Shown: one piece after another, positions 1-64,000 of the stretch
Numbering within the stretch: position 1 is the stretch's first letter
Layout: each line of letters opens with the position of its first letter
Virus record (IMG/VR): IMGVR_UViG_3300005253_000262
Span: 1-64,000 of that record
Length of the DNA: 64,000 nucleotides
Origin: a virus
Strand: one strand, 5' to 3'
The notes under the pieces: generated by a model
The model's database searches: none
What the model was told of the DNA's origin: nothing
The model's input: only the letters and a program-made list of their open reading frames with translations
Translations under genes and position numbers: made by a program

Positions 1-1
1 G

Positions 2-331
2 CTGGGGACGGCCCACGTCGGGTACATCCCTAAAGACCGCGTCGTGGGCATATCGAAGCTCTCACGCCTTGTGTATGGGCTCTCTCACGTAATGCCCTCG
101 TTACAAGAGGACATAACTCACTCTGTCACTGCAATACTTGCACATCACCTCGACGCTTTAGGCGTGATGTGTGTCATATCCGCTGAACATGGATGCATGG
201 CTGCTCGTGGTGTCGAGGAAGCTACAGGACAGACGCAGACCTTGACATCTTCCGTTCAGGGGGTGTTCACTGATAAGGTCGAGGCGCGCGAAGAATTTTA
301 TCGGCTCGTTGAGCTAAGGAGAAGATCGTGA
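2..331 (+). CDS. folE: GTP cyclohydrolase I (5'-truncated by window edge)
   Basis: Frame is open from base 2: LGTAHVGYIPKDRVVGISKLSR...LQEDIT...AEHGCMAARGV. This matches the FolE motifs AHxxYIP, GxSKL, QE and HxCMxxRGV. Confidence 0.9.
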   Translation: MGTAHVGYIPKDRVVGISKLSRLVYGLSHVMPSLQEDITHSVTAILAHHLDALGVMCVISAEHGCMAARGVEEATGQTQTLTSSVQGVFTDKVEAREEFYRLVELRRRS

Positions 332-654
332 TGGACTTTGTACTGCACATTTTGGAACTACTTGGTTTTGTATTCATCGTAGTGCTGATACTTATCACCC
401 GTGAGGGACCAGGACAAGATCGCACAGCTCGAGGAATCAACGGTATCATCTGCCTCTGGTCGGTCATCAAGCAGAAACGCCGGCTCCACGAATTCATAAG
501 GGTGATGGATGATAACTGGAACGAGATTACGCTCCCCGAAGGAACGCAGTTCCGAGTGGGATCGGAGGGAGGTGGTGAACTATGCACCGTAGTACGTCCC
601 TACATGTTCTTGACACGCGACCTCATGGAGACGGCAAAGTTCCGTAAGGGCTAA
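328..654 (+). CDS. hypothetical protein with N-terminal transmembrane segment
   Basis: GTGA overlap with folE stop; hydrophobic stretch LLGFVFIVVLILI. Confidence 0.6.
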   Translation: MMDFVLHILELLGFVFIVVLILITREGPGQDRTARGINGIICLWSVIKQKRRLHEFIRVMDDNWNEITLPEGTQFRVGSEGGGELCTVVRPYMFLTRDLMETAKFRKG

Positions 655-678
655 TCGGGGCGGATCACTTGACATCAC

Positions 679-708
679 TTGATGACCCCAATAGGGTTCC
701 TATATAAT
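679..708 (+). promoter_or_regulatory. sigma70-like promoter
   Basis: TTGATG-N18-TATAAT in the intergenic gap. It shares ctatataatagagataataga with the promoter at 48986. Confidence 0.75.
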
Positions 709-744
709 AGAGATAATAGAATCGCATAAGAAAGGGCCCTAAAG

Positions 745-1518
745 ATGGCTAGATACTCACCGATTGCACCACTTACTTTACTGGAACAGTTGCATGAGAA
801 AGAAATCCTAGGCAACTACCTCCTATTGCTAGCGCACGATGTTCTTGAGTACCCACGAGGATACATCGACTTAATGGACCATATAGGAGTCATGGAGGAC
901 TTCTATCCTGAAGAACGCTTCATCATCATGGACAATAGCGTAGTCGAGCTCTACCAGCCACTTCCACCCGGCAAAGTCATTGAGGCCGCAAATCTGGTAG
1001 AGGCTAACTGCATCATGATACCAGATGTACTAGGTGACTTTCAACTTACGCAGAAACTAGTGATGGAGCACGCGTCGCTTCTGCGTAACTGCGGCTTCCC
1101 CTTAATGAAGGTCCCACAAGGATCTAACGCGGCGGAGCTAGTACAGTGTGTTGACTGGCTTCGCGATTACCTTGAAGTCCCCAATGGTGATGTCGACTAC
1201 TGGGGGATTCCTCGCTGGATAGCTAATCAAGAAGGTTCGCGTATCCCTATCATCCAGTACATTAATGCCAAGTGCGAGGATCCTAAGATGCACCTCCTTG
1301 GTATGTCTGCATATCTCTCGGATGACCTAAGATGCACAAAGCTGCCTGGAGTTATGGGAATCGATTCCGCTAATCCCCTTGTAATGGGGTTTGCTAGAGT
1401 AGATCTATCTACAACCTCTGCATATGTACATATGCATCGTGGTAACTATTGGCAACGCACACACCCCGATGGCCCAGTGATTCGTAACGTGGAGCATATG
1501 CATGAACTCGTCAGCTGA
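745..1518 (+). CDS. TGT/DpdA-like TIM-barrel protein (putative 7-deazaguanine DNA-modification enzyme)
   Basis: Ordered motifs IMDNS, IPDVLGD, VPQG, WGIP, HLLGM and GIDSANP resemble the tRNA-guanine transglycosylase motif series (DS, D, QG, G, HLLG, D). The gene lies next to folE. Confidence 0.55.
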   Translation: MARYSPIAPLTLLEQLHEKEILGNYLLLLAHDVLEYPRGYIDLMDHIGVMEDFYPEERFIIMDNSVVELYQPLPPGKVIEAANLVEANCIMIPDVLGDFQLTQKLVMEHASLLRNCGFPLMKVPQGSNAAELVQCVDWLRDYLEVPNGDVDYWGIPRWIANQEGSRIPIIQYINAKCEDPKMHLLGMSAYLSDDLRCTKLPGVMGIDSANPLVMGFARVDLSTTSAYVHMHRGNYWQRTHPDGPVIRNVEHMHELVS

Positions 1519-3913
1519 AGAGCTCCGCTACATATGTGACCATGCTCCTCAAGATGTATGCGATGATTGCCCCTTCGGGGGGCCGAAGGTAGGCTCGAAG
1601 GGGGATCCTGCATCTCCCATTGTCTTCGTTGCTGAGTCACCAGGCTTAGACGAGGTACGTGATGGAGAACCGTTAATAGGCCCCACGGGTAAGGTCTTTC
1701 ATAAGTTCGTTCCCGACGATGGAAGTGTATATGTCCTCAATGCAATGGAGTGTTATCCTGCACGTGTGTTAAAAGAAGGCACAGAAGGGACAAGACGGAT
1801 GCAAGCCGCAGCATATAGCTGCCGTGATCGTCTCCTGCAGAAGATTGAAGCATACCCACACCGGCTCATCGTAGCGATGGGTAACTCCGCAGTACGATCC
1901 CTTACAGGCATCTGGGATCTCAAGATCACAAAGATTCGTGGCCGCCTTATTGAGTCATACCTCGCAGAGCTCGGGATCATGCCAGTGATACATGTAGCTG
2001 CGCTGATGAAGGGGACGGGCTCATTTCGCGAATGGCGCGAGGACATCCAATACGCTATGGAGCTCGGGCTAGGGGGCAGCCCTAGACCCCACTTGAAGGC
2101 AGACGTACGAATTATCCCTGACGATGTAACCCAAGGCTACGTCGATGCCCTCTTTGAATTTCTAACCTGGAGCAGCAATGAGCTTACGGCAGATATTGAA
2201 ACGACTGGTTTCAGTCACATCAACGACCGCATCCTATCGATTGGCATTACCCCCAGGAATGACCTCGGAATCAGTTATTGCTTCTATCCTCATCACCTAC
2301 CGCTTCTTAGGCCTCACTTGGAAGCGTCAACTATACAGTGGTGCTGGCACAACGGAAAGTTTGATGTTAAGTTCCTTAGAGCAGCGGGAATTAAAGCTCA
2401 CGTTGACGACGACACAATGCTCATGTCGTATACCCTGGACGAATTGGGAGGGATTCACGATCTGGAAACAGTGTCATGTGACGTGCTCAGCGCCCCTGAT
2501 TACAAATACATGATCAAACCCTATTTACCTAATAAGGATTCATCCTATGAACTGGTACCACCGCAAATTCTGGCAGAGTATCAAGCGATTGATACCTCGA
2601 ACACCGCTCAAATCAGGCCAATACTACGTAACCGTGTTAGAAGTGACTCAGCACTCGAAAAGCTCTACACCAGAACACTCCTACCTGCGAGTGAGATGCT
2701 CACTGAAGTCGAAGAAGCCGGAATCTGCACCGACCCCGAACGACTAGACGAGAACGAGGTCTACTTCGCAGACATGAAGGCGGAGATTGGGTCAGAAATT
2801 AACGAGCTAGTTGGCTACAACATCAACGCAGGATCACCTAAGCAGGTTAGTGAGCTCCTCTTTAAGCGGATGCGCCTCCCGAATAGGAAGAAGGGATCCA
2901 CAGATAAGTCCGTAATCGCCAAGCTACAGAAACAAACAGAACATCCTATCTTTGCGTTGATCCTGAAGCACCGCAAAGCCGTCAAGATGTACGGCACCTA
3001 CGTTAAGGGGTTTAAGTTATGTGTTGATCCTATTACTAACCGAATACACGCCACGTTTCTTGTACATGGCACTCGAACAGGCAGACTCGCAGCTCGTGAT
3101 CCTAACATGCAGAATCCGCCTCGTGATCCTCAGATTCGAGGGACTTTTGTTGCTGCTGAAGGGTATGAGCTTGTTGAAGTGGATCTCTCTCAGGCGGAGC
3201 TACGTTCTTTGGCGGCACTCTCGGGCGATGAAGCGCTACTCGAAGTATATAGAGGAACTGGAGATCTCCACACCGACCTCGCAAACTTCCTCTTCCCAGG
3301 ATGGGATGTGCGAGACCTCGCCCCAGAAACCCACCAGGAAGCATACGAACAGAGGGTGAGATGCAAGAACGTGAACTTCGGCATTACCTACGGTATCACG
3401 GAATTTGGTCTCCAGGAGCAGATCGGTGGCACACTTACGGAAGCGCGAACGATGATACGCGGGTGGTTCTCGAAATACCCTGGAGCAGCAGCCTTCATCA
3501 ACAAATGTAGGCATGCACCACTAAGCAATCAGGACATTACAACTTGCTTCGGACGCAGGAAGAGAGGTGGGATAGTATCGAGGGAAAACATGCGCTTCTT
3601 ACAAAACGAAGCGGCAAACTTCCCACATCAGTCGATAGCGTCCGACATTACGCTACATGCGGGTATTAGGTGTTGGAGACCATTACAGTCTATGGGGGTT
3701 AGGATCGTGAACCTGATTCATGACGCTCTTCTAATGGAAGTCCCAATCACATCCGATAACCATATCCGCCACGAGGCTATCGTGATGGTAGCGAAGGAAA
3801 TGCGCCAGGTACCTATAGACTGGGGTATTACACAAGTACCATTCATCGCCGAGGGTGAGTATGGTCACCGCTGGGGAACACTCAAAGCATACAAGGAGAA
3901 TATTTATGAGTGA
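1502..3913 (+). CDS. polA: family A DNA polymerase with N-terminal family-4 uracil-DNA-glycosylase-like domain and 3'-5' exonuclease
   Basis: UDG-4: CDDCPF, VFVAESPG, GPTGK, MGNSA, IHVAA. Exonuclease: DIETTG, HNGKFD, YQAID. Polymerase: motif A DLSQAELR, motif B RCKNVNFGITYG, motif C IHDAL. Confidence 0.95.
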   Translation: MNSSAEELRYICDHAPQDVCDDCPFGGPKVGSKGDPASPIVFVAESPGLDEVRDGEPLIGPTGKVFHKFVPDDGSVYVLNAMECYPARVLKEGTEGTRRMQAAAYSCRDRLLQKIEAYPHRLIVAMGNSAVRSLTGIWDLKITKIRGRLIESYLAELGIMPVIHVAALMKGTGSFREWREDIQYAMELGLGGSPRPHLKADVRIIPDDVTQGYVDALFEFLTWSSNELTADIETTGFSHINDRILSIGITPRNDLGISYCFYPHHLPLLRPHLEASTIQWCWHNGKFDVKFLRAAGIKAHVDDDTMLMSYTLDELGGIHDLETVSCDVLSAPDYKYMIKPYLPNKDSSYELVPPQILAEYQAIDTSNTAQIRPILRNRVRSDSALEKLYTRTLLPASEMLTEVEEAGICTDPERLDENEVYFADMKAEIGSEINELVGYNINAGSPKQVSELLFKRMRLPNRKKGSTDKSVIAKLQKQTEHPIFALILKHRKAVKMYGTYVKGFKLCVDPITNRIHATFLVHGTRTGRLAARDPNMQNPPRDPQIRGTFVAAEGYELVEVDLSQAELRSLAALSGDEALLEVYRGTGDLHTDLANFLFPGWDVRDLAPETHQEAYEQRVRCKNVNFGITYGITEFGLQEQIGGTLTEARTMIRGWFSKYPGAAAFINKCRHAPLSNQDITTCFGRRKRGGIVSRENMRFLQNEAANFPHQSIASDITLHAGIRCWRPLQSMGVRIVNLIHDALLMEVPITSDNHIRHEAIVMVAKEMRQVPIDWGITQVPFIAEGEYGHRWGTLKAYKENIYE

Positions 3914-4103
3914 CGACACAGTGACATTTCCTGCCGAATTTCGCGTACATTGGCCTGGACAAATGGTTTATGTCTGCGAACACCATAAGGACGCATTACT
4001 ACATCTTAACGGTACTATGGGAGGAGGAGATCTGTCCATCGATAGTTTCGATACCTCTGGGGAATCATGTAGTAACTGCATCAACGAGGCGAAAAAATCG
4101 TGA
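3907..4103 (+). CDS. small Cys/His zinc-finger-like protein
   Basis: CEHH and CSNC pairs; ATG (MSDDTV) follows an aggag SD. The start coordinate is approximate. Confidence 0.5.
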
Positions 4104-4354
4104 AGCGGAGACTTGAACTAATTACTGAGAACTACTGGATGGTTAGCCACTCATTGAACCACCCTAGTAGTGATGCACTCTCGTGTGAGAAAGCACTACA
4201 TACGATCAATAGCTCAGATCGCCTGAGACCAGAAGACTGGCGTCTCAACGAACTGATGCATACACTTAGGTACGACATAATTGAAGGAAACACGGAATGG
4301 AGAGGAAACCAACGGGTAGTAGGTTCAGCATTGATCCTGCCCATGAGGGACTAG
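4100..4354 (+). CDS. hypothetical protein
   Basis: GTGA overlap with the upstream gene, in an operon-like run. Confidence 0.45.
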   Translation: MKRRLELITENYWMVSHSLNHPSSDALSCEKALHTINSSDRLRPEDWRLNELMHTLRYDIIEGNTEWRGNQRVVGSALILPMRD

Positions 4355-6672
4355 ATGTCTACGGAGATGCGCAAATCCTCACATACGACGTCTGGAAGGA
4401 TAAGTATCGATATGGCGAGGAGGCTCATCCCTTTGATTCAATGCGTCGAGTCGTCGAGGGTGTATATTCCAAAGATTCCAACGCGGACGCTAAGAGAAAT
4501 GCGCTCGAAGCCATGCAGAAAGGGTTATGGATCCCAGCAGGGCGCATACAGGCGGGAGCGGGAACGCCGAATATAGTCACAATGCTCAATTGCTATATGT
4601 CTCGAGACATCGACGACTCAATGCCAGGAATAATGGAGGCACTGAAGGACGCAGCGCTCACACAACAACAGGGAGGGGGTATAGGAATGAACTTCAGCTC
4701 GCTGCGCCCAAGTGGTGCATTCCTACGTCGTACAGGCGCCGTGGCGAGTGGCCCCCTCCCCTTCATGGATATGTGGGATGGTATGTGTGCCACAATCATG
4801 TCCGCAGGCTCGCGACGTGGAGCAATGATGGCGGTCATGGATTGTGAGCATCCAGATCTGCCTGAGTTCATCACAGCTAAACACGAGGCTGGCAGACTGA
4901 AGAACTTTAATCTATCTGTCCTTATCTCGGATGCCTTCCTTAGCGCTGTGGAAACGGATGAAGAGTGGTTCCTAGGGTTCAACGTCCCCAAAGCGGATGG
5001 GCGACATATCTTCACTGTAGAGCGGGACGATCGCGGTAGGATTGAGCCGTGGTTTGCATATTCCAAATGGAAGGCGCGGGAGTTATGGGATCTAATCCTG
5101 GAGAATACTTATGAGTGGTCGGAACCGGGTGTGGTATTCATTGATCGTATTAATAAACGGAACAACCTCAATTATTGTGAAACGATCACGGGTACTAATC
5201 CTTGTGGTGAACAGCCACTGCCCGCAAATGGTTGTTGCAATCTGGGTGCCGTTAATCTCGCCAAGATGGTCAGAGACCCATTTAGTGACCACGCCCAATT
5301 CGATTATGACCTTCTCGACCAAATTGCCTCTCTCGGAACACGTTTTCTGGACAACGTCATTGATGTCACCCTGTATCCACTGGACGATCAAGCCACGGAG
5401 GAATACGCTAAACGACGAATTGGGGTTGGGATCACCGGCCTTGCAAATGCATTAGCACAACTCCAGGTACGCTATGGTTCACCAGAAGCGTTGAAAGTCA
5501 CCAATATGATTATGCATGCACTCACGAACGCTGTATATAGCGCATCTGCAGATCTTGCAGAGGAACGTGGTGTGTTCCCACTATATGACGGCTCCCAGTG
5601 GGCGGCCCATGAGCGATCTGTACTTCATACTGTGCTTGATCGCGGCACACGTGACAAGCTAAGCAGACACGGGGTTCGTAATGGTGTCCTAATGACTATC
5701 GCGCCTACTGGCACCACTAGCTTGTATGCGGGCAACGTTAGTTCAGGGTTGGAGCCTGTATTCCTTCATAAGGCTCAGCGCAATGTAAGGCAGAAGGACA
5801 ACACATATAAACCTTACACGGTATACGACTATGGATACCTCCTATACTCTGTAGTTCACCACGTTACGCCCACTATGACTACGAAGGGGCTTCCGGACTA
5901 TATGGTCACCCACGAAGCGCTAAGCGTCTGGGAACACATTGCAATGCAGGCAGCGTGTCAGAAGTATGTTGATGCCTCAGTCTCAAAGACAATTAACTGC
6001 CCACAGGATATCACCTTTGAGGACTTCAAGCAGATATATGAAGAGGCACATAAGGCTGGATGTAAAGGGTGCACTACATACCGGTATAGTGAAGTCCGTG
6101 GCAGTATCCTTTCTTCTGGGGCCGCTAAAGACACGCCGACTAGTCAGCCAATACTACTCACACGACCAGACGTGCTCAGTGGGCAAACTTATAAGGTGCG
6201 TTGGCCTAATGTGGACGAGAACTATTACATCACCATCAACGACGTAGGTGGAAAACCCTTCGAGGTGTTCATCCACAGCACTAGTTCGAAGTATACAGAT
6301 TGGACTACGGCACTTAGTTTGATGATCTCGGCAATCATGCGAAAAGGGGACGATATCTCTTTCATGCCTAAGGAACTCGCGAAAGTACGTAGTGCAGACG
6401 ATGTCGGTTATGTGGATGGTGTGTTCTATGGCTCGCTGGTTGCGCTCATCGGGGACACCATAAGAAGACATCTCTCAAGTGGTGATATTAGTAGTGTTGA
6501 ATCGAGTGCCTCAAGACGCCCTGCCTCCAAAAGTGCGAATCCACAGATCAACATAGAGCTTATAGCATCCGGTATTGGGGGCGAGACGTGTCCTAGATGT
6601 AACCAGCCCAGCCTAATCAGACAAGAAGGGTGTGAAGCATGCACTCTCTGCATCTACACAAAGTGCCAATGA
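4297..6672 (+). CDS. nrdJ: class II (adenosylcobalamin-dependent) ribonucleotide reductase with C-terminal TSCPD-like domain and Zn ribbon
   Basis: PAGRI, NCY, GGGIG, RRGAMM, TNPCGEQPL, CNLG, RRIGVG, TIAPTGT, SKTIN and KGCTTYR; C-terminal CPRC...CTLC; no small-subunit gene nearby. Confidence 0.92.
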   Translation: MERKPTGSRFSIDPAHEGLDVYGDAQILTYDVWKDKYRYGEEAHPFDSMRRVVEGVYSKDSNADAKRNALEAMQKGLWIPAGRIQAGAGTPNIVTMLNCYMSRDIDDSMPGIMEALKDAALTQQQGGGIGMNFSSLRPSGAFLRRTGAVASGPLPFMDMWDGMCATIMSAGSRRGAMMAVMDCEHPDLPEFITAKHEAGRLKNFNLSVLISDAFLSAVETDEEWFLGFNVPKADGRHIFTVERDDRGRIEPWFAYSKWKARELWDLILENTYEWSEPGVVFIDRINKRNNLNYCETITGTNPCGEQPLPANGCCNLGAVNLAKMVRDPFSDHAQFDYDLLDQIASLGTRFLDNVIDVTLYPLDDQATEEYAKRRIGVGITGLANALAQLQVRYGSPEALKVTNMIMHALTNAVYSASADLAEERGVFPLYDGSQWAAHERSVLHTVLDRGTRDKLSRHGVRNGVLMTIAPTGTTSLYAGNVSSGLEPVFLHKAQRNVRQKDNTYKPYTVYDYGYLLYSVVHHVTPTMTTKGLPDYMVTHEALSVWEHIAMQAACQKYVDASVSKTINCPQDITFEDFKQIYEEAHKAGCKGCTTYRYSEVRGSILSSGAAKDTPTSQPILLTRPDVLSGQTYKVRWPNVDENYYITINDVGGKPFEVFIHSTSSKYTDWTTALSLMISAIMRKGDDISFMPKELAKVRSADDVGYVDGVFYGSLVALIGDTIRRHLSSGDISSVESSASRRPASKSANPQINIELIASGIGGETCPRCNQPSLIRQEGCEACTLCIYTKCQ

Positions 6673-6683
6673 AAAGACTGCCG

Positions 6684-6711
6684 TTGATTTGCCCATATAT
6701 GGTTCTATAAT
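6684..6711 (+). promoter_or_regulatory. sigma70-like promoter
   Basis: TTGATT...ggttcTATAAT in the intergenic gap after nrdJ. Confidence 0.65.
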
Positions 6712-6744
6712 ATAGAGAAATACGAAATCACAGAGGAAGGGACA

Positions 6745-6987
6745 ATGAGCGACAATAACACACCCACTATGCCTACAACCGTTGATGAAGCAATAGATGT
6801 CTTGAGGCTGCGCTACGGCGATCAGTACGACATTCGAATGGTGCCTAGCGTACGCATAGGCGGCGCCCCTCATTGTTGCAGATGCACGATTCGTGTGCGT
6901 CATGGAGAATTCAGTGCTTCGACGGAGACTAGCTACTTCGAGGCACTCCTAGACGCACTGAAACAAACACTGGAGGCATCTCAGTGA
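6745..6987 (+). CDS. hypothetical protein
   Basis: First ORF after the promoter, with a purine-rich SD. Confidence 0.55.
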   Translation: MSDNNTPTMPTTVDEAIDVLRLRYGDQYDIRMVPSVRIGGAPHCCRCTIRVRHGEFSASTETSYFEALLDALKQTLEASQ

Positions 6988-7117
6988 GCATGTGGGATTG
7001 GATCTTTGTACTGGGGGTTGCTGTAGCTGTATCGTACCTTACTACCAAGCTATACTGGACCACACGAGCGTGGCGTAGGAAGAAGGAGTTTCTCGACAAG
7101 ATCAAGAGGTATGAATC

Positions 7118-7705
7118 ATGAGCGACCCGATTAGCCCAATGCAGGCATTCAAAGACAATCTGGCACGGAATCTCTATGGCATAACAGCTATGGAGGCGGT
7201 CGATAAAGGGGTCTGTATCCAATGCAAGGAGGAGGCGCTTCCCAAGTGCTATTCCGAAGCAGGACGTAAGGAATACAAGATATCAGGCTTGTGTGAGCCC
7301 TGCTTCGATGGCATCACAGAGATCCCGGAGGAGACTGAGGACGAGATAATTGCACAACACGACGACGAGGTGGCCCTTTGCGAGGAAGCGGTGCGGTACG
7401 GTTATCATCCGATATTTGCTCTGCGTGAGAACATGAAGGAAGCGTACGACTACGCCCTCAGCGTTGGCGAGGCGTGTGGTAGCGATAAAGCACATGTCAT
7501 AACGGCGATCCATGTTATGCTGAATACGCATGCGCTCGCAATAGCACGCGACCGTAGGGTAATTCGCCAACTCGAGGAGATGGCGCGTGCTGCTTTGTCG
7601 TACGCCCAAGATGGTTCTCGTAGTGATCGCCGCCGCATGCGGATGATCGAGGGTGCGCAGAAAGCCATCGAGGCAGCAAAACCATACATCGAGGAAGGGA
7701 AATGA
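7118..7705 (+). CDS. hypothetical protein with CxxC...CxxC zinc finger
   Basis: CIQC and CEPC; gaggt SD. Confidence 0.6.
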   Translation: MSDPISPMQAFKDNLARNLYGITAMEAVDKGVCIQCKEEALPKCYSEAGRKEYKISGLCEPCFDGITEIPEETEDEIIAQHDDEVALCEEAVRYGYHPIFALRENMKEAYDYALSVGEACGSDKAHVITAIHVMLNTHALAIARDRRVIRQLEEMARAALSYAQDGSRSDRRRMRMIEGAQKAIEAAKPYIEEGK

Positions 7706-7845
7706 ACTTCTGGTGCCGCATATTCGGACACAACTACTGGCCGTGGTTTGATCATGAGAACAAGATCTCGGTCCGTAAGTGTAGACGTTGCGGATGTATT
7801 GAATACTACGACACGAAGGCGGACTAATCATCGAGAGGTAACATC

Positions 7846-8076
7846 ATGAGATACGCATCAAGTTTCAAACAGCCCACGAAAGTGGAACAAGCATTAATTC
7901 GCCGACATGTAAAGGCACTAACCAAGAAGTTCGGTAATGTGCGCCAGGCCGCGCTCCATATCGGGGTCAACCCGAAGTACATGTATTCACTGGCACGTGG
8001 TGAGAAGGTCAATCCAGGAGACACAGTTCTTCGTAAGCTAGGCTTGCGTCGCGTGACCTATATCGAGGAGCGGTAG
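7846..8076 (+). CDS. XRE/Cro-like helix-turn-helix protein
   Basis: VRQAALHIGVNPKYMYSLARGEKVNPG...LRKLGL pattern. Confidence 0.7.
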   Translation: MRYASSFKQPTKVEQALIRRHVKALTKKFGNVRQAALHIGVNPKYMYSLARGEKVNPGDTVLRKLGLRRVTYIEER

Positions 8077-8342
8077 TGAGGACAATCTGTAAATACGAAC
8101 TCGCACCCTATCCTGAGCCTACAGTGTTAGATCTGCCTAAAGGCAGCGAGCCCATACATGTCGGTGTCCAAAACCATGTAATATACGTTTGGGTAGAGAT
8201 AGCAAACGAGTTGTCCACTAAGCGCTGCAATTGCGTATTCCACGTAGTTGACACCGGAAGCCAAATCAGGAGTAGTTGGAACTACATCGGGACAGTATTC
8301 CAGGGGCCATTTGTTCGGCACATATATTATGACTATGATTAG
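8076..8342 (+). CDS. conserved small phage protein
   Basis: IxKYxL...LPxG...VW...TG...YIGT...VxHxY pattern, common in phages. Confidence 0.6.
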   Translation: MRTICKYELAPYPEPTVLDLPKGSEPIHVGVQNHVIYVWVEIANELSTKRCNCVFHVVDTGSQIRSSWNYIGTVFQGPFVRHIYYDYD

Positions 8343-8388
8343 GTGCCTCAAGACCTCAGGTTCTGAGCGGGGCACTAGGAGCAATAGG

Positions 8389-9594
8389 ATGGTAGTATTC
8401 CAAAACAAGGGCTTGATAGACCTCAGAGGTATTACTACCTTTGGCGTATGCGTAAAACCGGAAACAACGAACCCGATAGGGTACTTCGGTACAGGCCTGA
8501 AGTATGCAATCGCGGTATGCCTGAGAGAAGGCCAGAAGGTCACACTCTGGCTCGGAACGAAGAAGTGCACCTTCCGAGTGAGGAAGCAGGAGATCCGTGG
8601 AGAAGAGTTCCACATGGTCACGATGAACCATAAAGACCTCCCATTCACTACGAAGCTGGGTAAAGACTGGGAGCTCTGGATGGCGTACAGGGAACTTGCT
8701 GCCAATGCAATGGACGAACCTGAAACAATGATTGGAGGGGGTACCAAAGTTCCTGGAAACCCGCCTAAGGGACGTACCACATTTATCGTGGAAGGTGACG
8801 CTATTGAGGCGGTACATAAGCAGCAGAACAAAATCTTCCTCCAGACAGAGCCTCGGTACAAATTCGCTTCGGTAGAGCTTCATGACCGAACTAGTGAAGA
8901 GAGCTGGATCTACTACCGCGGGATCCGTGTACACAAATTAGACAAGGAGGCGCTATATAACTACAATATCCTCGATGAGACCCGGCTAACAGAAGATCGG
9001 ACACTTGCGTCAGTATACACAGCCTATCATGTAATCGCTGGGGCTATAGTATCGTGCGACAACGCAGGGCTTATTCGCCAGATGCTGGAAGCCCACCAGC
9101 TCTACTTCGAAAGCACAATCGATTATGATCTATGGTCGGCGAGACCAGGCAAGACGTTTAATGAGGTTGTTACCCGATATATTCACACGGGTAGATCCTT
9201 CAGTACGTCTGCAAAGAGTCTCTATGAGAACGCGCACCCAGAGACACCAGCTCCTGCGTTAGTACAATGGGAAACGATTCCGATGGAGAAACGACGTAAG
9301 CTGTGGGCGGCCCTACGGTTCTGGGACAAGTTAGGTATCGAGATCCCACGGAAAGATATACGTGTAACCGACGCTCTTGGGGACAGGAATAAGGGCACAA
9401 CCCATATGGGGACGATATACTTATCGCTGCATGTACTTGATCGAGACATGCGGCAGGTTGCTGGGATCATATATGGGCTGTATGCAAGGAATAAGCATAA
9501 GGCTACCGAGCTCGACTCGATAAGTCTGCTTATCGACACAATCGTGGACTTCGGTGAGCGTCTCCTTGGGCTACAAAGAAAGGACGCTGTCTAA
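8389..9594 (+). CDS. GHKL (HATPase)-like ATPase with permuted motif order
   Basis: NKG, IGYFGTGLK, RELAANAMDE and GRTTFIV motifs; start moved to ATG 8389 behind the aggag SD. Confidence 0.65.
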   Translation: MVVFQNKGLIDLRGITTFGVCVKPETTNPIGYFGTGLKYAIAVCLREGQKVTLWLGTKKCTFRVRKQEIRGEEFHMVTMNHKDLPFTTKLGKDWELWMAYRELAANAMDEPETMIGGGTKVPGNPPKGRTTFIVEGDAIEAVHKQQNKIFLQTEPRYKFASVELHDRTSEESWIYYRGIRVHKLDKEALYNYNILDETRLTEDRTLASVYTAYHVIAGAIVSCDNAGLIRQMLEAHQLYFESTIDYDLWSARPGKTFNEVVTRYIHTGRSFSTSAKSLYENAHPETPAPALVQWETIPMEKRRKLWAALRFWDKLGIEIPRKDIRVTDALGDRNKGTTHMGTIYLSLHVLDRDMRQVAGIIYGLYARNKHKATELDSISLLIDTIVDFGERLLGLQRKDAV

Positions 9595-9595
9595 C

Positions 9596-9889
9596 ATGAA
9601 CGAGGAAGGTAGAATCCTCCTTGCCGAGGCTATGGGTGGCCCGATATGGGAAGCGTATATCAATCCAGGTAAGCATCCGGAGAATGTTAATCTTCCAGAC
9701 CCCTTCACAGACGCTAACGACTGTGAGGCACTGATTAGGTGGCTGAATGAGCGGGGCCACCATCTGGAAATACGTTTTTATGCCAATGGCGATTCAGATG
9801 TGACAATTGGACTGCCAAAAAGGATTTGGGTGGGAGCCAATTGGAAACAAGGCGTCTGCGAACTCGCTCTAACGGCCTCCAGGTTCTGA
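9596..9889 (+). CDS. hypothetical protein
   Basis: ATG 1 nt after the upstream stop; LPDPFTDANDC motif. Confidence 0.5.
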   Translation: MNEEGRILLAEAMGGPIWEAYINPGKHPENVNLPDPFTDANDCEALIRWLNERGHHLEIRFYANGDSDVTIGLPKRIWVGANWKQGVCELALTASRF

Positions 9890-10018
9890 ACGAGGCCACA
9901 GAACGAGAATGGTGGTTGAGGGATGTGCAATCTCGAGCCAGTGAGCTTCGGCTGACAAAGGCAAGCAGGACACAGAGCCCACCAACCTAAGGGCACAGAG
10001 CCCCCAACCACCAAATTA

Positions 10019-10273
10019 CTACGATTCCGTTTTCTCCTCACCGTTCCCGTTCGGAGGTGACTTCTCACCTTCGGGGAGTTTCAGATCAGTTGAGGCCTTG
10101 CCAGGCAGTGGTGCTGGGGCAGTATTAATTGCATACTTCCCCGACAGTAATAGCCGTGAGAGCTTCCGCATCTCACCAATCCCCTCAGCGTACGTTATAG
10201 GGATTATGATAGATCTGTCCTCCGTTATCTTTAGGACTGCCTCGAGCCCCCTAACCATTTCGTGTGTTTCCAT
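10019..10273 (-). CDS. hypothetical protein, last gene of the late arm
   Basis: Co-oriented with the tail genes and ends at the convergent junction. Confidence 0.5.
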   Translation of the reverse strand: METHEMVRGLEAVLKITEDRSIIIPITYAEGIGEMRKLSRLLLSGKYAINTAPAPLPGKASTDLKLPEGEKSPPNGNGEEKTES

Positions 10274-10302
10274 GATACTATGCCTTTGTTGTGGTGAATG
10301 AA

Positions 10303-10938
10303 CTACGTCATACGACGCAGGGTTGCGATTCGATTTGCTTGAGCAACTGCGACATTGGTTAGTGCCTGATAGAGCTCGTGGACTGCCTGTGCAGTATCCT
10401 TCGCATCGATTACCATGTCGATCTCGTCGCTACTAGCCTGTGTTTCAGGAACCGTATCTGTTGGTACTAGAAGGTCTACAACAGTAATGCTAACGCCATT
10501 TGTATATGTAGATCCTGAAACTGCTACTACGGCGTTTACTATAGATCCGAGTACTACGTCGTATATGATCTGCGCTAGACCATCCCCACCGCCTGCTGTG
10601 GCCACCAGGAGGATACTAAAACCGACACCGTTGGCATAGCCAGTACCGGCATTTATGATAACCGGATTTGACACCACACCGCCAACAATATCGACTTCGA
10701 TGATAGCTGGTATACCTGTTTGCCGTCGTGTCTTATAGACGTCCTTGAAGAGTTGATCTGCGACCTGTTGATCAGTACCTCCTGCAAACTGCCACAGCTC
10801 CAGAAGCTCCTGGTAAATACTTTCGGCCTCAAGCAGCACCGCTAATACCTGTGACACAGATTGCTTTATCATGTTGCCAACACCCTCATCCCCAAATTGG
10901 TTTTGGTCCCATCTTTTCTCGCCTGTATGCCCTGCCAT
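10303..10938 (-). CDS. putative virion/tail-associated protein
   Basis: Two V-x-I/V-xx-G(T/S)(G/T)Y beta repeats between helical ends; strong aggaagg/aggag SD. Confidence 0.55.
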   Translation of the reverse strand: MAGHTGEKRWDQNQFGDEGVGNMIKQSVSQVLAVLLEAESIYQELLELWQFAGGTDQQVADQLFKDVYKTRRQTGIPAIIEVDIVGGVVSNPVIINAGTGYANGVGFSILLVATAGGGDGLAQIIYDVVLGSIVNAVVAVSGSTYTNGVSITVVDLLVPTDTVPETQASSDEIDMVIDAKDTAQAVHELYQALTNVAVAQANRIATLRRMT

Positions 10939-10953
10939 TTCCTTCTCCTTCCT

Positions 10954-11532
10954 TTAAGTTTGTACCGCTGTGAGCTTGACAGTAAACTCCGTGAAATTGG
11001 CTGTATCTGCAACTTCACGGACTCGGAACGTAGACTCAACAATAGTTGTACCGGGAGTTCTACCTGGGCCACCCGTTCGTATTCTTTGCCACAGCATGTC
11101 TTGTGTATCAAGTGCGCTATAGACTCCAACGGCGGCATGAGCAACCGAAAAGGTCCCACTCTCTATGCTTACATTGGCAACTTCCCATTCAGACTCTGTT
11201 ACCGTTTCGTCTGTCCATTCCCCGGTATGGTCTACGGGAGGACCAGCATCATCGTTGCCCATGTCGGTGATTACTTCCACGCCACCGGCAAAATGTTTCT
11301 TAGTCAGTATGCGTCCATCATCACTGCCCGATCCTGCACGGTAGTCATGGAATATAATTCCAACACGGGTTTGTCCGGTTCCTCCGGTATGCCATATTTC
11401 AACATCAGTGACTAATGGTGTCAGACTGAGCACCCCCTGTTGTGCAGCATTGGCAAAGGGAGTGACACTAACCGAGCCGCGTTGCCAATACGGCCTTCTA
11501 GTGTATATGTTTCTTCGCGGCACGAAAATCAT
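10954..11532 (-). CDS. putative tail-tip accessory protein
   Basis: ATGA overlap with the tail-tip gene; beta-rich, Thr/Val/Gly-rich. Confidence 0.55.
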   Translation of the reverse strand: MIFVPRRNIYTRRPYWQRGSVSVTPFANAAQQGVLSLTPLVTDVEIWHTGGTGQTRVGIIFHDYRAGSGSDDGRILTKKHFAGGVEVITDMGNDDAGPPVDHTGEWTDETVTESEWEVANVSIESGTFSVAHAAVGVYSALDTQDMLWQRIRTGGPGRTPGTTIVESTFRVREVADTANFTEFTVKLTAVQT

Positions 11533-14500
11533 GGCACTATTCCTGTACCCCAAGCGTAGTATACGGTTGCTGACTCTCTCCAAATGTTTGCCACTCCCCC
11601 TGGCCCAATTGTCAGACCTCCCGCAGTATCGATTCTCGTGGCACCATCCAAATAATATAATGTAGTGCTTGCACCTTCCGTAACTATATAATTACCGGAA
11701 GTGAAGGCGTTAACAACCGTCGTCATTGCATGAATAGGGAAATCTAAATTTCCAGATGCCGCTAATGTAAGGGTCCTTGCAGTACTTGCATCTTTAAATG
11801 CCATCTGGCCGCAATGTTCAGCCTCCAATGTATCACTAACGTTGTCATTGAACACAGGTAAGAAGTTAAACCCGACGTCTCTCCAATTATTGCCGTGATC
11901 TTTTACTTCCGCACCGGAAGTTTGACCAGTTGCTGCATTATTTTGTGTTCTAAGATCGTCTGTACCATTATAGGATAGAGTAACCGAACCATCCTGCAGG
12001 GCTACGATCATATTATCTAATGCTGCTCCACCACGTAAACGAAAGTCAACACCATCCACCATATCAATGTACAGGTCGATTGTGTTGAAATATATACGAG
12101 CATCATTACCTGTACCAAAGCGCAGTTCGGAATTATCTACGATGAGCATGTCGGCCAGCGTATCTAACTCTACCAGGTTATCGGTAAAGGTAAGAATATC
12201 GTTGGCGGCAACCTGGATCTTGAGTGCTTGGCCGCTACCAGTATTTATGCTGCCGAAGCCTCCGCCTGAAGACCAGAGAATTTGTATAGATTGCGTAGAG
12301 CCGAGTTGGATACGGGCATCGTCAACTAACTTGAGTGTAGATCCATTCCAAGTTAGGGCCCCGGCTGTATCTATCCAGTCGCCAGCACTACGATACAATA
12401 GGTCATTATTGACTGCGCCAGTAAGGTTGACATCGGTTAGGTCGTTAAATGCAGAAGCACCTCCCGAAGTTAAATCAAAATCTGTCCCCAGATCATTCGT
12501 AAACATTGGGGTGCCATCTAAGGCAACCCAGTATTGACCATCGCCAGTAACGTCAACCGCGGCGGCCGCTGACTCCTCGATGTAGACACTTGCTCCTGTA
12601 GCCGCTCGAGATACGCGTATGCCGGCATCGAGTGTGATAAGTCTTTCTCCGCCGTTATATGCAAGGAGAGCCCCTGCATCTGGATCAGCAGAAAATACAG
12701 TAGCCAATCCGCCAGCTACCTTAGTCGCGCGCCATCTGATATTTTGGCCGCGGACATTACTCGTCAGTCCGCCAAATGTGCCACTACCTGCATCCAGCGT
12801 CCACCAGGCAACTGTATCGTTACTATTGGTGAAGACAAAGTTGTTAACGCCACTATCGGTATCGACAGGAGGATTGGAACCAACGATGTTGCCCCGAGCT
12901 TCGAGTTGAGACGTGGAGATGGCTACAAGTTTGTCATTACCACCCACAATGAGCCGATCTACTACGACGTTGTCTAATCTATCTGCGTGGATATTCTCTG
13001 CACCAGTAACGGCCCAATCTACGTGTTCTGTAGCGAGGAAGCCGAGAAGGTTATCGTGACTGACAATCGCCTCTATTTCGCCAGCAGTCTGGTCGGCTGC
13101 TGCATTGTCCTCTACGTTTAGGATTGTTCGGGCCGCGCCCGCTGTAATCTCCTCACCATCTCCGGCACCCGCAGTATCACGTCCGAGGAACCTATTCGTA
13201 GCCGTGAAGTCAATATCCGCAGCTACAAGACGCCGACTCTCAAAGTCAACACCATCAGCTACGAGCACATGACGATTAGTAGGCGTGGAGGTATTGACAT
13301 CAGTCAGATCAGATAACTCTGTCGCTCCGCCTCCAGTATTGGCCACCCAGGTACCATCGGCCTGCAGAACTAGATTATCATCAGCTGGTGTAGTCGACTT
13401 AGGCACGTTTCCAGCCTGATAAGTATTACCAACTAAAGTGCCAAACTCTTCTGATATAGCCCTAATGAATACTGAATCGATTCTGGTCCTCTCGAAGTCA
13501 TGGAATCCCTGATTGTATCCAATGCTAAAGTTCCAATACCGAGCCTGTTGAAAGCCAGATGTTGGAACGACAATGCGTATTAATTTCCATACGTTTAGTG
13601 ACTCATCTAGTGTCGTTGTAACCTGGCCGCTCTGTATAGGTTGAGTAGGTTCTTTATCTAGGGGGTTCTTCCATCCAAGCGCGCCAGTTATAAACTGTAG
13701 TGGCACGGAGGCAGTTGCGGCGGTTGTTTGGTACTTAATTATGAATTCCCACGTCTGTGCTTGTGCCTTTATCTTTGGCTCAGAAATGAGGCTTGCCCTG
13801 TCACCCGCACCTCCACCAGAGAAGGTAAAGAAGTCTATAGCATTCGAACCCTCCTCACCGTCGCCGGGGCGCCAATCGACTCGAGCATCGCCTGCTATTA
13901 TACCTATCTGCCAGTATGTGCCAGAGACAAATGCCCCAACTGTGCCCGTACTGAGGTCGAAATCGGGATCGGCTACTTCTTGTATGTCAGAGAATTGCGT
14001 GCGTTGGAATTCAAAAGTGACGGCAGTCCCTGCAGCAGTTGGGATGTTTACAGTAGGATCAGTATCTTGCTGGAATATGTGAACCACACCAACCTTGTAT
14101 GCCTGAGCCGCACCCGTTCCTACAACACCCATTATTTCGTCTATAGAGAACAGGTACCATCGAATGTTACTGACCACGAAGGCAATGCGCTCACCCACAC
14201 GTAGCGTGCCATAGAAGCCGCTTTGAATAGCGCCATCAAAGTCGGCCTTATTAATAAGGATAGCATCCGTATTCTGGAAGTTGTTTTGTGATCCCGAAGT
14301 ATCTGTAGCACGAGCTGTGAGCATAGCGTACCGGGATTGCCCTGCGGCTAACTGTGTAGTGTCTAAGTCGTCATAGGTGAGTGAAACAGCATAGTCTGGA
14401 GGACTTATGATATCTGTGCCGTCGGTACCTGTAGTCTGTGTCGTCGACGCAAATACTCCGACGACTCCCGCTCGTGTGATGTGGCGTGCGCGTATATCGT

Positions 14501-16283
14501 AGGCTGTACCAGGATCGAGTGGCACAATAATAGCAGTCTGTAGATCCACGCGTGTAGCTGGTACAGCGATGTAATCGGTACCCGTCGTCTTCTTGAACTG
14601 TACCTGTGTCTCCACCACAAAGGCACCGGGATCATCCCACGTTACTCTGAGTCCATCTGACGAAGTACCAGCAGATCCAGTAACGGTGGTAACAGCAGCA
14701 GCTAAGCCTGTGACAGCAATCTGCGCGGTAGGATCAAAGCCACCAGGATCGTTGACAGCTACACTAGTGCCTAATGGGGCTGTTGTGTTATAGATGCTGG
14801 AGTCTTCCTCGATCACCTCCATAACCACTGCACCAGACACAGAGAAGGACATGTTGATGATTCGGACTGTTACATTAACATTATTCGTCTCCTGACAATT
14901 CAGTATTGTCACATCGAATGGCTGGAACGTGAGTCCCTTCGGCCCCACTGCGAAACGCCACGTGGCACCAAATCGGCTGCGTCGTACTATCTCACGCGCT
15001 ACACGTTCAGCAATGGACTCGTCTTGAATTAATGAAAAGTCATGTTCCTTAAAACGTACTCCTCCATCCTCTGTAACGGCGGCACTTTCTTCTACCTCCG
15101 GATACGGGCGAGGCTGGTATAAGCTCTCGGGGCCCGGATCCACGTAGCGACCCCGCGCTGTATTGTATAGGAGTCTTAGATCCCCTGAAGGGGTAAAGTC
15201 TACTCCTACCGCACGGAGTAGATCGCCTTCGAGGATATCACTGAATGTTGTTAGGTCATCGTTGGGGGCCCAAATATAGTACATTCCACCCACGGTAGCG
15301 ACTTTACCATTAATGGCACCTTCCAGTTGCTTGATGATGGCCTCGTGGTCATTAGTTACTGGTAGGAGTCCACCAACGCGATATCGAGGTATACCGTCTA
15401 CTGTTGCCTCGCTTACATTGGCTGCGGCCATAGCCTGATCCATATCGATGTCGTCGCCATCGATGCCTACGCCTATCACAAGCTTACCGTTAATCTTCCA
15501 CCCAAGTAGGTAGCGTAACACTACGAGCGCCCAGTTGTCCCCTAAGATGGTACCCCCGTTCTCCCACTGCCAGGTGCTCTGATCGTCCGTACGGTGAGCG
15601 CCTGTACCTCCACGAGTTGAGTCCAAACGCGGATCGTATACGGGCCCGCCTTGGGCTACTTGCGTAATCCGAGTAGGGATACCGCCTTCTACTTTCTCGT
15701 GATCAATCTTAAAGCGCAGACGGTAATGCGCCATACCGAGACCATCAGCTGTAGCAGGCCAGAGCGTATTTGCGAAGTTGTCGTCGCCGTCGATGTCTAT
15801 AAAGGCTGTTTGGGATTCGGTACCAAGTCGTGTTTGACGCCACAGACCATCAGCCCAAGCACCAGTAGCGGCGTCTCCTGAGAACGTGATGATCTCGTCG
15901 TTGATGTATAGGTCCTGGTATGACTCGATAAGGTGCCCAGCACCGGCGATAATATAGGAATAGAAATCGTTGCCAGCGCCGTGTCTTCCTGCCCATACAA
16001 GGTCCGTTGATAATGCTGTGGTTCCGAAGACCCACTTCATTTCTGCCTGGGCATCTACTGAGACGCGAATGCGCATTTGGACGGTGCTTAGGTCTAACGA
16101 AGGGGCTAGTAAAGCAGAGAGACCCCCTGTTATGCCGCCACCAATTGCTGCTGCTAAGAGGGCATTCTTTATGTGGAAGAGTCCGGCGAACGGTGTGGAA
16201 CTAAAGCCTAATAGAGGATAAGCATAGACTGCAATGACGGCAATGATTGCGCCAATAACAATTGCTTTGAAGACTTTACCCAT
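11529..16283 (-). CDS. central tail fibre / tip attachment protein (lambda J-like) with C-terminal receptor-binding region
   Basis: 1584 aa after the Dit/L/NlpC genes; VYDPRLDST, NWAL...YL, FN3-like WDDP segment, two LxDLTDV fibre motifs. Confidence 0.85.
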   Translation of the reverse strand: MGKVFKAIVIGAIIAVIAVYAYPLLGFSSTPFAGLFHIKNALLAAAIGGGITGGLSALLAPSLDLSTVQMRIRVSVDAQAEMKWVFGTTALSTDLVWAGRHGAGNDFYSYIIAGAGHLIESYQDLYINDEIITFSGDAATGAWADGLWRQTRLGTESQTAFIDIDGDDNFANTLWPATADGLGMAHYRLRFKIDHEKVEGGIPTRITQVAQGGPVYDPRLDSTRGGTGAHRTDDQSTWQWENGGTILGDNWALVVLRYLLGWKINGKLVIGVGIDGDDIDMDQAMAAANVSEATVDGIPRYRVGGLLPVTNDHEAIIKQLEGAINGKVATVGGMYYIWAPNDDLTTFSDILEGDLLRAVGVDFTPSGDLRLLYNTARGRYVDPGPESLYQPRPYPEVEESAAVTEDGGVRFKEHDFSLIQDESIAERVAREIVRRSRFGATWRFAVGPKGLTFQPFDVTILNCQETNNVNVTVRIINMSFSVSGAVVMEVIEEDSSIYNTTAPLGTSVAVNDPGGFDPTAQIAVTGLAAAVTTVTGSAGTSSDGLRVTWDDPGAFVVETQVQFKKTTGTDYIAVPATRVDLQTAIIVPLDPGTAYDIRARHITRAGVVGVFASTTQTTGTDGTDIISPPDYAVSLTYDDLDTTQLAAGQSRYAMLTARATDTSGSQNNFQNTDAILINKADFDGAIQSGFYGTLRVGERIAFVVSNIRWYLFSIDEIMGVVGTGAAQAYKVGVVHIFQQDTDPTVNIPTAAGTAVTFEFQRTQFSDIQEVADPDFDLSTGTVGAFVSGTYWQIGIIAGDARVDWRPGDGEEGSNAIDFFTFSGGGAGDRASLISEPKIKAQAQTWEFIIKYQTTAATASVPLQFITGALGWKNPLDKEPTQPIQSGQVTTTLDESLNVWKLIRIVVPTSGFQQARYWNFSIGYNQGFHDFERTRIDSVFIRAISEEFGTLVGNTYQAGNVPKSTTPADDNLVLQADGTWVANTGGGATELSDLTDVNTSTPTNRHVLVADGVDFESRRLVAADIDFTATNRFLGRDTAGAGDGEEITAGAARTILNVEDNAAADQTAGEIEAIVSHDNLLGFLATEHVDWAVTGAENIHADRLDNVVVDRLIVGGNDKLVAISTSQLEARGNIVGSNPPVDTDSGVNNFVFTNSNDTVAWWTLDAGSGTFGGLTSNVRGQNIRWRATKVAGGLATVFSADPDAGALLAYNGGERLITLDAGIRVSRAATGASVYIEESAAAAVDVTGDGQYWVALDGTPMFTNDLGTDFDLTSGGASAFNDLTDVNLTGAVNNDLLYRSAGDWIDTAGALTWNGSTLKLVDDARIQLGSTQSIQILWSSGGGFGSINTGSGQALKIQVAANDILTFTDNLVELDTLADMLIVDNSELRFGTGNDARIYFNTIDLYIDMVDGVDFRLRGGAALDNMIVALQDGSVTLSYNGTDDLRTQNNAATGQTSGAEVKDHGNNWRDVGFNFLPVFNDNVSDTLEAEHCGQMAFKDASTARTLTLAASGNLDFPIHAMTTVVNAFTSGNYIVTEGASTTLYYLDGATRIDTAGGLTIGPGGVANIWRESATVYYAWGTGIVP

Positions 16284-16699
16284 TAATATGGGATCCTAAA
16301 GGTGTGCTCTAGGTGGCGAAGACGAACATACGCGATACCGTTCTCACCTATGAACATTCCAAAGCGGCTTAGATAGATACCGCAGCAATCTTCATACATG
16401 ACAACGTCCCCTTTGTGTGCGTAGACACCGCGGAGGGGTTCGCCGAACTTATCCTTTAGCGTATCGTATAGTTCCCCTTTTCCAATCTTCTTCAACGCCT
16501 TCAGGGCACTCTTCCATCCATCATACTTGCCACGAAAGTCTGCCATAGGATCGACGCCAGTCATAGCTTCGACTGCACCCGCAGCAAATGTGCAACAGTC
16601 ATGCGTGCCCAAATCAAACTGCTCAGATTGCGCCTTGACAATGTACTCGTTTAGACGAATAGGCCAATCAGGAAGCCTCTTTATCCGCAGACTACTCAT
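16283..16699 (-). CDS. NlpC/P60-like tail assembly protein
   Basis: DWPIRL...FDLGTHDCCTFAA...TGVDP...GD pattern and position in the tail-tip module. Confidence 0.8.
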   Translation of the reverse strand: MSSLRIKRLPDWPIRLNEYIVKAQSEQFDLGTHDCCTFAAGAVEAMTGVDPMADFRGKYDGWKSALKALKKIGKGELYDTLKDKFGEPLRGVYAHKGDVVMYEDCCGIYLSRFGMFIGENGIAYVRLRHLEHTFRIPY

Positions 16700-17346
16700 A
16701 AGGGCTCTCCTCCTCCTCCAGGAGTTTTAGGTCCTTTAGGTTGTGGGCCACGATGGATGTCAGGATCGCCCAGACCCTCAGGTTTATTTGACAGTTCGAG
16801 GATAAACGAAGACCAGGTATCGGCAGGAAACAGTCTGACATGATCGAGCCAGCGCCATGGGATATCTAGTGCTCGACCAAGGTCCTTATCGATCGTGACA
16901 GCTACAGTAGCGCCCTCAGCATCTCGCTTCACCGTCATTTGCGTCATGACGCCCGTCTTGATCCTCGCGGGGTTGCTTACTACGGTGGCCTCGTCCTCAT
17001 TGAGGAGAGCCAACCAAAGCCATGCGGAACGCCCGCGCCATTGACGCTTATCGTTGACGATCTGCTTGAGTAGTTCAAAGTCAAGATCGTGGCCGCTAAC
17101 TACCATCGTGACCGGCCCACCAATACCTTGATCCTCTACGATATCCGTCATCTCAATGAACGGGGCCATGTTAACGAAGATTTGTCCGTCTAGTGCGGCA
17201 TCACCTGTTGCTGAGGGGGCAAAGGTGCCATGACCTGTCCACGCGATAAGGGGATCTGTCAGAATATCAAATCGACCAAGAAGTGTCTGACGGACTGTCC
17301 CAGCCTCGAGGGCTGTTACCATCCCTGCTGTGATATCGCGTGCCAT
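16696..17346 (-). CDS. minor tail / tail-tip protein (L-like position)
   Basis: MARDIT...WTGxG...GxM pattern; synteny. Confidence 0.7.
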   Translation of the reverse strand: MARDITAGMVTALEAGTVRQTLLGRFDILTDPLIAWTGHGTFAPSATGDAALDGQIFVNMAPFIEMTDIVEDQGIGGPVTMVVSGHDLDFELLKQIVNDKRQWRGRSAWLWLALLNEDEATVVSNPARIKTGVMTQMTVKRDAEGATVAVTIDKDLGRALDIPWRWLDHVRLFPADTWSSFILELSNKPEGLGDPDIHRGPQPKGPKTPGGGGEPL

Positions 17347-17348
17347 TA

Positions 17349-17945
17349 CTATGGACCGAAGTGCTCTATGGCATCGATGGTGATGTCGAAGAAGTCCGGA
17401 AGCCTTCCAACAACACCAACTTGAGGTGTCAGTAGCCGTAGTGTTATCTCGGGCGTCTTAACATCTACTACTGCATTGTTCACAGGGGAGTCGCGAAGTG
17501 CCGGCTCGAAGTCGAATGTAACTAGCCCGGCACCGTTAGATACAGCATCCTGTATGAGGACTTTAACTTCAGTGTTTACCTCGATAGGGTCACCGGCGAG
17601 TCCTACCGTTTCACTTGAAGCGGCTCCGTCGCAGTCAAGTGATAGGCCAAGCTGGCCTGCGCCAGCTACAAGCGGGTCAGCCCCTGTGTAGCCCGCACCC
17701 TGCTGCCATCCAGGAGGAGTGGCTTTGAATTGGTTTCCCTGCTTGGCTAGTTGCACTAGTGCAGCCCACCAAGCACGTGTATCCACAATACGCTTAGTCA
17801 CTAGCGGGAATGACAAGAGCCATATAGCTTTAGTGCTCTGCATAATGACGGATCCGCCATCAAAGAATTCTAGTGCTTGATCGCCGCGTATGAGCCGCCA
17901 ATCCATGGTGGCGTTTTTAATTGCAGGTATAGTAATGATAGCCAT
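17349..17945 (-). CDS. distal tail protein
   Basis: Directly after the tape measure; FEPALR motif; start placed at MAIITIP. Confidence 0.7.
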   Translation of the reverse strand: MAIITIPAIKNATMDWRLIRGDQALEFFDGGSVIMQSTKAIWLLSFPLVTKRIVDTRAWWAALVQLAKQGNQFKATPPGWQQGAGYTGADPLVAGAGQLGLSLDCDGAASSETVGLAGDPIEVNTEVKVLIQDAVSNGAGLVTFDFEPALRDSPVNNAVVDVKTPEITLRLLTPQVGVVGRLPDFFDITIDAIEHFGP

Positions 17946-17949
17946 ATCG

Positions 17950-20619
17950 TTATGCGAACTTCGGCCTCCTAACCTGTGTAAGGGTGTTCTGTGTAGCTGC
18001 CTGAATAATCTGTGGAACCATCTCCACGCGTACCATCTCCCGAATCCTTTCAATAGTGCCCACATCTGCTCCTGGCGCATTGATTTGGATAGTTATACCC
18101 CCACCCATACCCCCACCCATTTGATCGGGACGCCGTACAGTAATCTCCTCGCCTGCCTTGCCAAAGATAGTAACAGCCTTATTATCGGCTCCTCCACTTC
18201 CTGGGATTGTGAATGAGGCACCCTTAGCTGCAGGGACACCAGGGACAGCTGGGGCACCCTGTGTACCGACACCACCACCACGGAACATACCTGCGAACCC
18301 GCTGGTTAAACTCTGAATCAGAGGATCTATAAGCGTTGCGCGTAGAAGGACTCGGAATAATTCACGTGCCAGGTTACGTAGGACCTCGCCAAGTTTCTCG
18401 CCCTTGACGATGACATTCTCGAGAGCATTGCCCATTGCGTTAGCCGACTGCACCGCGGCTTGATTTACGTTATCCTGCAATACGAGGATACCCGACAGTA
18501 GCTTTTGACGCGTTATGAGGAGCTTGTTGATCGCGTCCTCACCTACACCAGCACGACGTAGTTGTTCCTCATAACGAGATAAGGGCTCCAGGATCTGTGC
18601 ATAGATTCGAAGGCTCGCTGGACCCTCAGCGAGTGCCTTTGTCTTCTGACGTAACCTATCTGTTTCCGCGCTAGCACGCTCAAGGGCTCGATTTACACGT
18701 TCCTGTATACGTACGCGGTCCCTCTCTTGGCGTATGATTTCCTCGTTAGCTTTTGTTTGTGCTTGGATCTGTGCAAGCAGAACTCGGAACTTGTTCAGCA
18801 TCTGAATTTGCTTCGCCAGTGGGATGTTGGTAGCTGCGAGGCGTTCTCGGTATGCATCAACTACGGATGTGAACTTGTTGAAAACTTCTAGCGATCCTGG
18901 ACCACGCTGTAGCGCTTCAAGACGCGCCCGCATGACATCCATTTCTCTGGGGATTTCCTCAAGCGCGGTTTTTGTCCGGGCTGCACGTGCCACCGCTTTA
19001 TCGAACCATATACTGAGGTTCTGCAGCCCTACCGTCATACGGAAGAACTCTTCTGCAATGCGTTCTATGTCGTTAGGAATCGGTCCAGAACCCATCTCTA
19101 TCAGCTTCTGCGTTAATGCCCCTACCTCGTCTGTGTTCAATTTCAGAACCTGGAAGAGCGTCTTGAAGCGGGTCATGAAGAGTTCTGGTGCCATTATGCC
19201 CGTATCCATCGAACCCATTACTTCCTCAAAGAGGCGTGTCTGGTCAACAATACCATCTATGGACTTATTGAGGTTCTCGAATACCCTAGTCAGGTTCAAT
19301 GGTTCGAACTTGCTAAGCTTCTCAAGTTTGTCATTAAACTTATCTAGATTGTCACCTGACTCGTCAATCACACCGCCCATAGACTGGAGGACAAATGTTG
19401 CACCTTTGAGGGCATCCGTGCCAATCTTCGTAATACCAACGCCTCTATCAACCTTCTGTAGGAAGAGTGTCCATGCAGTTCCTAGGTTGCTTGTGGCGCC
19501 AGCAAGTGAATCTACGTTCTTTAATCCCTTGTCTCCTATGGACTCGCGGAGGGTTTTGGCAAACTTGGGTAGGAAGTCATCACTAATAACCTCGCCTGCT
19601 TTGAGTAGTTTGCCAAGCTCGCGTGTAGTGACCTTCATCGCTTTCGCAGCGAGTCGGAATGCACCTGGGAGTCTCTCACCTAACTGACCCCGAAGCTCCT
19701 CAGCTTGCACTGTGCCCTTGGACATCATCTGTTCAATAGCACGGAAGATACCTTCGACCTCCACACCACTTAGGCGGAGTGCAGCTGCGGCATTAGAGAC
19801 AGAAAGGAAGATGTCTCGTGTCTTCTGCCCCTCGAGGGCGGTGCCACGAGATGCTGCAGCCAGTCTGGAATACGATCGACCTAGGGTGTTAATCTGCAGC
19901 CCTAACTTCTGTGCCGTCTTGAGAACAAAGTTCATCTCACGGCGGCCTCCTGCAACACTACCAGTGGCTAATTCGAAGCGTGCTTGGAACTTCTCGAACT
20001 CCCTAGACGACCTGAGGACAGCAGCACCTAGCTTAGCTACTGCAAGTACCGCAAGTGTTATACCTGCGATCCATGCGCCAAGTACGAGGTTCCCGCGACC
20101 AGCAATGACACTGATAGCCCTGATCCTGGCGCCAATACCACTAAGAGGACCAACAGCGAGTACGGCGGATGTTTCAAGGTCCTTGAAGATCAAGCTCATC
20201 CGCGCTAGCCCTTTACCTCCACGCGATGCTGCTGCTTGTACTTCATTAAGGGCACGACGTGATCGCCCAAGTTTGGCTGTGAATGCATCCTGGGATCGGG
20301 CGAATTGGATGGCAGTAACCTTACCAGAGGTCATCTCCCGAGTCAGCTTTCTAAAGGCGTTGGAGACTCGGGCGATTTGCTCAGCAGGGGCGCCAGCTTT
20401 TCGGAGTTGCTGTTGGAGTGCTAGTGTCTGCTGGAATGCCTTCTTGATGGCAGTTTCCTGCCGCGACATTGCCTTAGCAACGTTCTGTGCGCCCTTAGAC
20501 TGTGAACGGGCAACTTGGTTTGTCTTACGCTGGAATTGATCAAGCTGCTGGATTGCTTTCTTTAGCCCAGCAGTATTGGCATCGACACCAAAATTTAGCG
20601 ATCCTATGTTCAGAGCCAC
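17950..20619 (-). CDS. tape measure protein
   Basis: QMMSKGTVQAEELRGQLGERLPGA tape-measure motif; helical, Ala/Gly-rich 889 aa. Confidence 0.92.
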   Translation of the reverse strand: MALNIGSLNFGVDANTAGLKKAIQQLDQFQRKTNQVARSQSKGAQNVAKAMSRQETAIKKAFQQTLALQQQLRKAGAPAEQIARVSNAFRKLTREMTSGKVTAIQFARSQDAFTAKLGRSRRALNEVQAAASRGGKGLARMSLIFKDLETSAVLAVGPLSGIGARIRAISVIAGRGNLVLGAWIAGITLAVLAVAKLGAAVLRSSREFEKFQARFELATGSVAGGRREMNFVLKTAQKLGLQINTLGRSYSRLAAASRGTALEGQKTRDIFLSVSNAAAALRLSGVEVEGIFRAIEQMMSKGTVQAEELRGQLGERLPGAFRLAAKAMKVTTRELGKLLKAGEVISDDFLPKFAKTLRESIGDKGLKNVDSLAGATSNLGTAWTLFLQKVDRGVGITKIGTDALKGATFVLQSMGGVIDESGDNLDKFNDKLEKLSKFEPLNLTRVFENLNKSIDGIVDQTRLFEEVMGSMDTGIMAPELFMTRFKTLFQVLKLNTDEVGALTQKLIEMGSGPIPNDIERIAEEFFRMTVGLQNLSIWFDKAVARAARTKTALEEIPREMDVMRARLEALQRGPGSLEVFNKFTSVVDAYRERLAATNIPLAKQIQMLNKFRVLLAQIQAQTKANEEIIRQERDRVRIQERVNRALERASAETDRLRQKTKALAEGPASLRIYAQILEPLSRYEEQLRRAGVGEDAINKLLITRQKLLSGILVLQDNVNQAAVQSANAMGNALENVIVKGEKLGEVLRNLARELFRVLLRATLIDPLIQSLTSGFAGMFRGGGVGTQGAPAVPGVPAAKGASFTIPGSGGADNKAVTIFGKAGEEITVRRPDQMGGGMGGGITIQINAPGADVGTIERIREMVRVEMVPQIIQAATQNTLTQVRRPKFA

Positions 20620-20633
20620 TGATTACTCCATTC

Positions 20634-20813
20634 TCAGAACTTCCCCGCACCTTGTCTAGCTGCAGCTACTCTGCGGGCACGTTCCTGTTCCTTAGCGTCC
20701 AAATTCCGAGCTGCGATGAATAGCATTACGTCTTCTGTCGTAGCGTCCTCGGTAACCTCGTGTATGAACTTACCAATCGCGATGCTGTAGTCTACGACTG
20801 CTCGGATAAAGGG
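20634..20813 (-). CDS. -1 frameshift extension of tail assembly chaperone (gpGT-like)
   Basis: Slippery heptamer C CCT TTA at 20813-20807. The -1 frame reads PFIRAVVDYSIAIGKFIHEV...RQGAGKF to TGA 20634, just before the tape measure gene. Confidence 0.8.
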   Translation of the reverse strand, partial: PFIRAVVDYSIAIGKFIHEVTEDATTEDVMLFIAARNLDAKEQERARRVAAARQGAGKF

Positions 20814-21205
20814 TCTCTCAGTAGTCTCTCCTCTAGTGCCTCGATGTCGATACCAGACAATCGCGCAATGGCGTTTTGAATTTCGAGGACGTCCTCACCG
20901 AAGGGCCAGCCAAGGATCACATCTCGATCTGTATCCTCGAAGATACGCTCGTTAGTACCAGGTACAAACGCGTACTGCACAATCATCTCGATCGTGCGCG
21001 TCTTGGTGTCGGCGATTTCCCGTGCATCCAGCATACTGCCAAATGAGGGTTGCCGTAGCTCGACGTCTTCACCGAACAACGTGACCATCTCGATCTTTGG
21101 CTTAGCCTTCGTGCCTAGGAGGCGCCCACGTAAATCATCGCGAGTTAGGAGTGATGATTCCTCCACGCCCTGCGTTCCTGCTACCTTTGTTGCTGCTTTG
21201 TTCAT
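20792..21205 (-). CDS. tail assembly chaperone (gpG-like)
   Basis: Between tail tube and tape measure; VELRQPS, FEDTD; slippery site near the 3' end. Confidence 0.85.
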   Translation of the reverse strand: MNKAATKVAGTQGVEESSLLTRDDLRGRLLGTKAKPKIEMVTLFGEDVELRQPSFGSMLDAREIADTKTRTIEMIVQYAFVPGTNERIFEDTDRDVILGWPFGEDVLEIQNAIARLSGIDIEALEERLLRDPLSEQS

Positions 21206-21235
21206 TTCATTTGCCTTTGTCAGTTACGATATGTA

Positions 21236-21421
21236 TTACCCTGAGTAGTCCCTGTCTGCCGACTTGGTAGCCTTCAGTTGTTCATGTGTGCTGGCGCACT
21301 GCTGAAGTAGCGATTGACACTGCGTTGCACCACGAAAGTCCTCAGCGTTGTTAAGCGCGTCAACCATCGCTCTCAGGTCCTTCTTAATTCCCTCAAACTT
21401 CTGCCCTATGTTCATGCTCAT
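21236..21421 (-). CDS. small hypothetical protein
   Basis: aggag SD; fills the gap between tail tube and chaperone. Confidence 0.55.
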   Translation of the reverse strand: MSMNIGQKFEGIKKDLRAMVDALNNAEDFRGATQCQSLLQQCASTHEQLKATKSADRDYSG

Positions 21422-21444
21422 GTTGTTCTCCTGCTTGCCTAGTG

Positions 21445-22509
21445 TTAGACTGTAGTAAATGCACCTGTCCCCTGCAGTTCTGCAACGAATATGTTCATGT
21501 TACTCAGTCCGCCTGAAAGCGAAATGTCCGTGACCATGAAGTTGCCTTCCTTGGCATCGAGTGGTGACTGCCCAGTTGCACCCTGCGGTAGGTACTGCAC
21601 ATCATAGGTGTTGAGTTCTGTCAACCACGACACCAGTAGATCCTGAATCGCCTGGTTCAGTGTCGTTGCTGTATGCCGCCAGTTGAATGGAAGTGCTACA
21701 GCGGGGTTCGTGGTCTCGTCAGGAACCGTCAGCTGGAAGTTTATTGTCTCTTCCTCGAGTGCGCCAACGGCCCCTCCTTGCCCTGTATTCACCATCTTGA
21801 AGAAGCCTCGAGCTATCGAAGACCCATCACCTGCAGGGTCGATCTCGATAATCAGCTCGGTGCGTGCGATAACATCGGCTGCTGCAGCTTCGGCATCATC
21901 GAAGATGCCTCCCAACTCCAGTGCTACGGTACGCAAACCCGCAGTGAAGATGCGATGTCCCGAGTTAGCCTGAGCTGAGATGAAGTCCGACTCGTCGACA
22001 GCCTCAGTCGTCATCGTAAGGTTATACGTATTTGGCCTTGCTATGGTCACGGTTGGGAAGTATTTGCCCGTTGCTGTTACGGCACCGGTGGGTGTGAACG
22101 ACGCGACGAACGTGACCCTACCAAATAGGTAGTCGATGTTGAGGATGTCTGCCGAGGCTATGGATCCACCCGTGTCGAGGATGTCCATCGTGGCTTCGGA
22201 GCGATCCCAGATTTCTTTTGTAGCGTCGTCGATGGAATATGTCTTACCACTAACAAGCGTCATAGCCTCGGCAGTGAATGTTGTGGCTGTGCCGTGTTTC
22301 TTGATCTCCGCCTTATACCCAGAGAAGCCTTTGAAGATGCCGTTAGCACTTATACCCCAACCGACCATTCCGATATCGGTGGACCCATATGTCTGTCCGA
22401 GGATCGTGTCATCTACTGGCTCTGACTCGGCATTGAAGCTGCCCTCTGAACCTGGCAGGGCAACGTAGACGGAGCCACCATCGGTGGAAATTTGAATTAC
22501 TTTGGCCAT
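21445..22509 (-). CDS. major tail tube protein
   Basis: Position after the tail terminator; C-terminal LQGTGA; tube-like VDxT/S...G...W/L motifs. Confidence 0.8.
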   Translation of the reverse strand: MAKVIQISTDGGSVYVALPGSEGSFNAESEPVDDTILGQTYGSTDIGMVGWGISANGIFKGFSGYKAEIKKHGTATTFTAEAMTLVSGKTYSIDDATKEIWDRSEATMDILDTGGSIASADILNIDYLFGRVTFVASFTPTGAVTATGKYFPTVTIARPNTYNLTMTTEAVDESDFISAQANSGHRIFTAGLRTVALELGGIFDDAEAAAADVIARTELIIEIDPAGDGSSIARGFFKMVNTGQGGAVGALEEETINFQLTVPDETTNPAVALPFNWRHTATTLNQAIQDLLVSWLTELNTYDVQYLPQGATGQSPLDAKEGNFMVTDISLSGGLSNMNIFVAELQGTGAFTTV

Positions 22510-22520
22510 TACATTTCTCC

Positions 22521-22937
22521 TTAGAGAACAACCCTATTAGATTCAGCGGTTAAGGCGGGCTCGATAATCATTGCTAGGTTCAGCACAAATAGCGGACGAT
22601 TATTCTCATCGCGCCCAATAAACCCCAGATCGCCATTCTGGGTTATAGAGACCATACGGTCCCCACCAATATCCTGCGAGTCGAGCCCCAGCAGCAAATC
22701 CTTCACTGCTTGGCCCTCATCACGCGTGGCTAGATACTCACCGACTTCGCCCCGCACCATTATCTGTGCAGTGGGGAAATCCAGTAGATACCTTGGATTC
22801 GGTTCCACACCAACCGTATCAGTAAGCATAATGACTTTATCAGGCTTCGGGGGCATAGCGCCCGTCTCTAGCTGCCAGCCAGAGACCCCCACGTGTGTAG
22901 TGAGTAGCGAGCGTAAATGTTCTGTTGGGGCTGTCAC
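22521..22937 (-). CDS. tail terminator-like protein
   Basis: MPxxPD, PTAQIMVRG, IGRDENNRP motifs; synteny. Confidence 0.75.
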   Translation of the reverse strand: MTAPTEHLRSLLTTHVGVSGWQLETGAMPPKPDKVIMLTDTVGVEPNPRYLLDFPTAQIMVRGEVGEYLATRDEGQAVKDLLLGLDSQDIGGDRMVSITQNGDLGFIGRDENNRPLFVLNLAMIIEPALTAESNRVVL

Positions 22938-23398
22938 TTGCTGAGTCCTGTGTTCTTCTGATAAAACAGTGCCACACGGCGCCGGAAGTCATCAATGTGC
23001 GTATTTATGGCCGTCTCCAGGAACTTAGCCTGTGTTGGCGGTGCATGATGTATATCGAGGCGTTCGTGGACGAATCCAGCGTAGTGAGGCCGTCCATGTC
23101 GTGCATATCCAATAACGGCAGAAGCCCCTGTGGCTGTCTTGCGTACCTCAACGAACCCTGATGCCTTCAGAGTGCCTTCATCTACTGGCACGAGCCGCTG
23201 CGATTCGTCGAAGATAGGCTTCAGGCCAAACCGGATTGCTTCAGGTGTTATGTTGTCGATGTAGTTTATCACCTTTAGGAGGTTCTGCTTAATGACACTC
23301 GCCTGGTCACGGATCGACTTGATGTAGGCCTTCTCCGACGGCGACGCTGCTACAGTACGGCGAACACGCCCTATGTTTAATTGGAGTGGGTCAGCCAT
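22934..23398 (-). CDS. HK97 gp10-like tail completion/neck protein
   Basis: VPVDEGTLKAS, YAGFVHE and AKFLE motifs. Confidence 0.8.
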   Translation of the reverse strand: MADPLQLNIGRVRRTVAASPSEKAYIKSIRDQASVIKQNLLKVINYIDNITPEAIRFGLKPIFDESQRLVPVDEGTLKASGFVEVRKTATGASAVIGYARHGRPHYAGFVHERLDIHHAPPTQAKFLETAINTHIDDFRRRVALFYQKNTGLSK

Positions 23399-23733
23399 TA
23401 GAGAAATACCTTCCGTAGTGCCTCTAGGGCACGAAGATCTGTGCTCCTATGATAGTTACGTGACCTGAATGCGTTATCAAGCGTTGTAGGATCGGCTGTT
23501 GCTGTAAGATCGCCTAATCCGAAGTAGTCACCCACATCGATGTCCACTCCGAGGTATACAATCGCGTTGCTAACCACTTCTTCGTTCTCGAGGGTTCGGA
23601 AGAGTACAGCTTTGTCTTCCCAGCGCCCCTTAAGCTTGATAGGCGTACCGAATGTGAATCCGCCGTAACTATCACTGCCTGTAACAGGCCAGTGGGTTAC
23701 GTCTTCTTTCAGGTAGCGTGATGCGAGAGTCAT
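23398..23733 (-). CDS. head closure / head-tail joining protein
   Basis: DSYGG...P...RWEDK pattern; size and synteny. Confidence 0.7.
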   Translation of the reverse strand: MTLASRYLKEDVTHWPVTGSDSYGGFTFGTPIKLKGRWEDKAVLFRTLENEEVVSNAIVYLGVDIDVGDYFGLGDLTATADPTTLDNAFRSRNYHRSTDLRALEALRKVFL

Positions 23734-24104
23734 TATATCACCCTGAATTCCGCTTTGGCATTTGTCATACCGAGACTAGCCAGGGTGCCTGAGGTATCGA
23801 GTGTAAGGGCCATCTGACCGTAGCGAGTGGACCTGAAGCCATCTTTATAGACGTTGGCGAGGGACTCACCGGCATCACCCATCTTGGATCGAGTAAGGCC
23901 GCCTCTCTCTTCAGTAAGGGCTACGAGATGGGCTGCTAGGTACAGCTCGATCTTTACAAGGATTGGTTCAGGGTGTCCAGCACTAAGGAGGTGGGTATCT
24001 ACGTAGAGGTTCGCCGTATCGATCATGTGGGCGAGGACATCTTCATCGGACTTACTAGTATCGATGATTGCCTTGACACCCTCTCCCGTAACCCTAGCAC
24101 TCAC
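23733..24104 (-). CDS. head-tail adaptor protein
   Basis: LYLAAH and STRYGQ motifs. Confidence 0.75.
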   Translation of the reverse strand: MSARVTGEGVKAIIDTSKSDEDVLAHMIDTANLYVDTHLLSAGHPEPILVKIELYLAAHLVALTEERGGLTRSKMGDAGESLANVYKDGFRSTRYGQMALTLDTSGTLASLGMTNAKAEFRVI

Positions 24105-24109
24105 CTAGA

Positions 24110-24448
24110 CTACGACTCGTCCGAGCCGCCTCCAGCGCCTTCATCGGCAGCACCACTGGCGCCATCATCTTCACTGCCACCAGCACTAGCAGCATCACCG
24201 CCTTCACCAGCGGCTTCGTCATCTTTTACTTCGACTTCCGCTTCTGCTGCAGCTAACTCAGCTTGTGCGGTGGCTATGCTAGCGGATTGAAGACGATGTG
24301 TGAATGAATCGGCACACGACTTCGTAACTGTGACTTTAGTTCCGGGCTTGGCAGAGAACCGTTCGCCTGTGTTAGGATTAATCGCGCTGAAGCTTTTGCT
24401 CCCGATAACTACGCGCTCCACCGTCTGCTCTTGTTTTGCCTTTGTCAT
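24110..24448 (-). CDS. hypothetical protein with acidic, Gly/Ala-rich tail
   Basis: Typical small gene after the major capsid gene. Confidence 0.55.
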   Translation of the reverse strand: MTKAKQEQTVERVVIGSKSFSAINPNTGERFSAKPGTKVTVTKSCADSFTHRLQSASIATAQAELAAAEAEVEVKDDEAAGEGGDAASAGGSEDDGASGAADEGAGGGSDES

Positions 24449-24472
24449 AATAGTTCTCGCTTGTTAAAGGGC

Positions 24473-24494
24473 TCCCCCTCATAATGAGGGGGAT
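24473..24494 (-). terminator. hairpin after major capsid gene
   Basis: tccccctcat-a-atgaggggga inverted repeat. Confidence 0.5.
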
Positions 24495-24516
24495 ATAACC
24501 TTCAGCACACTACGTA

Positions 24517-25518
24517 TTAGCTGTAGTGTACGATGCCTGACTGACCTGTTACGGTTGAACGTACCCGCGGGATCATGATCGACATGACCTTGAAGTGTAG
24601 CATCATGCCGCCCTGAGTTTCCCACTGAACCGTTGTCGGCTGGAGTCCAACGACCTCGTCGATGACGTCACTTGTCATCTGGAGCATGATCGACTCACTC
24701 GCTGGCACATCCTTCGATGGGATGATGTTGGAGATGTCGGGAATCTCCTTGATGCGCTGCATCGTGGTCTTGTCGCTGGCGGCTTTGAAGTCCTCCATCA
24801 TGTTGTTCCACGAGGGGTAGTTCACCAGGAGCACGTACGGCCCGTACATGTCGTCGCCTTGTGCATCGGCGATCATGGCGAGGACGTCAGTGAGGATTTG
24901 ATCGCCTGTTGCGGCGCTATCCCAGTCGGCTGACTGAGCTCCCGTGCTACGATTGCCCTCCGTAGTCAGCCCGAAGATCTGAGCTGCACCTACACGTGTT
25001 GCGTGACCAAGAATAACCATCGATTCCGTTGTTTCCGCAACTAGACGGCCTGCTAGTGCAGCTTGCGCTGTATCAAGAGGCTGTCCCAGTCTGCGTGAAG
25101 CGTGAAGCTTCCGGACGTTGATGGTGAAGTCCTTGTGGATGATCGGAAGCGGCATGCTCAGGAGGGTGAACTCGAGGATGTCCTGCTCGCCTCGTGATAC
25201 GCCGTCCATTGAGACATCGGCCGGCTCCATGTCACTGACCTGTTCCCACTCGAGGATGGTCGTGCCAAGTCCGTCACTGATGTTAAAAGACAACCCCGCG
25301 GCGATAAGTGCAGTCACCAGTGGTAGGCGTTGCCGCGCTACCTCGATAAGCTTTGTATCGAACTGCAGCCATTCTTCTTTACGAAGGGTGGCATTCGTGC
25401 GGAGTGCATTGACATTGAAGCCATTCCCCAGAAGGACGTTGGCGACATTGCTTGACGCGTGTAGCCCGCCCCGATCCGCATGGATGGTATCAATATGTAC
25501 ACCATTTGCAAGTTGCAT
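24517..25518 (-). CDS. major capsid protein (HK97 fold, encapsulin/linocin-like subtype)
   Basis: LRKEEW..D...A..RL, PLPIIHKDF.I..R.L.AS, YGPY and SGIVH; follows the protease and decoration genes. Confidence 0.85.
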   Translation of the reverse strand: MQLANGVHIDTIHADRGGLHASSNVANVLLGNGFNVNALRTNATLRKEEWLQFDTKLIEVARQRLPLVTALIAAGLSFNISDGLGTTILEWEQVSDMEPADVSMDGVSRGEQDILEFTLLSMPLPIIHKDFTINVRKLHASRRLGQPLDTAQAALAGRLVAETTESMVILGHATRVGAAQIFGLTTEGNRSTGAQSADWDSAATGDQILTDVLAMIADAQGDDMYGPYVLLVNYPSWNNMMEDFKAASDKTTMQRIKEIPDISNIIPSKDVPASESIMLQMTSDVIDEVVGLQPTTVQWETQGGMMLHFKVMSIMIPRVRSTVTGQSGIVHYS

Positions 25519-25544
25519 GTTCTTACTCCTGTTCGGGGTGTAGG

Positions 25545-25976
25545 TTAGAATACTTCGAGCACGAAGCGGAGACCGACGGTAGCAGTGGTAACTGCTTTAC
25601 CAACCACTGAATGGCGCTCCGTATCGTCGGTTGCGACATCAGTTGCGAGGGTTACCAGCCGGCCATCACCCTCGGATTCAACGATGTCTTCGGCTGTTAC
25701 GCCGCCAGTGCCAGCGATCGCGTAGACCTTAGAGCCGGCAGGGAAGACGCCATACAGCAACGTATCGTTGTCTGCATAGTCATCGTCGATACCGTTGCCG
25801 ACGATGTCGTTCTCCACCGCGAATTTGGGTACCATGGTACCGCCAGCTACGGCATGTACGATTAGGTCCGTATCGGGGCCCTGAAGCAAGTGACCCGGGG
25901 TTACCACGCCAGCAGCAAGACCTTCCCTGCGAACGACAAGGTCATTACCCAGGACGGTAATTGTTTTGATAGCCAT
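25545..25976 (-). CDS. capsid decoration/cement protein
   Basis: TPGHL, FAVE, ESxGDG.L; position just upstream of the capsid gene. Confidence 0.7.
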   Translation of the reverse strand: MAIKTITVLGNDLVVRREGLAAGVVTPGHLLQGPDTDLIVHAVAGGTMVPKFAVENDIVGNGIDDDYADNDTLLYGVFPAGSKVYAIAGTGGVTAEDIVESEGDGRLVTLATDVATDDTERHSVVGKAVTTATVGLRFVLEVF

Positions 25977-26003
25977 CAGTACTACTCCTGTTAAAGGCTG
26001 GCG

Positions 26004-27572
26004 TTATGCTGCGTCAGCTTCTTGGGTTGGGTTGAGGTCGAAGAGCTTCGGCGCCGGCGGAATTTCGTCGTCGTTGACGCGCAGTGTGGATATGTTCGCA
26101 CCGCCCCCTTCGAAGGAAATATCGGTTGATAGCGCGGCGATGCTCTCTAATTCACCAAGAGGCTTCGCTTCCAGCTGCGCCTCGGTAAATGTGTTACGAG
26201 CGTTTGCCCTGATAGCAGTGACGAGCGCATCCTTACGCTGCTTATGCATCTGTACACCCGAGTTGAGGACTTCTTGGACTTCCGCGGGAGCCTCGGCGAT
26301 ATAGGCCTCAGTGGTAACCGGAGGCGTGTCGCCAGCTTCGATTGCAGCAAGCCGGGCAGTTTCCGCTTCCTCGGCGACACGAGTTGCTTCAGCTTCAGCT
26401 TCAGCGTCGGCATTTACGACTGGCGACATCTTCTTCAGCTGTTCCTCGTCGAGGCCGTTAAGCCATTCTTTGTCGTCATCGGTGTACTGAGTTGCTTCGT
26501 TGGCAATCAGGCCGTTCACGAATTCCTCTTTGTTCATAGCGTTCTCCTGGATAGTGCTATCGGCTTCGTTGTCGGTGATTACCTCAACCGGTACGAATTT
26601 TGTTACGGGCCTCACTCTTACTGCGTCAGCCCCGATCGTAATGTTTCCGTCGTTTATTGCAAATGTGCGTTCGAAAAGTGCCTCGCCGAAGCCCACTTCG
26701 TATACGAAGCTGCCAGAATCGTCCGAACCTCCGAACACCCCAATGATGAAGGTGAACCTATCTTCCACTGCATCCAATGCATTGTTTAGCGCAGCACGTG
26801 TATCACTATCGCTAAGGTTCTCTGAGCTGTCGCGGAAGCTAAACCAGGCAGCGCCTTTCTCCATAAGTGTCTGGAATATGCTCTTCTGGCCATCCTCATC
26901 GGTGTCGCTGTTAATAATGACCGTCTGGCTTTCGCAATTGGCATTGAGCTGGCATGCACGCATTACTGGGTGCATCTTGTTCGTTCGCGGCGCGCCACAA
27001 CCATCTTCGATACTGCATGCTCCTGGTACACCTTCGGGAAGTACTGCGAGGTGATCTGGTACGATGTTGCGCCAGATCGCTTCGAAGTGCTCACCGTCGA
27101 AGTCGCCATCCACTATCTCGTTCATCGTGAACATGCCTGTCGAGACTTCGATAACCTCGTCACCGGACTTCAGCTTCTCAACAGTTTTCTGTGCTTCCTC
27201 GCTGAGGTTGGTCACAAGGGCATTGTCGATCCAAATCTCGGTCTTGAGCTTGATGCCATCGAGCTTGGTGTTGAACAGCTGTCCGAAGGAGTTACCCTCC
27301 AGAACATCAGGGGAGCTAGCAGATACGGGTACGCCGTCAATCTTTGGGTGACCGAATACAACCGGACGACCATTCCATCCTTGAGGAAAGCGCCCAAATT
27401 CTTCGGCGAGTGCAAGTTCTGGTGCTGCAGCATTAGCTGGCCATAGTACACCCTCCACGAGTGCGACACAAGGAATCACAGTATGTTCAGCACCACGAAA
27501 TTCCGCTGTGCGAATGCCTGCCACGTCCGGAGTAGCCTGGACGGATAACATCACGCGTTTTGCCTGCGGCAT
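26004..27572 (-). CDS. prohead protease/scaffold (DUF2213-like)
   Basis: WNGRPVVFGHP, EVSTG, PDHLAVLP..GACS..DGCG; acidic helical C-terminus; start at MPQAK because the upstream TTG lies in a promoter. Confidence 0.85.
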   Translation of the reverse strand: MPQAKRVMLSVQATPDVAGIRTAEFRGAEHTVIPCVALVEGVLWPANAAAPELALAEEFGRFPQGWNGRPVVFGHPKIDGVPVSASSPDVLEGNSFGQLFNTKLDGIKLKTEIWIDNALVTNLSEEAQKTVEKLKSGDEVIEVSTGMFTMNEIVDGDFDGEHFEAIWRNIVPDHLAVLPEGVPGACSIEDGCGAPRTNKMHPVMRACQLNANCESQTVIINSDTDEDGQKSIFQTLMEKGAAWFSFRDSSENLSDSDTRAALNNALDAVEDRFTFIIGVFGGSDDSGSFVYEVGFGEALFERTFAINDGNITIGADAVRVRPVTKFVPVEVITDNEADSTIQENAMNKEEFVNGLIANEATQYTDDDKEWLNGLDEEQLKKMSPVVNADAEAEAEATRVAEEAETARLAAIEAGDTPPVTTEAYIAEAPAEVQEVLNSGVQMHKQRKDALVTAIRANARNTFTEAQLEAKPLGELESIAALSTDISFEGGGANISTLRVNDDEIPPAPKLFDLNPTQEADAA

Positions 27573-27597
27573 AATACTGACCTCTGCTAGTATCTTT

Positions 27598-27626
27598 ATT
27601 ATAACTGTTCGTCGAGTAAAAATCAA
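27598..27626 (-). promoter_or_regulatory. sigma70-like promoter for head genes
   Basis: TTGATT-N17-TATAAT on the minus strand. Confidence 0.7.
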
Positions 27627-27648
27627 CTGGTCTTAAGAGTACCTCGGT

Positions 27649-27879
27649 CTAAGCAAGCTTTGCTTCGATCTGAGTGACATGTTTGCTGATGCCATCAACC
27701 TTGTCACTCAGCTTAGTATGGCTTTTCTCTATTCGGGTTGTGTTGCCGTCTACGTGTTTCACAGCCATTTCACACTTGGCTACGGCAACCTTAAGCTTCA
27801 CGAACGCTGCAACTCCTGCGCCTAGGAGTACAATTGATTGGCCAAGAAAGAACAGTCCAACTTCCATTAATGGAGTCAC
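27649..27879 (-). CDS. small membrane-anchored coiled-coil protein (lysis region)
   Basis: One N-terminal TM helix followed by heptads. Confidence 0.55.
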   Translation of the reverse strand: MTPLMEVGLFFLGQSIVLLGAGVAAFVKLKVAVAKCEMAVKHVDGNTTRIEKSHTKLSDKVDGISKHVTQIEAKLA

Positions 27880-28286
27880 AATACAGCTCCTAGTAGTAGG
27901 CCAACACCGATAACAACCTTATGCATCACGTTGTCCCAGAAGTGATCCTTACGTTCCTCGTCGAGCTGGTCGCGGTACAACTCGCTAACCTGCTGTTGTA
28001 TCTCGCCCCCTGAGATCGCCGCGTTGTAGGCGTCCTCCATCTTGTTCAGTGCACTGGCATTGAGGTTCGCTTTGTCATAGTTGGCTTCGGAGACTTCCTC
28101 GTACTGCTCGATAGCAGCCCAGCATTCTCCAGTGGCCCAAGGAAGTTCGCACAGGAGTGGAAGCTCCTTGGCGTATACGGGTGCGCTAAAGTCCTGACGC
28201 GCCTCAGCCCAGTTGGGGAGGGGTTCGCGACTACTTGCGCACGCGCTTAGAGTTAAACCTATTAGCAATATCGTCAATAGTTTCAC
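27876..28286 (-). CDS. lipoprotein, putative o-spanin
   Basis: MKLLTILLIGLTLSA-C lipobox; overlaps the upstream i-spanin candidate by 56 nt. Confidence 0.65.
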   Translation of the reverse strand: MKLLTILLIGLTLSACASSREPLPNWAEARQDFSAPVYAKELPLLCELPWATGECWAAIEQYEEVSEANYDKANLNASALNKMEDAYNAAISGGEIQQQVSELYRDQLDEERKDHFWDNVMHKVVIGVGLLLGAVL

Positions 28287-28557
28287 TGTTCTTTCCCATC
28301 AATGCCAGATTGGCTTCCATCCGCTCATGTACTTTGACGGCCTCGTCCTTGTCAAGTTGGGCAGACTCAGCAAGTTTCTTACCCTTATGGATATAGGTAC
28401 TGACTTCGGTATTCTTTAGGCTAACAGCGTGTTTGTCCTTCTTCTTAGCCCGCTTCTGCAAACGGATGACCTTACCACTCTGTAGTGCTAGCACGATAGC
28501 GACAGCCACCATTCCAGCTGTCGCTATCCAAGGGAGTGCTTTGAACTTAGACCACAT
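28231..28557 (-). CDS. putative i-spanin
   Basis: N-terminal TM helix plus helical domain, overlapping the lipoprotein gene. Confidence 0.6.
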   Translation of the reverse strand: MWSKFKALPWIATAGMVAVAIVLALQSGKVIRLQKRAKKKDKHAVSLKNTEVSTYIHKGKKLAESAQLDKDEAVKVHERMEANLALMGKNSETIDDIANRFNSKRVRK

Positions 28558-28735
28558 TCAGCACGTTCTCTTTCTTGAGATATCCCATTACAGCTGACAC
28601 GAGCGCTACGGAGCCCGCGATCAGCGCAGGACGTACTGGCCCTATGAGATTAAACTGCATTACGAGCTCCCACAACACGGTCATACCCATGCCGTAGAGT
28701 GCTGCAGCTGTGATCGTACTCGATGGTTGTTTCAT
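28547..28735 (-). CDS. putative holin (2 TM)
   Basis: 62 aa, two hydrophobic segments, charged C-terminus, aggag SD. Confidence 0.6.
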   Translation of the reverse strand: MKQPSSTITAAALYGMGMTVLWELVMQFNLIGPVRPALIAGSVALVSAVMGYLKKENVLNVV

Positions 28736-28753
28736 GTCGTTCTCCTGTTAAAA

Positions 28754-28849
28754 CTATCTGCCGAGGGCTATAGGTCGCGCATAGCCCTGAGAGCGCCCTT
28801 TACTGGTACACTTACGGTGCGCATGCCACCATACCTTCTCGGCAGATAG
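28754..28849. ncRNA. candidate structured RNA (multi-stem junction) upstream of the holin
   Basis: 10-bp closing stem ctatctgccg/cggcagatag encloses hairpins agggctat/atagccct and tatggtg/caccgta (minus-strand reading). Confidence 0.45.
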
Positions 28850-28888
28850 GCTACCTTGTGCACCCTGATCCTCGTCGCCCTGGTGGAT

Positions 28889-29287
28889 CTATTGGAGGGT
28901 CAGGTCGGTCGGGGGCCTTGGGACAAATCCCAGATCGACCGGGAGGACAGAAAAATTTACTTCGTTCGAGAACCCACTCGTCGAAATATACTGTAGAGAG
29001 TCAACCGTGGACACGCAATAGTAAGTACCAGGGGTTCCTTGAACGACAAAGTCCATATCGTCAATAGAAGGGGGACTCTGAGCCGAAAATGCCTTTGCCT
29101 CTGGATACGGGCCACCTACCGCTGTACCGCAGTGCAATTCGTAGTTTGCGAGATCGCCAGCGGGGATCGCTTCGCCATTCTCGTACAGGGCCGGTTCAGC
29201 CCAACTCCACGTTTTTTCTGGCGCTGCTTGAATAGTCAGTGTCCCCAGCAGGAATACCGCTATTAATAGTTGGAATAGTCTTTTCAT
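28889..29287 (-). CDS. secreted fibronectin-III-like small protein
   Basis: Sec signal (MKRLFQLLIAVFLLGTLTIQA); W..P...G....DLA.Y...G...Y...S.FSNEV...P.PP pattern. Confidence 0.6.
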   Translation of the reverse strand: MKRLFQLLIAVFLLGTLTIQAAPEKTWSWAEPALYENGEAIPAGDLANYELHCGTAVGGPYPEAKAFSAQSPPSIDDMDFVVQGTPGTYYCVSTVDSLQYISTSGFSNEVNFSVLPVDLGFVPRPPTDLTLQ

Positions 29288-29296
29288 GCTTGTCTC

Positions 29297-29740
29297 CTAT
29301 GTCATTCTTTCGAAGTGACCCCAGTCCATAAGCGTCTGGTCTGTAGTTAGCCCGTCCATGTCCCAATCACCACCGTACGTGGCTTCGTGCCCTAGCTGCA
29401 TCGATGCGGCGAGCAAGATGCCACCGATGACAGCGAATGCATGTGTATCGTCCCAGGGAATCCCCATCTTACCTAACTTAGGTACGTAGCACCATGGGCC
29501 ATAATCAACGGCGTCACTTAGGGGCTTACCATCGGGGCCAAGGATGTTGTGTTTGGAGTCAGGCCACTCCTTTGTGGAGTTCCCGTCGAGAAAGGCCTGG
29601 TTCTGAATCTCTTCCCCGCGCCATCCATAGATAATGACAATATCATAGATCTGCCAGCTCAAGGCAAGTTCGAATGTCTCCTGTAGCTCATGATGAGCCG
29701 TTAGAAGCTTGGCCGAACTCGATGTACCATACGCGTACAT
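29297..29740 (-). CDS. endolysin, M15-family L-Ala-D-Glu peptidase
   Basis: G.R...Q, SKH, AVD, GGDWD and DWGHFE zinc-peptidase motifs. Confidence 0.9.
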   Translation of the reverse strand: MYAYGTSSSAKLLTAHHELQETFELALSWQIYDIVIIYGWRGEEIQNQAFLDGNSTKEWPDSKHNILGPDGKPLSDAVDYGPWCYVPKLGKMGIPWDDTHAFAVIGGILLAASMQLGHEATYGGDWDMDGLTTDQTLMDWGHFERMT

Positions 29741-29750
29741 GATACTCTAT

Positions 29751-29779
29751 ATTATCACTCACTTATAGAGGACTTTCAA
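29751..29779 (-). promoter_or_regulatory. sigma70-like promoter for lysis cassette
   Basis: TTGAAA-N17-GATAAT, about 10 nt before the endolysin ATG. Confidence 0.6.
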
Positions 29780-29781
29780 GT

Positions 29782-30111
29782 CTAAGGACCTGTAGGTCCA
29801 GAGAGGTTCAGTACGTCGTATGCGAATTCCGTATGAGCTTCTCCTGCTAGACCCTCGTCTACGCGTACACCGAAGATTTGTAGCTCCTTCACGTTCGCGT
29901 CGTCCTCAATGGTGTTATTGTCCCCTGGAATTACGACGACCATAGTAGCTGCGGGGCTTGGGAGAACGGTCCAACCCACAACCTCGGCATCATTTGTCTT
30001 GTCATCGAGGCGCCATTCGACCGTAGTCGGGATTAATGGATCCCCGTCGAAGTCGGTGAACACCATCGTCATACGTAGTGGGCTTTTTTCATTTACTATT
30101 AACATTGCCAT
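29782..30111 (-). CDS. small beta-sandwich virion accessory protein
   Basis: F.D.DG....PT...W pattern; directly follows the repeat protein. Confidence 0.5.
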   Translation of the reverse strand: MAMLIVNEKSPLRMTMVFTDFDGDPLIPTTVEWRLDDKTNDAEVVGWTVLPSPAATMVVVIPGDNNTIEDDANVKELQIFGVRVDEGLAGEAHTEFAYDVLNLSGPTGP

Positions 30112-30123
30112 GTGTTTAGTCCT

Positions 30124-33100
30124 TTAGTTTATTCGTCCAGCTTTGCCTGTGAATGCTGCCATGATTTTATCGGCTGCAATAGCTATGCCTGCAGCATCGG
30201 CTGTAATATCAATTCCTGGGGCTGCCGCTGTAATATCAATCCCCAAAGTGTCACCTGTGATAGCAATTTGTGCAATTGCGGCTGTGATCGCGATCTCAAT
30301 GTGCTCTTCTTGTGTGGCATTGATCAAGTCCGCTATCTGGGTGAAGATTAATAATGCTGTTGCATCGAGTTTACCGTCACCCCTGAGGTCTGCTGTGGCC
30401 GAGAAAGTTAGTGGTGCTATTGCACTCATTGCCGCAACAGGTTGGAGATCTGCTGTGCCCCCAAATATCATTGCGGGACTGGCTGAGAGTGCCCCAGCAC
30501 CCTCAAGATTCGCCGCGCCAGCAAAGGCCAGTGCGGGGGAAGCAGATATCTGATTTATGCTAGTGAGATCTGCTGCAGCGCCAGATATTAGTGCGGAGGT
30601 AGCGTCAAGCTTGCCATTAGCCTTTAAGTCCGCAGCAGTACTAAATACTAAGGTGGGTCCAGCGTCGAGTCTTCCCACCCCTTCAAGATCGGCTGTGGCA
30701 CTAAATACCATAGCGGCTGTGGCATCTAACTTTCCTCGGCCCCTGAGACCTGCGGCCTGAGTAAAGGTTAAGGCTGCAGCAGCATCTAGCTTACCTATAG
30801 CATCGAGGGCTGCTGCGCCACCGAATACCATGGCCGGTGTTGCTGATATAGCGCCTCCAGTGACATCCCGAAGATCGGCAGCGGCGCTGAATACTAGAGC
30901 AGCTGTAGCATCTAACTTACCTATAGCATCGAGATCCGCAGTGGTTGAGAAGGTCAACGCGGCTGTAGCATCTAGCTCACCCTGAGCATCTAAGTTAGCT
31001 GCAGCTGTGAAGGCTAGTAATGGACTAGCGTCGAGTTTACCCCCAGCTTCCAGATTGGCTGTAGCACTAAATATCAATGCACTAGTAGCGTCTAACTTGC
31101 CCTGTGCATCTAAATTGGCCGTTGCTGTGAATGCTAATATGGATGTAGCATCCAACTTACCTGTTGACGTTAAATCGGCCGCAGCATCGAAGACTAGTAC
31201 GGCAGTCGCAGATATTGGACCTGATCCGTCTTGAAGATCAGCTGCTCCACCAAAGACTAGAGCACTAGTAGCGTCAAGTTTGCCAGCGGCTTCGAGATCC
31301 GCAGCCGCGGAGAAGACTAAGGCTGAGCTAGCAGATATTGGACCTGCCGCGTTCTGGAGATCAGAAGTACCACTAAAGACAAGAGCAGCTGTGGCATCTA
31401 ATTTCCCAGCAGCGTCGAGATTAGCTACACCCGAGAAGACAAGAGTAGCTGTAGCGTCAAGCTTCCCGAGAGCATCAAGGTTCGCAGTGCCCCCAAATAC
31501 CATGGATGCTGTGGCATCTAATTTACCAAGAGCATCAAGGTCCGCCGCGGTAGAGAAGACTAGCGCGGGGGATGCATCTAGTTTACCAGTACCTGTGAGG
31601 TCCGCTGCCGCAGAGAATACTAGGGCAGCAGTAGCATCAATTGCGCCAACTAGTGATCCGTCCTTGAGGTCTGCAGCGGCACTGAAGACCAGAACAGATG
31701 TGGCATCTAGCTTCCCAATGTTTATAAGGTCTGCAGTAGTACTAAAGACTAAGGCGGGTGATGCATCCAGTTTGCCTCGGGATTTGAGGTCTGCAGCAGC
31801 ACTGAATACTAAGGCTGCTGTGGCATCTAACTTACCATCTGCCTTGAGAGCTGCGGTGGCACTAATTACTAGAGCAGGTGTAGCAGTTATTTGTGATGGT
31901 GCTAGAGTGAGATCAGCTGCAGCCGAAAATGCCAGTGCAGCTGTAGCCCCCAGGAGCCCAGTAGCCTTCAGCGCCGCGGTAGCAGCAGAGAAGATTAGGG
32001 ATGCTGCAGCATCTAACTTACCTACGGCTTTGAGATCGGCGGCCCCACCAAATAGTAACGCTGGTGATGCATCAAGTTTACCGGTGGCCTTGAGGTCGGC
32101 CGTCTGGCTGAACACTAGGGCCGCAGTAGCATCGAGCTTCCCCTGCCCAATAAGATCCACTGCGGCACTGAAGGCTAGTGCTGCAGTAGCATCTAACTTA
32201 CCTTGTCCTGTCAGATCTGCGGTGGCGGTAAATGCTAGTGCAGCTGTTGCTGTTATCGCACCAGTGTCCCCAGGGATGAGCACCTTTTCGTTGTACCTCT
32301 GCGTTCCGCCATCGTCATAGACGTAAGCCAGCACGGTATCAGCGCCACGCACGTAAATATTAGCAGATATGAAGTTGACGGTGATGGCATCTATTTCTTC
32401 TGCTGTCGTAGTCCAATTCTCACCATTATCAGTGCTTTTAATGTAATAAAGATCCTGATCCACACCAGAAGAGCCACCGCCGCCATATAGCAAATGAAGA
32501 TCGCCGCTAAGCGCTACAAAAGAGCCCACCCCAACGTTGCCATTAGCATCCACTGCTGCCGCCAAGGTTTCGTTAAAGGAAGTGGAGACTATAATCTCGT
32601 CATTTGCATCTTCTATACACGACACCGTGGACAAAGTAAGACCTGATCCACCCCCCATATAATTAACAGATATGCGTTGCGTGCCGCCATCATCGTAAGT
32701 CGCTAAATTGGGCAAGCAGAGCAAGGCGGAGCCGTTTTGTAAATCTGTATCAAGTGTGCTAAGGGTATTATCAGCGGGGTCCACAGACCGCATTCCCGTA
32801 TCGGTCCATGTTGTCGGGGGATCGGCAGTATTAGTTGTTGACAGCCAAACACAATGCACAAAATCATTCGTGCCTAAAATGCAATTCGGATTTCCGTAAT
32901 GAACATCCCCACCAGCATCTAATGCAACAGGGCCGCCCCAAGTACCGCCTGTTCTTATATTGACATCAACACGCTCTTTAGTGCTGCCCATGACGGTATC
33001 AGTATCACCAGCATAGACAACAACTACATCACCGTCTGAGCGTACTGCTATTGAGATCCAAGGGAAAGTAGGATTATTTCCAGGAACGTCTATTAATTCA

Positions 33101-33423
33101 TTAGCAACAGACCAAGTATCTGCTGACATACTAAATTCTTGATAGTGATAGCGAAGCGTACCAGCAACGCCCGGTTCCAGCGTGGCTATATAAAGAACAT
33201 CACCTTTCTTTGTAACAGATAACGCCTGATAATCACCGACGCTATTGGTTGGATTATTTGTTGCATCCTGTACCGTGAATGAACTTGTTGGATCAGTGGC
33301 CTTATAAACATCAATAGCCAAACCATCAGCAACAACAATATAGAAATTTCCACCACTTGACTTCCAAGATGGCGAATGGCCTTTGATGCCATTGTTACTA
33401 ACAATTGTAGTTGGCAGCGCCAT
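30124..33423 (-). CDS. large fibre-like protein: N-terminal Asp-box beta-propeller-like head plus long 20-aa repeat stalk
   Basis: KSTDNGENW Asp-box; about 30+ copies of GKLDATAALVFSAAADLxAx; C-terminal 9-aa repeats. Confidence 0.75.
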   Translation of the reverse strand: MALPTTIVSNNGIKGHSPSWKSSGGNFYIVVADGLAIDVYKATDPTSSFTVQDATNNPTNSVGDYQALSVTKKGDVLYIATLEPGVAGTLRYHYQEFSMSADTWSVANELIDVPGNNPTFPWISIAVRSDGDVVVVYAGDTDTVMGSTKERVDVNIRTGGTWGGPVALDAGGDVHYGNPNCILGTNDFVHCVWLSTTNTADPPTTWTDTGMRSVDPADNTLSTLDTDLQNGSALLCLPNLATYDDGGTQRISVNYMGGGSGLTLSTVSCIEDANDEIIVSTSFNETLAAAVDANGNVGVGSFVALSGDLHLLYGGGGSSGVDQDLYYIKSTDNGENWTTTAEEIDAITVNFISANIYVRGADTVLAYVYDDGGTQRYNEKVLIPGDTGAITATAALAFTATADLTGQGKLDATAALAFSAAVDLIGQGKLDATAALVFSQTADLKATGKLDASPALLFGGAADLKAVGKLDAAASLIFSAATAALKATGLLGATAALAFSAAADLTLAPSQITATPALVISATAALKADGKLDATAALVFSAAADLKSRGKLDASPALVFSTTADLINIGKLDATSVLVFSAAADLKDGSLVGAIDATAALVFSAAADLTGTGKLDASPALVFSTAADLDALGKLDATASMVFGGTANLDALGKLDATATLVFSGVANLDAAGKLDATAALVFSGTSDLQNAAGPISASSALVFSAAADLEAAGKLDATSALVFGGAADLQDGSGPISATAVLVFDAAADLTSTGKLDATSILAFTATANLDAQGKLDATSALIFSATANLEAGGKLDASPLLAFTAAANLDAQGELDATAALTFSTTADLDAIGKLDATAALVFSAAADLRDVTGGAISATPAMVFGGAAALDAIGKLDAAAALTFTQAAGLRGRGKLDATAAMVFSATADLEGVGRLDAGPTLVFSTAADLKANGKLDATSALISGAAADLTSINQISASPALAFAGAANLEGAGALSASPAMIFGGTADLQPVAAMSAIAPLTFSATADLRGDGKLDATALLIFTQIADLINATQEEHIEIAITAAIAQIAITGDTLGIDITAAAPGIDITADAAGIAIAADKIMAAFTGKAGRIN
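30330..32260 (-). repeat. degenerate ~60-bp coding tandem repeat
   Basis: Recurrent gcatctaacttacc / gcgtcaagctt units encode the 20-aa repeat. Confidence 0.85.
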
Positions 33424-34142
33424 TAGCTTAGATACACCAAGCCGTCTGTCGAGATTACTTCTTTCGTTCCCGGCAGAAGATCAAAAAGGTCTTGATGAGT
33501 GCGGGCGGCTGTGCCTTTGTAAACGAAAATCAATCTCTGCTGGCCGCCAAACCCGTTCATCGAGTTGCGCAGGTTTTCTATATCTGTGTCAGTCCAACTG
33601 TCGTCGATAATATTTTCTGAAATCACCACGCTCGGCCAATTACCACCAAGTGCCTGACGGATTGCCTGCCTCTGCGGTCCACTTGCCGCATCATTGTTTA
33701 AGACAATGACGTTCGATCTTGGTAAACCGTCAGAAGCAAAGGCTAAAATATCAGCACCACGACCAATATCAGGATCAAGGCCAACGGCAGATATTTCTGC
33801 ACGTATTTCCGCTTCCTCGGTATTGCCTTGTTCATCTGCGATATATTGAGAGATATCTATTCCGACTACATTGACGGCGCCAGTTTCAACAATGATTGCA
33901 TCTACGCCCCAACCAAACCCTGCGCCAACTACGCAAACCTCGTCGGTTGAACTGATATTAGGAGCTAGAATGGGGGCTAGAGTCGCCCACATCGATGCCA
34001 AGATAGGCTGCATGAGCAATTTGTGGTAACGAAGTCTTACAGGTGATCGACCCTCTGCGGGAGGCGGGCCACCACCGGGCATACGTCGCTCTACCTGGAA
34101 GCGATAGTTAGCATCATAATCTGCCTTTGTCCATCCAGCCAC
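33423..34142 (-). CDS. class I SAM-dependent methyltransferase-like protein
   Basis: VCVVGAGFGW (motif I-like) followed by VVGIDIS (motif II-like). Confidence 0.55.
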   Translation of the reverse strand: MAGWTKADYDANYRFQVERRMPGGGPPPAEGRSPVRLRYHKLLMQPILASMWATLAPILAPNISSTDEVCVVGAGFGWGVDAIIVETGAVNVVGIDISQYIADEQGNTEEAEIRAEISAVGLDPDIGRGADILAFASDGLPRSNVIVLNNDAASGPQRQAIRQALGGNWPSVVISENIIDDSWTDTDIENLRNSMNGFGGQQRLIFVYKGTAARTHQDLFDLLPGTKEVISTDGLVYLS

Positions 34143-34161
34143 AGCACGCTCCTATCCATCA

Positions 34162-34641
34162 TTACACGTACAGGACTTTATCGTCTGCCTCGGCATCGGT
34201 AAGTCTGGCAAACGTGCTAAACATTCTGCCACGATCGCCAGCCCACCGTTTTGCTTCCTTGGCTGCCTTCCTTAGCCATGCATATAGCAAGATGCCATCA
34301 GAGTAGTGCATCATGTAGTACGCGTCGTTGAAGGTGAGCTTAACGAGGGATCCCTCGAATCCAACATCCCACTTGTCGACATTGGTCATAAGCCCTGATC
34401 GACGGTACTCATGATGGATAGGATTCGTAAAGTTGGTGCGGTCATACGTGTTGAGTTGTTCAAAGAGTCCCGGACGCACACCTTCGTTACGCATGGCAAA
34501 CTTGATCGAGCCCATGAGTCCGACGCAGATCTTGAACGTGGTCTGATAGTACAGCCGAATTCGGTCCGATTCAAACCGCACCTGTACCAAATCCATTCCT
34601 TGCTGCACATTCATCTGCGCCGGCTTGAGGATGACCGTCAT
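34162..34641 (-). CDS. hypothetical protein with internal duplication
   Basis: Two similar halves: V..(G/E)..V...F....(L/M).Y. Confidence 0.55.
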   Translation of the reverse strand: MTVILKPAQMNVQQGMDLVQVRFESDRIRLYYQTTFKICVGLMGSIKFAMRNEGVRPGLFEQLNTYDRTNFTNPIHHEYRRSGLMTNVDKWDVGFEGSLVKLTFNDAYYMMHYSDGILLYAWLRKAAKEAKRWAGDRGRMFSTFARLTDAEADDKVLYV

Positions 34642-34644
34642 GGC

Positions 34645-35082
34645 TTAGTCCAGTGAGATTGCCAATGCTGAGATCGCAAACTCTGGAGTTACACCGTTGT
34701 TGACGACGAGATCCGCATCCAGCGTGGAGAAGATCTGCATTACGCCCGCGAATCCGCCCAGTGATACGTCGGTTTCCGTCTCGGGACCAGTCGAGGAGAG
34801 GCCGAACGAGATAATCGCGTCATTAGTGGCTGAACCCGACGCAACAGTCCATCCCGACACACTACGTACGACGGTCTGGTTGGAATAGCCCGTATAGGCC
34901 GCTACGCCCTGCGTCTGTACCGTTGAGGTATCATCGATGACATTGCCGGTATGTAACGCAACAGTTAGGCTACCTGCTGTTGCGGACGGTAGGAGCCCAC
35001 CGGCGTCGCCCATATTCGGTGCGGCTACGTTCGTGAACATCAGGTCGAGGACGTCGTCTTCCCATAAGTTAGTGGCACTCAT
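34645..35082 (-). CDS. virion structural protein (fibre base/adaptor type)
   Basis: VALHT...AYTGY..Q.V.R...W....G...N...I.F pattern, seen in phage minor structural proteins that precede fibre genes. Confidence 0.65.
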   Translation of the reverse strand: MSATNLWEDDVLDLMFTNVAAPNMGDAGGLLPSATAGSLTVALHTGNVIDDTSTVQTQGVAAYTGYSNQTVVRSVSGWTVASGSATNDAIISFGLSSTGPETETDVSLGGFAGVMQIFSTLDADLVVNNGVTPEFAISALAISLD

Positions 35083-35408
35083 TACAGACCCCCAGCGGCG
35101 CCAAGGCCAGCACCAGTTATACCACGACGTGGTGGTGAGGACATTTCGACAACCTTCGCTGCGATTGCCTGGGCTTCCCGTGCACCTTCAAGCCCTTCAC
35201 CGGTGATGATGGCAATCTCGAGGGCCTCATTAGCATCGCGCAGGACTTGCTTGTTGTCCTTGTAAATCTTGCTTACGCGGGCACGTTCGACTTGAGTGGG
35301 TTGGTTGGCGTAGTATTCGGGGTAATTGTCGAGATCGTTCTCTTTTACCTCGAGTCTGGCAAGCTGCATCTTCTTCTTCGCAGCCTGTACGGCAGGTGAT
35401 GGACTCAT
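35082..35408 (-). CDS. hypothetical protein
   Basis: ggag SD; first gene after the internal promoter. Confidence 0.55.
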   Translation of the reverse strand: MSPSPAVQAAKKKMQLARLEVKENDLDNYPEYYANQPTQVERARVSKIYKDNKQVLRDANEALEIAIITGEGLEGAREAQAIAAKVVEMSSPPRRGITGAGLGAAGGL

Positions 35409-35456
35409 GATGCGTTCTCCATGTGGGAGCGAGTTGAAGTAAACTTCATGTACTAT

Positions 35457-35485
35457 ATTATAACGACTATCTCGATGAAAATCAA
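35457..35485 (-). promoter_or_regulatory. sigma70-like promoter for fibre cassette
   Basis: TTGATT-N17-TATAAT immediately after the portal stop. Confidence 0.7.
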
Positions 35486-36964
35486 CTAGTCCTCTGTTTC
35501 TCCTTCTGAACCCTCAGAACGAGGCACTACGGATTCATCGTCCTCAGTCTCTATAACCTCACTCTCGGGCAGATCTCCTTCAAGCCCTACCATCTCACGT
35601 GCCTCTTCGCGTGAGGTAATCTGCATCGGCTCTTTGTTGCCTGTCTGACGCGAGAGGTTACCGACTGCTCGGGCATGTTGCGCTGAGGTCTGACCTTTCT
35701 CGAGAGGTGAGAGGATGAATGCACTTGGCCATTCCCACTTCACAACACCCTCCGGTAGGAGCTTAGCACTCTGTAGGAGCTCGGTCGTAGGTTTCAGTAC
35801 GAGAGGCTGCGCGAAGAGTACACGACGTTCCGAGATCCTCTCTGCCCAGTTAGCTCTGTCTTGCTCCGACGCTAACTGCCCTGCTTCCGACCCAAGGAGG
35901 ATCCGCCGAGGAATCCCTGTGGTACCGGAGAGCAGTGCCATAAGCATCTCGAAGACTTCCTTCGGTGCGGGTGTCGTTGAATCGAGGACATCGAGTTTAA
36001 CACCCCTTGTGCGGATGAATCGGCGTAGCTGATGCTGATATTCCTCGATTTCATCACTTAGGGCCGCAGCATCCGCGGGGTCGAGCTGCCTATCTGGCTC
36101 TACATCCGCTTGTATCCCGCGGTTCGCTGTGAGCCAGTAGGTCTCTGGCGTGCCCCCGGCAACCTTTAGGAGGTCATCGAGGAGGTTGTACACCTTCTCC
36201 ATGATCGGGATACCAATCACCGTATCCTCCAGTGGGTTCTCTACGATATGCACTACTCGCGACGCATGTACAGTTAAATTGCGTAGACCCGTGACTTTTG
36301 TGGTGCCAGAGGATACAGTCCTAGTATTTGGGTCATCAAACTCGATCTTGTACATCTCCGGCTGCCCAAACTTAGGGCTACCGGGTTCAGCATTGAATTT
36401 GAGCTCCGTAACCTGTCTGCTTCCGATAGCACGCACATACAGGAGCTCCTTGACATCTCTACCCTGGCCAAGAGGCGTTTGGAGGTTCGTGCCGTCGTCA
36501 AAGCCGAAGAGCAGGATGGAGAAGTGGTTTAGGCGGGCTAGACGATCAGCACGATTCATCGTACCCCACAAGTTGTGTTTCTCGACCAACTCCTCCCACT
36601 TAGTCTTGATTGCATCGTTCTCCACGATCGCAGGAGGATTCGCCCATATAGCGTTGGGTGGAGCGTCAATAACCCGACTAGCGATATCCTGACGCACATA
36701 TTTGGCAAGGAAGAGTTCAGCAGTGAGCTGCCTCTCATATCCAAAGACCTTCCACAGATCCCGCTTGCCCCCAAACGACTTACCAGCGAGGTTGGCTAGT
36801 TGCATTCGGCTGATCAAGCCACTCAATACCCGTAATGAAAGTTCTTTGTCGGTATCTATCCCATTGCCCTGTTTCCGGATCCTCACTGAGCGCTCTGAGC
36901 TAGACACTAGAGACGCCTTAACGCCTCTGCCTGTATTAGTTATCGTGACACCTTTGTTCGTCAT
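35486..36964 (-). CDS. portal protein (DUF1073-like)
   Basis: Follows terminase; FGY, IASRVID.P, FGQP..Y, VHASRV and IPRRILLG motifs. Confidence 0.85.
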   Translation of the reverse strand: MTNKGVTITNTGRGVKASLVSSSERSVRIRKQGNGIDTDKELSLRVLSGLISRMQLANLAGKSFGGKRDLWKVFGYERQLTAELFLAKYVRQDIASRVIDAPPNAIWANPPAIVENDAIKTKWEELVEKHNLWGTMNRADRLARLNHFSILLFGFDDGTNLQTPLGQGRDVKELLYVRAIGSRQVTELKFNAEPGSPKFGQPEMYKIEFDDPNTRTVSSGTTKVTGLRNLTVHASRVVHIVENPLEDTVIGIPIMEKVYNLLDDLLKVAGGTPETYWLTANRGIQADVEPDRQLDPADAAALSDEIEEYQHQLRRFIRTRGVKLDVLDSTTPAPKEVFEMLMALLSGTTGIPRRILLGSEAGQLASEQDRANWAERISERRVLFAQPLVLKPTTELLQSAKLLPEGVVKWEWPSAFILSPLEKGQTSAQHARAVGNLSRQTGNKEPMQITSREEAREMVGLEGDLPESEVIETEDDESVVPRSEGSEGETED

Positions 36965-36971
36965 ATTGCTT

Positions 36972-38519
36972 CTACCAGGTTAGCCCAGCTCGAGGTGTGT
37001 CCTTCGACATAGAATGTCCAGGATTCCCCCGAATTGGGATTACGTTGCTTTCAGTCTCCCGACCCCATGTTAGCGACCCTTTGAGTCCGAAGACAAGTTT
37101 GTTGTACCCAAGTGCACATGCTATAATCTGGTCGTCGAATTCCGCATCCGCATCGAATCCATCCAATTCCTCCTCGAAGTCATCGTTCCAGTCAGCTTCG
37201 ACCTCAAACACGTCGCCAGCCTCTATTGCTGCTAGGAATGGGCTTGCACGCACCTCCATTGGGCCTGTAGCTTTCTCGCCCTCGAAGTCGTATGCCTTTA
37301 GAAGGTCCTTGTAGTCCTCGATCACTGTCTTGCCAGAAGATCCGGGCTCCTGCTCCATCCATATCTGGACTCCATGCCCATCGCCTGTAGCTGTACCATA
37401 CACCAGCAGCTTAACCTTACCTGAGGACTTCTGGACATGTTTCATGTCGCGGAGATAAATCTTGCCAGTCTCTTTGTGCCTGGATATCTTGGGGCCCGCA
37501 GTGAAGTCCCCGCCGTCCTCTGTTGCTGCTAGATCCCATGCACGGATAGTCTTAAGATCGGCGTTACTGGGTACCTCACTCTCGGGAATCTTCTTGAGGT
37601 ACTCGGAAAGATCCAGTCCAGCCATGGATGCCCGCGGATTCTGCTGGAACATAGCATCCCACCAGTATGTACCCAGCGTTTTCTTGATCTGCAGCAACCT
37701 TTCACGTGAATAACGCTCTGGCCAGAGAGCTTCGCCCTCTGCACGCCCTAGAGGGTCATTAATCTCAGCCAATGCAGGGAAATTAATCAACCTCCAGTTC
37801 TCATGAGCAAGCTCTGTCATACACATCCCGATGAGATCCTTCTGATTCCACCGGGTTGCGATGATAATTAGACTAGCATCGGGCTCAAGGCGCGTATATG
37901 CGGTACTCTTGAACCACTCCCACGTTTTCTTGCGCTTCGTCACTGACAGGCTGTCTTCATCGTTCTTGATGTAGTCGTCGATGAGCATCAGGTCAGCACC
38001 ACGGCCTACGAGTGGCCCACCAATGCCAGCCGCAGTAAGACCACCGCCTTGTGGAGTCAGCCACCTATCTACTCGTTTCTTGTCGGCGCGGATCCTGGTG
38101 TGCAGTAGATGGTGTAAGTCCTCGTTCTGGAACGTGTCACGGACCTTGAGTGAGAAGTCAGTTGCGAGCTCAGCACCGTACGTGATGGTCATGACGAACT
38201 TACTAGGCCACTTCTCAAGGAACCAGATAGGTGTGTTGACGCTTAGGAACTCACTTTTTCCATGCCGAGCAGGAAATGTGAAGATGAGACGCGCGTTACC
38301 TTTAGCTACCTCAGTAGCAACGATCGTGCTGATGTAAAGGAGATGACGCGCAGCTATCCACCGCCCTTGAGTGATCTTGACTGCCATTGTTGCGGGAGTG
38401 AGACGCCATCCCTCTTTTAGGGCAGTTTGGAGCTTCAGCTGATCACTATGGCTCAGTGCACTCAGATTAAGTGCCTCATGCTCATGTTCTGACGCGCTTC
38501 TGTCAATGTCCAACGTCAT
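36972..38519 (-). CDS. terL: terminase large subunit
   Basis: Walker A PARHGKS, GRGADLMLIDD, TRW...D, YQQ-like FQQNP, AWDLA, EQEPGSSGK and DDQI nuclease motifs. Confidence 0.95.
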   Translation of the reverse strand: MTLDIDRSASEHEHEALNLSALSHSDQLKLQTALKEGWRLTPATMAVKITQGRWIAARHLLYISTIVATEVAKGNARLIFTFPARHGKSEFLSVNTPIWFLEKWPSKFVMTITYGAELATDFSLKVRDTFQNEDLHHLLHTRIRADKKRVDRWLTPQGGGLTAAGIGGPLVGRGADLMLIDDYIKNDEDSLSVTKRKKTWEWFKSTAYTRLEPDASLIIIATRWNQKDLIGMCMTELAHENWRLINFPALAEINDPLGRAEGEALWPERYSRERLLQIKKTLGTYWWDAMFQQNPRASMAGLDLSEYLKKIPESEVPSNADLKTIRAWDLAATEDGGDFTAGPKISRHKETGKIYLRDMKHVQKSSGKVKLLVYGTATGDGHGVQIWMEQEPGSSGKTVIEDYKDLLKAYDFEGEKATGPMEVRASPFLAAIEAGDVFEVEADWNDDFEEELDGFDADAEFDDQIIACALGYNKLVFGLKGSLTWGRETESNVIPIRGNPGHSMSKDTPRAGLTW

Positions 38520-38836
38520 GCGTTAGTAACCTCACCATTCTTAATCCACCCATGCCAGCTACAGTCGTCTGGATCTACCGGAACGTGTCGAATCGACGGA
38601 CTCAGGGTCAGAGTCTCGAAATCAGTGCCAGTACGCTCCCAGGCTGGGTTCTCACTCTTCAGAGGCCCTTGACCGTCCTCAGGATTCGCAAATGGTACAT
38701 ATCGACGATCTCCACAGCCACAAGGACAATCATATCCAAGACCAACACGTTTACGTTCCGATACCGGTTTACCCCCATGGGTTATGCCCCCACCACCGTG
38801 TCTTACCCATTGAGGGTTCAGATCTATAAGCCTCAT
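38516..38836 (-). CDS. small Cys/His protein (CPCGCG...TLSPSI...CxWHG)
   Basis: Motif set typical of DUF6527-like proteins. Confidence 0.6.
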   Translation of the reverse strand: MRLIDLNPQWVRHGGGGITHGGKPVSERKRVGLGYDCPCGCGDRRYVPFANPEDGQGPLKSENPAWERTGTDFETLTLSPSIRHVPVDPDDCSWHGWIKNGEVTNA

Positions 38837-38863
38837 TTCTGGATCCTCAGGACGGCTTCCTTG

Positions 38864-39517
38864 TTAGGGTGAATCTGCGGAGATACTGATATTCACTTCC
38901 TTGGACGCTTCTTCACCGGCTTGCGTTTCTTCGGTAGAGTCTTCGGCATCTTGTTTCGCTCCTTTAGCTAGATTGTCCGCAGCGGGGATTGCTCGGAGGT
39001 TTGTCATCGCCCAACATTCCCTAAATGCTACCCAGTCTACACGTCCCGATAGTGCGTTCCCCTCGAGGATGACCTGGAAGCTGCTGAGAGGCACTTTGTG
39101 ATCGATGTGGTAGCCCTCGTTCAGTGCATCCCGCAGTGACCGCTTCGGACCCTCACGATCCTTGAGATCCTTGCGGAGGTACTTGACGAGGTGGCGAATC
39201 TTGTAGCCGAGGTACTTTTCGAGGTTCTTTACGAATTCGTCAGGAGCAGCTTCACCTAACTGCGTAAGACACCGTGTACCTGTGTGATGGCGGACTCTGT
39301 ACGCGACATTCTTCTTACGCGCAGACGTATTGGCTTGGCCTTTGCATTGGTAGCAGATAACCTGATACCCATCAGCGTTATCGTCATGCGGGCCAAATGC
39401 TTTCTTCCATTCGCGGCCGTTCTCGTCTGTGTGAGCCTCTTTTGCCTTCCACTGGCGGCATTTGATGCACTTCTTGTATATCGCCCTGTCGTAGTTTATA
39501 ACTATGGGTCCAGCCAT
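38864..39517 (-). CDS. HNH endonuclease with N-terminal zinc finger
   Basis: CIKC...CYQC; HIDHKVP...NL...N..KG. Confidence 0.8.
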   Translation of the reverse strand: MAGPIVINYDRAIYKKCIKCRQWKAKEAHTDENGREWKKAFGPHDDNADGYQVICYQCKGQANTSARKKNVAYRVRHHTGTRCLTQLGEAAPDEFVKNLEKYLGYKIRHLVKYLRKDLKDREGPKRSLRDALNEGYHIDHKVPLSSFQVILEGNALSGRVDWVAFRECWAMTNLRAIPAADNLAKGAKQDAEDSTEETQAGEEASKEVNISISADSP

Positions 39518-39521
39518 GTTA

Positions 39522-40574
39522 TCACCTCTTCCTGATAATCAGTCTTTGCAGAATCTCAACAGCCACCGGATCCTCAAGGGCCCTATCAAGGAGTTCGCCT
39601 TCTTCATCGACGACGGTGCCTTCGGACGAGGCTCGGTTGGACTGTGCAATAGTGCGGAAGGTGAGTTCCAGTGATTCTCCACTTCGATCCTCGCTACCAG
39701 CAGCCGCAGGACCAGCAGCTGGGAGCCCTGCTGAGATACGCTCCAGCGAGGTTGTCTGCTTCAGAAGGTCGATTGCCACTTTCGGCGTCATCAACTCCCA
39801 GAACTCCTCGTCACCGTTTATGTACTGCATTATCTTGTGACGTATACGCTTGGCATCGATGTAATGTTCATCCTGCGTCTCGATTGCGCGGATTTCCTGA
39901 CGACGCCTATGTTGTGCAACACGAAATAGATCATATGCACGTGCCCGTAGTCCCCAGTAGTATACATGGTAGGCACGTTTATAGTGTTCGATGATGGAGA
40001 GTAACTCAATATCGTTCGCAGCTGGGTGAAGCATAGCCACGAGAGAGGAGATACTACGTGTACCGGCAGCAGCCTTGCCAGGGTCTCCCTCGTCTTCTGG
40101 ATCCTCAGGATCCCCCGAGACGCCAGCACGTCCGCACGCCATCTGAAGGTACGTCTCAAATGCACGGAAGATATCACTGGGTTCACTGTCCAGCTGATAC
40201 CAGAAAGCTTGGCCATTCTCGAATGCGGGGAACCCCTCATCATACTGCAGTGGTACGAACGCATTAGGGAGACTCGCAGCGAGGAAGCCCGCAACTCGGT
40301 ATTCCACAGGAAGCGAAGGGTCGCCCCGAGCCTCATCCTCGGGGGAGAGAGATGACGGAGATTCACTTGGCTCGGGGGACCCCACTTCGCTTGGGCGTGG
40401 TAGTGCGTGTCCGTTGGTGTGTGTAGGCTTGTAATTGTGGAAAGGCAACAGGTCGACGCGGTAGATACCGGTGGGGAGACCGAAATCGTTCAACGGCAGC
40501 TCTCCGGCTAGCGCTTTGATCGCCTGAACCTGGAGGACCTCCGCCTCCGCACCTACATTTACTTCGATGTCCAT
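39522..40574 (-). CDS. putative terminase small subunit
   Basis: W.Q...E....F.AF..Y...RS...W..RA.AYD pattern seen in phage TerS-like HTH proteins; first gene of the late arm. Confidence 0.55.
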   Translation of the reverse strand: MDIEVNVGAEAEVLQVQAIKALAGELPLNDFGLPTGIYRVDLLPFHNYKPTHTNGHALPRPSEVGSPEPSESPSSLSPEDEARGDPSLPVEYRVAGFLAASLPNAFVPLQYDEGFPAFENGQAFWYQLDSEPSDIFRAFETYLQMACGRAGVSGDPEDPEDEGDPGKAAAGTRSISSLVAMLHPAANDIELLSIIEHYKRAYHVYYWGLRARAYDLFRVAQHRRRQEIRAIETQDEHYIDAKRIRHKIMQYINGDEEFWELMTPKVAIDLLKQTTSLERISAGLPAAGPAAAGSEDRSGESLELTFRTIAQSNRASSEGTVVDEEGELLDRALEDPVAVEILQRLIIRKR

Positions 40575-40580
40575 ACATCT

Positions 40581-40610
40581 ATTATATAACACTATTTGTC
40601 GGCATGTCAA
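40581..40610 (-). promoter_or_regulatory. consensus sigma70 promoter at head of late arm
   Basis: TTGACA-N18-TATAAT, 6 nt before ATG 40574. Confidence 0.8.
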
Positions 40611-40624
40611 GTATTAGGCAACTA

Positions 40625-40718
40625 CACCCTGTGCCTCAAGGTTCTAGGCTACGGATAAAAATATTTTTAAGGACATACCTGGGCCTCAAGGTTCTAGTCC
40701 GGAATAAAGAATATTTTT
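40625..40718. repeat. two imperfect ~45-bp direct repeats, 50-bp period
   Basis: gcctcaaggttctag...taaa..aatattttt at 40633 and 40683. Confidence 0.8.
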
Positions 40719-40786
40719 GAGTTCCTGATGTCACATAACTACATGATTTCATTACGTAAACTAAAATTATGAGTGAGTGTGAAACG

Positions 40787-40845
40787 TTGACATTCATTTC
40801 ATAATGAACGATGATTATGAATGTTAAGTAATAGTACTTAACATT
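40787..40845 (+). promoter_or_regulatory. TTGACA box plus palindromic operator-like site
   Basis: TTGACA at 40787; perfect inverted repeat aatgttaagta-atag-tacttaacatt at 40820-40845. Confidence 0.6.
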
Positions 40846-40861
40846 TAATGAGGTTTAGACT

Positions 40862-41059
40862 ATGTCTCAAACTAAAAAACTTACCAAGTCTCAGAAGTTC
40901 AACGTAGACTCATTCTCAACGAAGTCAGCAAAGATTCGTTACCTAACTAATCTTGATTGGACTCGATCTGAGATTTCGAAATATCTGAACATTCTTTACC
41001 AACACGTTCGGAATGTTCAGATCACACCAGTGAAGAATCCGACTGAACAAAAGAAGTAA
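40862..41059 (+). CDS. small HTH-like DNA-binding protein (YQHVRNV family, copy 1)
   Basis: TKSAKIRYL...TRSEISKYLNILYQHVRNV; gaggt SD; own terminator. Confidence 0.75.
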   Translation: MSQTKKLTKSQKFNVDSFSTKSAKIRYLTNLDWTRSEISKYLNILYQHVRNVQITPVKNPTEQKK

Positions 41060-41068
41060 AGTAAGACT

Positions 41069-41102
41069 GAGACTCACTCTAAGTTAGAGTGAGTCTCTTT
41101 TT
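41069..41102 (+). terminator. intrinsic terminator
   Basis: gagactcactcta-agt-tagagtgagtctc followed by TTTTT. Confidence 0.9.
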
Positions 41103-41142
41103 GTGTTTATGATTCGAGTAGTCCTAGGGGCGGACCGGTCGA

Positions 41143-41167
41143 CTACTACAACCCTCCCAAGTGTCAA
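41143..41167 (-). repeat. TTGACA-N13-TAGTAG motif (copy 1 of 6)
   Basis: Other copies at 41321, 45221, 45253, 45647 and 48940. Confidence 0.8.
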
Positions 41168-41214
41168 ATTTGAAACCTACTAGTCTCTCCACATAGGACA
41201 TGTCGAGTGTGAGT

Positions 41215-41238
41215 GTGGAGGTGGAGGTGGAGGTGGAG
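41215..41238 (+). repeat. (GTGGAG)4 tandem repeat in a C-poor tract
   Basis: gtggaggtggaggtggaggtggag. Confidence 0.9.
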
Positions 41239-41866
41239 TGAGATGTGACATGTAGGGTGGAGTGAGGTGATGACTAGTTAGGTGATGTGAAGTTAACTAG
41301 GCCTATGGTCGACCCGTCTACTGCTACTAACACCCCAAGTGTCAAATTCAACCGCCCGGACTAGTAGGTCCACACGTAACTATCGACCACCCGCGCTAGC
41401 GGTAGACCCCCTCCCGGCCCTGTCTACTAGTACGCCTGAGGAAAAGTTTTGGACATTTAGGCACTGGGCACCGTCAAAAACGTACAGGTCCATGAACATC
41501 GAACGTGGATCGAGACTTAGCATAGCAGTCCTCAAATAGGAAACTAATTAAACTAATTGATACCAGTTCCAGGTCTTCTCGTTACAAATCAACGAGTTAA
41601 GTAGTTTATTAAATTAATTAGTTTTTGCTTATTCTACATATACTACTGTTTAATATGTATATATTATTCCTACTACTTATACGGTCATTATTCCTTTATA
41701 TACATTTCTATCTTGACTCTTCTAAACAAAAGAAATCGTAATTAAGTTAATAAGGCCAACTAATCGTCGTGTCCGGTCGCCGTCCTGAGGGGTCTGATCA
41801 AGAAACATGTCTCTACGGCGGGTCCTACGAGTTGACTCAAAACCCATCGATTAAATGCATAGGCGT

Positions 41867-41927
41867 AATTAATATAAAATGACTCTTGATACTAATCCCT
41901 CTGGTTCTATATAATATATACTATGAA
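41867..41927 (+). promoter_or_regulatory. strong early promoter, duplicated unit copy 1
   Basis: AT-rich UP element aattaatataaaatgactc plus TTGATA-N18-TATAAT. Confidence 0.8.
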
Positions 41928-41991
41928 AGAATATCTTTAACCAGCCAACAGGAGAACGATCATCAACAGGTTACATAATCGCACAGCAGAC

Positions 41992-42249
41992 ATGCAAGCC
42001 TCGTCAATACGGGTAACACCGGAAGCACGGGCAGCTTTGGATAGGCTACCAGCATACGTAATGGTAAGCCGTTTCCTTCAACACTTCGACCTCATCCCAT
42101 GCGACCTTGGAAACGTCGCAATCATGGTCTCCGAGTCTACGCGTCCTCAGAATAGGATGCACACTCGCTCGATCCGCATTATCAACCTAGTCAACGCGTA
42201 CATCGAACAGCTCGAAGTTGTCGAAGCGTACGACATCGCTAACCTATAG
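41992..42249 (+). CDS. hypothetical early protein
   Basis: Lies between a promoter and a terminator. Confidence 0.55.
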   Translation: MQASSIRVTPEARAALDRLPAYVMVSRFLQHFDLIPCDLGNVAIMVSESTRPQNRMHTRSIRIINLVNAYIEQLEVVEAYDIANL

Positions 42250-42268
42250 CTAGGTACACAGTCGAATG

Positions 42269-42300
42269 AAAGCCCATTCTTCGGATCGGGCTTTTATTTT
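42269..42300 (+). terminator. intrinsic terminator
   Basis: aaagccc...ttcg...gggctttt followed by a T tract. Confidence 0.75.
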
Positions 42301-42335
42301 GCGTGTCGTCGGGTCCCTATGGAGGGCCCTGTCAC

Positions 42336-42396
42336 AATTAATATAAAATGACTCTTGATACCGGCCCCCTAGGTTCTATATAATATATATTATGAA
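42336..42396 (+). promoter_or_regulatory. strong early promoter, duplicated unit copy 2
   Basis: Near-identical to 41867-41927; TTGATA-N18-TATAAT. Confidence 0.8.
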
Positions 42397-42614
42397 CAAA
42401 TATTATATATATATACCAAGCGGTACAACTAGGAGAACTGTAATGAGCAGTAATGATAAATGTTGGAAACGTCGACCGCACGATTGGAACGAACATGATG
42501 AGACCAGGACACATCTGATCAAGAAGTGTTCGGTCTGTAAAGGTCTGCGATGGGTCGCACGTCGAACCATCGTGGTCACGTTAACAGCTCGACAAAGCAA
42601 CTAGGAGAACAGAT

Positions 42615-45149
42615 ATGAAGTTTGACGATGAAACAGGTACGCTAACGATCAACGAGTTTGAACTACACGACATGGTCGCAGACATGAACGTGAACATTAA
42701 CCCAGGCCGAAAGGACGCCGAAGCGACCGGATCGCTACTTGAACGTATCAAGATCATTCCTAAGGAACCAAACGACTTTACGCCCGGCTTGGTAAACAAG
42801 TACGAGGTCCTATTGAACAATCTGATCCTTATGACCATGATGATCGATAGTGACATTCATGACGACGCGGAATATACCTGTAGCTAACTAGCGGGTCAAC
42901 TAGGAGAATATGATGAATGAACCAACAGTCTACCTGCAGGGACCTGACGGGGAAGAGTTTACATTGAAAGTTACATCGCCGGATCCTGACGATGGAACAT
43001 TCTGTGCGCATCTTCCAAAGAGCGAGGTCGCACTGGCCGAGGAATGGTGGATCAGGATCGTACCAAACGAGAGCGGGCGCTAGCGCGGGCCCATCGGTAG
43101 AATAGGAGAACAGATATGACAACGCAACGTACATTTTATTGCCCATGCTGTGGTCAACCAGCAGACGCTATCCAGGTAGACGTACAACATGGCGACGTAG
43201 GAGATGAAGACGTGACATGGAAACGTGTTCATCTGGAATGTTTAGGTAAATGTCCAGTTCTTTGGTCATGTGTCGACATTCCTAACGAATGTTTGAACGA
43301 CAAGACCCCAACAATTCCACTAGATGTAAGAGTCGACACGGTAGATAACCGGGATAGTCGTACAACATGGCTCTGGGTCAACGGCGACAAGGACTACGTT
43401 GAGATCGATCCCGTCGACCTGATCGAGAACATGATCGAAAACTGTGTCCACGTCATAACGGACACGGGGCTTTGTCATACCGAGAACCAGGTGACCGCAG
43501 ACGAGTTACAGACCGCTTTATCAATCCTACAGCGCGTCTAGTCGCTGTGGGCGACCCGAGGAGGAGTCAACATGGCATATTATAATGTAGTCGTAACGAT
43601 CGTGGCCGACGATGAAGAAGAGGCTGAAGGAGTAGTCGAACGAGGCATCGATAAACAAGGCTATGCGGTCTTGGATATAGTGGCAAGTCGTATTAAGGAC
43701 GATGACTTGATTAAAGAACTGGACGCCCAGGATGTAGCGTTCTAACCGGGAGGAACAACTATGAAATACGTACATATAGACAGTAATGGGTCAATGAAGA
43801 TTCGTGACCACCAACTACCAGACTGGAAATACGGATGGGTCTATAAGGTACCAGACGACTTCCAGTTCGAACTAGGCTCGGCCAATGCAGAGAACCGTTT
43901 GTACTTTTGCGAACTACTCGAGAATGATCCTCGGGCGGAGCTAATATTCGACGGCGAGGTAGAAAGAACAACCACGAACTACAGTGATATAAAAGGACCC
44001 AACACGTTGGCCGAGTTCTTAATGAAGGACTTGAGTACCGAAACGTTGTTCAAGATCTACCAGGACAAGAACAAAAACGACTTGGGCGAGTTGGACGCTA
44101 TGACTAATGACCCAGCGGAGCTGTTAAGAGAACACATCAGCTACCTGTTCTATACGGCCAGTTACAATCTGGTCATGAACATCCACTACAAATTAGGGCT
44201 CTTGGACGAGGAGACTGTTGAACAGATCATCAACGAGTAGGAGGAACAACCATGAATAAGACTATCACAGAGATATACAACGAGTTAAGTACTGACGAGG
44301 AGGTCGGAGACAGGGTGAATAATCTCGTAAGTGAGATCGTTACTCGAATCGTCAGCGTTCCTGAGATTCGTCAAGCGGTCCTGTTGGCGGCCCTGAGAGT
44401 CGACGCGTATATCAAAGAGGACAATCCAGACACAATAGGCGACGTCCCGTTCTATATGGTCTGGAACCATATCATGTCCGAGAAGGACACATTGGATTAG
44501 GAGGAGGAACGAACATGAGTAACGATCAACCATACTTCAATCTAGTGATCTGTACCATCGATGGCACTGTTGAAATTACAATCGAACCGATCGCCTTACA
44601 TGACGAGGACGGAGGAGACTCGTACATGATAAGAGTGACCAATGAGGAACAGACAATCGTTCAAGAAATGGTCGTCAATGCGGACAAGATTAATTTCGGT
44701 TAACCGGGAGGAGTAGTAATGGATTTTGATAAGTACTATGACGAAGACGCGACAGATTGCGATGTTATACGTGAAGTGTACAAAGGTCTTCGACCTGAAG
44801 TCAAGGATCGTGCCCATAGGGATATTCGACATGCACTCTATCGAGAGGTCATGTCGAAACGGGCACAAATGGCCCAGCTACTAGGCTGGTACGGACAGAC
44901 AATGTAAGAGGAACAATCATGACAATTAGAAGATGCATAGTCCTTGACTGGACTACAGATGAACAGATTGAAGCGATAGGTAGACTCTTAGACAAGGAAT
45001 GTAAAAAGATCTATCCACTCTTCAGTGCCGACCAAGACAAAGGGTTCGACAATCCCGAACATGTACCTGACAAGGAGTTAGAACTCTTAGGTAATGGTCT
45101 TACGAATTTATGTTGTGACCTGGGAGTCGACGGATACGAGATGTCATAA
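42615..45149 (+). other. cluster of small acidic early ORFs (42615, 43116, 43761, 44252, 44515, 44719, 44919 and others)
   Basis: Tightly packed, co-oriented, each behind an aggagaac/gaggaaca SD; no recognisable motifs. Confidence 0.7.
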
Positions 45150-45878
45150 GAACATGGACAACAGAATTACAACTGGGCGCTACAACTATGCACATGAACG
45201 GTGCTAAAGGCGGCCCCGGAATGCTACAAACCGCGCAAGTGTCAAAAATGAAACACTACAACCCTACCAAGTGTCAAAAAAGGAGAACGATCATGAACGA
45301 AGAGGAATTTGCAAAGTATCTACATGGTCTTATCGAGCAGTACATCGAGGACCTTTGTCTACTTGATGGAGAGACGGTCGTACTCTGCGTAAGGGGCGAA
45401 GAGACTATGCTAGATGGTCTCGATAGTGGGTGGTACTCTGCTCCTAAGTAGTGAGCGTGCAAACATGAACATTCCAGACAACTTAATGGAACGTATGGTA
45501 CAGATGTACCGAATGTCTGTTTGGGACCACTGTGGACGTATGTACATGCCTATCTATGATTACGATGGACAGATCTGTGCATACGCTCGGGCCGAAGAGG
45601 CGCTAGAGATCTGGTGTGATGATCTGGCGCTTCGGACGGCCCTAGAACACTAAGGATCGCGCAAGTGTCAAAATTCATAAACGAACGAGTGCCCTTCAGA
45701 ATATTTCATATGGAGTGTTGTGGTCACATGCTCTGTTGGGTCAACCCAAGATTCCCTACACACTGTCCAGAATGTGGTCAAACAGTATACCCCACGATCA
45801 AGTCCTGGGTAACATTATCCGATCCTAATGCTCACCTACGATTCAAAAACGGACCCTAAAGTGACTACGAAATGACAC

Positions 45879-45908
45879 TTGCTATGACACTAGATGGTTC
45901 GCTATAAT
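45879..45908 (+). promoter_or_regulatory. sigma70-like promoter
   Basis: aaatgacacTTGCTA-N18-TATAAT with ggttc, similar to the 41886/42355 promoters. Confidence 0.7.
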
Positions 45909-46482
45909 ATATCATACTGAATAGATATCTACAAGAGGACAAAGCATGAGACTATCGGATAAGGAAATCTTCGCACTAGGCAACTGCTATACAGCATTTG
46001 GATATGGCGACATAGATGGAGCAGTGCATTGTATTCTGCCTAGTGTCGATTCTGACACCGACGTATGGTCAAATGGCGTATTTCAATTGCTCGCGGACAG
46101 ATTTCTCAATCTATCTGACGACCTAAGCGTGGATAATTCAGATATACAAGACATTGCCGAAACGTACAGATTAGTAATCGAGCAGTGGCTTAAGGAGATG
46201 GACATTGATCTTGGACTAAACGAATTGGAGTACTAAACGAAGAGGACAAAGCATGAAAACGATCAGCAAAGCACTAATGACGATGACACGCCAGACGAAA
46301 GGCGCTGTCGTATACGACAATGTCAAACCGAACAACGGTGGTCAAGCAATTACCACCTTGTACCTTCGAAAGGATGGGCTCACAGAGCCGTATCCTGGCA
46401 GTATCGAAGTCACAGTCGCTGTGGACGACCCCGACGAGGGCTAGAAGCAGCATAATCCATGGGCCTATAAGGAGGCACAATC

Positions 46483-46752
46483 ATGGGCAAGCAAGCAACA
46501 GCGCAGAAGCAAGACCCTGCGGCAACGCAGAGCACGAAAGAGTCAACCGACAAGACTGTCGAGTTGTCAAAGGCACAGCAAGCGGCAGTCGCGAAGCTGG
46601 ATACGGTCAGCGCCAGGATCCGATATCTGGACGCGGAAGGCTACAGCCGTTCGGACATCACGAAAGCGATCCCGAACGCCAAGGGCAACAAGCTCTTGTA
46701 TCAGCACGTCCGTAACGTGTTGATAACCCCAGTCGGCAAAGCGTCAAGCTGA
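46483..46752 (+). CDS. small HTH-like DNA-binding protein (YQHVRNV family, copy 2)
   Basis: TVSARIRYL...SRSDI...LYQHVRNVLITPV; aggagg SD. Confidence 0.75.
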   Translation: MGKQATAQKQDPAATQSTKESTDKTVELSKAQQAAVAKLDTVSARIRYLDAEGYSRSDITKAIPNAKGNKLLYQHVRNVLITPVGKASS

Positions 46753-46762
46753 GCCAACGGTT

Positions 46763-46806
46763 GGAACCCATTCGGACTCGGGTGAGGCGGGTGGGTTCCT
46801 TCTTTT
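46763..46806 (+). terminator. intrinsic terminator
   Basis: ggaaccca...tgggttcc followed by ttctttt. Confidence 0.7.
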
Positions 46807-46826
46807 AACCAGTAACGGAGAAGAAC

Positions 46827-47075
46827 ATGCAAATCAAACGTACCTTTGCGGTCGTACCATTATCAAAGGCGAGTGGGCACGGCGTGGTCCGCGACGTCGA
46901 GCTATTTGGTACAGAGGAGCGTGCCATAGCACATGCCAGACGCTCTCTGGGCCTTGACACAACGCGCACTGGATTTGTCGTCTACCAAGCGACAACACTC
47001 GTTCAGTGGGCGACACAGCCAATCGACGTGTGCACGATTGGCGACGACGGGGAGATACTACCATGCGGCGACTGA
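46827..47075 (+). CDS. hypothetical protein (tandem paralog A)
   Basis: Aligns by eye with 47063-47311. Confidence 0.65.
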   Translation: MQIKRTFAVVPLSKASGHGVVRDVELFGTEERAIAHARRSLGLDTTRTGFVVYQATTLVQWATQPIDVCTIGDDGEILPCGD

Positions 47076-47311
47076 GACTGATGTACAAGATCCACGGCCT
47101 TAATACGGCTCGGGGCATGGCCCGTAGCGCGGGCAACGACACCTTCTACGAAACAGAAGAGCAGGCGCTAACGGCGGCCCGGAGCTATGTATCACTACCG
47201 AGTTGCCATGATGCAATGGTCATCTACAAAGCACATGTACTTGTGCGGCGTTCCCACCCACCAGTCGAGGTCCTTTCGATCTCACACGACGGAGAGACTA
47301 TCCCGTTGTGA
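47063..47311 (+). CDS. hypothetical protein (tandem paralog B)
   Basis: Aligns by eye with 46827-47075; gggag SD before ATG 47063. Confidence 0.65.
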   Translation: MRRLRLMYKIHGLNTARGMARSAGNDTFYETEEQALTAARSYVSLPSCHDAMVIYKAHVLVRRSHPPVEVLSISHDGETIPL

Positions 47312-48845
47312 GATGACACAACATAGTCCATTAGGATCCTCACGGAATGCACTGCGTCTAAACAGGATCACAGAGTGGTGGACTATTTTATGTCAACCAA
47401 GTGGAGGAGAACATGAACGCAAAACACACGTACAGAGTCACGCACAGGAATGATCTACGGGGGATCAACGTGAGGGAGCTGATCATGCTACACCCCTCAC
47501 CTGTAGAGACCAACGAAGAGCGGATCGCAAGACAAGCACGTAAGGAACCGCATCCGAAGGTTATTGCTGCTCAGGAGAGGTTCGAGGAACTTCTCCAGAA
47601 GCGGACGAGAAGGAGTCACAAGAAATGACGTACAAACTTCATAAACTGAATCAGAACGGTACGAACGCTCAAGGGGTCCCACTAGGGCTCGTCAACTGGA
47701 TGTGTCTCAACCGTCTGCACACGATGCCTAAGAGGGACAAGTTGCGCGATAAGCACTTTACTGTACCCACAGAGGCACCTAAGGTACTGAGTATACCACA
47801 ACGTCGACTTCGTGAACGCGAACCTGCGATGTTCTATAAGATGTACCACTACTACATGCTGTGGGCAGACCTAGCACTAGCTAAACGCGGAGAGTTCAAG
47901 AACGAGGGCCTTATCACGTTCAATACGCGCGAGTGGAGGAGACACCAATGAACTACCACATCTGGCATAAGGGTATAGTCATAGAGTCATTCTCAGCGGA
48001 CAATGACGACAAAGCTCGTGCATACGCTCGACAACGCTATACCCATTTCGCCAAATGCACCGACGACGATGACAAAGTCATATATACAAAGACACCAATG
48101 ACTGAGGATCGACAATGGTTGTTGGACCACTGCATTGAATGTGATGGTGCAGAGATACCGCAAGCATGGTGGGAAGACGCCGAGGCTCACAAGAGCCTGG
48201 GCCATGTGACCATCTCCGGGCCGCGAGGGCCAAATGGCTCCTTCAAGCGCATAACTCCGACATGAACGTTAGCGGCGATGACATTGTACTAATCGTAGGG
48301 GTCCTATACTGGGGCTACTTTCAATTGGCCCCGCTCTGGAGGAAACGGCAATGAACAGAATCTCGAACAAACTAGCAGGGCGACTGCTAGATACGGATCT
48401 AGCGAACTCTTCCTGGCGAGAGACCTACCCAAAGGCGTATGAAGACTTGTTAGAGTATCGTCAGGACATCGAACAATCATTTCGACAGATCCTGAGTGAC
48501 CACTTTGACAGGGTACGAAAGGAACTGCTTGAATAACCTGGAGGAAGCGGTAATGGAGAAACGTGAAGTAAGACAGCTTCGCATAGGTGATCGCGTATCA
48601 CTCAAATACAGCCTAGGCATAGGTAAGATCACTCGGATCGTGTGGTCCTATCGCGAATATCGTTACGGTAACCTACCTAAGGATGGTATGTACCCGATGA
48701 TTGAGTTTCGGGACATAATGACTAAGGGGAAACGTTGGGCGACATACCTTGCTATTGCGGAGTGGACGCACGTGAAGCACTGGTAAGCGATCAAGCGCAG
48801 GCCCGTAGTACATAACGATAAAGGCCCACATAATGCGTCAGCTTA

Positions 48846-48881
48846 GGTCAAGAGAATCCTCCCTCTCTTGGCCTTCTTTTT
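48846..48881 (+). terminator. intrinsic terminator
   Basis: aggtcaagag...ctcttggcct followed by tctttttt. Confidence 0.7.
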
Positions 48882-48985
48882 GCCGTTCAGAACCTCAGGC
48901 CTCGTTATGAAGCTGCTAGTCACAATGGCCAGCCCCCCAATGCTACAGATCGCGCACAGGTCAAAAATTTACCCCAAAATGCATC

Positions 48986-49015
48986 TTGAAATGCCCATAT
49001 GTGATCCTATATAAT
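48986..49015 (+). promoter_or_regulatory. sigma70-like promoter
   Basis: TTGAAA-N18-TATAAT. Confidence 0.75.
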
Positions 49016-49049
49016 AGAGATAATAGAAAAGTGATGAGAGGAGACTGTT

Positions 49050-49454
49050 ATGGTAAAGTTCGTCGACATTGACCCTAAAGACATCGATACATCGCGTATT
49101 GGTCGTCGCGGGCGGGTATCGTACCCGATTCTTAAGGCATTCCTGGAACGCAACACTAAGGTCAGTAAGCTTGACCTCACAGGGTTGGATAAGAACCCTA
49201 CGTACCTGCGTTCTGTTCTTGATGCATATGCCAAGAGTCACAAGATGCCCATCAAGGTGTTCTCTGCTAATGGAGAGATCCACCTGATGCGTCTTGACCT
49301 CGACAACGAATGCAAGCCTATCAAGAACTGGGAAGAGGCGTTGCAGACTACAGAGGGAGCTGCTGGACTCGAGCGCGATCTGGAACCCGTCCCCGTCAGT
49401 GCTGCAGAGGTACGGCGTCGCGGCAAGCAAGAGAAGGGTAAGACTACGAAGTGA
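49050..49454 (+). CDS. basic hypothetical protein, possibly nucleic-acid binding
   Basis: gaggag SD; GRRGR basic patch; first gene after the promoter. Confidence 0.6.
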   Translation: MVKFVDIDPKDIDTSRIGRRGRVSYPILKAFLERNTKVSKLDLTGLDKNPTYLRSVLDAYAKSHKMPIKVFSANGEIHLMRLDLDNECKPIKNWEEALQTTEGAAGLERDLEPVPVSAAEVRRRGKQEKGKTTK

Positions 49455-50107
49455 GCAAACTCCTTGTCATATGCGCCAAGCGCTACAACGGTCACGAGTT
49501 GTGGACTCTCCTGGATGTTGTAGTCCATCGCGGGCATTCCTTCGAAGTAGTGTCGCAGGAGCTACTCATACGCGACGAACTAACTCTACGGCCAAATACG
49601 ACCGAACGCACAGTCTACACCTTAGACGACCATAACGTAGCCAGAAACTTTGATGCTATATGCATCGTATCAGGTAATATGGCAGACACGGAAGCTTATT
49701 GGGATGATGCTCATGTAGCCGGGCTACTGGGGGCATTCAAAGGTGCAGACAAGGTCATAGCAGCTATTTGCTGCTCAGTCCCTACATTAGGGCCTATTGT
49801 CAAGGGAATCAAGGTCAGCTATTACCCTCTTATCCGCTCACGCCACAGACTACAATACTATGGCGCGATCCTGCAAACAACCAGCCTCACTGTCGATGGA
49901 AGGTTCGTAACGGCAGAGAATCAGATGATGACAGAGATGTGGGCCGAAGAAATATGTAACGTGCTCAAAGGCCGGCCCCCTCAATACAAGATGCACGATA
50001 GTGGCTTTGTCCCCAAGGGCTTAGAACGCAAGATGAGTCCAGAGGTCAGAGCGGCTATCGACGAAGACCGAGGCTACGAAATGGTAATGCGTAAGGACGA
50101 ACCATGA
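49451..50107 (+). CDS. DJ-1/PfpI family protein
   Basis: N-terminal E (GHEL), FDAICIVSG, IAAICCS nucleophile elbow and VDGRFVTA. Confidence 0.8.
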   Translation: MSKLLVICAKRYNGHELWTLLDVVVHRGHSFEVVSQELLIRDELTLRPNTTERTVYTLDDHNVARNFDAICIVSGNMADTEAYWDDAHVAGLLGAFKGADKVIAAICCSVPTLGPIVKGIKVSYYPLIRSRHRLQYYGAILQTTSLTVDGRFVTAENQMMTEMWAEEICNVLKGRPPQYKMHDSGFVPKGLERKMSPEVRAAIDEDRGYEMVMRKDEP

Positions 50108-51057
50108 GCTATGACAGAGCGTTGATAATCCAGATCATCAATGACAAGCAGGATACAGACACTATGCTTGACAGGGTCGTTCATGTACTGGTGCCTGGTG
50201 CGTCAGAAGGTGAACATGCCCACAAGGAAGGAGTGTGGGATGATGCACGTAGATCGGCACACCTAGTCGTTGAGACGCTATTCGACAACGGCCGCGTTAA
50301 ATGCCCAAGATGTGGTGCCGATGCCGAGAACGCTGAGAATAGGTGCCTCGCTGATGGTGATTGTCCTGTGACGGTGGGGGGTTAAATGAACAGAACCTAT
50401 TACGCAAACAGGAAAATAAGTACCGATGAGTACCTTCCAGACACTCCAGGACGCGGAAAGACACATGTTGAACCATCTAAGCAGTTGCCTCCACGCCTCT
50501 TTATATCGGCACACGATGCACAAGTGGCATTAACCTGGTGGTTGAAAGGTATTACAAGTGTACATCGAGGTACAGACTGGGATGGTGAGTACGACGAAGT
50601 CTGGAACACAGAGTCTATCTCAGGGCGTAATGAGGATGATATGGAAGTTGTCCCAGTCACATTGGGGCTACCATGATTAAAGAACAGATATGCTTCAGGT
50701 ACCCCAATACTAGTACAGTAATCGTGGCGCCACGTGTTGTAGATGTACCAGACAGTTATAGTGGTGTTATACTTGCCCAAGAGGGTATGTTTCTCAATAA
50801 GGACCTCGAGTTGGGCGATGTTGCTGCTAATACTGTGTGGTTCATCCCGCCATCGCAGATCCTCTGGGTAAAACGGCTATGACTGAAGACGAGGCGACGG
50901 CTATTGCACTGGCAGCAAATCCCGATTGCAGCTACGCCGATTGGGATAATGGTTTAGACGTACTCCTCCGAGTAACAATTGTCGTCAACTTGTGGCGAAA
51001 CGAGGAATGCTTCCTCGCAGGTGATCCACCCAGAAAGGTGGTCGAGGGTTTCTACAG

Positions 51058-51393
51058 ATGAACGATGACGAGAAACGGGAATACATTACATATCGGATTT
51101 GTAAGGAATTCGGACCCAGGTCAAACGTGTACCGGATTGACAAGATTGTAGCCTGTGTCGAGATGGAATGCTACCACGTCACGATCAATCCTATTAACGA
51201 CTCAGGTGTAGGCACCCTGTGGTGTGATTGCCCAGGCTTCAGAAGGCAGACGTATGATAAGACTAAGCACAAACATGTTGTCCTAGCATTCGACTTCCGA
51301 AAACGTGGGGAGCCTGAAGGTGCTTTGTACACGATCGAGGGCACTGGGCGGACCGCAGAGGTCATATTCTTAAGGAGCGACGATGATGCATAG
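51058..51393 (+). CDS. SWIM-like zinc-finger protein
   Basis: YHVTI...WCDCPGF...HKHV (the third Cys is replaced by His). Confidence 0.55.
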   Translation: MNDDEKREYITYRICKEFGPRSNVYRIDKIVACVEMECYHVTINPINDSGVGTLWCDCPGFRRQTYDKTKHKHVVLAFDFRKRGEPEGALYTIEGTGRTAEVIFLRSDDDA

Positions 51394-51972
51394 ATTCGAC
51401 ATAGTAGAAGAGAAAGGCAAGTGGTTTTGGTACGCGAGAGACGTGATGGGACGGATCTGCGGCAAATCGTGGAAAGGTTTCAGCAAACGTAGCGTATGTG
51501 AACATAACGCATCCGTCGTACAAGCAGGACTAACACAAGGACTACGTAGCCTGGGGTACAGCAGATGAAACGGGGTAACTGGAAGTCACGTAAGGCACGA
51601 CAACGAGACATGGCGCGGCGCAAATATACCTTGTACTCTTACAGTAGCGTCCCCAATATGGTCCTACCCCTATCTACCCCAGGAAGCTTACAAGCTGCGG
51701 TAGCACAACTATTGGCATTAAGGATGTCGTCACGGCGACCTAGAGGAGATTTATGATGGCCTATCCAACAATGGAGCAGGTCGAACAAGCAAATCAAATA
51801 CAGCTTGCTCGGTGGTATCGATTTCTCGAGTCGCCTGGCACCGAGGCCATCGATAAGTCGAACTTCGACGAAGTCCTACGGGAGCAGGTTAAAATTCAGG
51901 CGCGTCTGCTGGAACGATTTGAATCATTTGGCGGATGGAACCCCACACTTAGCAAACAGGTAGGATGGTAAC

Positions 51973-52335
51973 ATGAAAAGGTACATATCACCAATTACTA
52001 AAGAACTAACACCCACGGACTGGAAAGATAAGATCAATCTGTCCGATATGTCTCTGGACGAGATGACAGAGCTCCTAGCTGACCTCAAGGTTATGGAAGC
52101 TATGGGCAAGAAGGTTGGCGGCTACATGAAGGAAGCTGTCAAGGCCCGAATGCCTGAGGGCGAAATGGAATACATTGGAGCACGTTTCATTGTGACACTC
52201 AATGATCGATTACGCTCTGGCGGACTCGATGGAGACAAGATCCTCGAGGAGATGGGCGAAGATTGGTGCGAAGAGCGTATGAAACCGGACATCGAGTACA
52301 CTGAACTACGTCTCTCAGTAGTCACCCCGGAGTAG
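51973..52335 (+). CDS. hypothetical protein (coiled coil plus beta region)
   Basis: In the co-oriented early/middle gene run. Confidence 0.55.
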   Translation: MKRYISPITKELTPTDWKDKINLSDMSLDEMTELLADLKVMEAMGKKVGGYMKEAVKARMPEGEMEYIGARFIVTLNDRLRSGGLDGDKILEEMGEDWCEERMKPDIEYTELRLSVVTPE

Positions 52336-52811
52336 TAACATGAATTGGCAGCCAGGTGACTTAGCTATCACATGCAATTTATCCACTACAACTCGTAATG
52401 GGCTCATAGTGGAGATAGTTAAAGTCAGTCCGGAATGGGATAACGGAGACTATATCATCAAGTGCCCAGGGATACTTTCTTACAAACAGGATGGCTGTTG
52501 GTCTATTCATCACTACCAATTGAGGCCGCTACCTGATGACGATGAAGATAACGTCAATCAGGTAACCAAGTGGAAGGCGCTAGAGGATATTTATCAACCT
52601 AAAGAGCTGGAGAAGGTAACATGACTGAAGAAAAGAAACCGTTGAGACCCGAATACATGCGCAGAAACGCCATGATAACGAATCTCACAACAGGCGTGGT
52701 TGAACAGTTTAGTAGTATCAGCCGAGCTAAACGTGCATCGCACAAGATCCAGATAGACAACGACAAGGCCTTAGGGCTCGGAATCCTTAGGAAATATTAG
52801 AGGCGATAATC

Positions 52812-53234
52812 ATGTGGGCAAGATTCAGAAAATATGTTGCAGCCTTACCAACGGCTGCAGAGGTTGCCATGGCTTTTACATTAGGCTTCGTACTCACGAT
52901 AGTGGCTGTAGGGGTGCTATTTACAGTTATCGGGGCAGCACTGGCTCAGGAGTCTGTGCGTACGTATCCTGCGCGTCTTGGCGAGCAAGATCGCCGACTC
53001 GTAACAGAACAACCAGACTATGGCACGCCCCACCACGTTAATCAGTACATCGTGTCCATAATAGAGGACGATATAGAGCGCACAGCCTCCAGCAAGATGG
53101 CCTGTAGGCAGCAGAACCTGTACCTACACTACCTGCTAGTGGACCTCGCGAAGTATCTTGGGCGGAACCCTCACCAAGGCGAGCTGTTCAAGCCCGCGAT
53201 CCAGTCCATCCACGACGCCTGGTGTCGACAATGA
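52812..53234 (+). CDS. membrane-anchored hypothetical protein
   Basis: Long hydrophobic segment ending in ALA-Q. Confidence 0.5.
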   Translation: MWARFRKYVAALPTAAEVAMAFTLGFVLTIVAVGVLFTVIGAALAQESVRTYPARLGEQDRRLVTEQPDYGTPHHVNQYIVSIIEDDIERTASSKMACRQQNLYLHYLLVDLAKYLGRNPHQGELFKPAIQSIHDAWCRQ

Positions 53235-53775
53235 AGTGCATACACTGTAAGGCTGGGCAGATACTGCCGAGATACCGCAAAGGGAAGAAACCTACATACC
53301 GATGCTGCACCTGCAGGCGTGTATACATACCAAGGGCAGAACGATGAGCACATTCTATATATCATTTGGGCAAGTACACAGGCACGTAATAAATGACGTG
53401 GTGCTAGATAAGGATGTGCTACTGAGAATCGAGGCTCCATCTGAGGGTGAAGCTAGACAACGAGTCTTCGATACCATTGGCAACAAGTGGTTTACATCGT
53501 ATGACGAGGAGACTGTAGAATTCGAATACTTCCCAGGAGGAGCCGTAGAGGTGCCGGGGATAACTGAGGTAGCGAATAATGAATAAATGGACAAAAAAAC
53601 AGCCGACTGATACCGGGTGGTATTGGTTTCGTGTTATGGAGTTTTTTGAACCAACACCAATCTATGTGACGAAGTTAGAAGGCGGAATGCGTGCACGGCT
53701 TGGCCAAGACTGTTGGGTACACACAGCGAGGTGGAAGGGTGAGTGGTGGTCCGAACAAATACAGAGTCCAACGAA

Positions 53776-54171
53776 ATGATCACCAGACGTGAGCTTATAG
53801 CTATGCTTGGGGCAGGTGCCGTAATAACTGCCGAAGGATTGTACTGGCCCGGAGCTAAGTTGGTCTCGATCCCTAAGCGACATCTCATCCTGAAGCGCGA
53901 CGCGATTAGTCTCGTTGCTTGGGACACTGGACGTGTAATATGCTCCATACCACGAGGGCGTGAATCGGTAGACATATGTGGTGGTGAAGCTAGAATTAGC
54001 TTTCCGCTAATTCCTCCAGGTGTATCAGGGATGATTACTAACATGTACGTAGGCAGAACGAATATGTTCAAATTCACAGTTCCCCTCACTGTGAAGCCAC
54101 GTACGATTATTACAGCCACAGTCACTGCGAGGGATCATCAGCTAGAGGCCCTTATGAGCGCACTGCGATGA
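53776..54171 (+). CDS. protein with twin-arginine-like leader
   Basis: MITRRELIAMLGAGAV...; ATGA overlaps on both sides. Confidence 0.6.
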   Translation: MITRRELIAMLGAGAVITAEGLYWPGAKLVSIPKRHLILKRDAISLVAWDTGRVICSIPRGRESVDICGGEARISFPLIPPGVSGMITNMYVGRTNMFKFTVPLTVKPRTIITATVTARDHQLEALMSALR

Positions 54172-55097
54172 TCACTAGACCCATGAAGGCCGAGAAGGTC
54201 AAATATGAGCACCTAGAAGGGCTTGAGTGGCCATTACTAGTGAGTCCGAAGATCGATGGGATCCGATCCCTTATGCATCCAGAGATAGGGCCAGCTACGA
54301 CCTCATTCATTCAAGTACCCAACACGCACATATACGAGACACTAAAACGTGTGGCGGGTAACTGTCGGTTAGATGGTGAGCTTGTTGCAGTACATGAAGA
54401 CGGGGACATACGCACATTCAACGAAACCCAATCAGCCGTTATGTCGCACGGCGGCCGGCCCCTATTCATGTATCTAGTGTTTGACTGCTTCCGACAACCA
54501 GACGAGAAGTTCCTAGAACGGTATACGGACGCAACTTTCATAGTAGAGTCTATGAACCACCCAAGTATTCGTATAGTGAACCATAAATGGGTTGCTAATG
54601 TTGATGAGTTCCTTAGAGTGGCCCAGACTCACATAAGTCAGGGATTCGAAGGTACAATGATCCGCTCTTTCGATGGACCATACAAGAGCGGCCGATCAAC
54701 ACTGAAGCAGGGATGGCTTCTCAAATATAAGGCGTGGGCTGATGCTGAAGGCACTGTGGTGGGTTTTGAGGAACGGATGCACAACGCGAACGAGGATATC
54801 AAGGATAATTTTGGGCATGCCAAGCGATCCTCCCATAAAGAAAACATGGTTCCGATGGGAACGTTGGGAGCCCTCATTCTGGATACAGCGTGGGGAGAGC
54901 TCAGAGTGGGAACAGGTTTCGATGACGCCTTAAGACAGGAAATCTGGAATCGCAACATGGACATGAGTGAGCGTTATCGTAACAAGGATTCCGAGCCGCC
55001 TGACGTTGGACGTAAGGTGACATTTAAGTACCAAGAGTACGGGATGCAAGACAAACCACGCTTCCCTGTGTTCAAGGGGTTCAGAGAGGATGAGTGA
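54168..55097 (+). CDS. lig: ATP-dependent DNA ligase
   Basis: KIDGIR, LDGEL, VFD, EGTMIR, LLKYK, VGTGF and PRFP motifs. Confidence 0.95.
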   Translation: MITRPMKAEKVKYEHLEGLEWPLLVSPKIDGIRSLMHPEIGPATTSFIQVPNTHIYETLKRVAGNCRLDGELVAVHEDGDIRTFNETQSAVMSHGGRPLFMYLVFDCFRQPDEKFLERYTDATFIVESMNHPSIRIVNHKWVANVDEFLRVAQTHISQGFEGTMIRSFDGPYKSGRSTLKQGWLLKYKAWADAEGTVVGFEERMHNANEDIKDNFGHAKRSSHKENMVPMGTLGALILDTAWGELRVGTGFDDALRQEIWNRNMDMSERYRNKDSEPPDVGRKVTFKYQEYGMQDKPRFPVFKGFREDE

Positions 55098-56028
55098 TGC
55101 CTGAGAAATACAAAATACAACTCCCGCTGGAGACAAATGCTCCCATACCTATGGCACTTGTGTACAATAGAGACCGCAACCGTATGGGTGAGATCCCCAT
55201 TACCAAAGAAATACGCGATCTATTTCCGCCCGGTGTGGTCAAGATATTCATCGAGGGGAGTTTCAATCCCAAAGATGGTACACTGGACGTGAAAGTAATA
55301 CATCCAGATCCCAACGCGTTCGATTGGTAACATGGCGAAGAGACGTAAACGGCCTACGTGGAAGACTAGGTGGATGACCGCCGAAGGCGAAGTCATCAAG
55401 ATCGTGAACATGGACGATAGGCACCTATACAATACGATCCGGATGCTAGATAGATGGGCGGACGCTGAAATAGGACGGGATCTAGATGCGGCATTTCGAT
55501 GCTCTACAATGTTCAGCGGTAATATGGCAGAGGACATGATCGAGCAGGAAATAGACAATTTAATGGATATGCGTCCGCAAGACTACGCGTATGACAACTA
55601 CAAGGTGTATCCACGCATGATACAGGAAGCAGCAAAGAGAGGACTGTCAGTATGAGCATAATTGAGGAAATTACCGAGATAATAGGGACGACGTTAAAAG
55701 AGGAGCACCAAATAGACTTGTTCAGATACAAGTTAGCAGCCCTAATAGACAAGTTCCAATCCTCTAGCCCGCAAATGCAGGAACGTCTCGTCTCGAGTAT
55801 GGTGCCCTTCGCAAGTCTATGCCTTGCAAGAATTGCCATGTGGCACGTGGAGGATCATGAAGGAACTAGTTGTGCACAGGAAGCGATTAAAGCGGCCACT
55901 CTATCGTTTGCTGAGTTGGCCATTACACGCTGTAAGGAGATTGCTGAGGCGGAAGGACTCGCAGATCCTTTCGCAACATCCGATGCAAACGCAGACCTAG
56001 TGAAGGAAATGCTCAGCGAAATCAACAG

Positions 56029-56058
56029 TTGATTGGCCCATCGATTCTAAGTTATAAT
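56029..56058 (+). promoter_or_regulatory. sigma70-like promoter
   Basis: TTGATT-N18-TATAAT. Confidence 0.7.
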
Positions 56059-56093
56059 AGAGTTAACATAGATGTAAGCAGAACAGGTAACCA

Positions 56094-56384
56094 ATGAGGA
56101 CGATGAATACGCAAACAAAAAAACAGGAGGTCATAGACCCCAGTATCATAAGGGATAAGGTCCTGCATATACTGAGCCTCTATCCAATCATTTCACCTAC
56201 CATGTTGCAGGGTGGTCTCGGCCCATATATGAAACCAGTTCAATGGCGGCCGGTACTTGAAGACCTCATTGCCGCGGGGCTAGTAAAGGAATCACAGCGG
56301 TCCATGCGGACACATCAGGAACGCTATAACACGTATACGTTCCTACATCTCCCCAAAACGGAGTTAGACCACCTTGACAGCTGA
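56094..56384 (+). CDS. winged-helix-like small protein
   Basis: IxxxLxxYP.IS...L....L..L...GLV pattern. Confidence 0.5.
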   Translation: MRTMNTQTKKQEVIDPSIIRDKVLHILSLYPIISPTMLQGGLGPYMKPVQWRPVLEDLIAAGLVKESQRSMRTHQERYNTYTFLHLPKTELDHLDS

Positions 56385-58830
56385 TGCTCGCATTGGCCTG
56401 AGTCAGGGTGCAATAGAGGACCTTCAAAAATCTGGGATCGGGCCACGCGATATAGCGGCACGAATCCTCACGGGGGCAGAAGTAGCAGCTACTTCTGCCG
56501 GTGGTAGCTCCTACATTCCTGATGGCTACGTAATTCCCTATTTCGACTTCCAAGGCGAGATAGCTCCATACTATCGAGTTAAGATCCTTGATCCCCTTGG
56601 AGGCCCCAAATACCGTGCACTAGCAGGGTACCCTAACCATATTTACTTCCCTCCCGATCTTAGGAAAGTACTTAAGAGCTCTCAGGCTGACTACATAATC
56701 ATTACCGAAGGCGAGAAGAAGGCTGTATGCGCGGTTAAATGTGGCTTCCCCTGTGTTGCGCTATCAGGAATAGACTGTTGGCGTAACAAGCAGATTACGT
56801 TTCCTAAAGACACAAAGCTTAAGGCTGTCAAGGTGGGTGCAGGGAGTGTCATGAAAGCTATAATCCCATCAGGGGATTCCAACGCCACGGTTCTGCAAGA
56901 CTCCGGCATTGTAGCAGTAGGACTCCACGATCTCTTGGACCACATGGTAGCCAATAGCATGGAGGCCATTATCATCTTTGATAGCAACAAGGGCGGTGTG
57001 AAGAGTCAAGTACAGCGAGCTGCCGCACAACTGGGCTATGAGCTCCGATATCGCGGACTACCAATTATTAACATCCGCCAATTGATTCTGCCTACTACTG
57101 CAAAGGACCCCAAGATGGGGCTGGATGACTACCTAGTAACACAAGGAGTCAAAAGCTTTGCTGGGATCCTCCGCACTTGCCGTAGGAAGCGTATTGCGTT
57201 TCCTCGTCACCCGAATCCTAAGGCGTTCATCGCTGGACGCCTACAGAAAGCGCGCCTCTCACGGAAGGAGACTCAGGACGTATCCCTCTCAATACTGATG
57301 GAGCTCGAAACCCGTGGGAGGCGTCTCCGCAATACTAATACCCACGACATGTTCTTCTTTAATGACAAGACCCATATGCTTATGGATGTAGCACTAGGTA
57401 ATCCACGTATAATGCTACACGATACAGCATTTGGGTCGTACCTGTATCAGGAGTTCAACCTCGCTGCGATAGATCAGCGTATAGTGGGGTGGTTGGCTGC
57501 ACAGTTTCATGGCGAGCCCGGGATCAAGGAAGCTGTGACACATCGTGTGCTTGCGCAACCCGCAAACATGCCAGGATGTATAGCATACCAGCTATCGGAC
57601 TCACACTTTATTATCATGACACCGGATCCCTCGAAGCCGTACATCATCTGCGAGAACGGGATGCACGGCGTGTTGTTCGAGCAGGGACATGTGGAACCTA
57701 TAAGCCACGTGAATATCGTAGCTAGCTTGGAGATGAAGCTTGACGACTCTGCTGTATTGTGGCACGAAGTACTGAAGAGCTTTAACTTCCTACCTAGTGC
57801 TGTACCTACTGAAGGCATACCTCAAGAGCAACTCCTAACAGAAGGGAGGTTGCTAGCTACACTGTTATACTACTTAAGTCCGTGGTTCCTTAGGTGGCGC
57901 GGGACTCAGCTGCCTATCGAACTCATTATAGGGGAGCCCGGTTGTGGGAAGTCCTCCTTATACGCCCTACGGCAAAGCGTCATTACCGGGTATCCCCGCC
58001 TTACAAACATGACCAATGACATAAAGGATTGGTACGCTGGTATCACATCCTCAGGAGGACTCTACGTCCTTGACAATATACACTTCACCGCTGCCAATAA
58101 GGATTATCAACAACGCCTCAGCGATGAAATGTGCCGCTTGGTTACCGAACCCAGCCCCCACATTGAGTTGCGCAAACTGTACACGACCTCTGATATACTG
58201 CGTCTGCCAGTAAACTCGACGTTTGCCTTGACTGCACTTGAGCAGCCCTTCATCACTCCGGATCTAATTCAACGTTCGGCTATTTTTGAGCTTCAGGTTA
58301 TACAGTCTGGGCATGATGCTATGTGGGTAGAGAAACAGATTGCTAGGGGGCCTGGGCGTGAGGGCTGGATAGCACATCAGCTCATTGTCATCCACCGGTT
58401 CCTAAGGCGGGCCCTACACGACAAAGAATGGGACAATAACTTCCGTGCTGGGCATCGTCTAGCTAATTACGAGCAGGCACTTATTATGATGGCTAAAGTC
58501 CTCGATCTGCCGTTCGATTGGATTCCCGAAGCCCTTGCACGTCAGATGGCCCTGAAGCTCTCTGAGACAGACTGGGTAATGGCGGGGATTGCTGACTTCA
58601 TCGAGGCATTCAGATCAAAACACGGCGAGGAATACACAGCGAAAAGGTTTGCAATAAGCGAAATCGTTGATTGGGCCGAGCAGGACGAAACATACTGCAA
58701 GAATCGGAAGCTAACTAACTCGTGGTCGTTGGGTAAGTACGTACGAGGCCACAAAGGTACTCTAGAGAAGAACCTATTCATGCATCAAGATGGGACAAAG
58801 AACAACAAAGCAATGTACAGGATTAACTAA
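56374..58830 (+). CDS. primase-helicase (DUF3854-like TOPRIM plus P-loop helicase)
   Basis: IPYFD, ITEGEKKA, IIFDS and GLDDYL; Walker A GEPGCGKS; LDN Walker B; RKLYT. Confidence 0.85.
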   Translation: MTADARIGLSQGAIEDLQKSGIGPRDIAARILTGAEVAATSAGGSSYIPDGYVIPYFDFQGEIAPYYRVKILDPLGGPKYRALAGYPNHIYFPPDLRKVLKSSQADYIIITEGEKKAVCAVKCGFPCVALSGIDCWRNKQITFPKDTKLKAVKVGAGSVMKAIIPSGDSNATVLQDSGIVAVGLHDLLDHMVANSMEAIIIFDSNKGGVKSQVQRAAAQLGYELRYRGLPIINIRQLILPTTAKDPKMGLDDYLVTQGVKSFAGILRTCRRKRIAFPRHPNPKAFIAGRLQKARLSRKETQDVSLSILMELETRGRRLRNTNTHDMFFFNDKTHMLMDVALGNPRIMLHDTAFGSYLYQEFNLAAIDQRIVGWLAAQFHGEPGIKEAVTHRVLAQPANMPGCIAYQLSDSHFIIMTPDPSKPYIICENGMHGVLFEQGHVEPISHVNIVASLEMKLDDSAVLWHEVLKSFNFLPSAVPTEGIPQEQLLTEGRLLATLLYYLSPWFLRWRGTQLPIELIIGEPGCGKSSLYALRQSVITGYPRLTNMTNDIKDWYAGITSSGGLYVLDNIHFTAANKDYQQRLSDEMCRLVTEPSPHIELRKLYTTSDILRLPVNSTFALTALEQPFITPDLIQRSAIFELQVIQSGHDAMWVEKQIARGPGREGWIAHQLIVIHRFLRRALHDKEWDNNFRAGHRLANYEQALIMMAKVLDLPFDWIPEALARQMALKLSETDWVMAGIADFIEAFRSKHGEEYTAKRFAISEIVDWAEQDETYCKNRKLTNSWSLGKYVRGHKGTLEKNLFMHQDGTKNNKAMYRIN

Positions 58831-59323
58831 CATGATCGCCGCCGAAGAACCATCAGAAGTGACCAATTGGCCTGAAGGTGTTTCAGATGGACTCATTCTG
58901 CCCTGTGCAGTTTGCGGAAACAAAGTATCGTTTGACTACACAGTCAGTGATGAAGCATGGGACCTTGTCGTTTCGCGAGAACAGAGGTTGGGTGTTATAT
59001 GTCTTTCGTGCTTTGATCAAATAGCCGCAAGCAAGGGTATCGACACCGTTGAACATCTAAAGCTGGTCCAGTTCGTTGGAGTTAACAAAACAATTGGGCT
59101 GCGATCAATTTGGGAGCACGATCGTGACTGACAAGATGACGGCAATTGAAGAAGCGCGGATGCATCGGTATAATATCGAGCAGGAGATATGCAAGCGTCT
59201 TACGGAGTTCACTAATGAAACAGGGCTACGCGTCACGACGCTGGACTTGAGTTGCATAGATTGTCGGACTGTAGGCGATAAACGTGATCTAACCGCCTAC
59301 AGCCTACGCATAGAGGTAACAAT

Positions 59324-59588
59324 ATGACCAGACAATTTAGCAGACGCGAGATACTACGTGCTGCTGCACTAGGTGGTGTGTTTATAGCGGGCGAGTTCTG
59401 GTTCCCCGGACAAAAAGCTAATCTCAATCCCCCGACGTGGAACACGTGTGCGACTACTGGATGGGAGCATGATCATCTTCGACGACTGGTTGGCCTTCAC
59501 AGAAAGGAATATGTGGATACCCCTCGACGATCAGTTGTTCATAAGCCTCCATACGGGATGCTACGGCGTGAAGGTGGATGACGTTTGA
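59324..59588 (+). pseudogene. twin-arginine-leader gene with apparent 1-nt insertion at A5 run 59412-59416
   Basis: The +1 frame continues KLISIPRR..., matching KLVSIPKR of paralog 53776, and ends at TGA 59588. Confidence 0.6.
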
Positions 59589-59597
59589 AATTGGTCG

Positions 59598-59626
59598 TTG
59601 ATTTCACCTTATGAGTATTATATAAT
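59598..59626 (+). promoter_or_regulatory. sigma70-like promoter
   Basis: TTGATT-N17-TATAAT. Confidence 0.7.
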
Positions 59627-59692
59627 AAATATACACGCTAAGATAAATGACGTGTAACATGTTACATAAACCTGATGGACAGGAGAAAGACA

Positions 59693-60037
59693 ATGGCAGG
59701 CAAGAACGCACAAACCGACAAAGACAAAGGCAAGGAAGAAGTCAAGGGCCAAGGGCGCGCGGTAGTACTTCCGAACGGTGAGCGACGTATCGACTACATC
59801 CGCAACGGGTATTACAACGCCAAGACGGGCCTTCACGGCGAAGCACAGAAGTCCCGTGTGGACATCAAGAACGCGATCAACGACATGCTGAAGAAGGCAG
59901 GGCCTGAATTCGGCGAGATCATGTACCAGATCGTATTCTCCGCCACCAAGACGGACAAGGATCCGCGTGTCACGGCGAAGGAAAAACTCGCCGCATCTGC
60001 GAAAGCAGGCGATGACAAAGGCGCGGAAACCAAGTAA
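59693..60037 (+). CDS. basic small protein, distant third member of the YQxV HTH-like family
   Basis: RIDYIR...SRVDI...IMYQIV; own promoter, aggag SD and terminator. Confidence 0.6.
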   Translation: MAGKNAQTDKDKGKEEVKGQGRAVVLPNGERRIDYIRNGYYNAKTGLHGEAQKSRVDIKNAINDMLKKAGPEFGEIMYQIVFSATKTDKDPRVTAKEKLAASAKAGDDKGAETK

Positions 60038-60062
60038 GGCTCAACAGTCGAGTCGTTGAGTA

Positions 60063-60102
60063 GGAGGGTCTCCGGGTTGTCCGATGCGGAGACCCTTCTT
60101 TC
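60063..60102 (+). terminator. intrinsic terminator
   Basis: ggagggtctccg...cggagacccttc followed by tttt. Confidence 0.8.
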
Positions 60103-60120
60103 TACCTACAGGAAACAGGT

Positions 60121-60618
60121 GTGGATTTCAAAGAACTATCAAGCGGAATAGGGCACGAGGATCCTCTAGCCCTCCTAGCCTTCGATCCTGGCCACACCAC
60201 AGGATGGGCATTCTTCGAGGAAATGGAGCTTAAGTTCTGCGGAGAGGTAGATACCGATGACATAGAGACAGCCGTCGGAACACTAAGCAAACTATTCGAG
60301 CTATATGAGCCAGGCAGAGTAGTCATAGAGGACTATCGCGTGTACAAGTGGCGTGCTAAGCACCATGTAGGCAGTCAGATGATGACAACACGAGTCATTG
60401 GCTGCATCGAGACCCTATGCATCCAGCAGGGGATCTACGAAATCACTAAACAACCAGCCCACATTGCTAAAGGCTTCTGTACCAACAAGAAGCTAAAGGA
60501 TTGGGGGTTCTATCAAGCCAGCCAGAAGCATGCCAACGATGCAATTCGTCATGGGTGTTACTACTTATTGTTCGGGCCAATCAAACACAAGGACCGTCAA
60601 GGAAGTACAGTAGGATGA
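60121..60618 (+). CDS. RuvC-like Holliday junction resolvase
   Basis: LAFDPGHTTGWA, VVIE and HANDA. Confidence 0.75.
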   Translation: MDFKELSSGIGHEDPLALLAFDPGHTTGWAFFEEMELKFCGEVDTDDIETAVGTLSKLFELYEPGRVVIEDYRVYKWRAKHHVGSQMMTTRVIGCIETLCIQQGIYEITKQPAHIAKGFCTNKKLKDWGFYQASQKHANDAIRHGCYYLLFGPIKHKDRQGSTVG

Positions 60619-61056
60619 CACGCGGTGATAGGGAAAATAGTCTAATGATGACAATAAAAACATCCGAGCATGATTGCTATGTGCTGTGCGCGAAAGCCCC
60701 AAAAGGGAACGTGGGCGCATTCAAGTCACAATTAGGCTCTGATCCTATCTGGATAGAACAGGACATTTGCAACGCACCAAAAATTCCGACGATAGTCGGT
60801 GAATGTTTTCTGGACGCCAGCCTTATTCATTGTGCGGGATGGAATCTTGAGAAGTCGATTTATCTACACCACGCATTCGATACCGAAAAGGACAAATGGG
60901 AAGCCATTGATGAGGAAATTGCTGATATTCCCGACCTTGAATATGTCTGGCTTTCGATCAGGGTCTTGCACAATGGAGATTTGCTGGCTGTTTATCCAGG
61001 CGCCCGCATAACTAAAGAGTCTGGGTTTATTTAACCCAGCCCCGACAGGAGCAAAG

Positions 61057-61329
61057 ATGAGCGACATAAATCCAAGTCATTATGACCTAGAAGTCAAAGG
61101 GCACAGGTTCGAAGTAGCTGACTTGATGGAAGCACGCTTCGACAGTGACGCGCACTTAGCACAAGCATTGAAGTACATGATGCGCGCTGGGCGCAAACCT
61201 AATGTATCGTACATTAAGGATGTGAATAAGTGCTTGTGGTGGTGTGCTAAGGCTATTCTATTCCACAAAGGCACAGTGGAGCTACCAGAAGAAGCAATCC
61301 GTCAAATACGATCAAGGAAGAAGGCATGA
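61057..61329 (+). CDS. DUF3310-like protein
   Basis: INPSHY...ALKY..RAGRK...D..K..W. Confidence 0.75.
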   Translation: MSDINPSHYDLEVKGHRFEVADLMEARFDSDAHLAQALKYMMRAGRKPNVSYIKDVNKCLWWCAKAILFHKGTVELPEEAIRQIRSRKKA

Positions 61330-61724
61330 CGGATAAGCAATGCGTCGGTTGTGGTAACTATAAGAAGCGGGCACAGTTCTACAAGAGCAAAAGTACCTAT
61401 GATGGACTAAACCGATATTGCAAGGGGTGCTGTAAGGTAAACAGGGCACTAGAGGCGGTCCGTAAGCGGGACAAGAAGTCTAAGGTTAGCATGCGACAGA
61501 TTCATCGTGCACAACACCTAGGCGTAGAGTGTGATCATAGCGTCAAGCTCGTAGAGGTATTTAAGAAGTATTTCGGGATATGTGGCATCTGTGAGAAGTG
61601 GGTACAACCGAAACAAGCATCAATGGATCATATATACCCCCTTAGTAAGGGTGGTGGTCATATATATGACAACATCCAGCTATCACATCTGCTATGTAAC
61701 CTCAGGAAGGGTAATAGAACATGA
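61326..61724 (+). CDS. HNH endonuclease
   Basis: CGIC...DHIYPLSKGG.H...N.Q..H..CN..KG; N-terminal zinc finger. Confidence 0.9.
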   Translation: MTDKQCVGCGNYKKRAQFYKSKSTYDGLNRYCKGCCKVNRALEAVRKRDKKSKVSMRQIHRAQHLGVECDHSVKLVEVFKKYFGICGICEKWVQPKQASMDHIYPLSKGGGHIYDNIQLSHLLCNLRKGNRT

Positions 61725-61975
61725 GTGACTTTCCATACATCCAAGAACCGGAATCTCTGCGCCTCGAATTGAATCAAGTTCGTGCTGCACTGAAACAGGC
61801 GCAGGAACGGACTCAAAAAGCTGAGGAACAAGGCATCGCAGAAGGCAGAATTGTCCACAAGTGCAACCTACGCATCGAGCAGCTTGAGGTGGCGCTAGAA
61901 CATGCGCAAACAATCATCAAAGAACACCTGCGACGCATCAGTGAGCTTGAGGCCGTCTCGGACATGGACAAATGA
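61721..61975 (+). CDS. coiled-coil hypothetical protein
   Basis: Heptad pattern; ATGA overlap. Confidence 0.55.
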   Translation: MSDFPYIQEPESLRLELNQVRAALKQAQERTQKAEEQGIAEGRIVHKCNLRIEQLEVALEHAQTIIKEHLRRISELEAVSDMDK

Positions 61976-62244
61976 GCGTCTCGCTATGGTTTGTTCTCGG
62001 TTATGGGGTCCTTGCCGGGCTACCGCTTTTAGTAGTTTGGATCAGGGTCACACGCGCCATAAAGAAAGCGGAAGCCGAGACCGCGGAGGGCTGAACATGA
62101 TTTGGACGAGAGAAATACCCTCTGGGCCAGGATGGTACTGGTGGAGACGTAGTCGTCGAGGCAATATCGAACCTATTCACCTCCCAAAAAGAGGCATGTG
62201 GTACTTTGGCGGTGAATGGTTTACTACACCTATAGAGGAACCCC

Positions 62245-62637
62245 ATGAACAAGTTCATACTGCTGATTAGCATCCTACTTCTTACAGGATGCGCAAGCCA
62301 AGATCCCTGGACCAAAGGCGACACAATATTGGAGGTTATCTACGTAGGGACGGTAATCGCTGATGGCCTGATGACATCCAAGATTCAGGATCACCCGAAT
62401 ATCGTAGAGGTTGGGCCCATCGCTAGACATGCTCTGGGGCAGAACCCGAGTACAACGGGGACGTGGTTGTATATGGGAACGGCTGCACTTTCGCACTACC
62501 TGGTAGCGAAGATTCTACCGCGTGGTTGGCGTACGTTTTGGCAGATAGGAGGAATCTATACGCATGGCTCTGCAGTTATTGATGGACAGCAACTAGGGAT
62601 ATTTAGCGAACCCTGCACAGTGCACGCTTGTGAGTAA
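62245..62637 (+). CDS. lipoprotein / membrane protein
   Basis: LLLTG-C lipobox; D..T....E.GP....LG.NP and hydrophobic helices. Confidence 0.65.
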   Translation: MNKFILLISILLLTGCASQDPWTKGDTILEVIYVGTVIADGLMTSKIQDHPNIVEVGPIARHALGQNPSTTGTWLYMGTAALSHYLVAKILPRGWRTFWQIGGIYTHGSAVIDGQQLGIFSEPCTVHACE

Positions 62638-64000
62638 CCTACCTGAAGAGTTTGGCTATCAAGGCTACATCCGAGAGAAGATCGTCAAGCTGCTACGGAC
62701 GGGTGTGCTTGCAAAGCCGGGTAGTGGTAAAACACGGCCCATCATCGATGCGTTAGTCGAACTTGGGAGGATATATCCTCCCGCAGAGGATCAATACAAG
62801 TTCCCTTATGGCCCTATTTTGGTGGTCTTCACAGGATCGGCAGTAGGTACATGGAAACGGCAACTACCTCTCTGGACTGAGGATCCTACACTTGGGGACT
62901 GGATCATTCACGTCAGTGGTTCAAAGCATCAGCGGTGTATACAGTGGGCTGGAGCTGAAACATCCAATGCAGGCATCTACATAATAAACCACAGCATCTT
63001 CTGGCGTGACTATGCAATGATCAAGCGGGTGAAGTGGGCTGTCGTTATCGCGGATGAATATCACAAGTTTATGTTACGCCGTAAGCCTGGGAAGACTTTC
63101 AAACTATTCCGCAGCCTCACTAGGCATACAGAAGTAGTTGTACTAGCTTCGGGGTCCTCACTGAGGAAAAATCCCTCTTCGATGTGGACGCTATTTACCA
63201 TCGTTGCACCAGGGAAGCTCTTCGGAAGCTATTGGAAGTTCATCAAGACGTGGTGTATCGTAGACGATGATGGCTTCGGTCAGGTGATTCTAGGACCTAA
63301 GAACGTTGAGGAGTTCAAGAAGCTTGTCGATAAACACCACGCATATGTCCCCGCTGCAGTAGTTGCAGAACAAGTCCCTGAGGGTAGACGGCAGGCACTC
63401 TATGTCGAGATGACCAAAACACAAGGGCGGGTGTACAACGATCTCAATGCGGAGATGATCGCAATCCTGGAGGACACCATAGTCGTAGTCAAGAACCCTC
63501 TTGCGAAGACCCTGAAGCTCCGACAACTGCTTTGCTGTCCCAAGATTATTGACCCTAGCTTGGATATGGGTGGGGGGTTCGAGGCAATCGTGGACCAGTT
63601 GGATGTGACACCACACTGTATAATCTTCGTGCCTTTCCGTCCAGCATGTGTACTTGTCCAGGATGAGTTAATCCGCCGCGGCTGTAGAAACGTATACATG
63701 ATGCGTGGAGGAATCACCCCCGAGCAGCAGACGTGGGAAATAAACGCATTCAAGGAGATGCGCGGTATCATGATCTGTACTATCGCGTATGCTGAGTCCT
63801 TTGATCTCGAGACTTGTGCTACAAGCTACTTCCTCGGGTATGATTACAGCTTGGATGTGAACCAACAGGCCGAGGGGCGGACCCAGCGAGCGATCTCCGA
63901 TCACGAATTCGTAACCTGGAACTATTTAAGGTACAATAACACAATTGATGAACACTTCCTAACTATCCTAAGTGCAGATCTTCGTAACGTCGGCAGAGTC
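62630..64000 (+). CDS. SF2 (SNF2-like) helicase, 3'-truncated by window edge; absent from the ORF track
   Basis: GTG 62630 opens MSNLPEEFGYQ...KPGSGKT (Walker A), IADEYH (Walker B), SGS and QAEGRTQR (motif VI). Confidence 0.88.
   Translation, partial: MSNLPEEFGYQGYIREKIVKLLRTGVLAKPGSGKTRPIIDALVELGRIYPPAEDQYKFPYGPILVVFTGSAVGTWKRQLPLWTEDPTLGDWIIHVSGSKHQRCIQWAGAETSNAGIYIINHSIFWRDYAMIKRVKWAVVIADEYHKFMLRRKPGKTFKLFRSLTRHTEVVVLASGSSLRKNPSSMWTLFTIVAPGKLFGSYWKFIKTWCIVDDDGFGQVILGPKNVEEFKKLVDKHHAYVPAAVVAEQVPEGRRQALYVEMTKTQGRVYNDLNAEMIAILEDTIVVVKNPLAKTLKLRQLLCCPKIIDPSLDMGGGFEAIVDQLDVTPHCIIFVPFRPACVLVQDELIRRGCRNVYMMRGGITPEQQTWEINAFKEMRGIMICTIAYAESFDLETCATSYFLGYDYSLDVNQQAEGRTQRAISDHEFVTWNYLRYNNTIDEHFLTILSADLRNVGRV

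Follow-up and report, generated by a model that had tools for sequence, protein, structure and literature searches.

A one-directional, three-block DNA element in a clade of uncultured phages, most likely a phage-specific control signal

Sigma-70 promoters need a spacer of ~16–18 bp, and the question raised by this phage locus is what to make of promoter-like boxes that recur, on one strand only, with exactly 13. A first-pass annotation of the window (the 64,000-nucleotide stretch analyzed here, part of the 72,474-bp virus record IMGVR_UViG_3300005253_000262) had reported six such minus-strand sites, and all six were recovered at the positions given for them (Table 1). They are the only matches to the pattern TTGACM-N13-TAGYRK in a scan of the window, against 0.14 expected by chance (100 dinucleotide-preserving shuffles; mean 0.14, maximum 2, none reaching six). 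Scanning the whole virus record left the count unchanged (forward 0, reverse 6), and the pattern read backward finds nothing on either strand of the record. The sequence TTGACACTTG occurs five times on the minus strand and never on the plus strand. When the pattern was loosened to TTGAC[AC]-Nx-TA...[TG], eight matches were obtained at spacer 13 on the minus strand, with 0–3 for every other combination of spacer and strand. A weak seventh site, proposed at about 41477, was not borne out: TTTGAC is present there, yet a profile match is absent even at E≤100.

The 25-mer boxes are parts of a longer, one-directional DNA repeat of ~55–63 bp. Read along the minus strand, the repeat consists of an A/T-run followed by block A (a T-run plus GAC, T-T-r-GAC-C/A), block B (GTAG), and block C (GGGCCGYCC-YTAG). 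The gap between blocks A and B is fixed at 12–13 nt, and that between B and C is flexible (5–9 nt, mode 9). The element lacks overall dyad symmetry; block C has a partial dyad, GGnCnGnCC, as read from the sequences. With an nhmmer profile of the repeat, five full copies (~63 bp) were identified, plus a half copy that lacks block C. We consider the element to be most likely a phage-specific control signal, perhaps a promoter dependent on a phage factor.

Table 1. Copies of the element in the window and features that adjoin them
Feature	Positions	Strand	Details
Full copy 1 (A, B, C)	41112..41174	-	nhmmer E=8.9e-14; holds site 41143-41167
Full copy 2	41288..41350	-	nhmmer E=1.2e-13; holds site 41321-41345
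Full copy 3	45189..45252	-	nhmmer E=1.1e-15; holds site 45221-45245; in gap after gene 44919-45149
Half copy (blocks A+B only)	45253..45279	-	nhmmer E=0.028, model positions 7-33; holds site 45253-45277
Full copy 4	45616..45678	-	nhmmer E=2.4e-14; holds site 45647-45671
Full copy 5	48908..48970	-	nhmmer E=2.7e-13; holds site 48940-48964
Possible copy with block C only, weak	42313..42340	-	nhmmer E=0.18, model positions 31-58
Perfect hairpin, 14-bp arms	41069..41097	.	Terminator of small plus-strand gene
Terminator-like hairpin	48845..48874	+	34 nt before copy 5
65-aa four-helix HTH-like protein (IRYL..RSEI..YQHVRNV)	40862..41059	+	Convergent with copy 1
Paralog of the 65-aa HTH-like protein	46483..46752	+	tblastn 46% identity, E=5e-12
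Sigma-70-type promoter TTGACA-18-TATAAT	40581..40610	-	12/12 canonical; head of packaging/structural arm
Early sigma-70-like promoter TTGAAA-18-TATAAT	48986..49015	+	Back to back with copy 5

Copies 1 and 2 together form the direct repeat D1 (82% over 38 nt), and copy 1 is directed at the small HTH-like gene, from its 3′ end, and then at the late operon. The half copy is tandem to copy 3, 32 bp upstream of it, and abuts the ribosome-binding site and ATG (45296) of a plus-strand gene, while copy 4 overlaps the last codons and the stop codon of gene 45414-45653. Copy 5 lies between a plus-strand terminator and the early promoter, with 21 bp between its TTGACC and the TTGAAA of that promoter; it is syntenic with a copy in the related locus L130 (2786-2877), and in a strain variant (run X4) blocks A and B are kept, block C is nearer the consensus, and the flanks carry many indels. 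The weak C-only copy is located just upstream of a plus-strand promoter at 42355. Codon scores place every gene between 42 and 51 kb on the plus strand, which upholds, for four of the sites, the initial view that they point against early genes. The accompanying claim that most sites lie shortly upstream of rightward promoters holds directly only for 48964 (sigma-70-like promoter at 48986): the site at 45671 is ~200 bp from the promoter at 45879, those at 45245 and 45277 adjoin a ribosome-binding site but no promoter, and those at 41167 and 41345 fall inside a 1.3-kb non-coding divergent region.

Two neighbors of the proximal copies deserve description. The 65-aa HTH-like protein, whose gene is followed, 15 nt short of copy 1, by a perfect hairpin that has a T-run solely on the plus strand, was modeled by AF2 with a pLDDT of 86.6; its best fold matches are GerE/LuxR and transposase HTH domains, none at E≤0.001. 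It is a candidate regulator. The copy nearest this gene has a conserved position, just past the gene's 3′ end and terminator. The minus-strand promoter at the head of the packaging/structural arm (ATG at 40574, ~7 nt past its −10 box) is conserved in L007, L008 and other relatives, and shows the geometry used by the host enzyme. The host-type promoters of this genome and its relatives have spacers of 16–18 bp, mostly 18.

The element is common to a group of uncultured marine-sediment phages, known from metagenomes and sharing ~50% protein identity, with several copies per genome; the group is a clade of uncultured ~70-kb siphophages. The profile returned 50 matches at E≤1 in this genome and 37 related loci, compared to 0–2 in each of five block-shuffled control sets. 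Orientation is strict: 48 of the 50 profile matches are in late-gene orientation, a block C regular expression gave 20 matches in one orientation and 1 in the other over ~248 kb, and 13 of 14 matches in a second set of 77 loci share their orientation relative to the HTH gene. Of 25 copies, 23 allowed both blocks to be located; among them the xAC of block A is separated from TAG by 13 nt in 16 and by 14 nt in 5. All 23 copies have TA at the start of block B, and 21 keep TAG.

The conservation check in relatives that the first-pass annotation had set for its spacing and second box thus gave a mixed result: spacing and TAG hold, but the hexamers do not hold as sigma-70 boxes. TTGACA is replaced there by TAGACC or TGGACC, and the block B box reads TAGGGn. 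Over 18 relatives' copies, TTGACA is matched on average at 2.44/6 positions in the N13 register and at 3.5/6 in the N12 register, and TATAAT at 2.28/6, versus 3.4/6 in the window; T occupies the sixth position of the “−10” box in 2 of 18. The conserved positions are instead the T-run, ACC, GTAG, and block C. These alignments show the TTGACA/TAGYRK boxes to be peculiar to this phage, overlying a motif that is different and longer. Hexamers that look like sigma-70 boxes can mislead when only one genome is read; here the relatives shifted the conserved signal elsewhere.

Every copy lies between genes or at the end of one. At six places the −35 box of an early-strand sigma-70 promoter has block A 14–52 bp on its upstream side, the two lying back to back; 9 of 25 copies lie a short way past an early-strand terminator, and in 8 of 25 a hairpin with a T-run, in the orientation of the copy, comes within the next 130 nt. 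The 362-aa gene at the head of the late arm always has a copy ~510–850 bp upstream of it. The element is also modular, as A+B-only and C-only copies exist, and tandem A+B copies are spaced 30–74 bp apart. In the syntenic L130 copy, block C is ~37 nt from block B, which argues that block C is a module of its own, and not a start-site element in the strict sense.

We tentatively favor the reading, in line with the first option of the first-pass annotation, that the element is a class of phage-specific minus-strand promoters that needs a phage factor. Its existence, orientation, conservation, and fixed A–B spacing are matters of observation, from which we infer its promoter nature, the strand on which it would act, and the need for a factor. 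Block A would be an upstream activator or sigma box, at a distance from block B too short for unmodified sigma-70 region 4, with block B as a melting box starting with TA and block C as the start site or the initially transcribed region. Host RNA polymerase would read the element only once redirected by a phage early protein, and transcription would then proceed toward the packaging/structural operon, which lies downstream of all copies on the minus strand, and would oppose the early genes and the small HTH-like gene. Such transcription may help the switch from early to late expression. The geometry is promoter-like (rigid A–B gap, flexible B–C gap, A/T-rich run upstream of block A), and the copies back to back with early promoters have a divergent-promoter layout. 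Since the host-type promoters use 16–18 bp, a box at 12–13 bp should be unreadable by the same form of the holoenzyme. Sigma-70-like −10 boxes precede two C-only copies, at 8 nt in L141 151 (TGGTATGAT) and at 8–10 nt on the minus strand at 42313 in the window (TATATT/TATTAA), which would put block C at or near a start site.

Several observations weigh against a promoter. The poor −10 match of block B in relatives makes recognition by sigma-70 region 2 doubtful, and the late arm has its own 12/12 sigma-70 promoter, so that extra promoters are not obviously needed. The distal copies have no same-strand gene after them, and transcripts would stop early at the hairpins and T-runs that follow 8 of the 25 copies. 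Searches of the phage for homologs of sigma factors, RNA polymerase, AsiA, or MotA found none; in six-frame searches PF09010 gave only an 11-bit match below the cut-off (E=0.026), similar to those in unrelated control genomes, and PF09158 gave no match. The most specific version of the proposal appears rather doubtful as a whole: a previously undescribed three-part promoter class (upstream box at 12–13 bp, GTAG melting box, GGGCCGYCC start) would be read by host RNA polymerase only once a phage early protein without detectable similarity to sigma factors, AsiA, or MotA has taken the polymerase over, and convergent transcription from its antisense copies would both silence the early region and feed the late operon. 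If it were true, the early-to-late switch would be built from antisense promoters.

Tandem A+B half copies are as compatible with cooperative protein binding as with promoters, and the element might instead be a composite site for one or more phage DNA-binding proteins and not a promoter, an explanation that we regard as a genuine contender though on balance unlikely. Bound protein would repress, insulate, or activate the adjoining early promoters, or else stand in the way of read-through from one early unit into the next. Modularity, the tandem spacing, the proximity of block A to early −35 boxes, and the adjoining terminators all suit such a site, and candidate binders are at hand in the small four-helix HTH-like proteins, of which each genome encodes 2–3 paralogs. 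Their HTH-like fold and the partial dyad of block C are compatible with binding, and an HTH-like gene lies 50–110 bp from a copy in ~10 cases (the window, L157, L160, L007, L145, L148, and L134 among them). The HTH family is far wider than the element, however: only 3 of 77 viral loci encoding the HTH protein have an element match at E<0.01. In addition, no promoter is near window copies 1–3, the half copy, or the copies in L145 (4127) and L157, the last two of which abut a ribosome-binding site, a strict single orientation across 8 kb is more than an operator requires, and the element lacks overall dyad symmetry. Strand-specific action on the DNA itself, as localized nicks or as oriented signals for replication, packaging, or DNA entry, seems improbable. 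Multiple copies on one strand only, clustered in one part of the genome with positions kept in relatives, would suit it, as would an HNH endonuclease and an endonuclease VII encoded by the phage; copies 1 and 2 adjoin an A/T-rich, repeat-rich, origin-like stretch (41541-41720) and are near a gene weakly matching a small terminase. In two runs, contigs break off at 41308-41310, within copy 2, which strain variation in the assembly graph could equally produce. Nick consensuses are, however, 7–18 nt long, in contrast to three blocks over 55–63 nt with a variable B–C gap; the confinement of the element to intergenic DNA points to gene expression; and a spread over 8 kb is unlike a pac site or iterons.

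That the element acts as RNA, from either strand, we consider quite improbable. A plus-strand signal would govern processing, decay, or translation of the polycistronic early mRNA, and C-only copies do occur 0–20 nt upstream of early-strand Shine-Dalgarno sequences (L007 589, L130 6626, L145 1557 and 2026), with the plus-strand complement of block C (CUAAGGG/CUAAGGA) itself Shine-Dalgarno-like. On the minus strand, small antisense RNAs would have the element as their 5′ seed, with block C pairing to its complement in early transcripts; the hairpin and T-run after some proximal copies would yield an RNA of 50–70 nt. Against both versions, RNAalifold predicted two pairs on the minus strand and none on the plus strand with no covariation, Rfam gave no match at E≤1 over 40000-50000, and ARAGORN found no tRNA gene. 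The sequence from block C to the hairpin is not conserved, and possible hairpins around block C shift in register from one copy to another. The absence of conserved RNA structure on either strand suggests that the signal is read as sequence. Least probable are plain weak sigma-70 promoters or RNA-polymerase decoys, with TTGACA-N13-TAGYRK taken as read. Such sites would explain the perfect TTGACA in five of the six window sites (TTGACC in the sixth) and TAnnnT in four of six, but the promoters of these genomes have 16–18-bp spacers, and the boxes are not kept in relatives, where the conserved positions are elsewhere. The decoy option of the first-pass annotation is weakened by this loss of the TTGACA box.

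Comparison with known systems sharpens these choices. The element resembles a canonical sigma-70 promoter in the A/T-rich upstream run, TTGACA, and TA-starting second box of this phage; it departs from one in its 13-bp spacer (six of six window sites, versus 16–18), in the lack of conserved boxes in relatives, and in block C, which has no counterpart. It likewise shows neither the covarying structure nor the Rfam or ARAGORN match of a structured or tRNA-like RNA. In the temperate phage lambda, pO directs OOP RNA, a cis-antisense RNA against cII. The likeness is in what would be a leftward start signal just past the 3′ end and terminator of a small regulator gene, pointing back into it; unlike pO, the element has several copies per genome over 8 kb and is not a sigma-70 promoter. 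Localized nick sites, as described in PMC3517423, include 14 in the LUZ24-like phage tf, all on the top strand (TACT/RTGMC), those of phiKMV-like phages (CGACxxxxxCCTA/CTCCGG), and those of T5 (R/GCGCRGG); the same paper gives their function as unknown even in model phages. Like the element, these sites are on one strand, multi-copy, and conserved in position among relatives, whereas they are 7–18 nt long and lie in and between genes, in contrast to an intergenic element of 55–63 nt in three blocks. As a nick or binding site, the element would extend these poorly understood strand-specific marks to a new phage group.

The closest parallel in geometry is with the middle promoters of T4. In the account of these promoters in PMC2988021, a phage box 12±1 bp from the −10, too near it for sigma-70 region 4, can replace the −35, an excellent −10 box is needed, and the promoters are used only once phage early proteins have remodeled the host polymerase. 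The T4 box is TGCTTtA and that of the element TTrGACC; the −10 match of the element is far from excellent (values above), block C is an addition, the phage is without AsiA or MotA homologs, and the copies point against neighboring genes. The spacing from block A to TAG, in turn, is 12–13 bp, within the T4 range and equally rigid, and in both systems the second box starts with TA. If the element is a factor-dependent promoter, it would offer a sequence handle by which to sort early from later genes in such genomes, and it would be a second independent case of the ~12–13-bp geometry of T4 sigma appropriation, reached with unrelated sequences and proteins in phages of uncultured sediment bacteria.

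A scan of the window with the pattern TTGACM-N13-TAGYRK returned exactly six matches (41167, 41345, 45245, 45277, 45671, and 48964), all of them on the minus strand, as the first-pass annotation had reported; the window covers bases 1–64000 of a 72,474-bp record, whose remainder holds no extra copy. Dinucleotide-preserving shuffles gave a mean of 0.14 matches, and none of the 100 reached six. Among spacers of 9–21 nt, enrichment occurred only at 13 nt on the minus strand, bearing out the invariant spacer claimed earlier, and the sequence said to be shared by five sites, TTGACACTTG, has five minus-strand occurrences and none on the plus strand. The proposed weak seventh site near 41477 did not hold up: it has TTTGAC alone in common with the others, and a profile of the six misses it even at E≤100. 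Placement in gaps between plus-strand early genes applies to four of the six sites, the other two falling within the 1.3 kb of non-coding DNA that separates the genome arms. When viral contigs were searched for exact matches to TTTGACACTTG-N9-TAG, at least 117 stretches were returned, with a single match in all but one of those listed, and these were treated as chance occurrences.

When the six sites were aligned with their flanks, conservation extended past the 25-mer and defined an oriented three-block element, present as five full copies of ∼63 bp and one half copy. Read on the minus strand, a full copy consists of an A/T-run, block A (TTGACA in the window phage), a partly conserved spacer, block B (GTAG), 5–9 variable bases (9 being the most common B–C distance), and block C (GGGCCGYCC followed by YTAG). 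A search of sequencing runs turned up four DNA runs from two studies, analysed as contigs, and no RNA run. In a strain variant recovered from sequencing run X4, blocks A and B of copy 5 are unchanged and block C is nearer the family consensus, with many indels in the flanks. One X4 contig jumps over 61 bases (41061–41121), among them the terminator hairpin that separates copy 1 from the small gene. At 41308–41310, within copy 2's block C, contigs of two runs, which come from two studies, break off, one of them with a 24-letter loose end; either strains branching in the assembly graph or a fragment end that recurs could explain this.

Coordinates of the element copies, strong promoters, and genome arms
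Feature	Position	Strand	Basis or content
Full copy 1	41112–41174	minus	profile search
Full copy 2	41288–41350	minus	profile search
Full copy 3	45189–45252	minus	profile search
Half copy	45253–45279	minus	profile search
Full copy 4	45616–45678	minus	profile search
Full copy 5	48908–48970	minus	profile search
Promoter	40610	minus	12/12 TTGACA-18-TATAAT
Rightward promoter	41886	plus	
Rightward promoter	42355	plus	
Rightward promoter	45879	plus	
Rightward promoter	48986	plus	
Minus-strand arm	40,610 down to ∼10,000	minus	362-aa protein, endonuclease VII, large terminase, portal, capsid, tape measure, tail
Plus-strand arm	∼41,900 onward, through the record's end, resuming from base 1	plus	small genes without known families, then ligase, primase-helicase-like, SNF2 helicase, DNA polymerase A, ribonucleotide reductase

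The genome in the record resembles that of a siphovirus and is divided into two arms; its canonical promoters have spacers of 16–18 bp. The five strong sigma-70-like promoters all place an 18-bp spacer before TATAAT, which sits within cTATATAAT in four and within cTATAATAT at 45879; promoters of the relatives follow the same pattern, with a −35 box in GACTATTGAyT. The 362-aa protein, a weak match to small terminase, has its ATG ∼7 nt past the −10 box of the perfect minus-strand promoter (40574–40610), a layout also seen in the related loci L007 and L008 and in other relatives, which suggests that the mRNA heading the packaging and structural arm is leaderless. Just upstream of this promoter, two direct repeats with 50-bp spacing (40628–40721; CCTGkGCCTCAAGGTTCTAG ... 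AAnAATATTTTTnAG) may be a regulator binding array. Between the arms lie a fourfold tandem GTGGAG repeat (41215–41238) and an A/T-rich stretch (41541–41720) with a 17-nt inverted repeat and two occurrences of AAACTAATT; L007 carries ATAGAATAGTAA-like repeats at the equivalent place, and the stretch looks like a replication origin. Elsewhere, DNA polymerase A (1502–3913) has an N-terminal uracil-DNA-glycosylase-superfamily domain, and a 49-aa open frame (45710–45859), whose two CxxC pairs resemble a zinc ribbon, begins 39 nt after copy 4, with no obvious Shine-Dalgarno sequence and no match in Pfam or PHROG.

Close cultured relatives were not found: megablast of 40500–49500 against 50,697 phage records gave no match, and the sole cultured relatives are Brevundimonas phages, with 25% identity in the 362-aa protein, 35% in the terminase, and a gene order unlike that of the window phage. 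The element profile had no match in 18.8 kb of Brevundimonas phage DNA even at E≤10, and the 134-aa protein (49050–49454) has no relatives in viral contigs. Since the 362-aa protein has no relatives among 185,579 species genomes either, it offers no host or prophage lead. As a query it did recover 4 viral and 33 metagenome loci (37–81% identity). Across the genome and these 37 loci, an iterated profile found 50 matches at E≤1, 48 of them in the late-arm orientation (the window's minus strand), against 0–2 in each of five block-shuffled controls; a regular expression for block C over ∼248 kb gave 20 matches in that orientation versus 1 in the opposite one. Relatives carry several copies per locus (for example, L145 and L130), some of them A+B-only or C-only, with one always located upstream of the 362-aa gene at a distance of ∼510–850 bp. 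In L130 the copy-5 site has a syntenic counterpart, beside an orthologous early promoter. The six-site finding is thus real and conserved.

Twenty-five full copies were found, of which 23 were anchored on the TA of block B; the two left out were one lying at a locus edge and one whose TA could not be placed. Information is highest at the T-run, ACC, several spacer G's, and GTAG. The A–B distance hardly varies: 16 copies have 13 nt, the 5 window copies have 14 nt, and 12 and 11 nt occur once each. In the 18 copies from relatives, the “−35” position reads TTAGAC, CTGGAC, CTGTAC, and the like, matching TTGACA at a mean of 2.44 of 6 positions (3.5 of 6 one base rightward). Their “−10” box is TAGGGG, TAGCGG, or TAGGGA (mean match to TATAAT 2.28 of 6), with T at position 6 in 2 copies and, more commonly, one base past it (12 of 18). 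Hence, by the refutation test that the first-pass annotation had set, spacing and TAG are conserved in the relatives, whereas the sigma-70 identity of the boxes is not, and the original description as a short-spacer sigma-70 promoter is right only superficially.

Neither a sigma factor nor an RNA polymerase nor any known transcription factor emerged when Pfam and PHROGs were run on 32 and 45 early/replication-arm proteins, and six-frame searches with Sigma70_r4, AsiA, and MotCF were negative or below cut-off. By homology the system is not of the T4 type, as neither AsiA, MotA, nor sigma region 4 was found. Sigma-54, ECF/sigma-E, sigma-28, RfaH ops, and Bacteroidetes-type signals, judged by eye against their consensus sequences, do not fit in spacing or boxes.

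A 65-aa protein (40862–41059) is encoded convergently beside the proximal element copy in most relatives. It belongs to a family with 2–3 paralogs per genome and the signature S..IRYL..RSEI..YQHVRNV (members also at 46483–46752 and in loci L164–L240), and its predicted fold is a four-helix, HTH-like one (pLDDT 86.6). Foldseek gave no match at E≤0.001, the top folds being GerE/LuxR-type and transposase HTH domains (TM ∼0.5), and searching Pfam and PDB sequences with the family profile gave nothing significant. Relatives are encoded widely, in 82 viral stretches, of which 80 were kept, representing 77 distinct loci. Because just 3 of these 77 carry an element match (E<0.01), we do not tie family and element together, and any link between them appears weak.

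Genes for 7-deazaguanine synthesis lie beyond the window's end (genome 68374–69063, 70445–72157, and 72120–72467; in the coordinates of locus L161, 5374–6063, 7445–9157, and 9120–9467). They comprise QueC (E=3.9e-53), a radical-SAM protein, probably QueE, into which an intein with a LAGLIDADG domain is inserted, and a fragment of GTP cyclohydrolase I, truncated where the record ends. The phage DNA may carry a modified guanine, which could also affect how proteins read the G-rich element.

We tentatively place first, from sequence features, the reading of the element as a candidate class of factor-dependent minus-strand promoters. A promoter-like signal fits best because the A–B distance is rigid and B–C flexible, an A/T-run lies upstream, block B starts with TA, and the copies are intergenic and strictly oriented to the late arm. 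At six places, the −35 box of a promoter on the early strand lies 14–52 bp from block A, which points away from it, back-to-back. A composite protein-binding site is a serious though less probable explanation. Three copies (window 45277, L145 4127, and L157) abut an early-gene ribosome-binding site with no promoter nearby, and they argue against a pure operator of early promoters. The same three copies argue against a plus-strand promoter with GGTC-T/C-AAAWT as its −10 box; we rejected this as a general reading, since transcription would start inside or after their Shine-Dalgarno sequence. Good −10 boxes precede two C-only copies, 8 nt before block C in L141 and 8–10 nt before it at window 42313, so that block C would fall at or near the transcription start there.

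The strand bias would also be expected of sites for nicking, replication, or packaging that are strand-specific, as in T5, phiKMV-like, and tf phages (PMC3517423); we consider this decidedly improbable. An RNA-level signal seems more doubtful still. A hairpin (stem ≥7 bp) follows within 130 nt, in the copy's own direction, in 14 of 25 copies; of these hairpins, 9 are early-strand terminators read in reverse and 8 have a T-run in the element's direction. Consensus folding of seven copies predicted two pairs for the minus strand, none for the plus strand, and no covariation, and Rfam and ARAGORN had no match, which rules out a structured RNA. A plain sigma-70 promoter or decoy, whose boxes would be the ones that relatives do not keep, is very improbable.

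Under the factor-dependent promoter reading, transcripts from the element would run counter to early transcription and to the small HTH-like gene, and they could continue into the late operon. The element family appears to be undescribed in a literature examined for analogues rather than for the motif itself. The polymerase form serving the 16–18 bp promoters cannot use a 12–13 bp distance, and this, together with the T4 precedent, is why we put a factor-dependent class first. The window phage differs from T4 in that no AsiA or MotA homolog was found, but its element has a short geometry similar to that of T4 middle promoters, where, according to PMC2988021, such an arrangement works once phage proteins replace the −35 contact.
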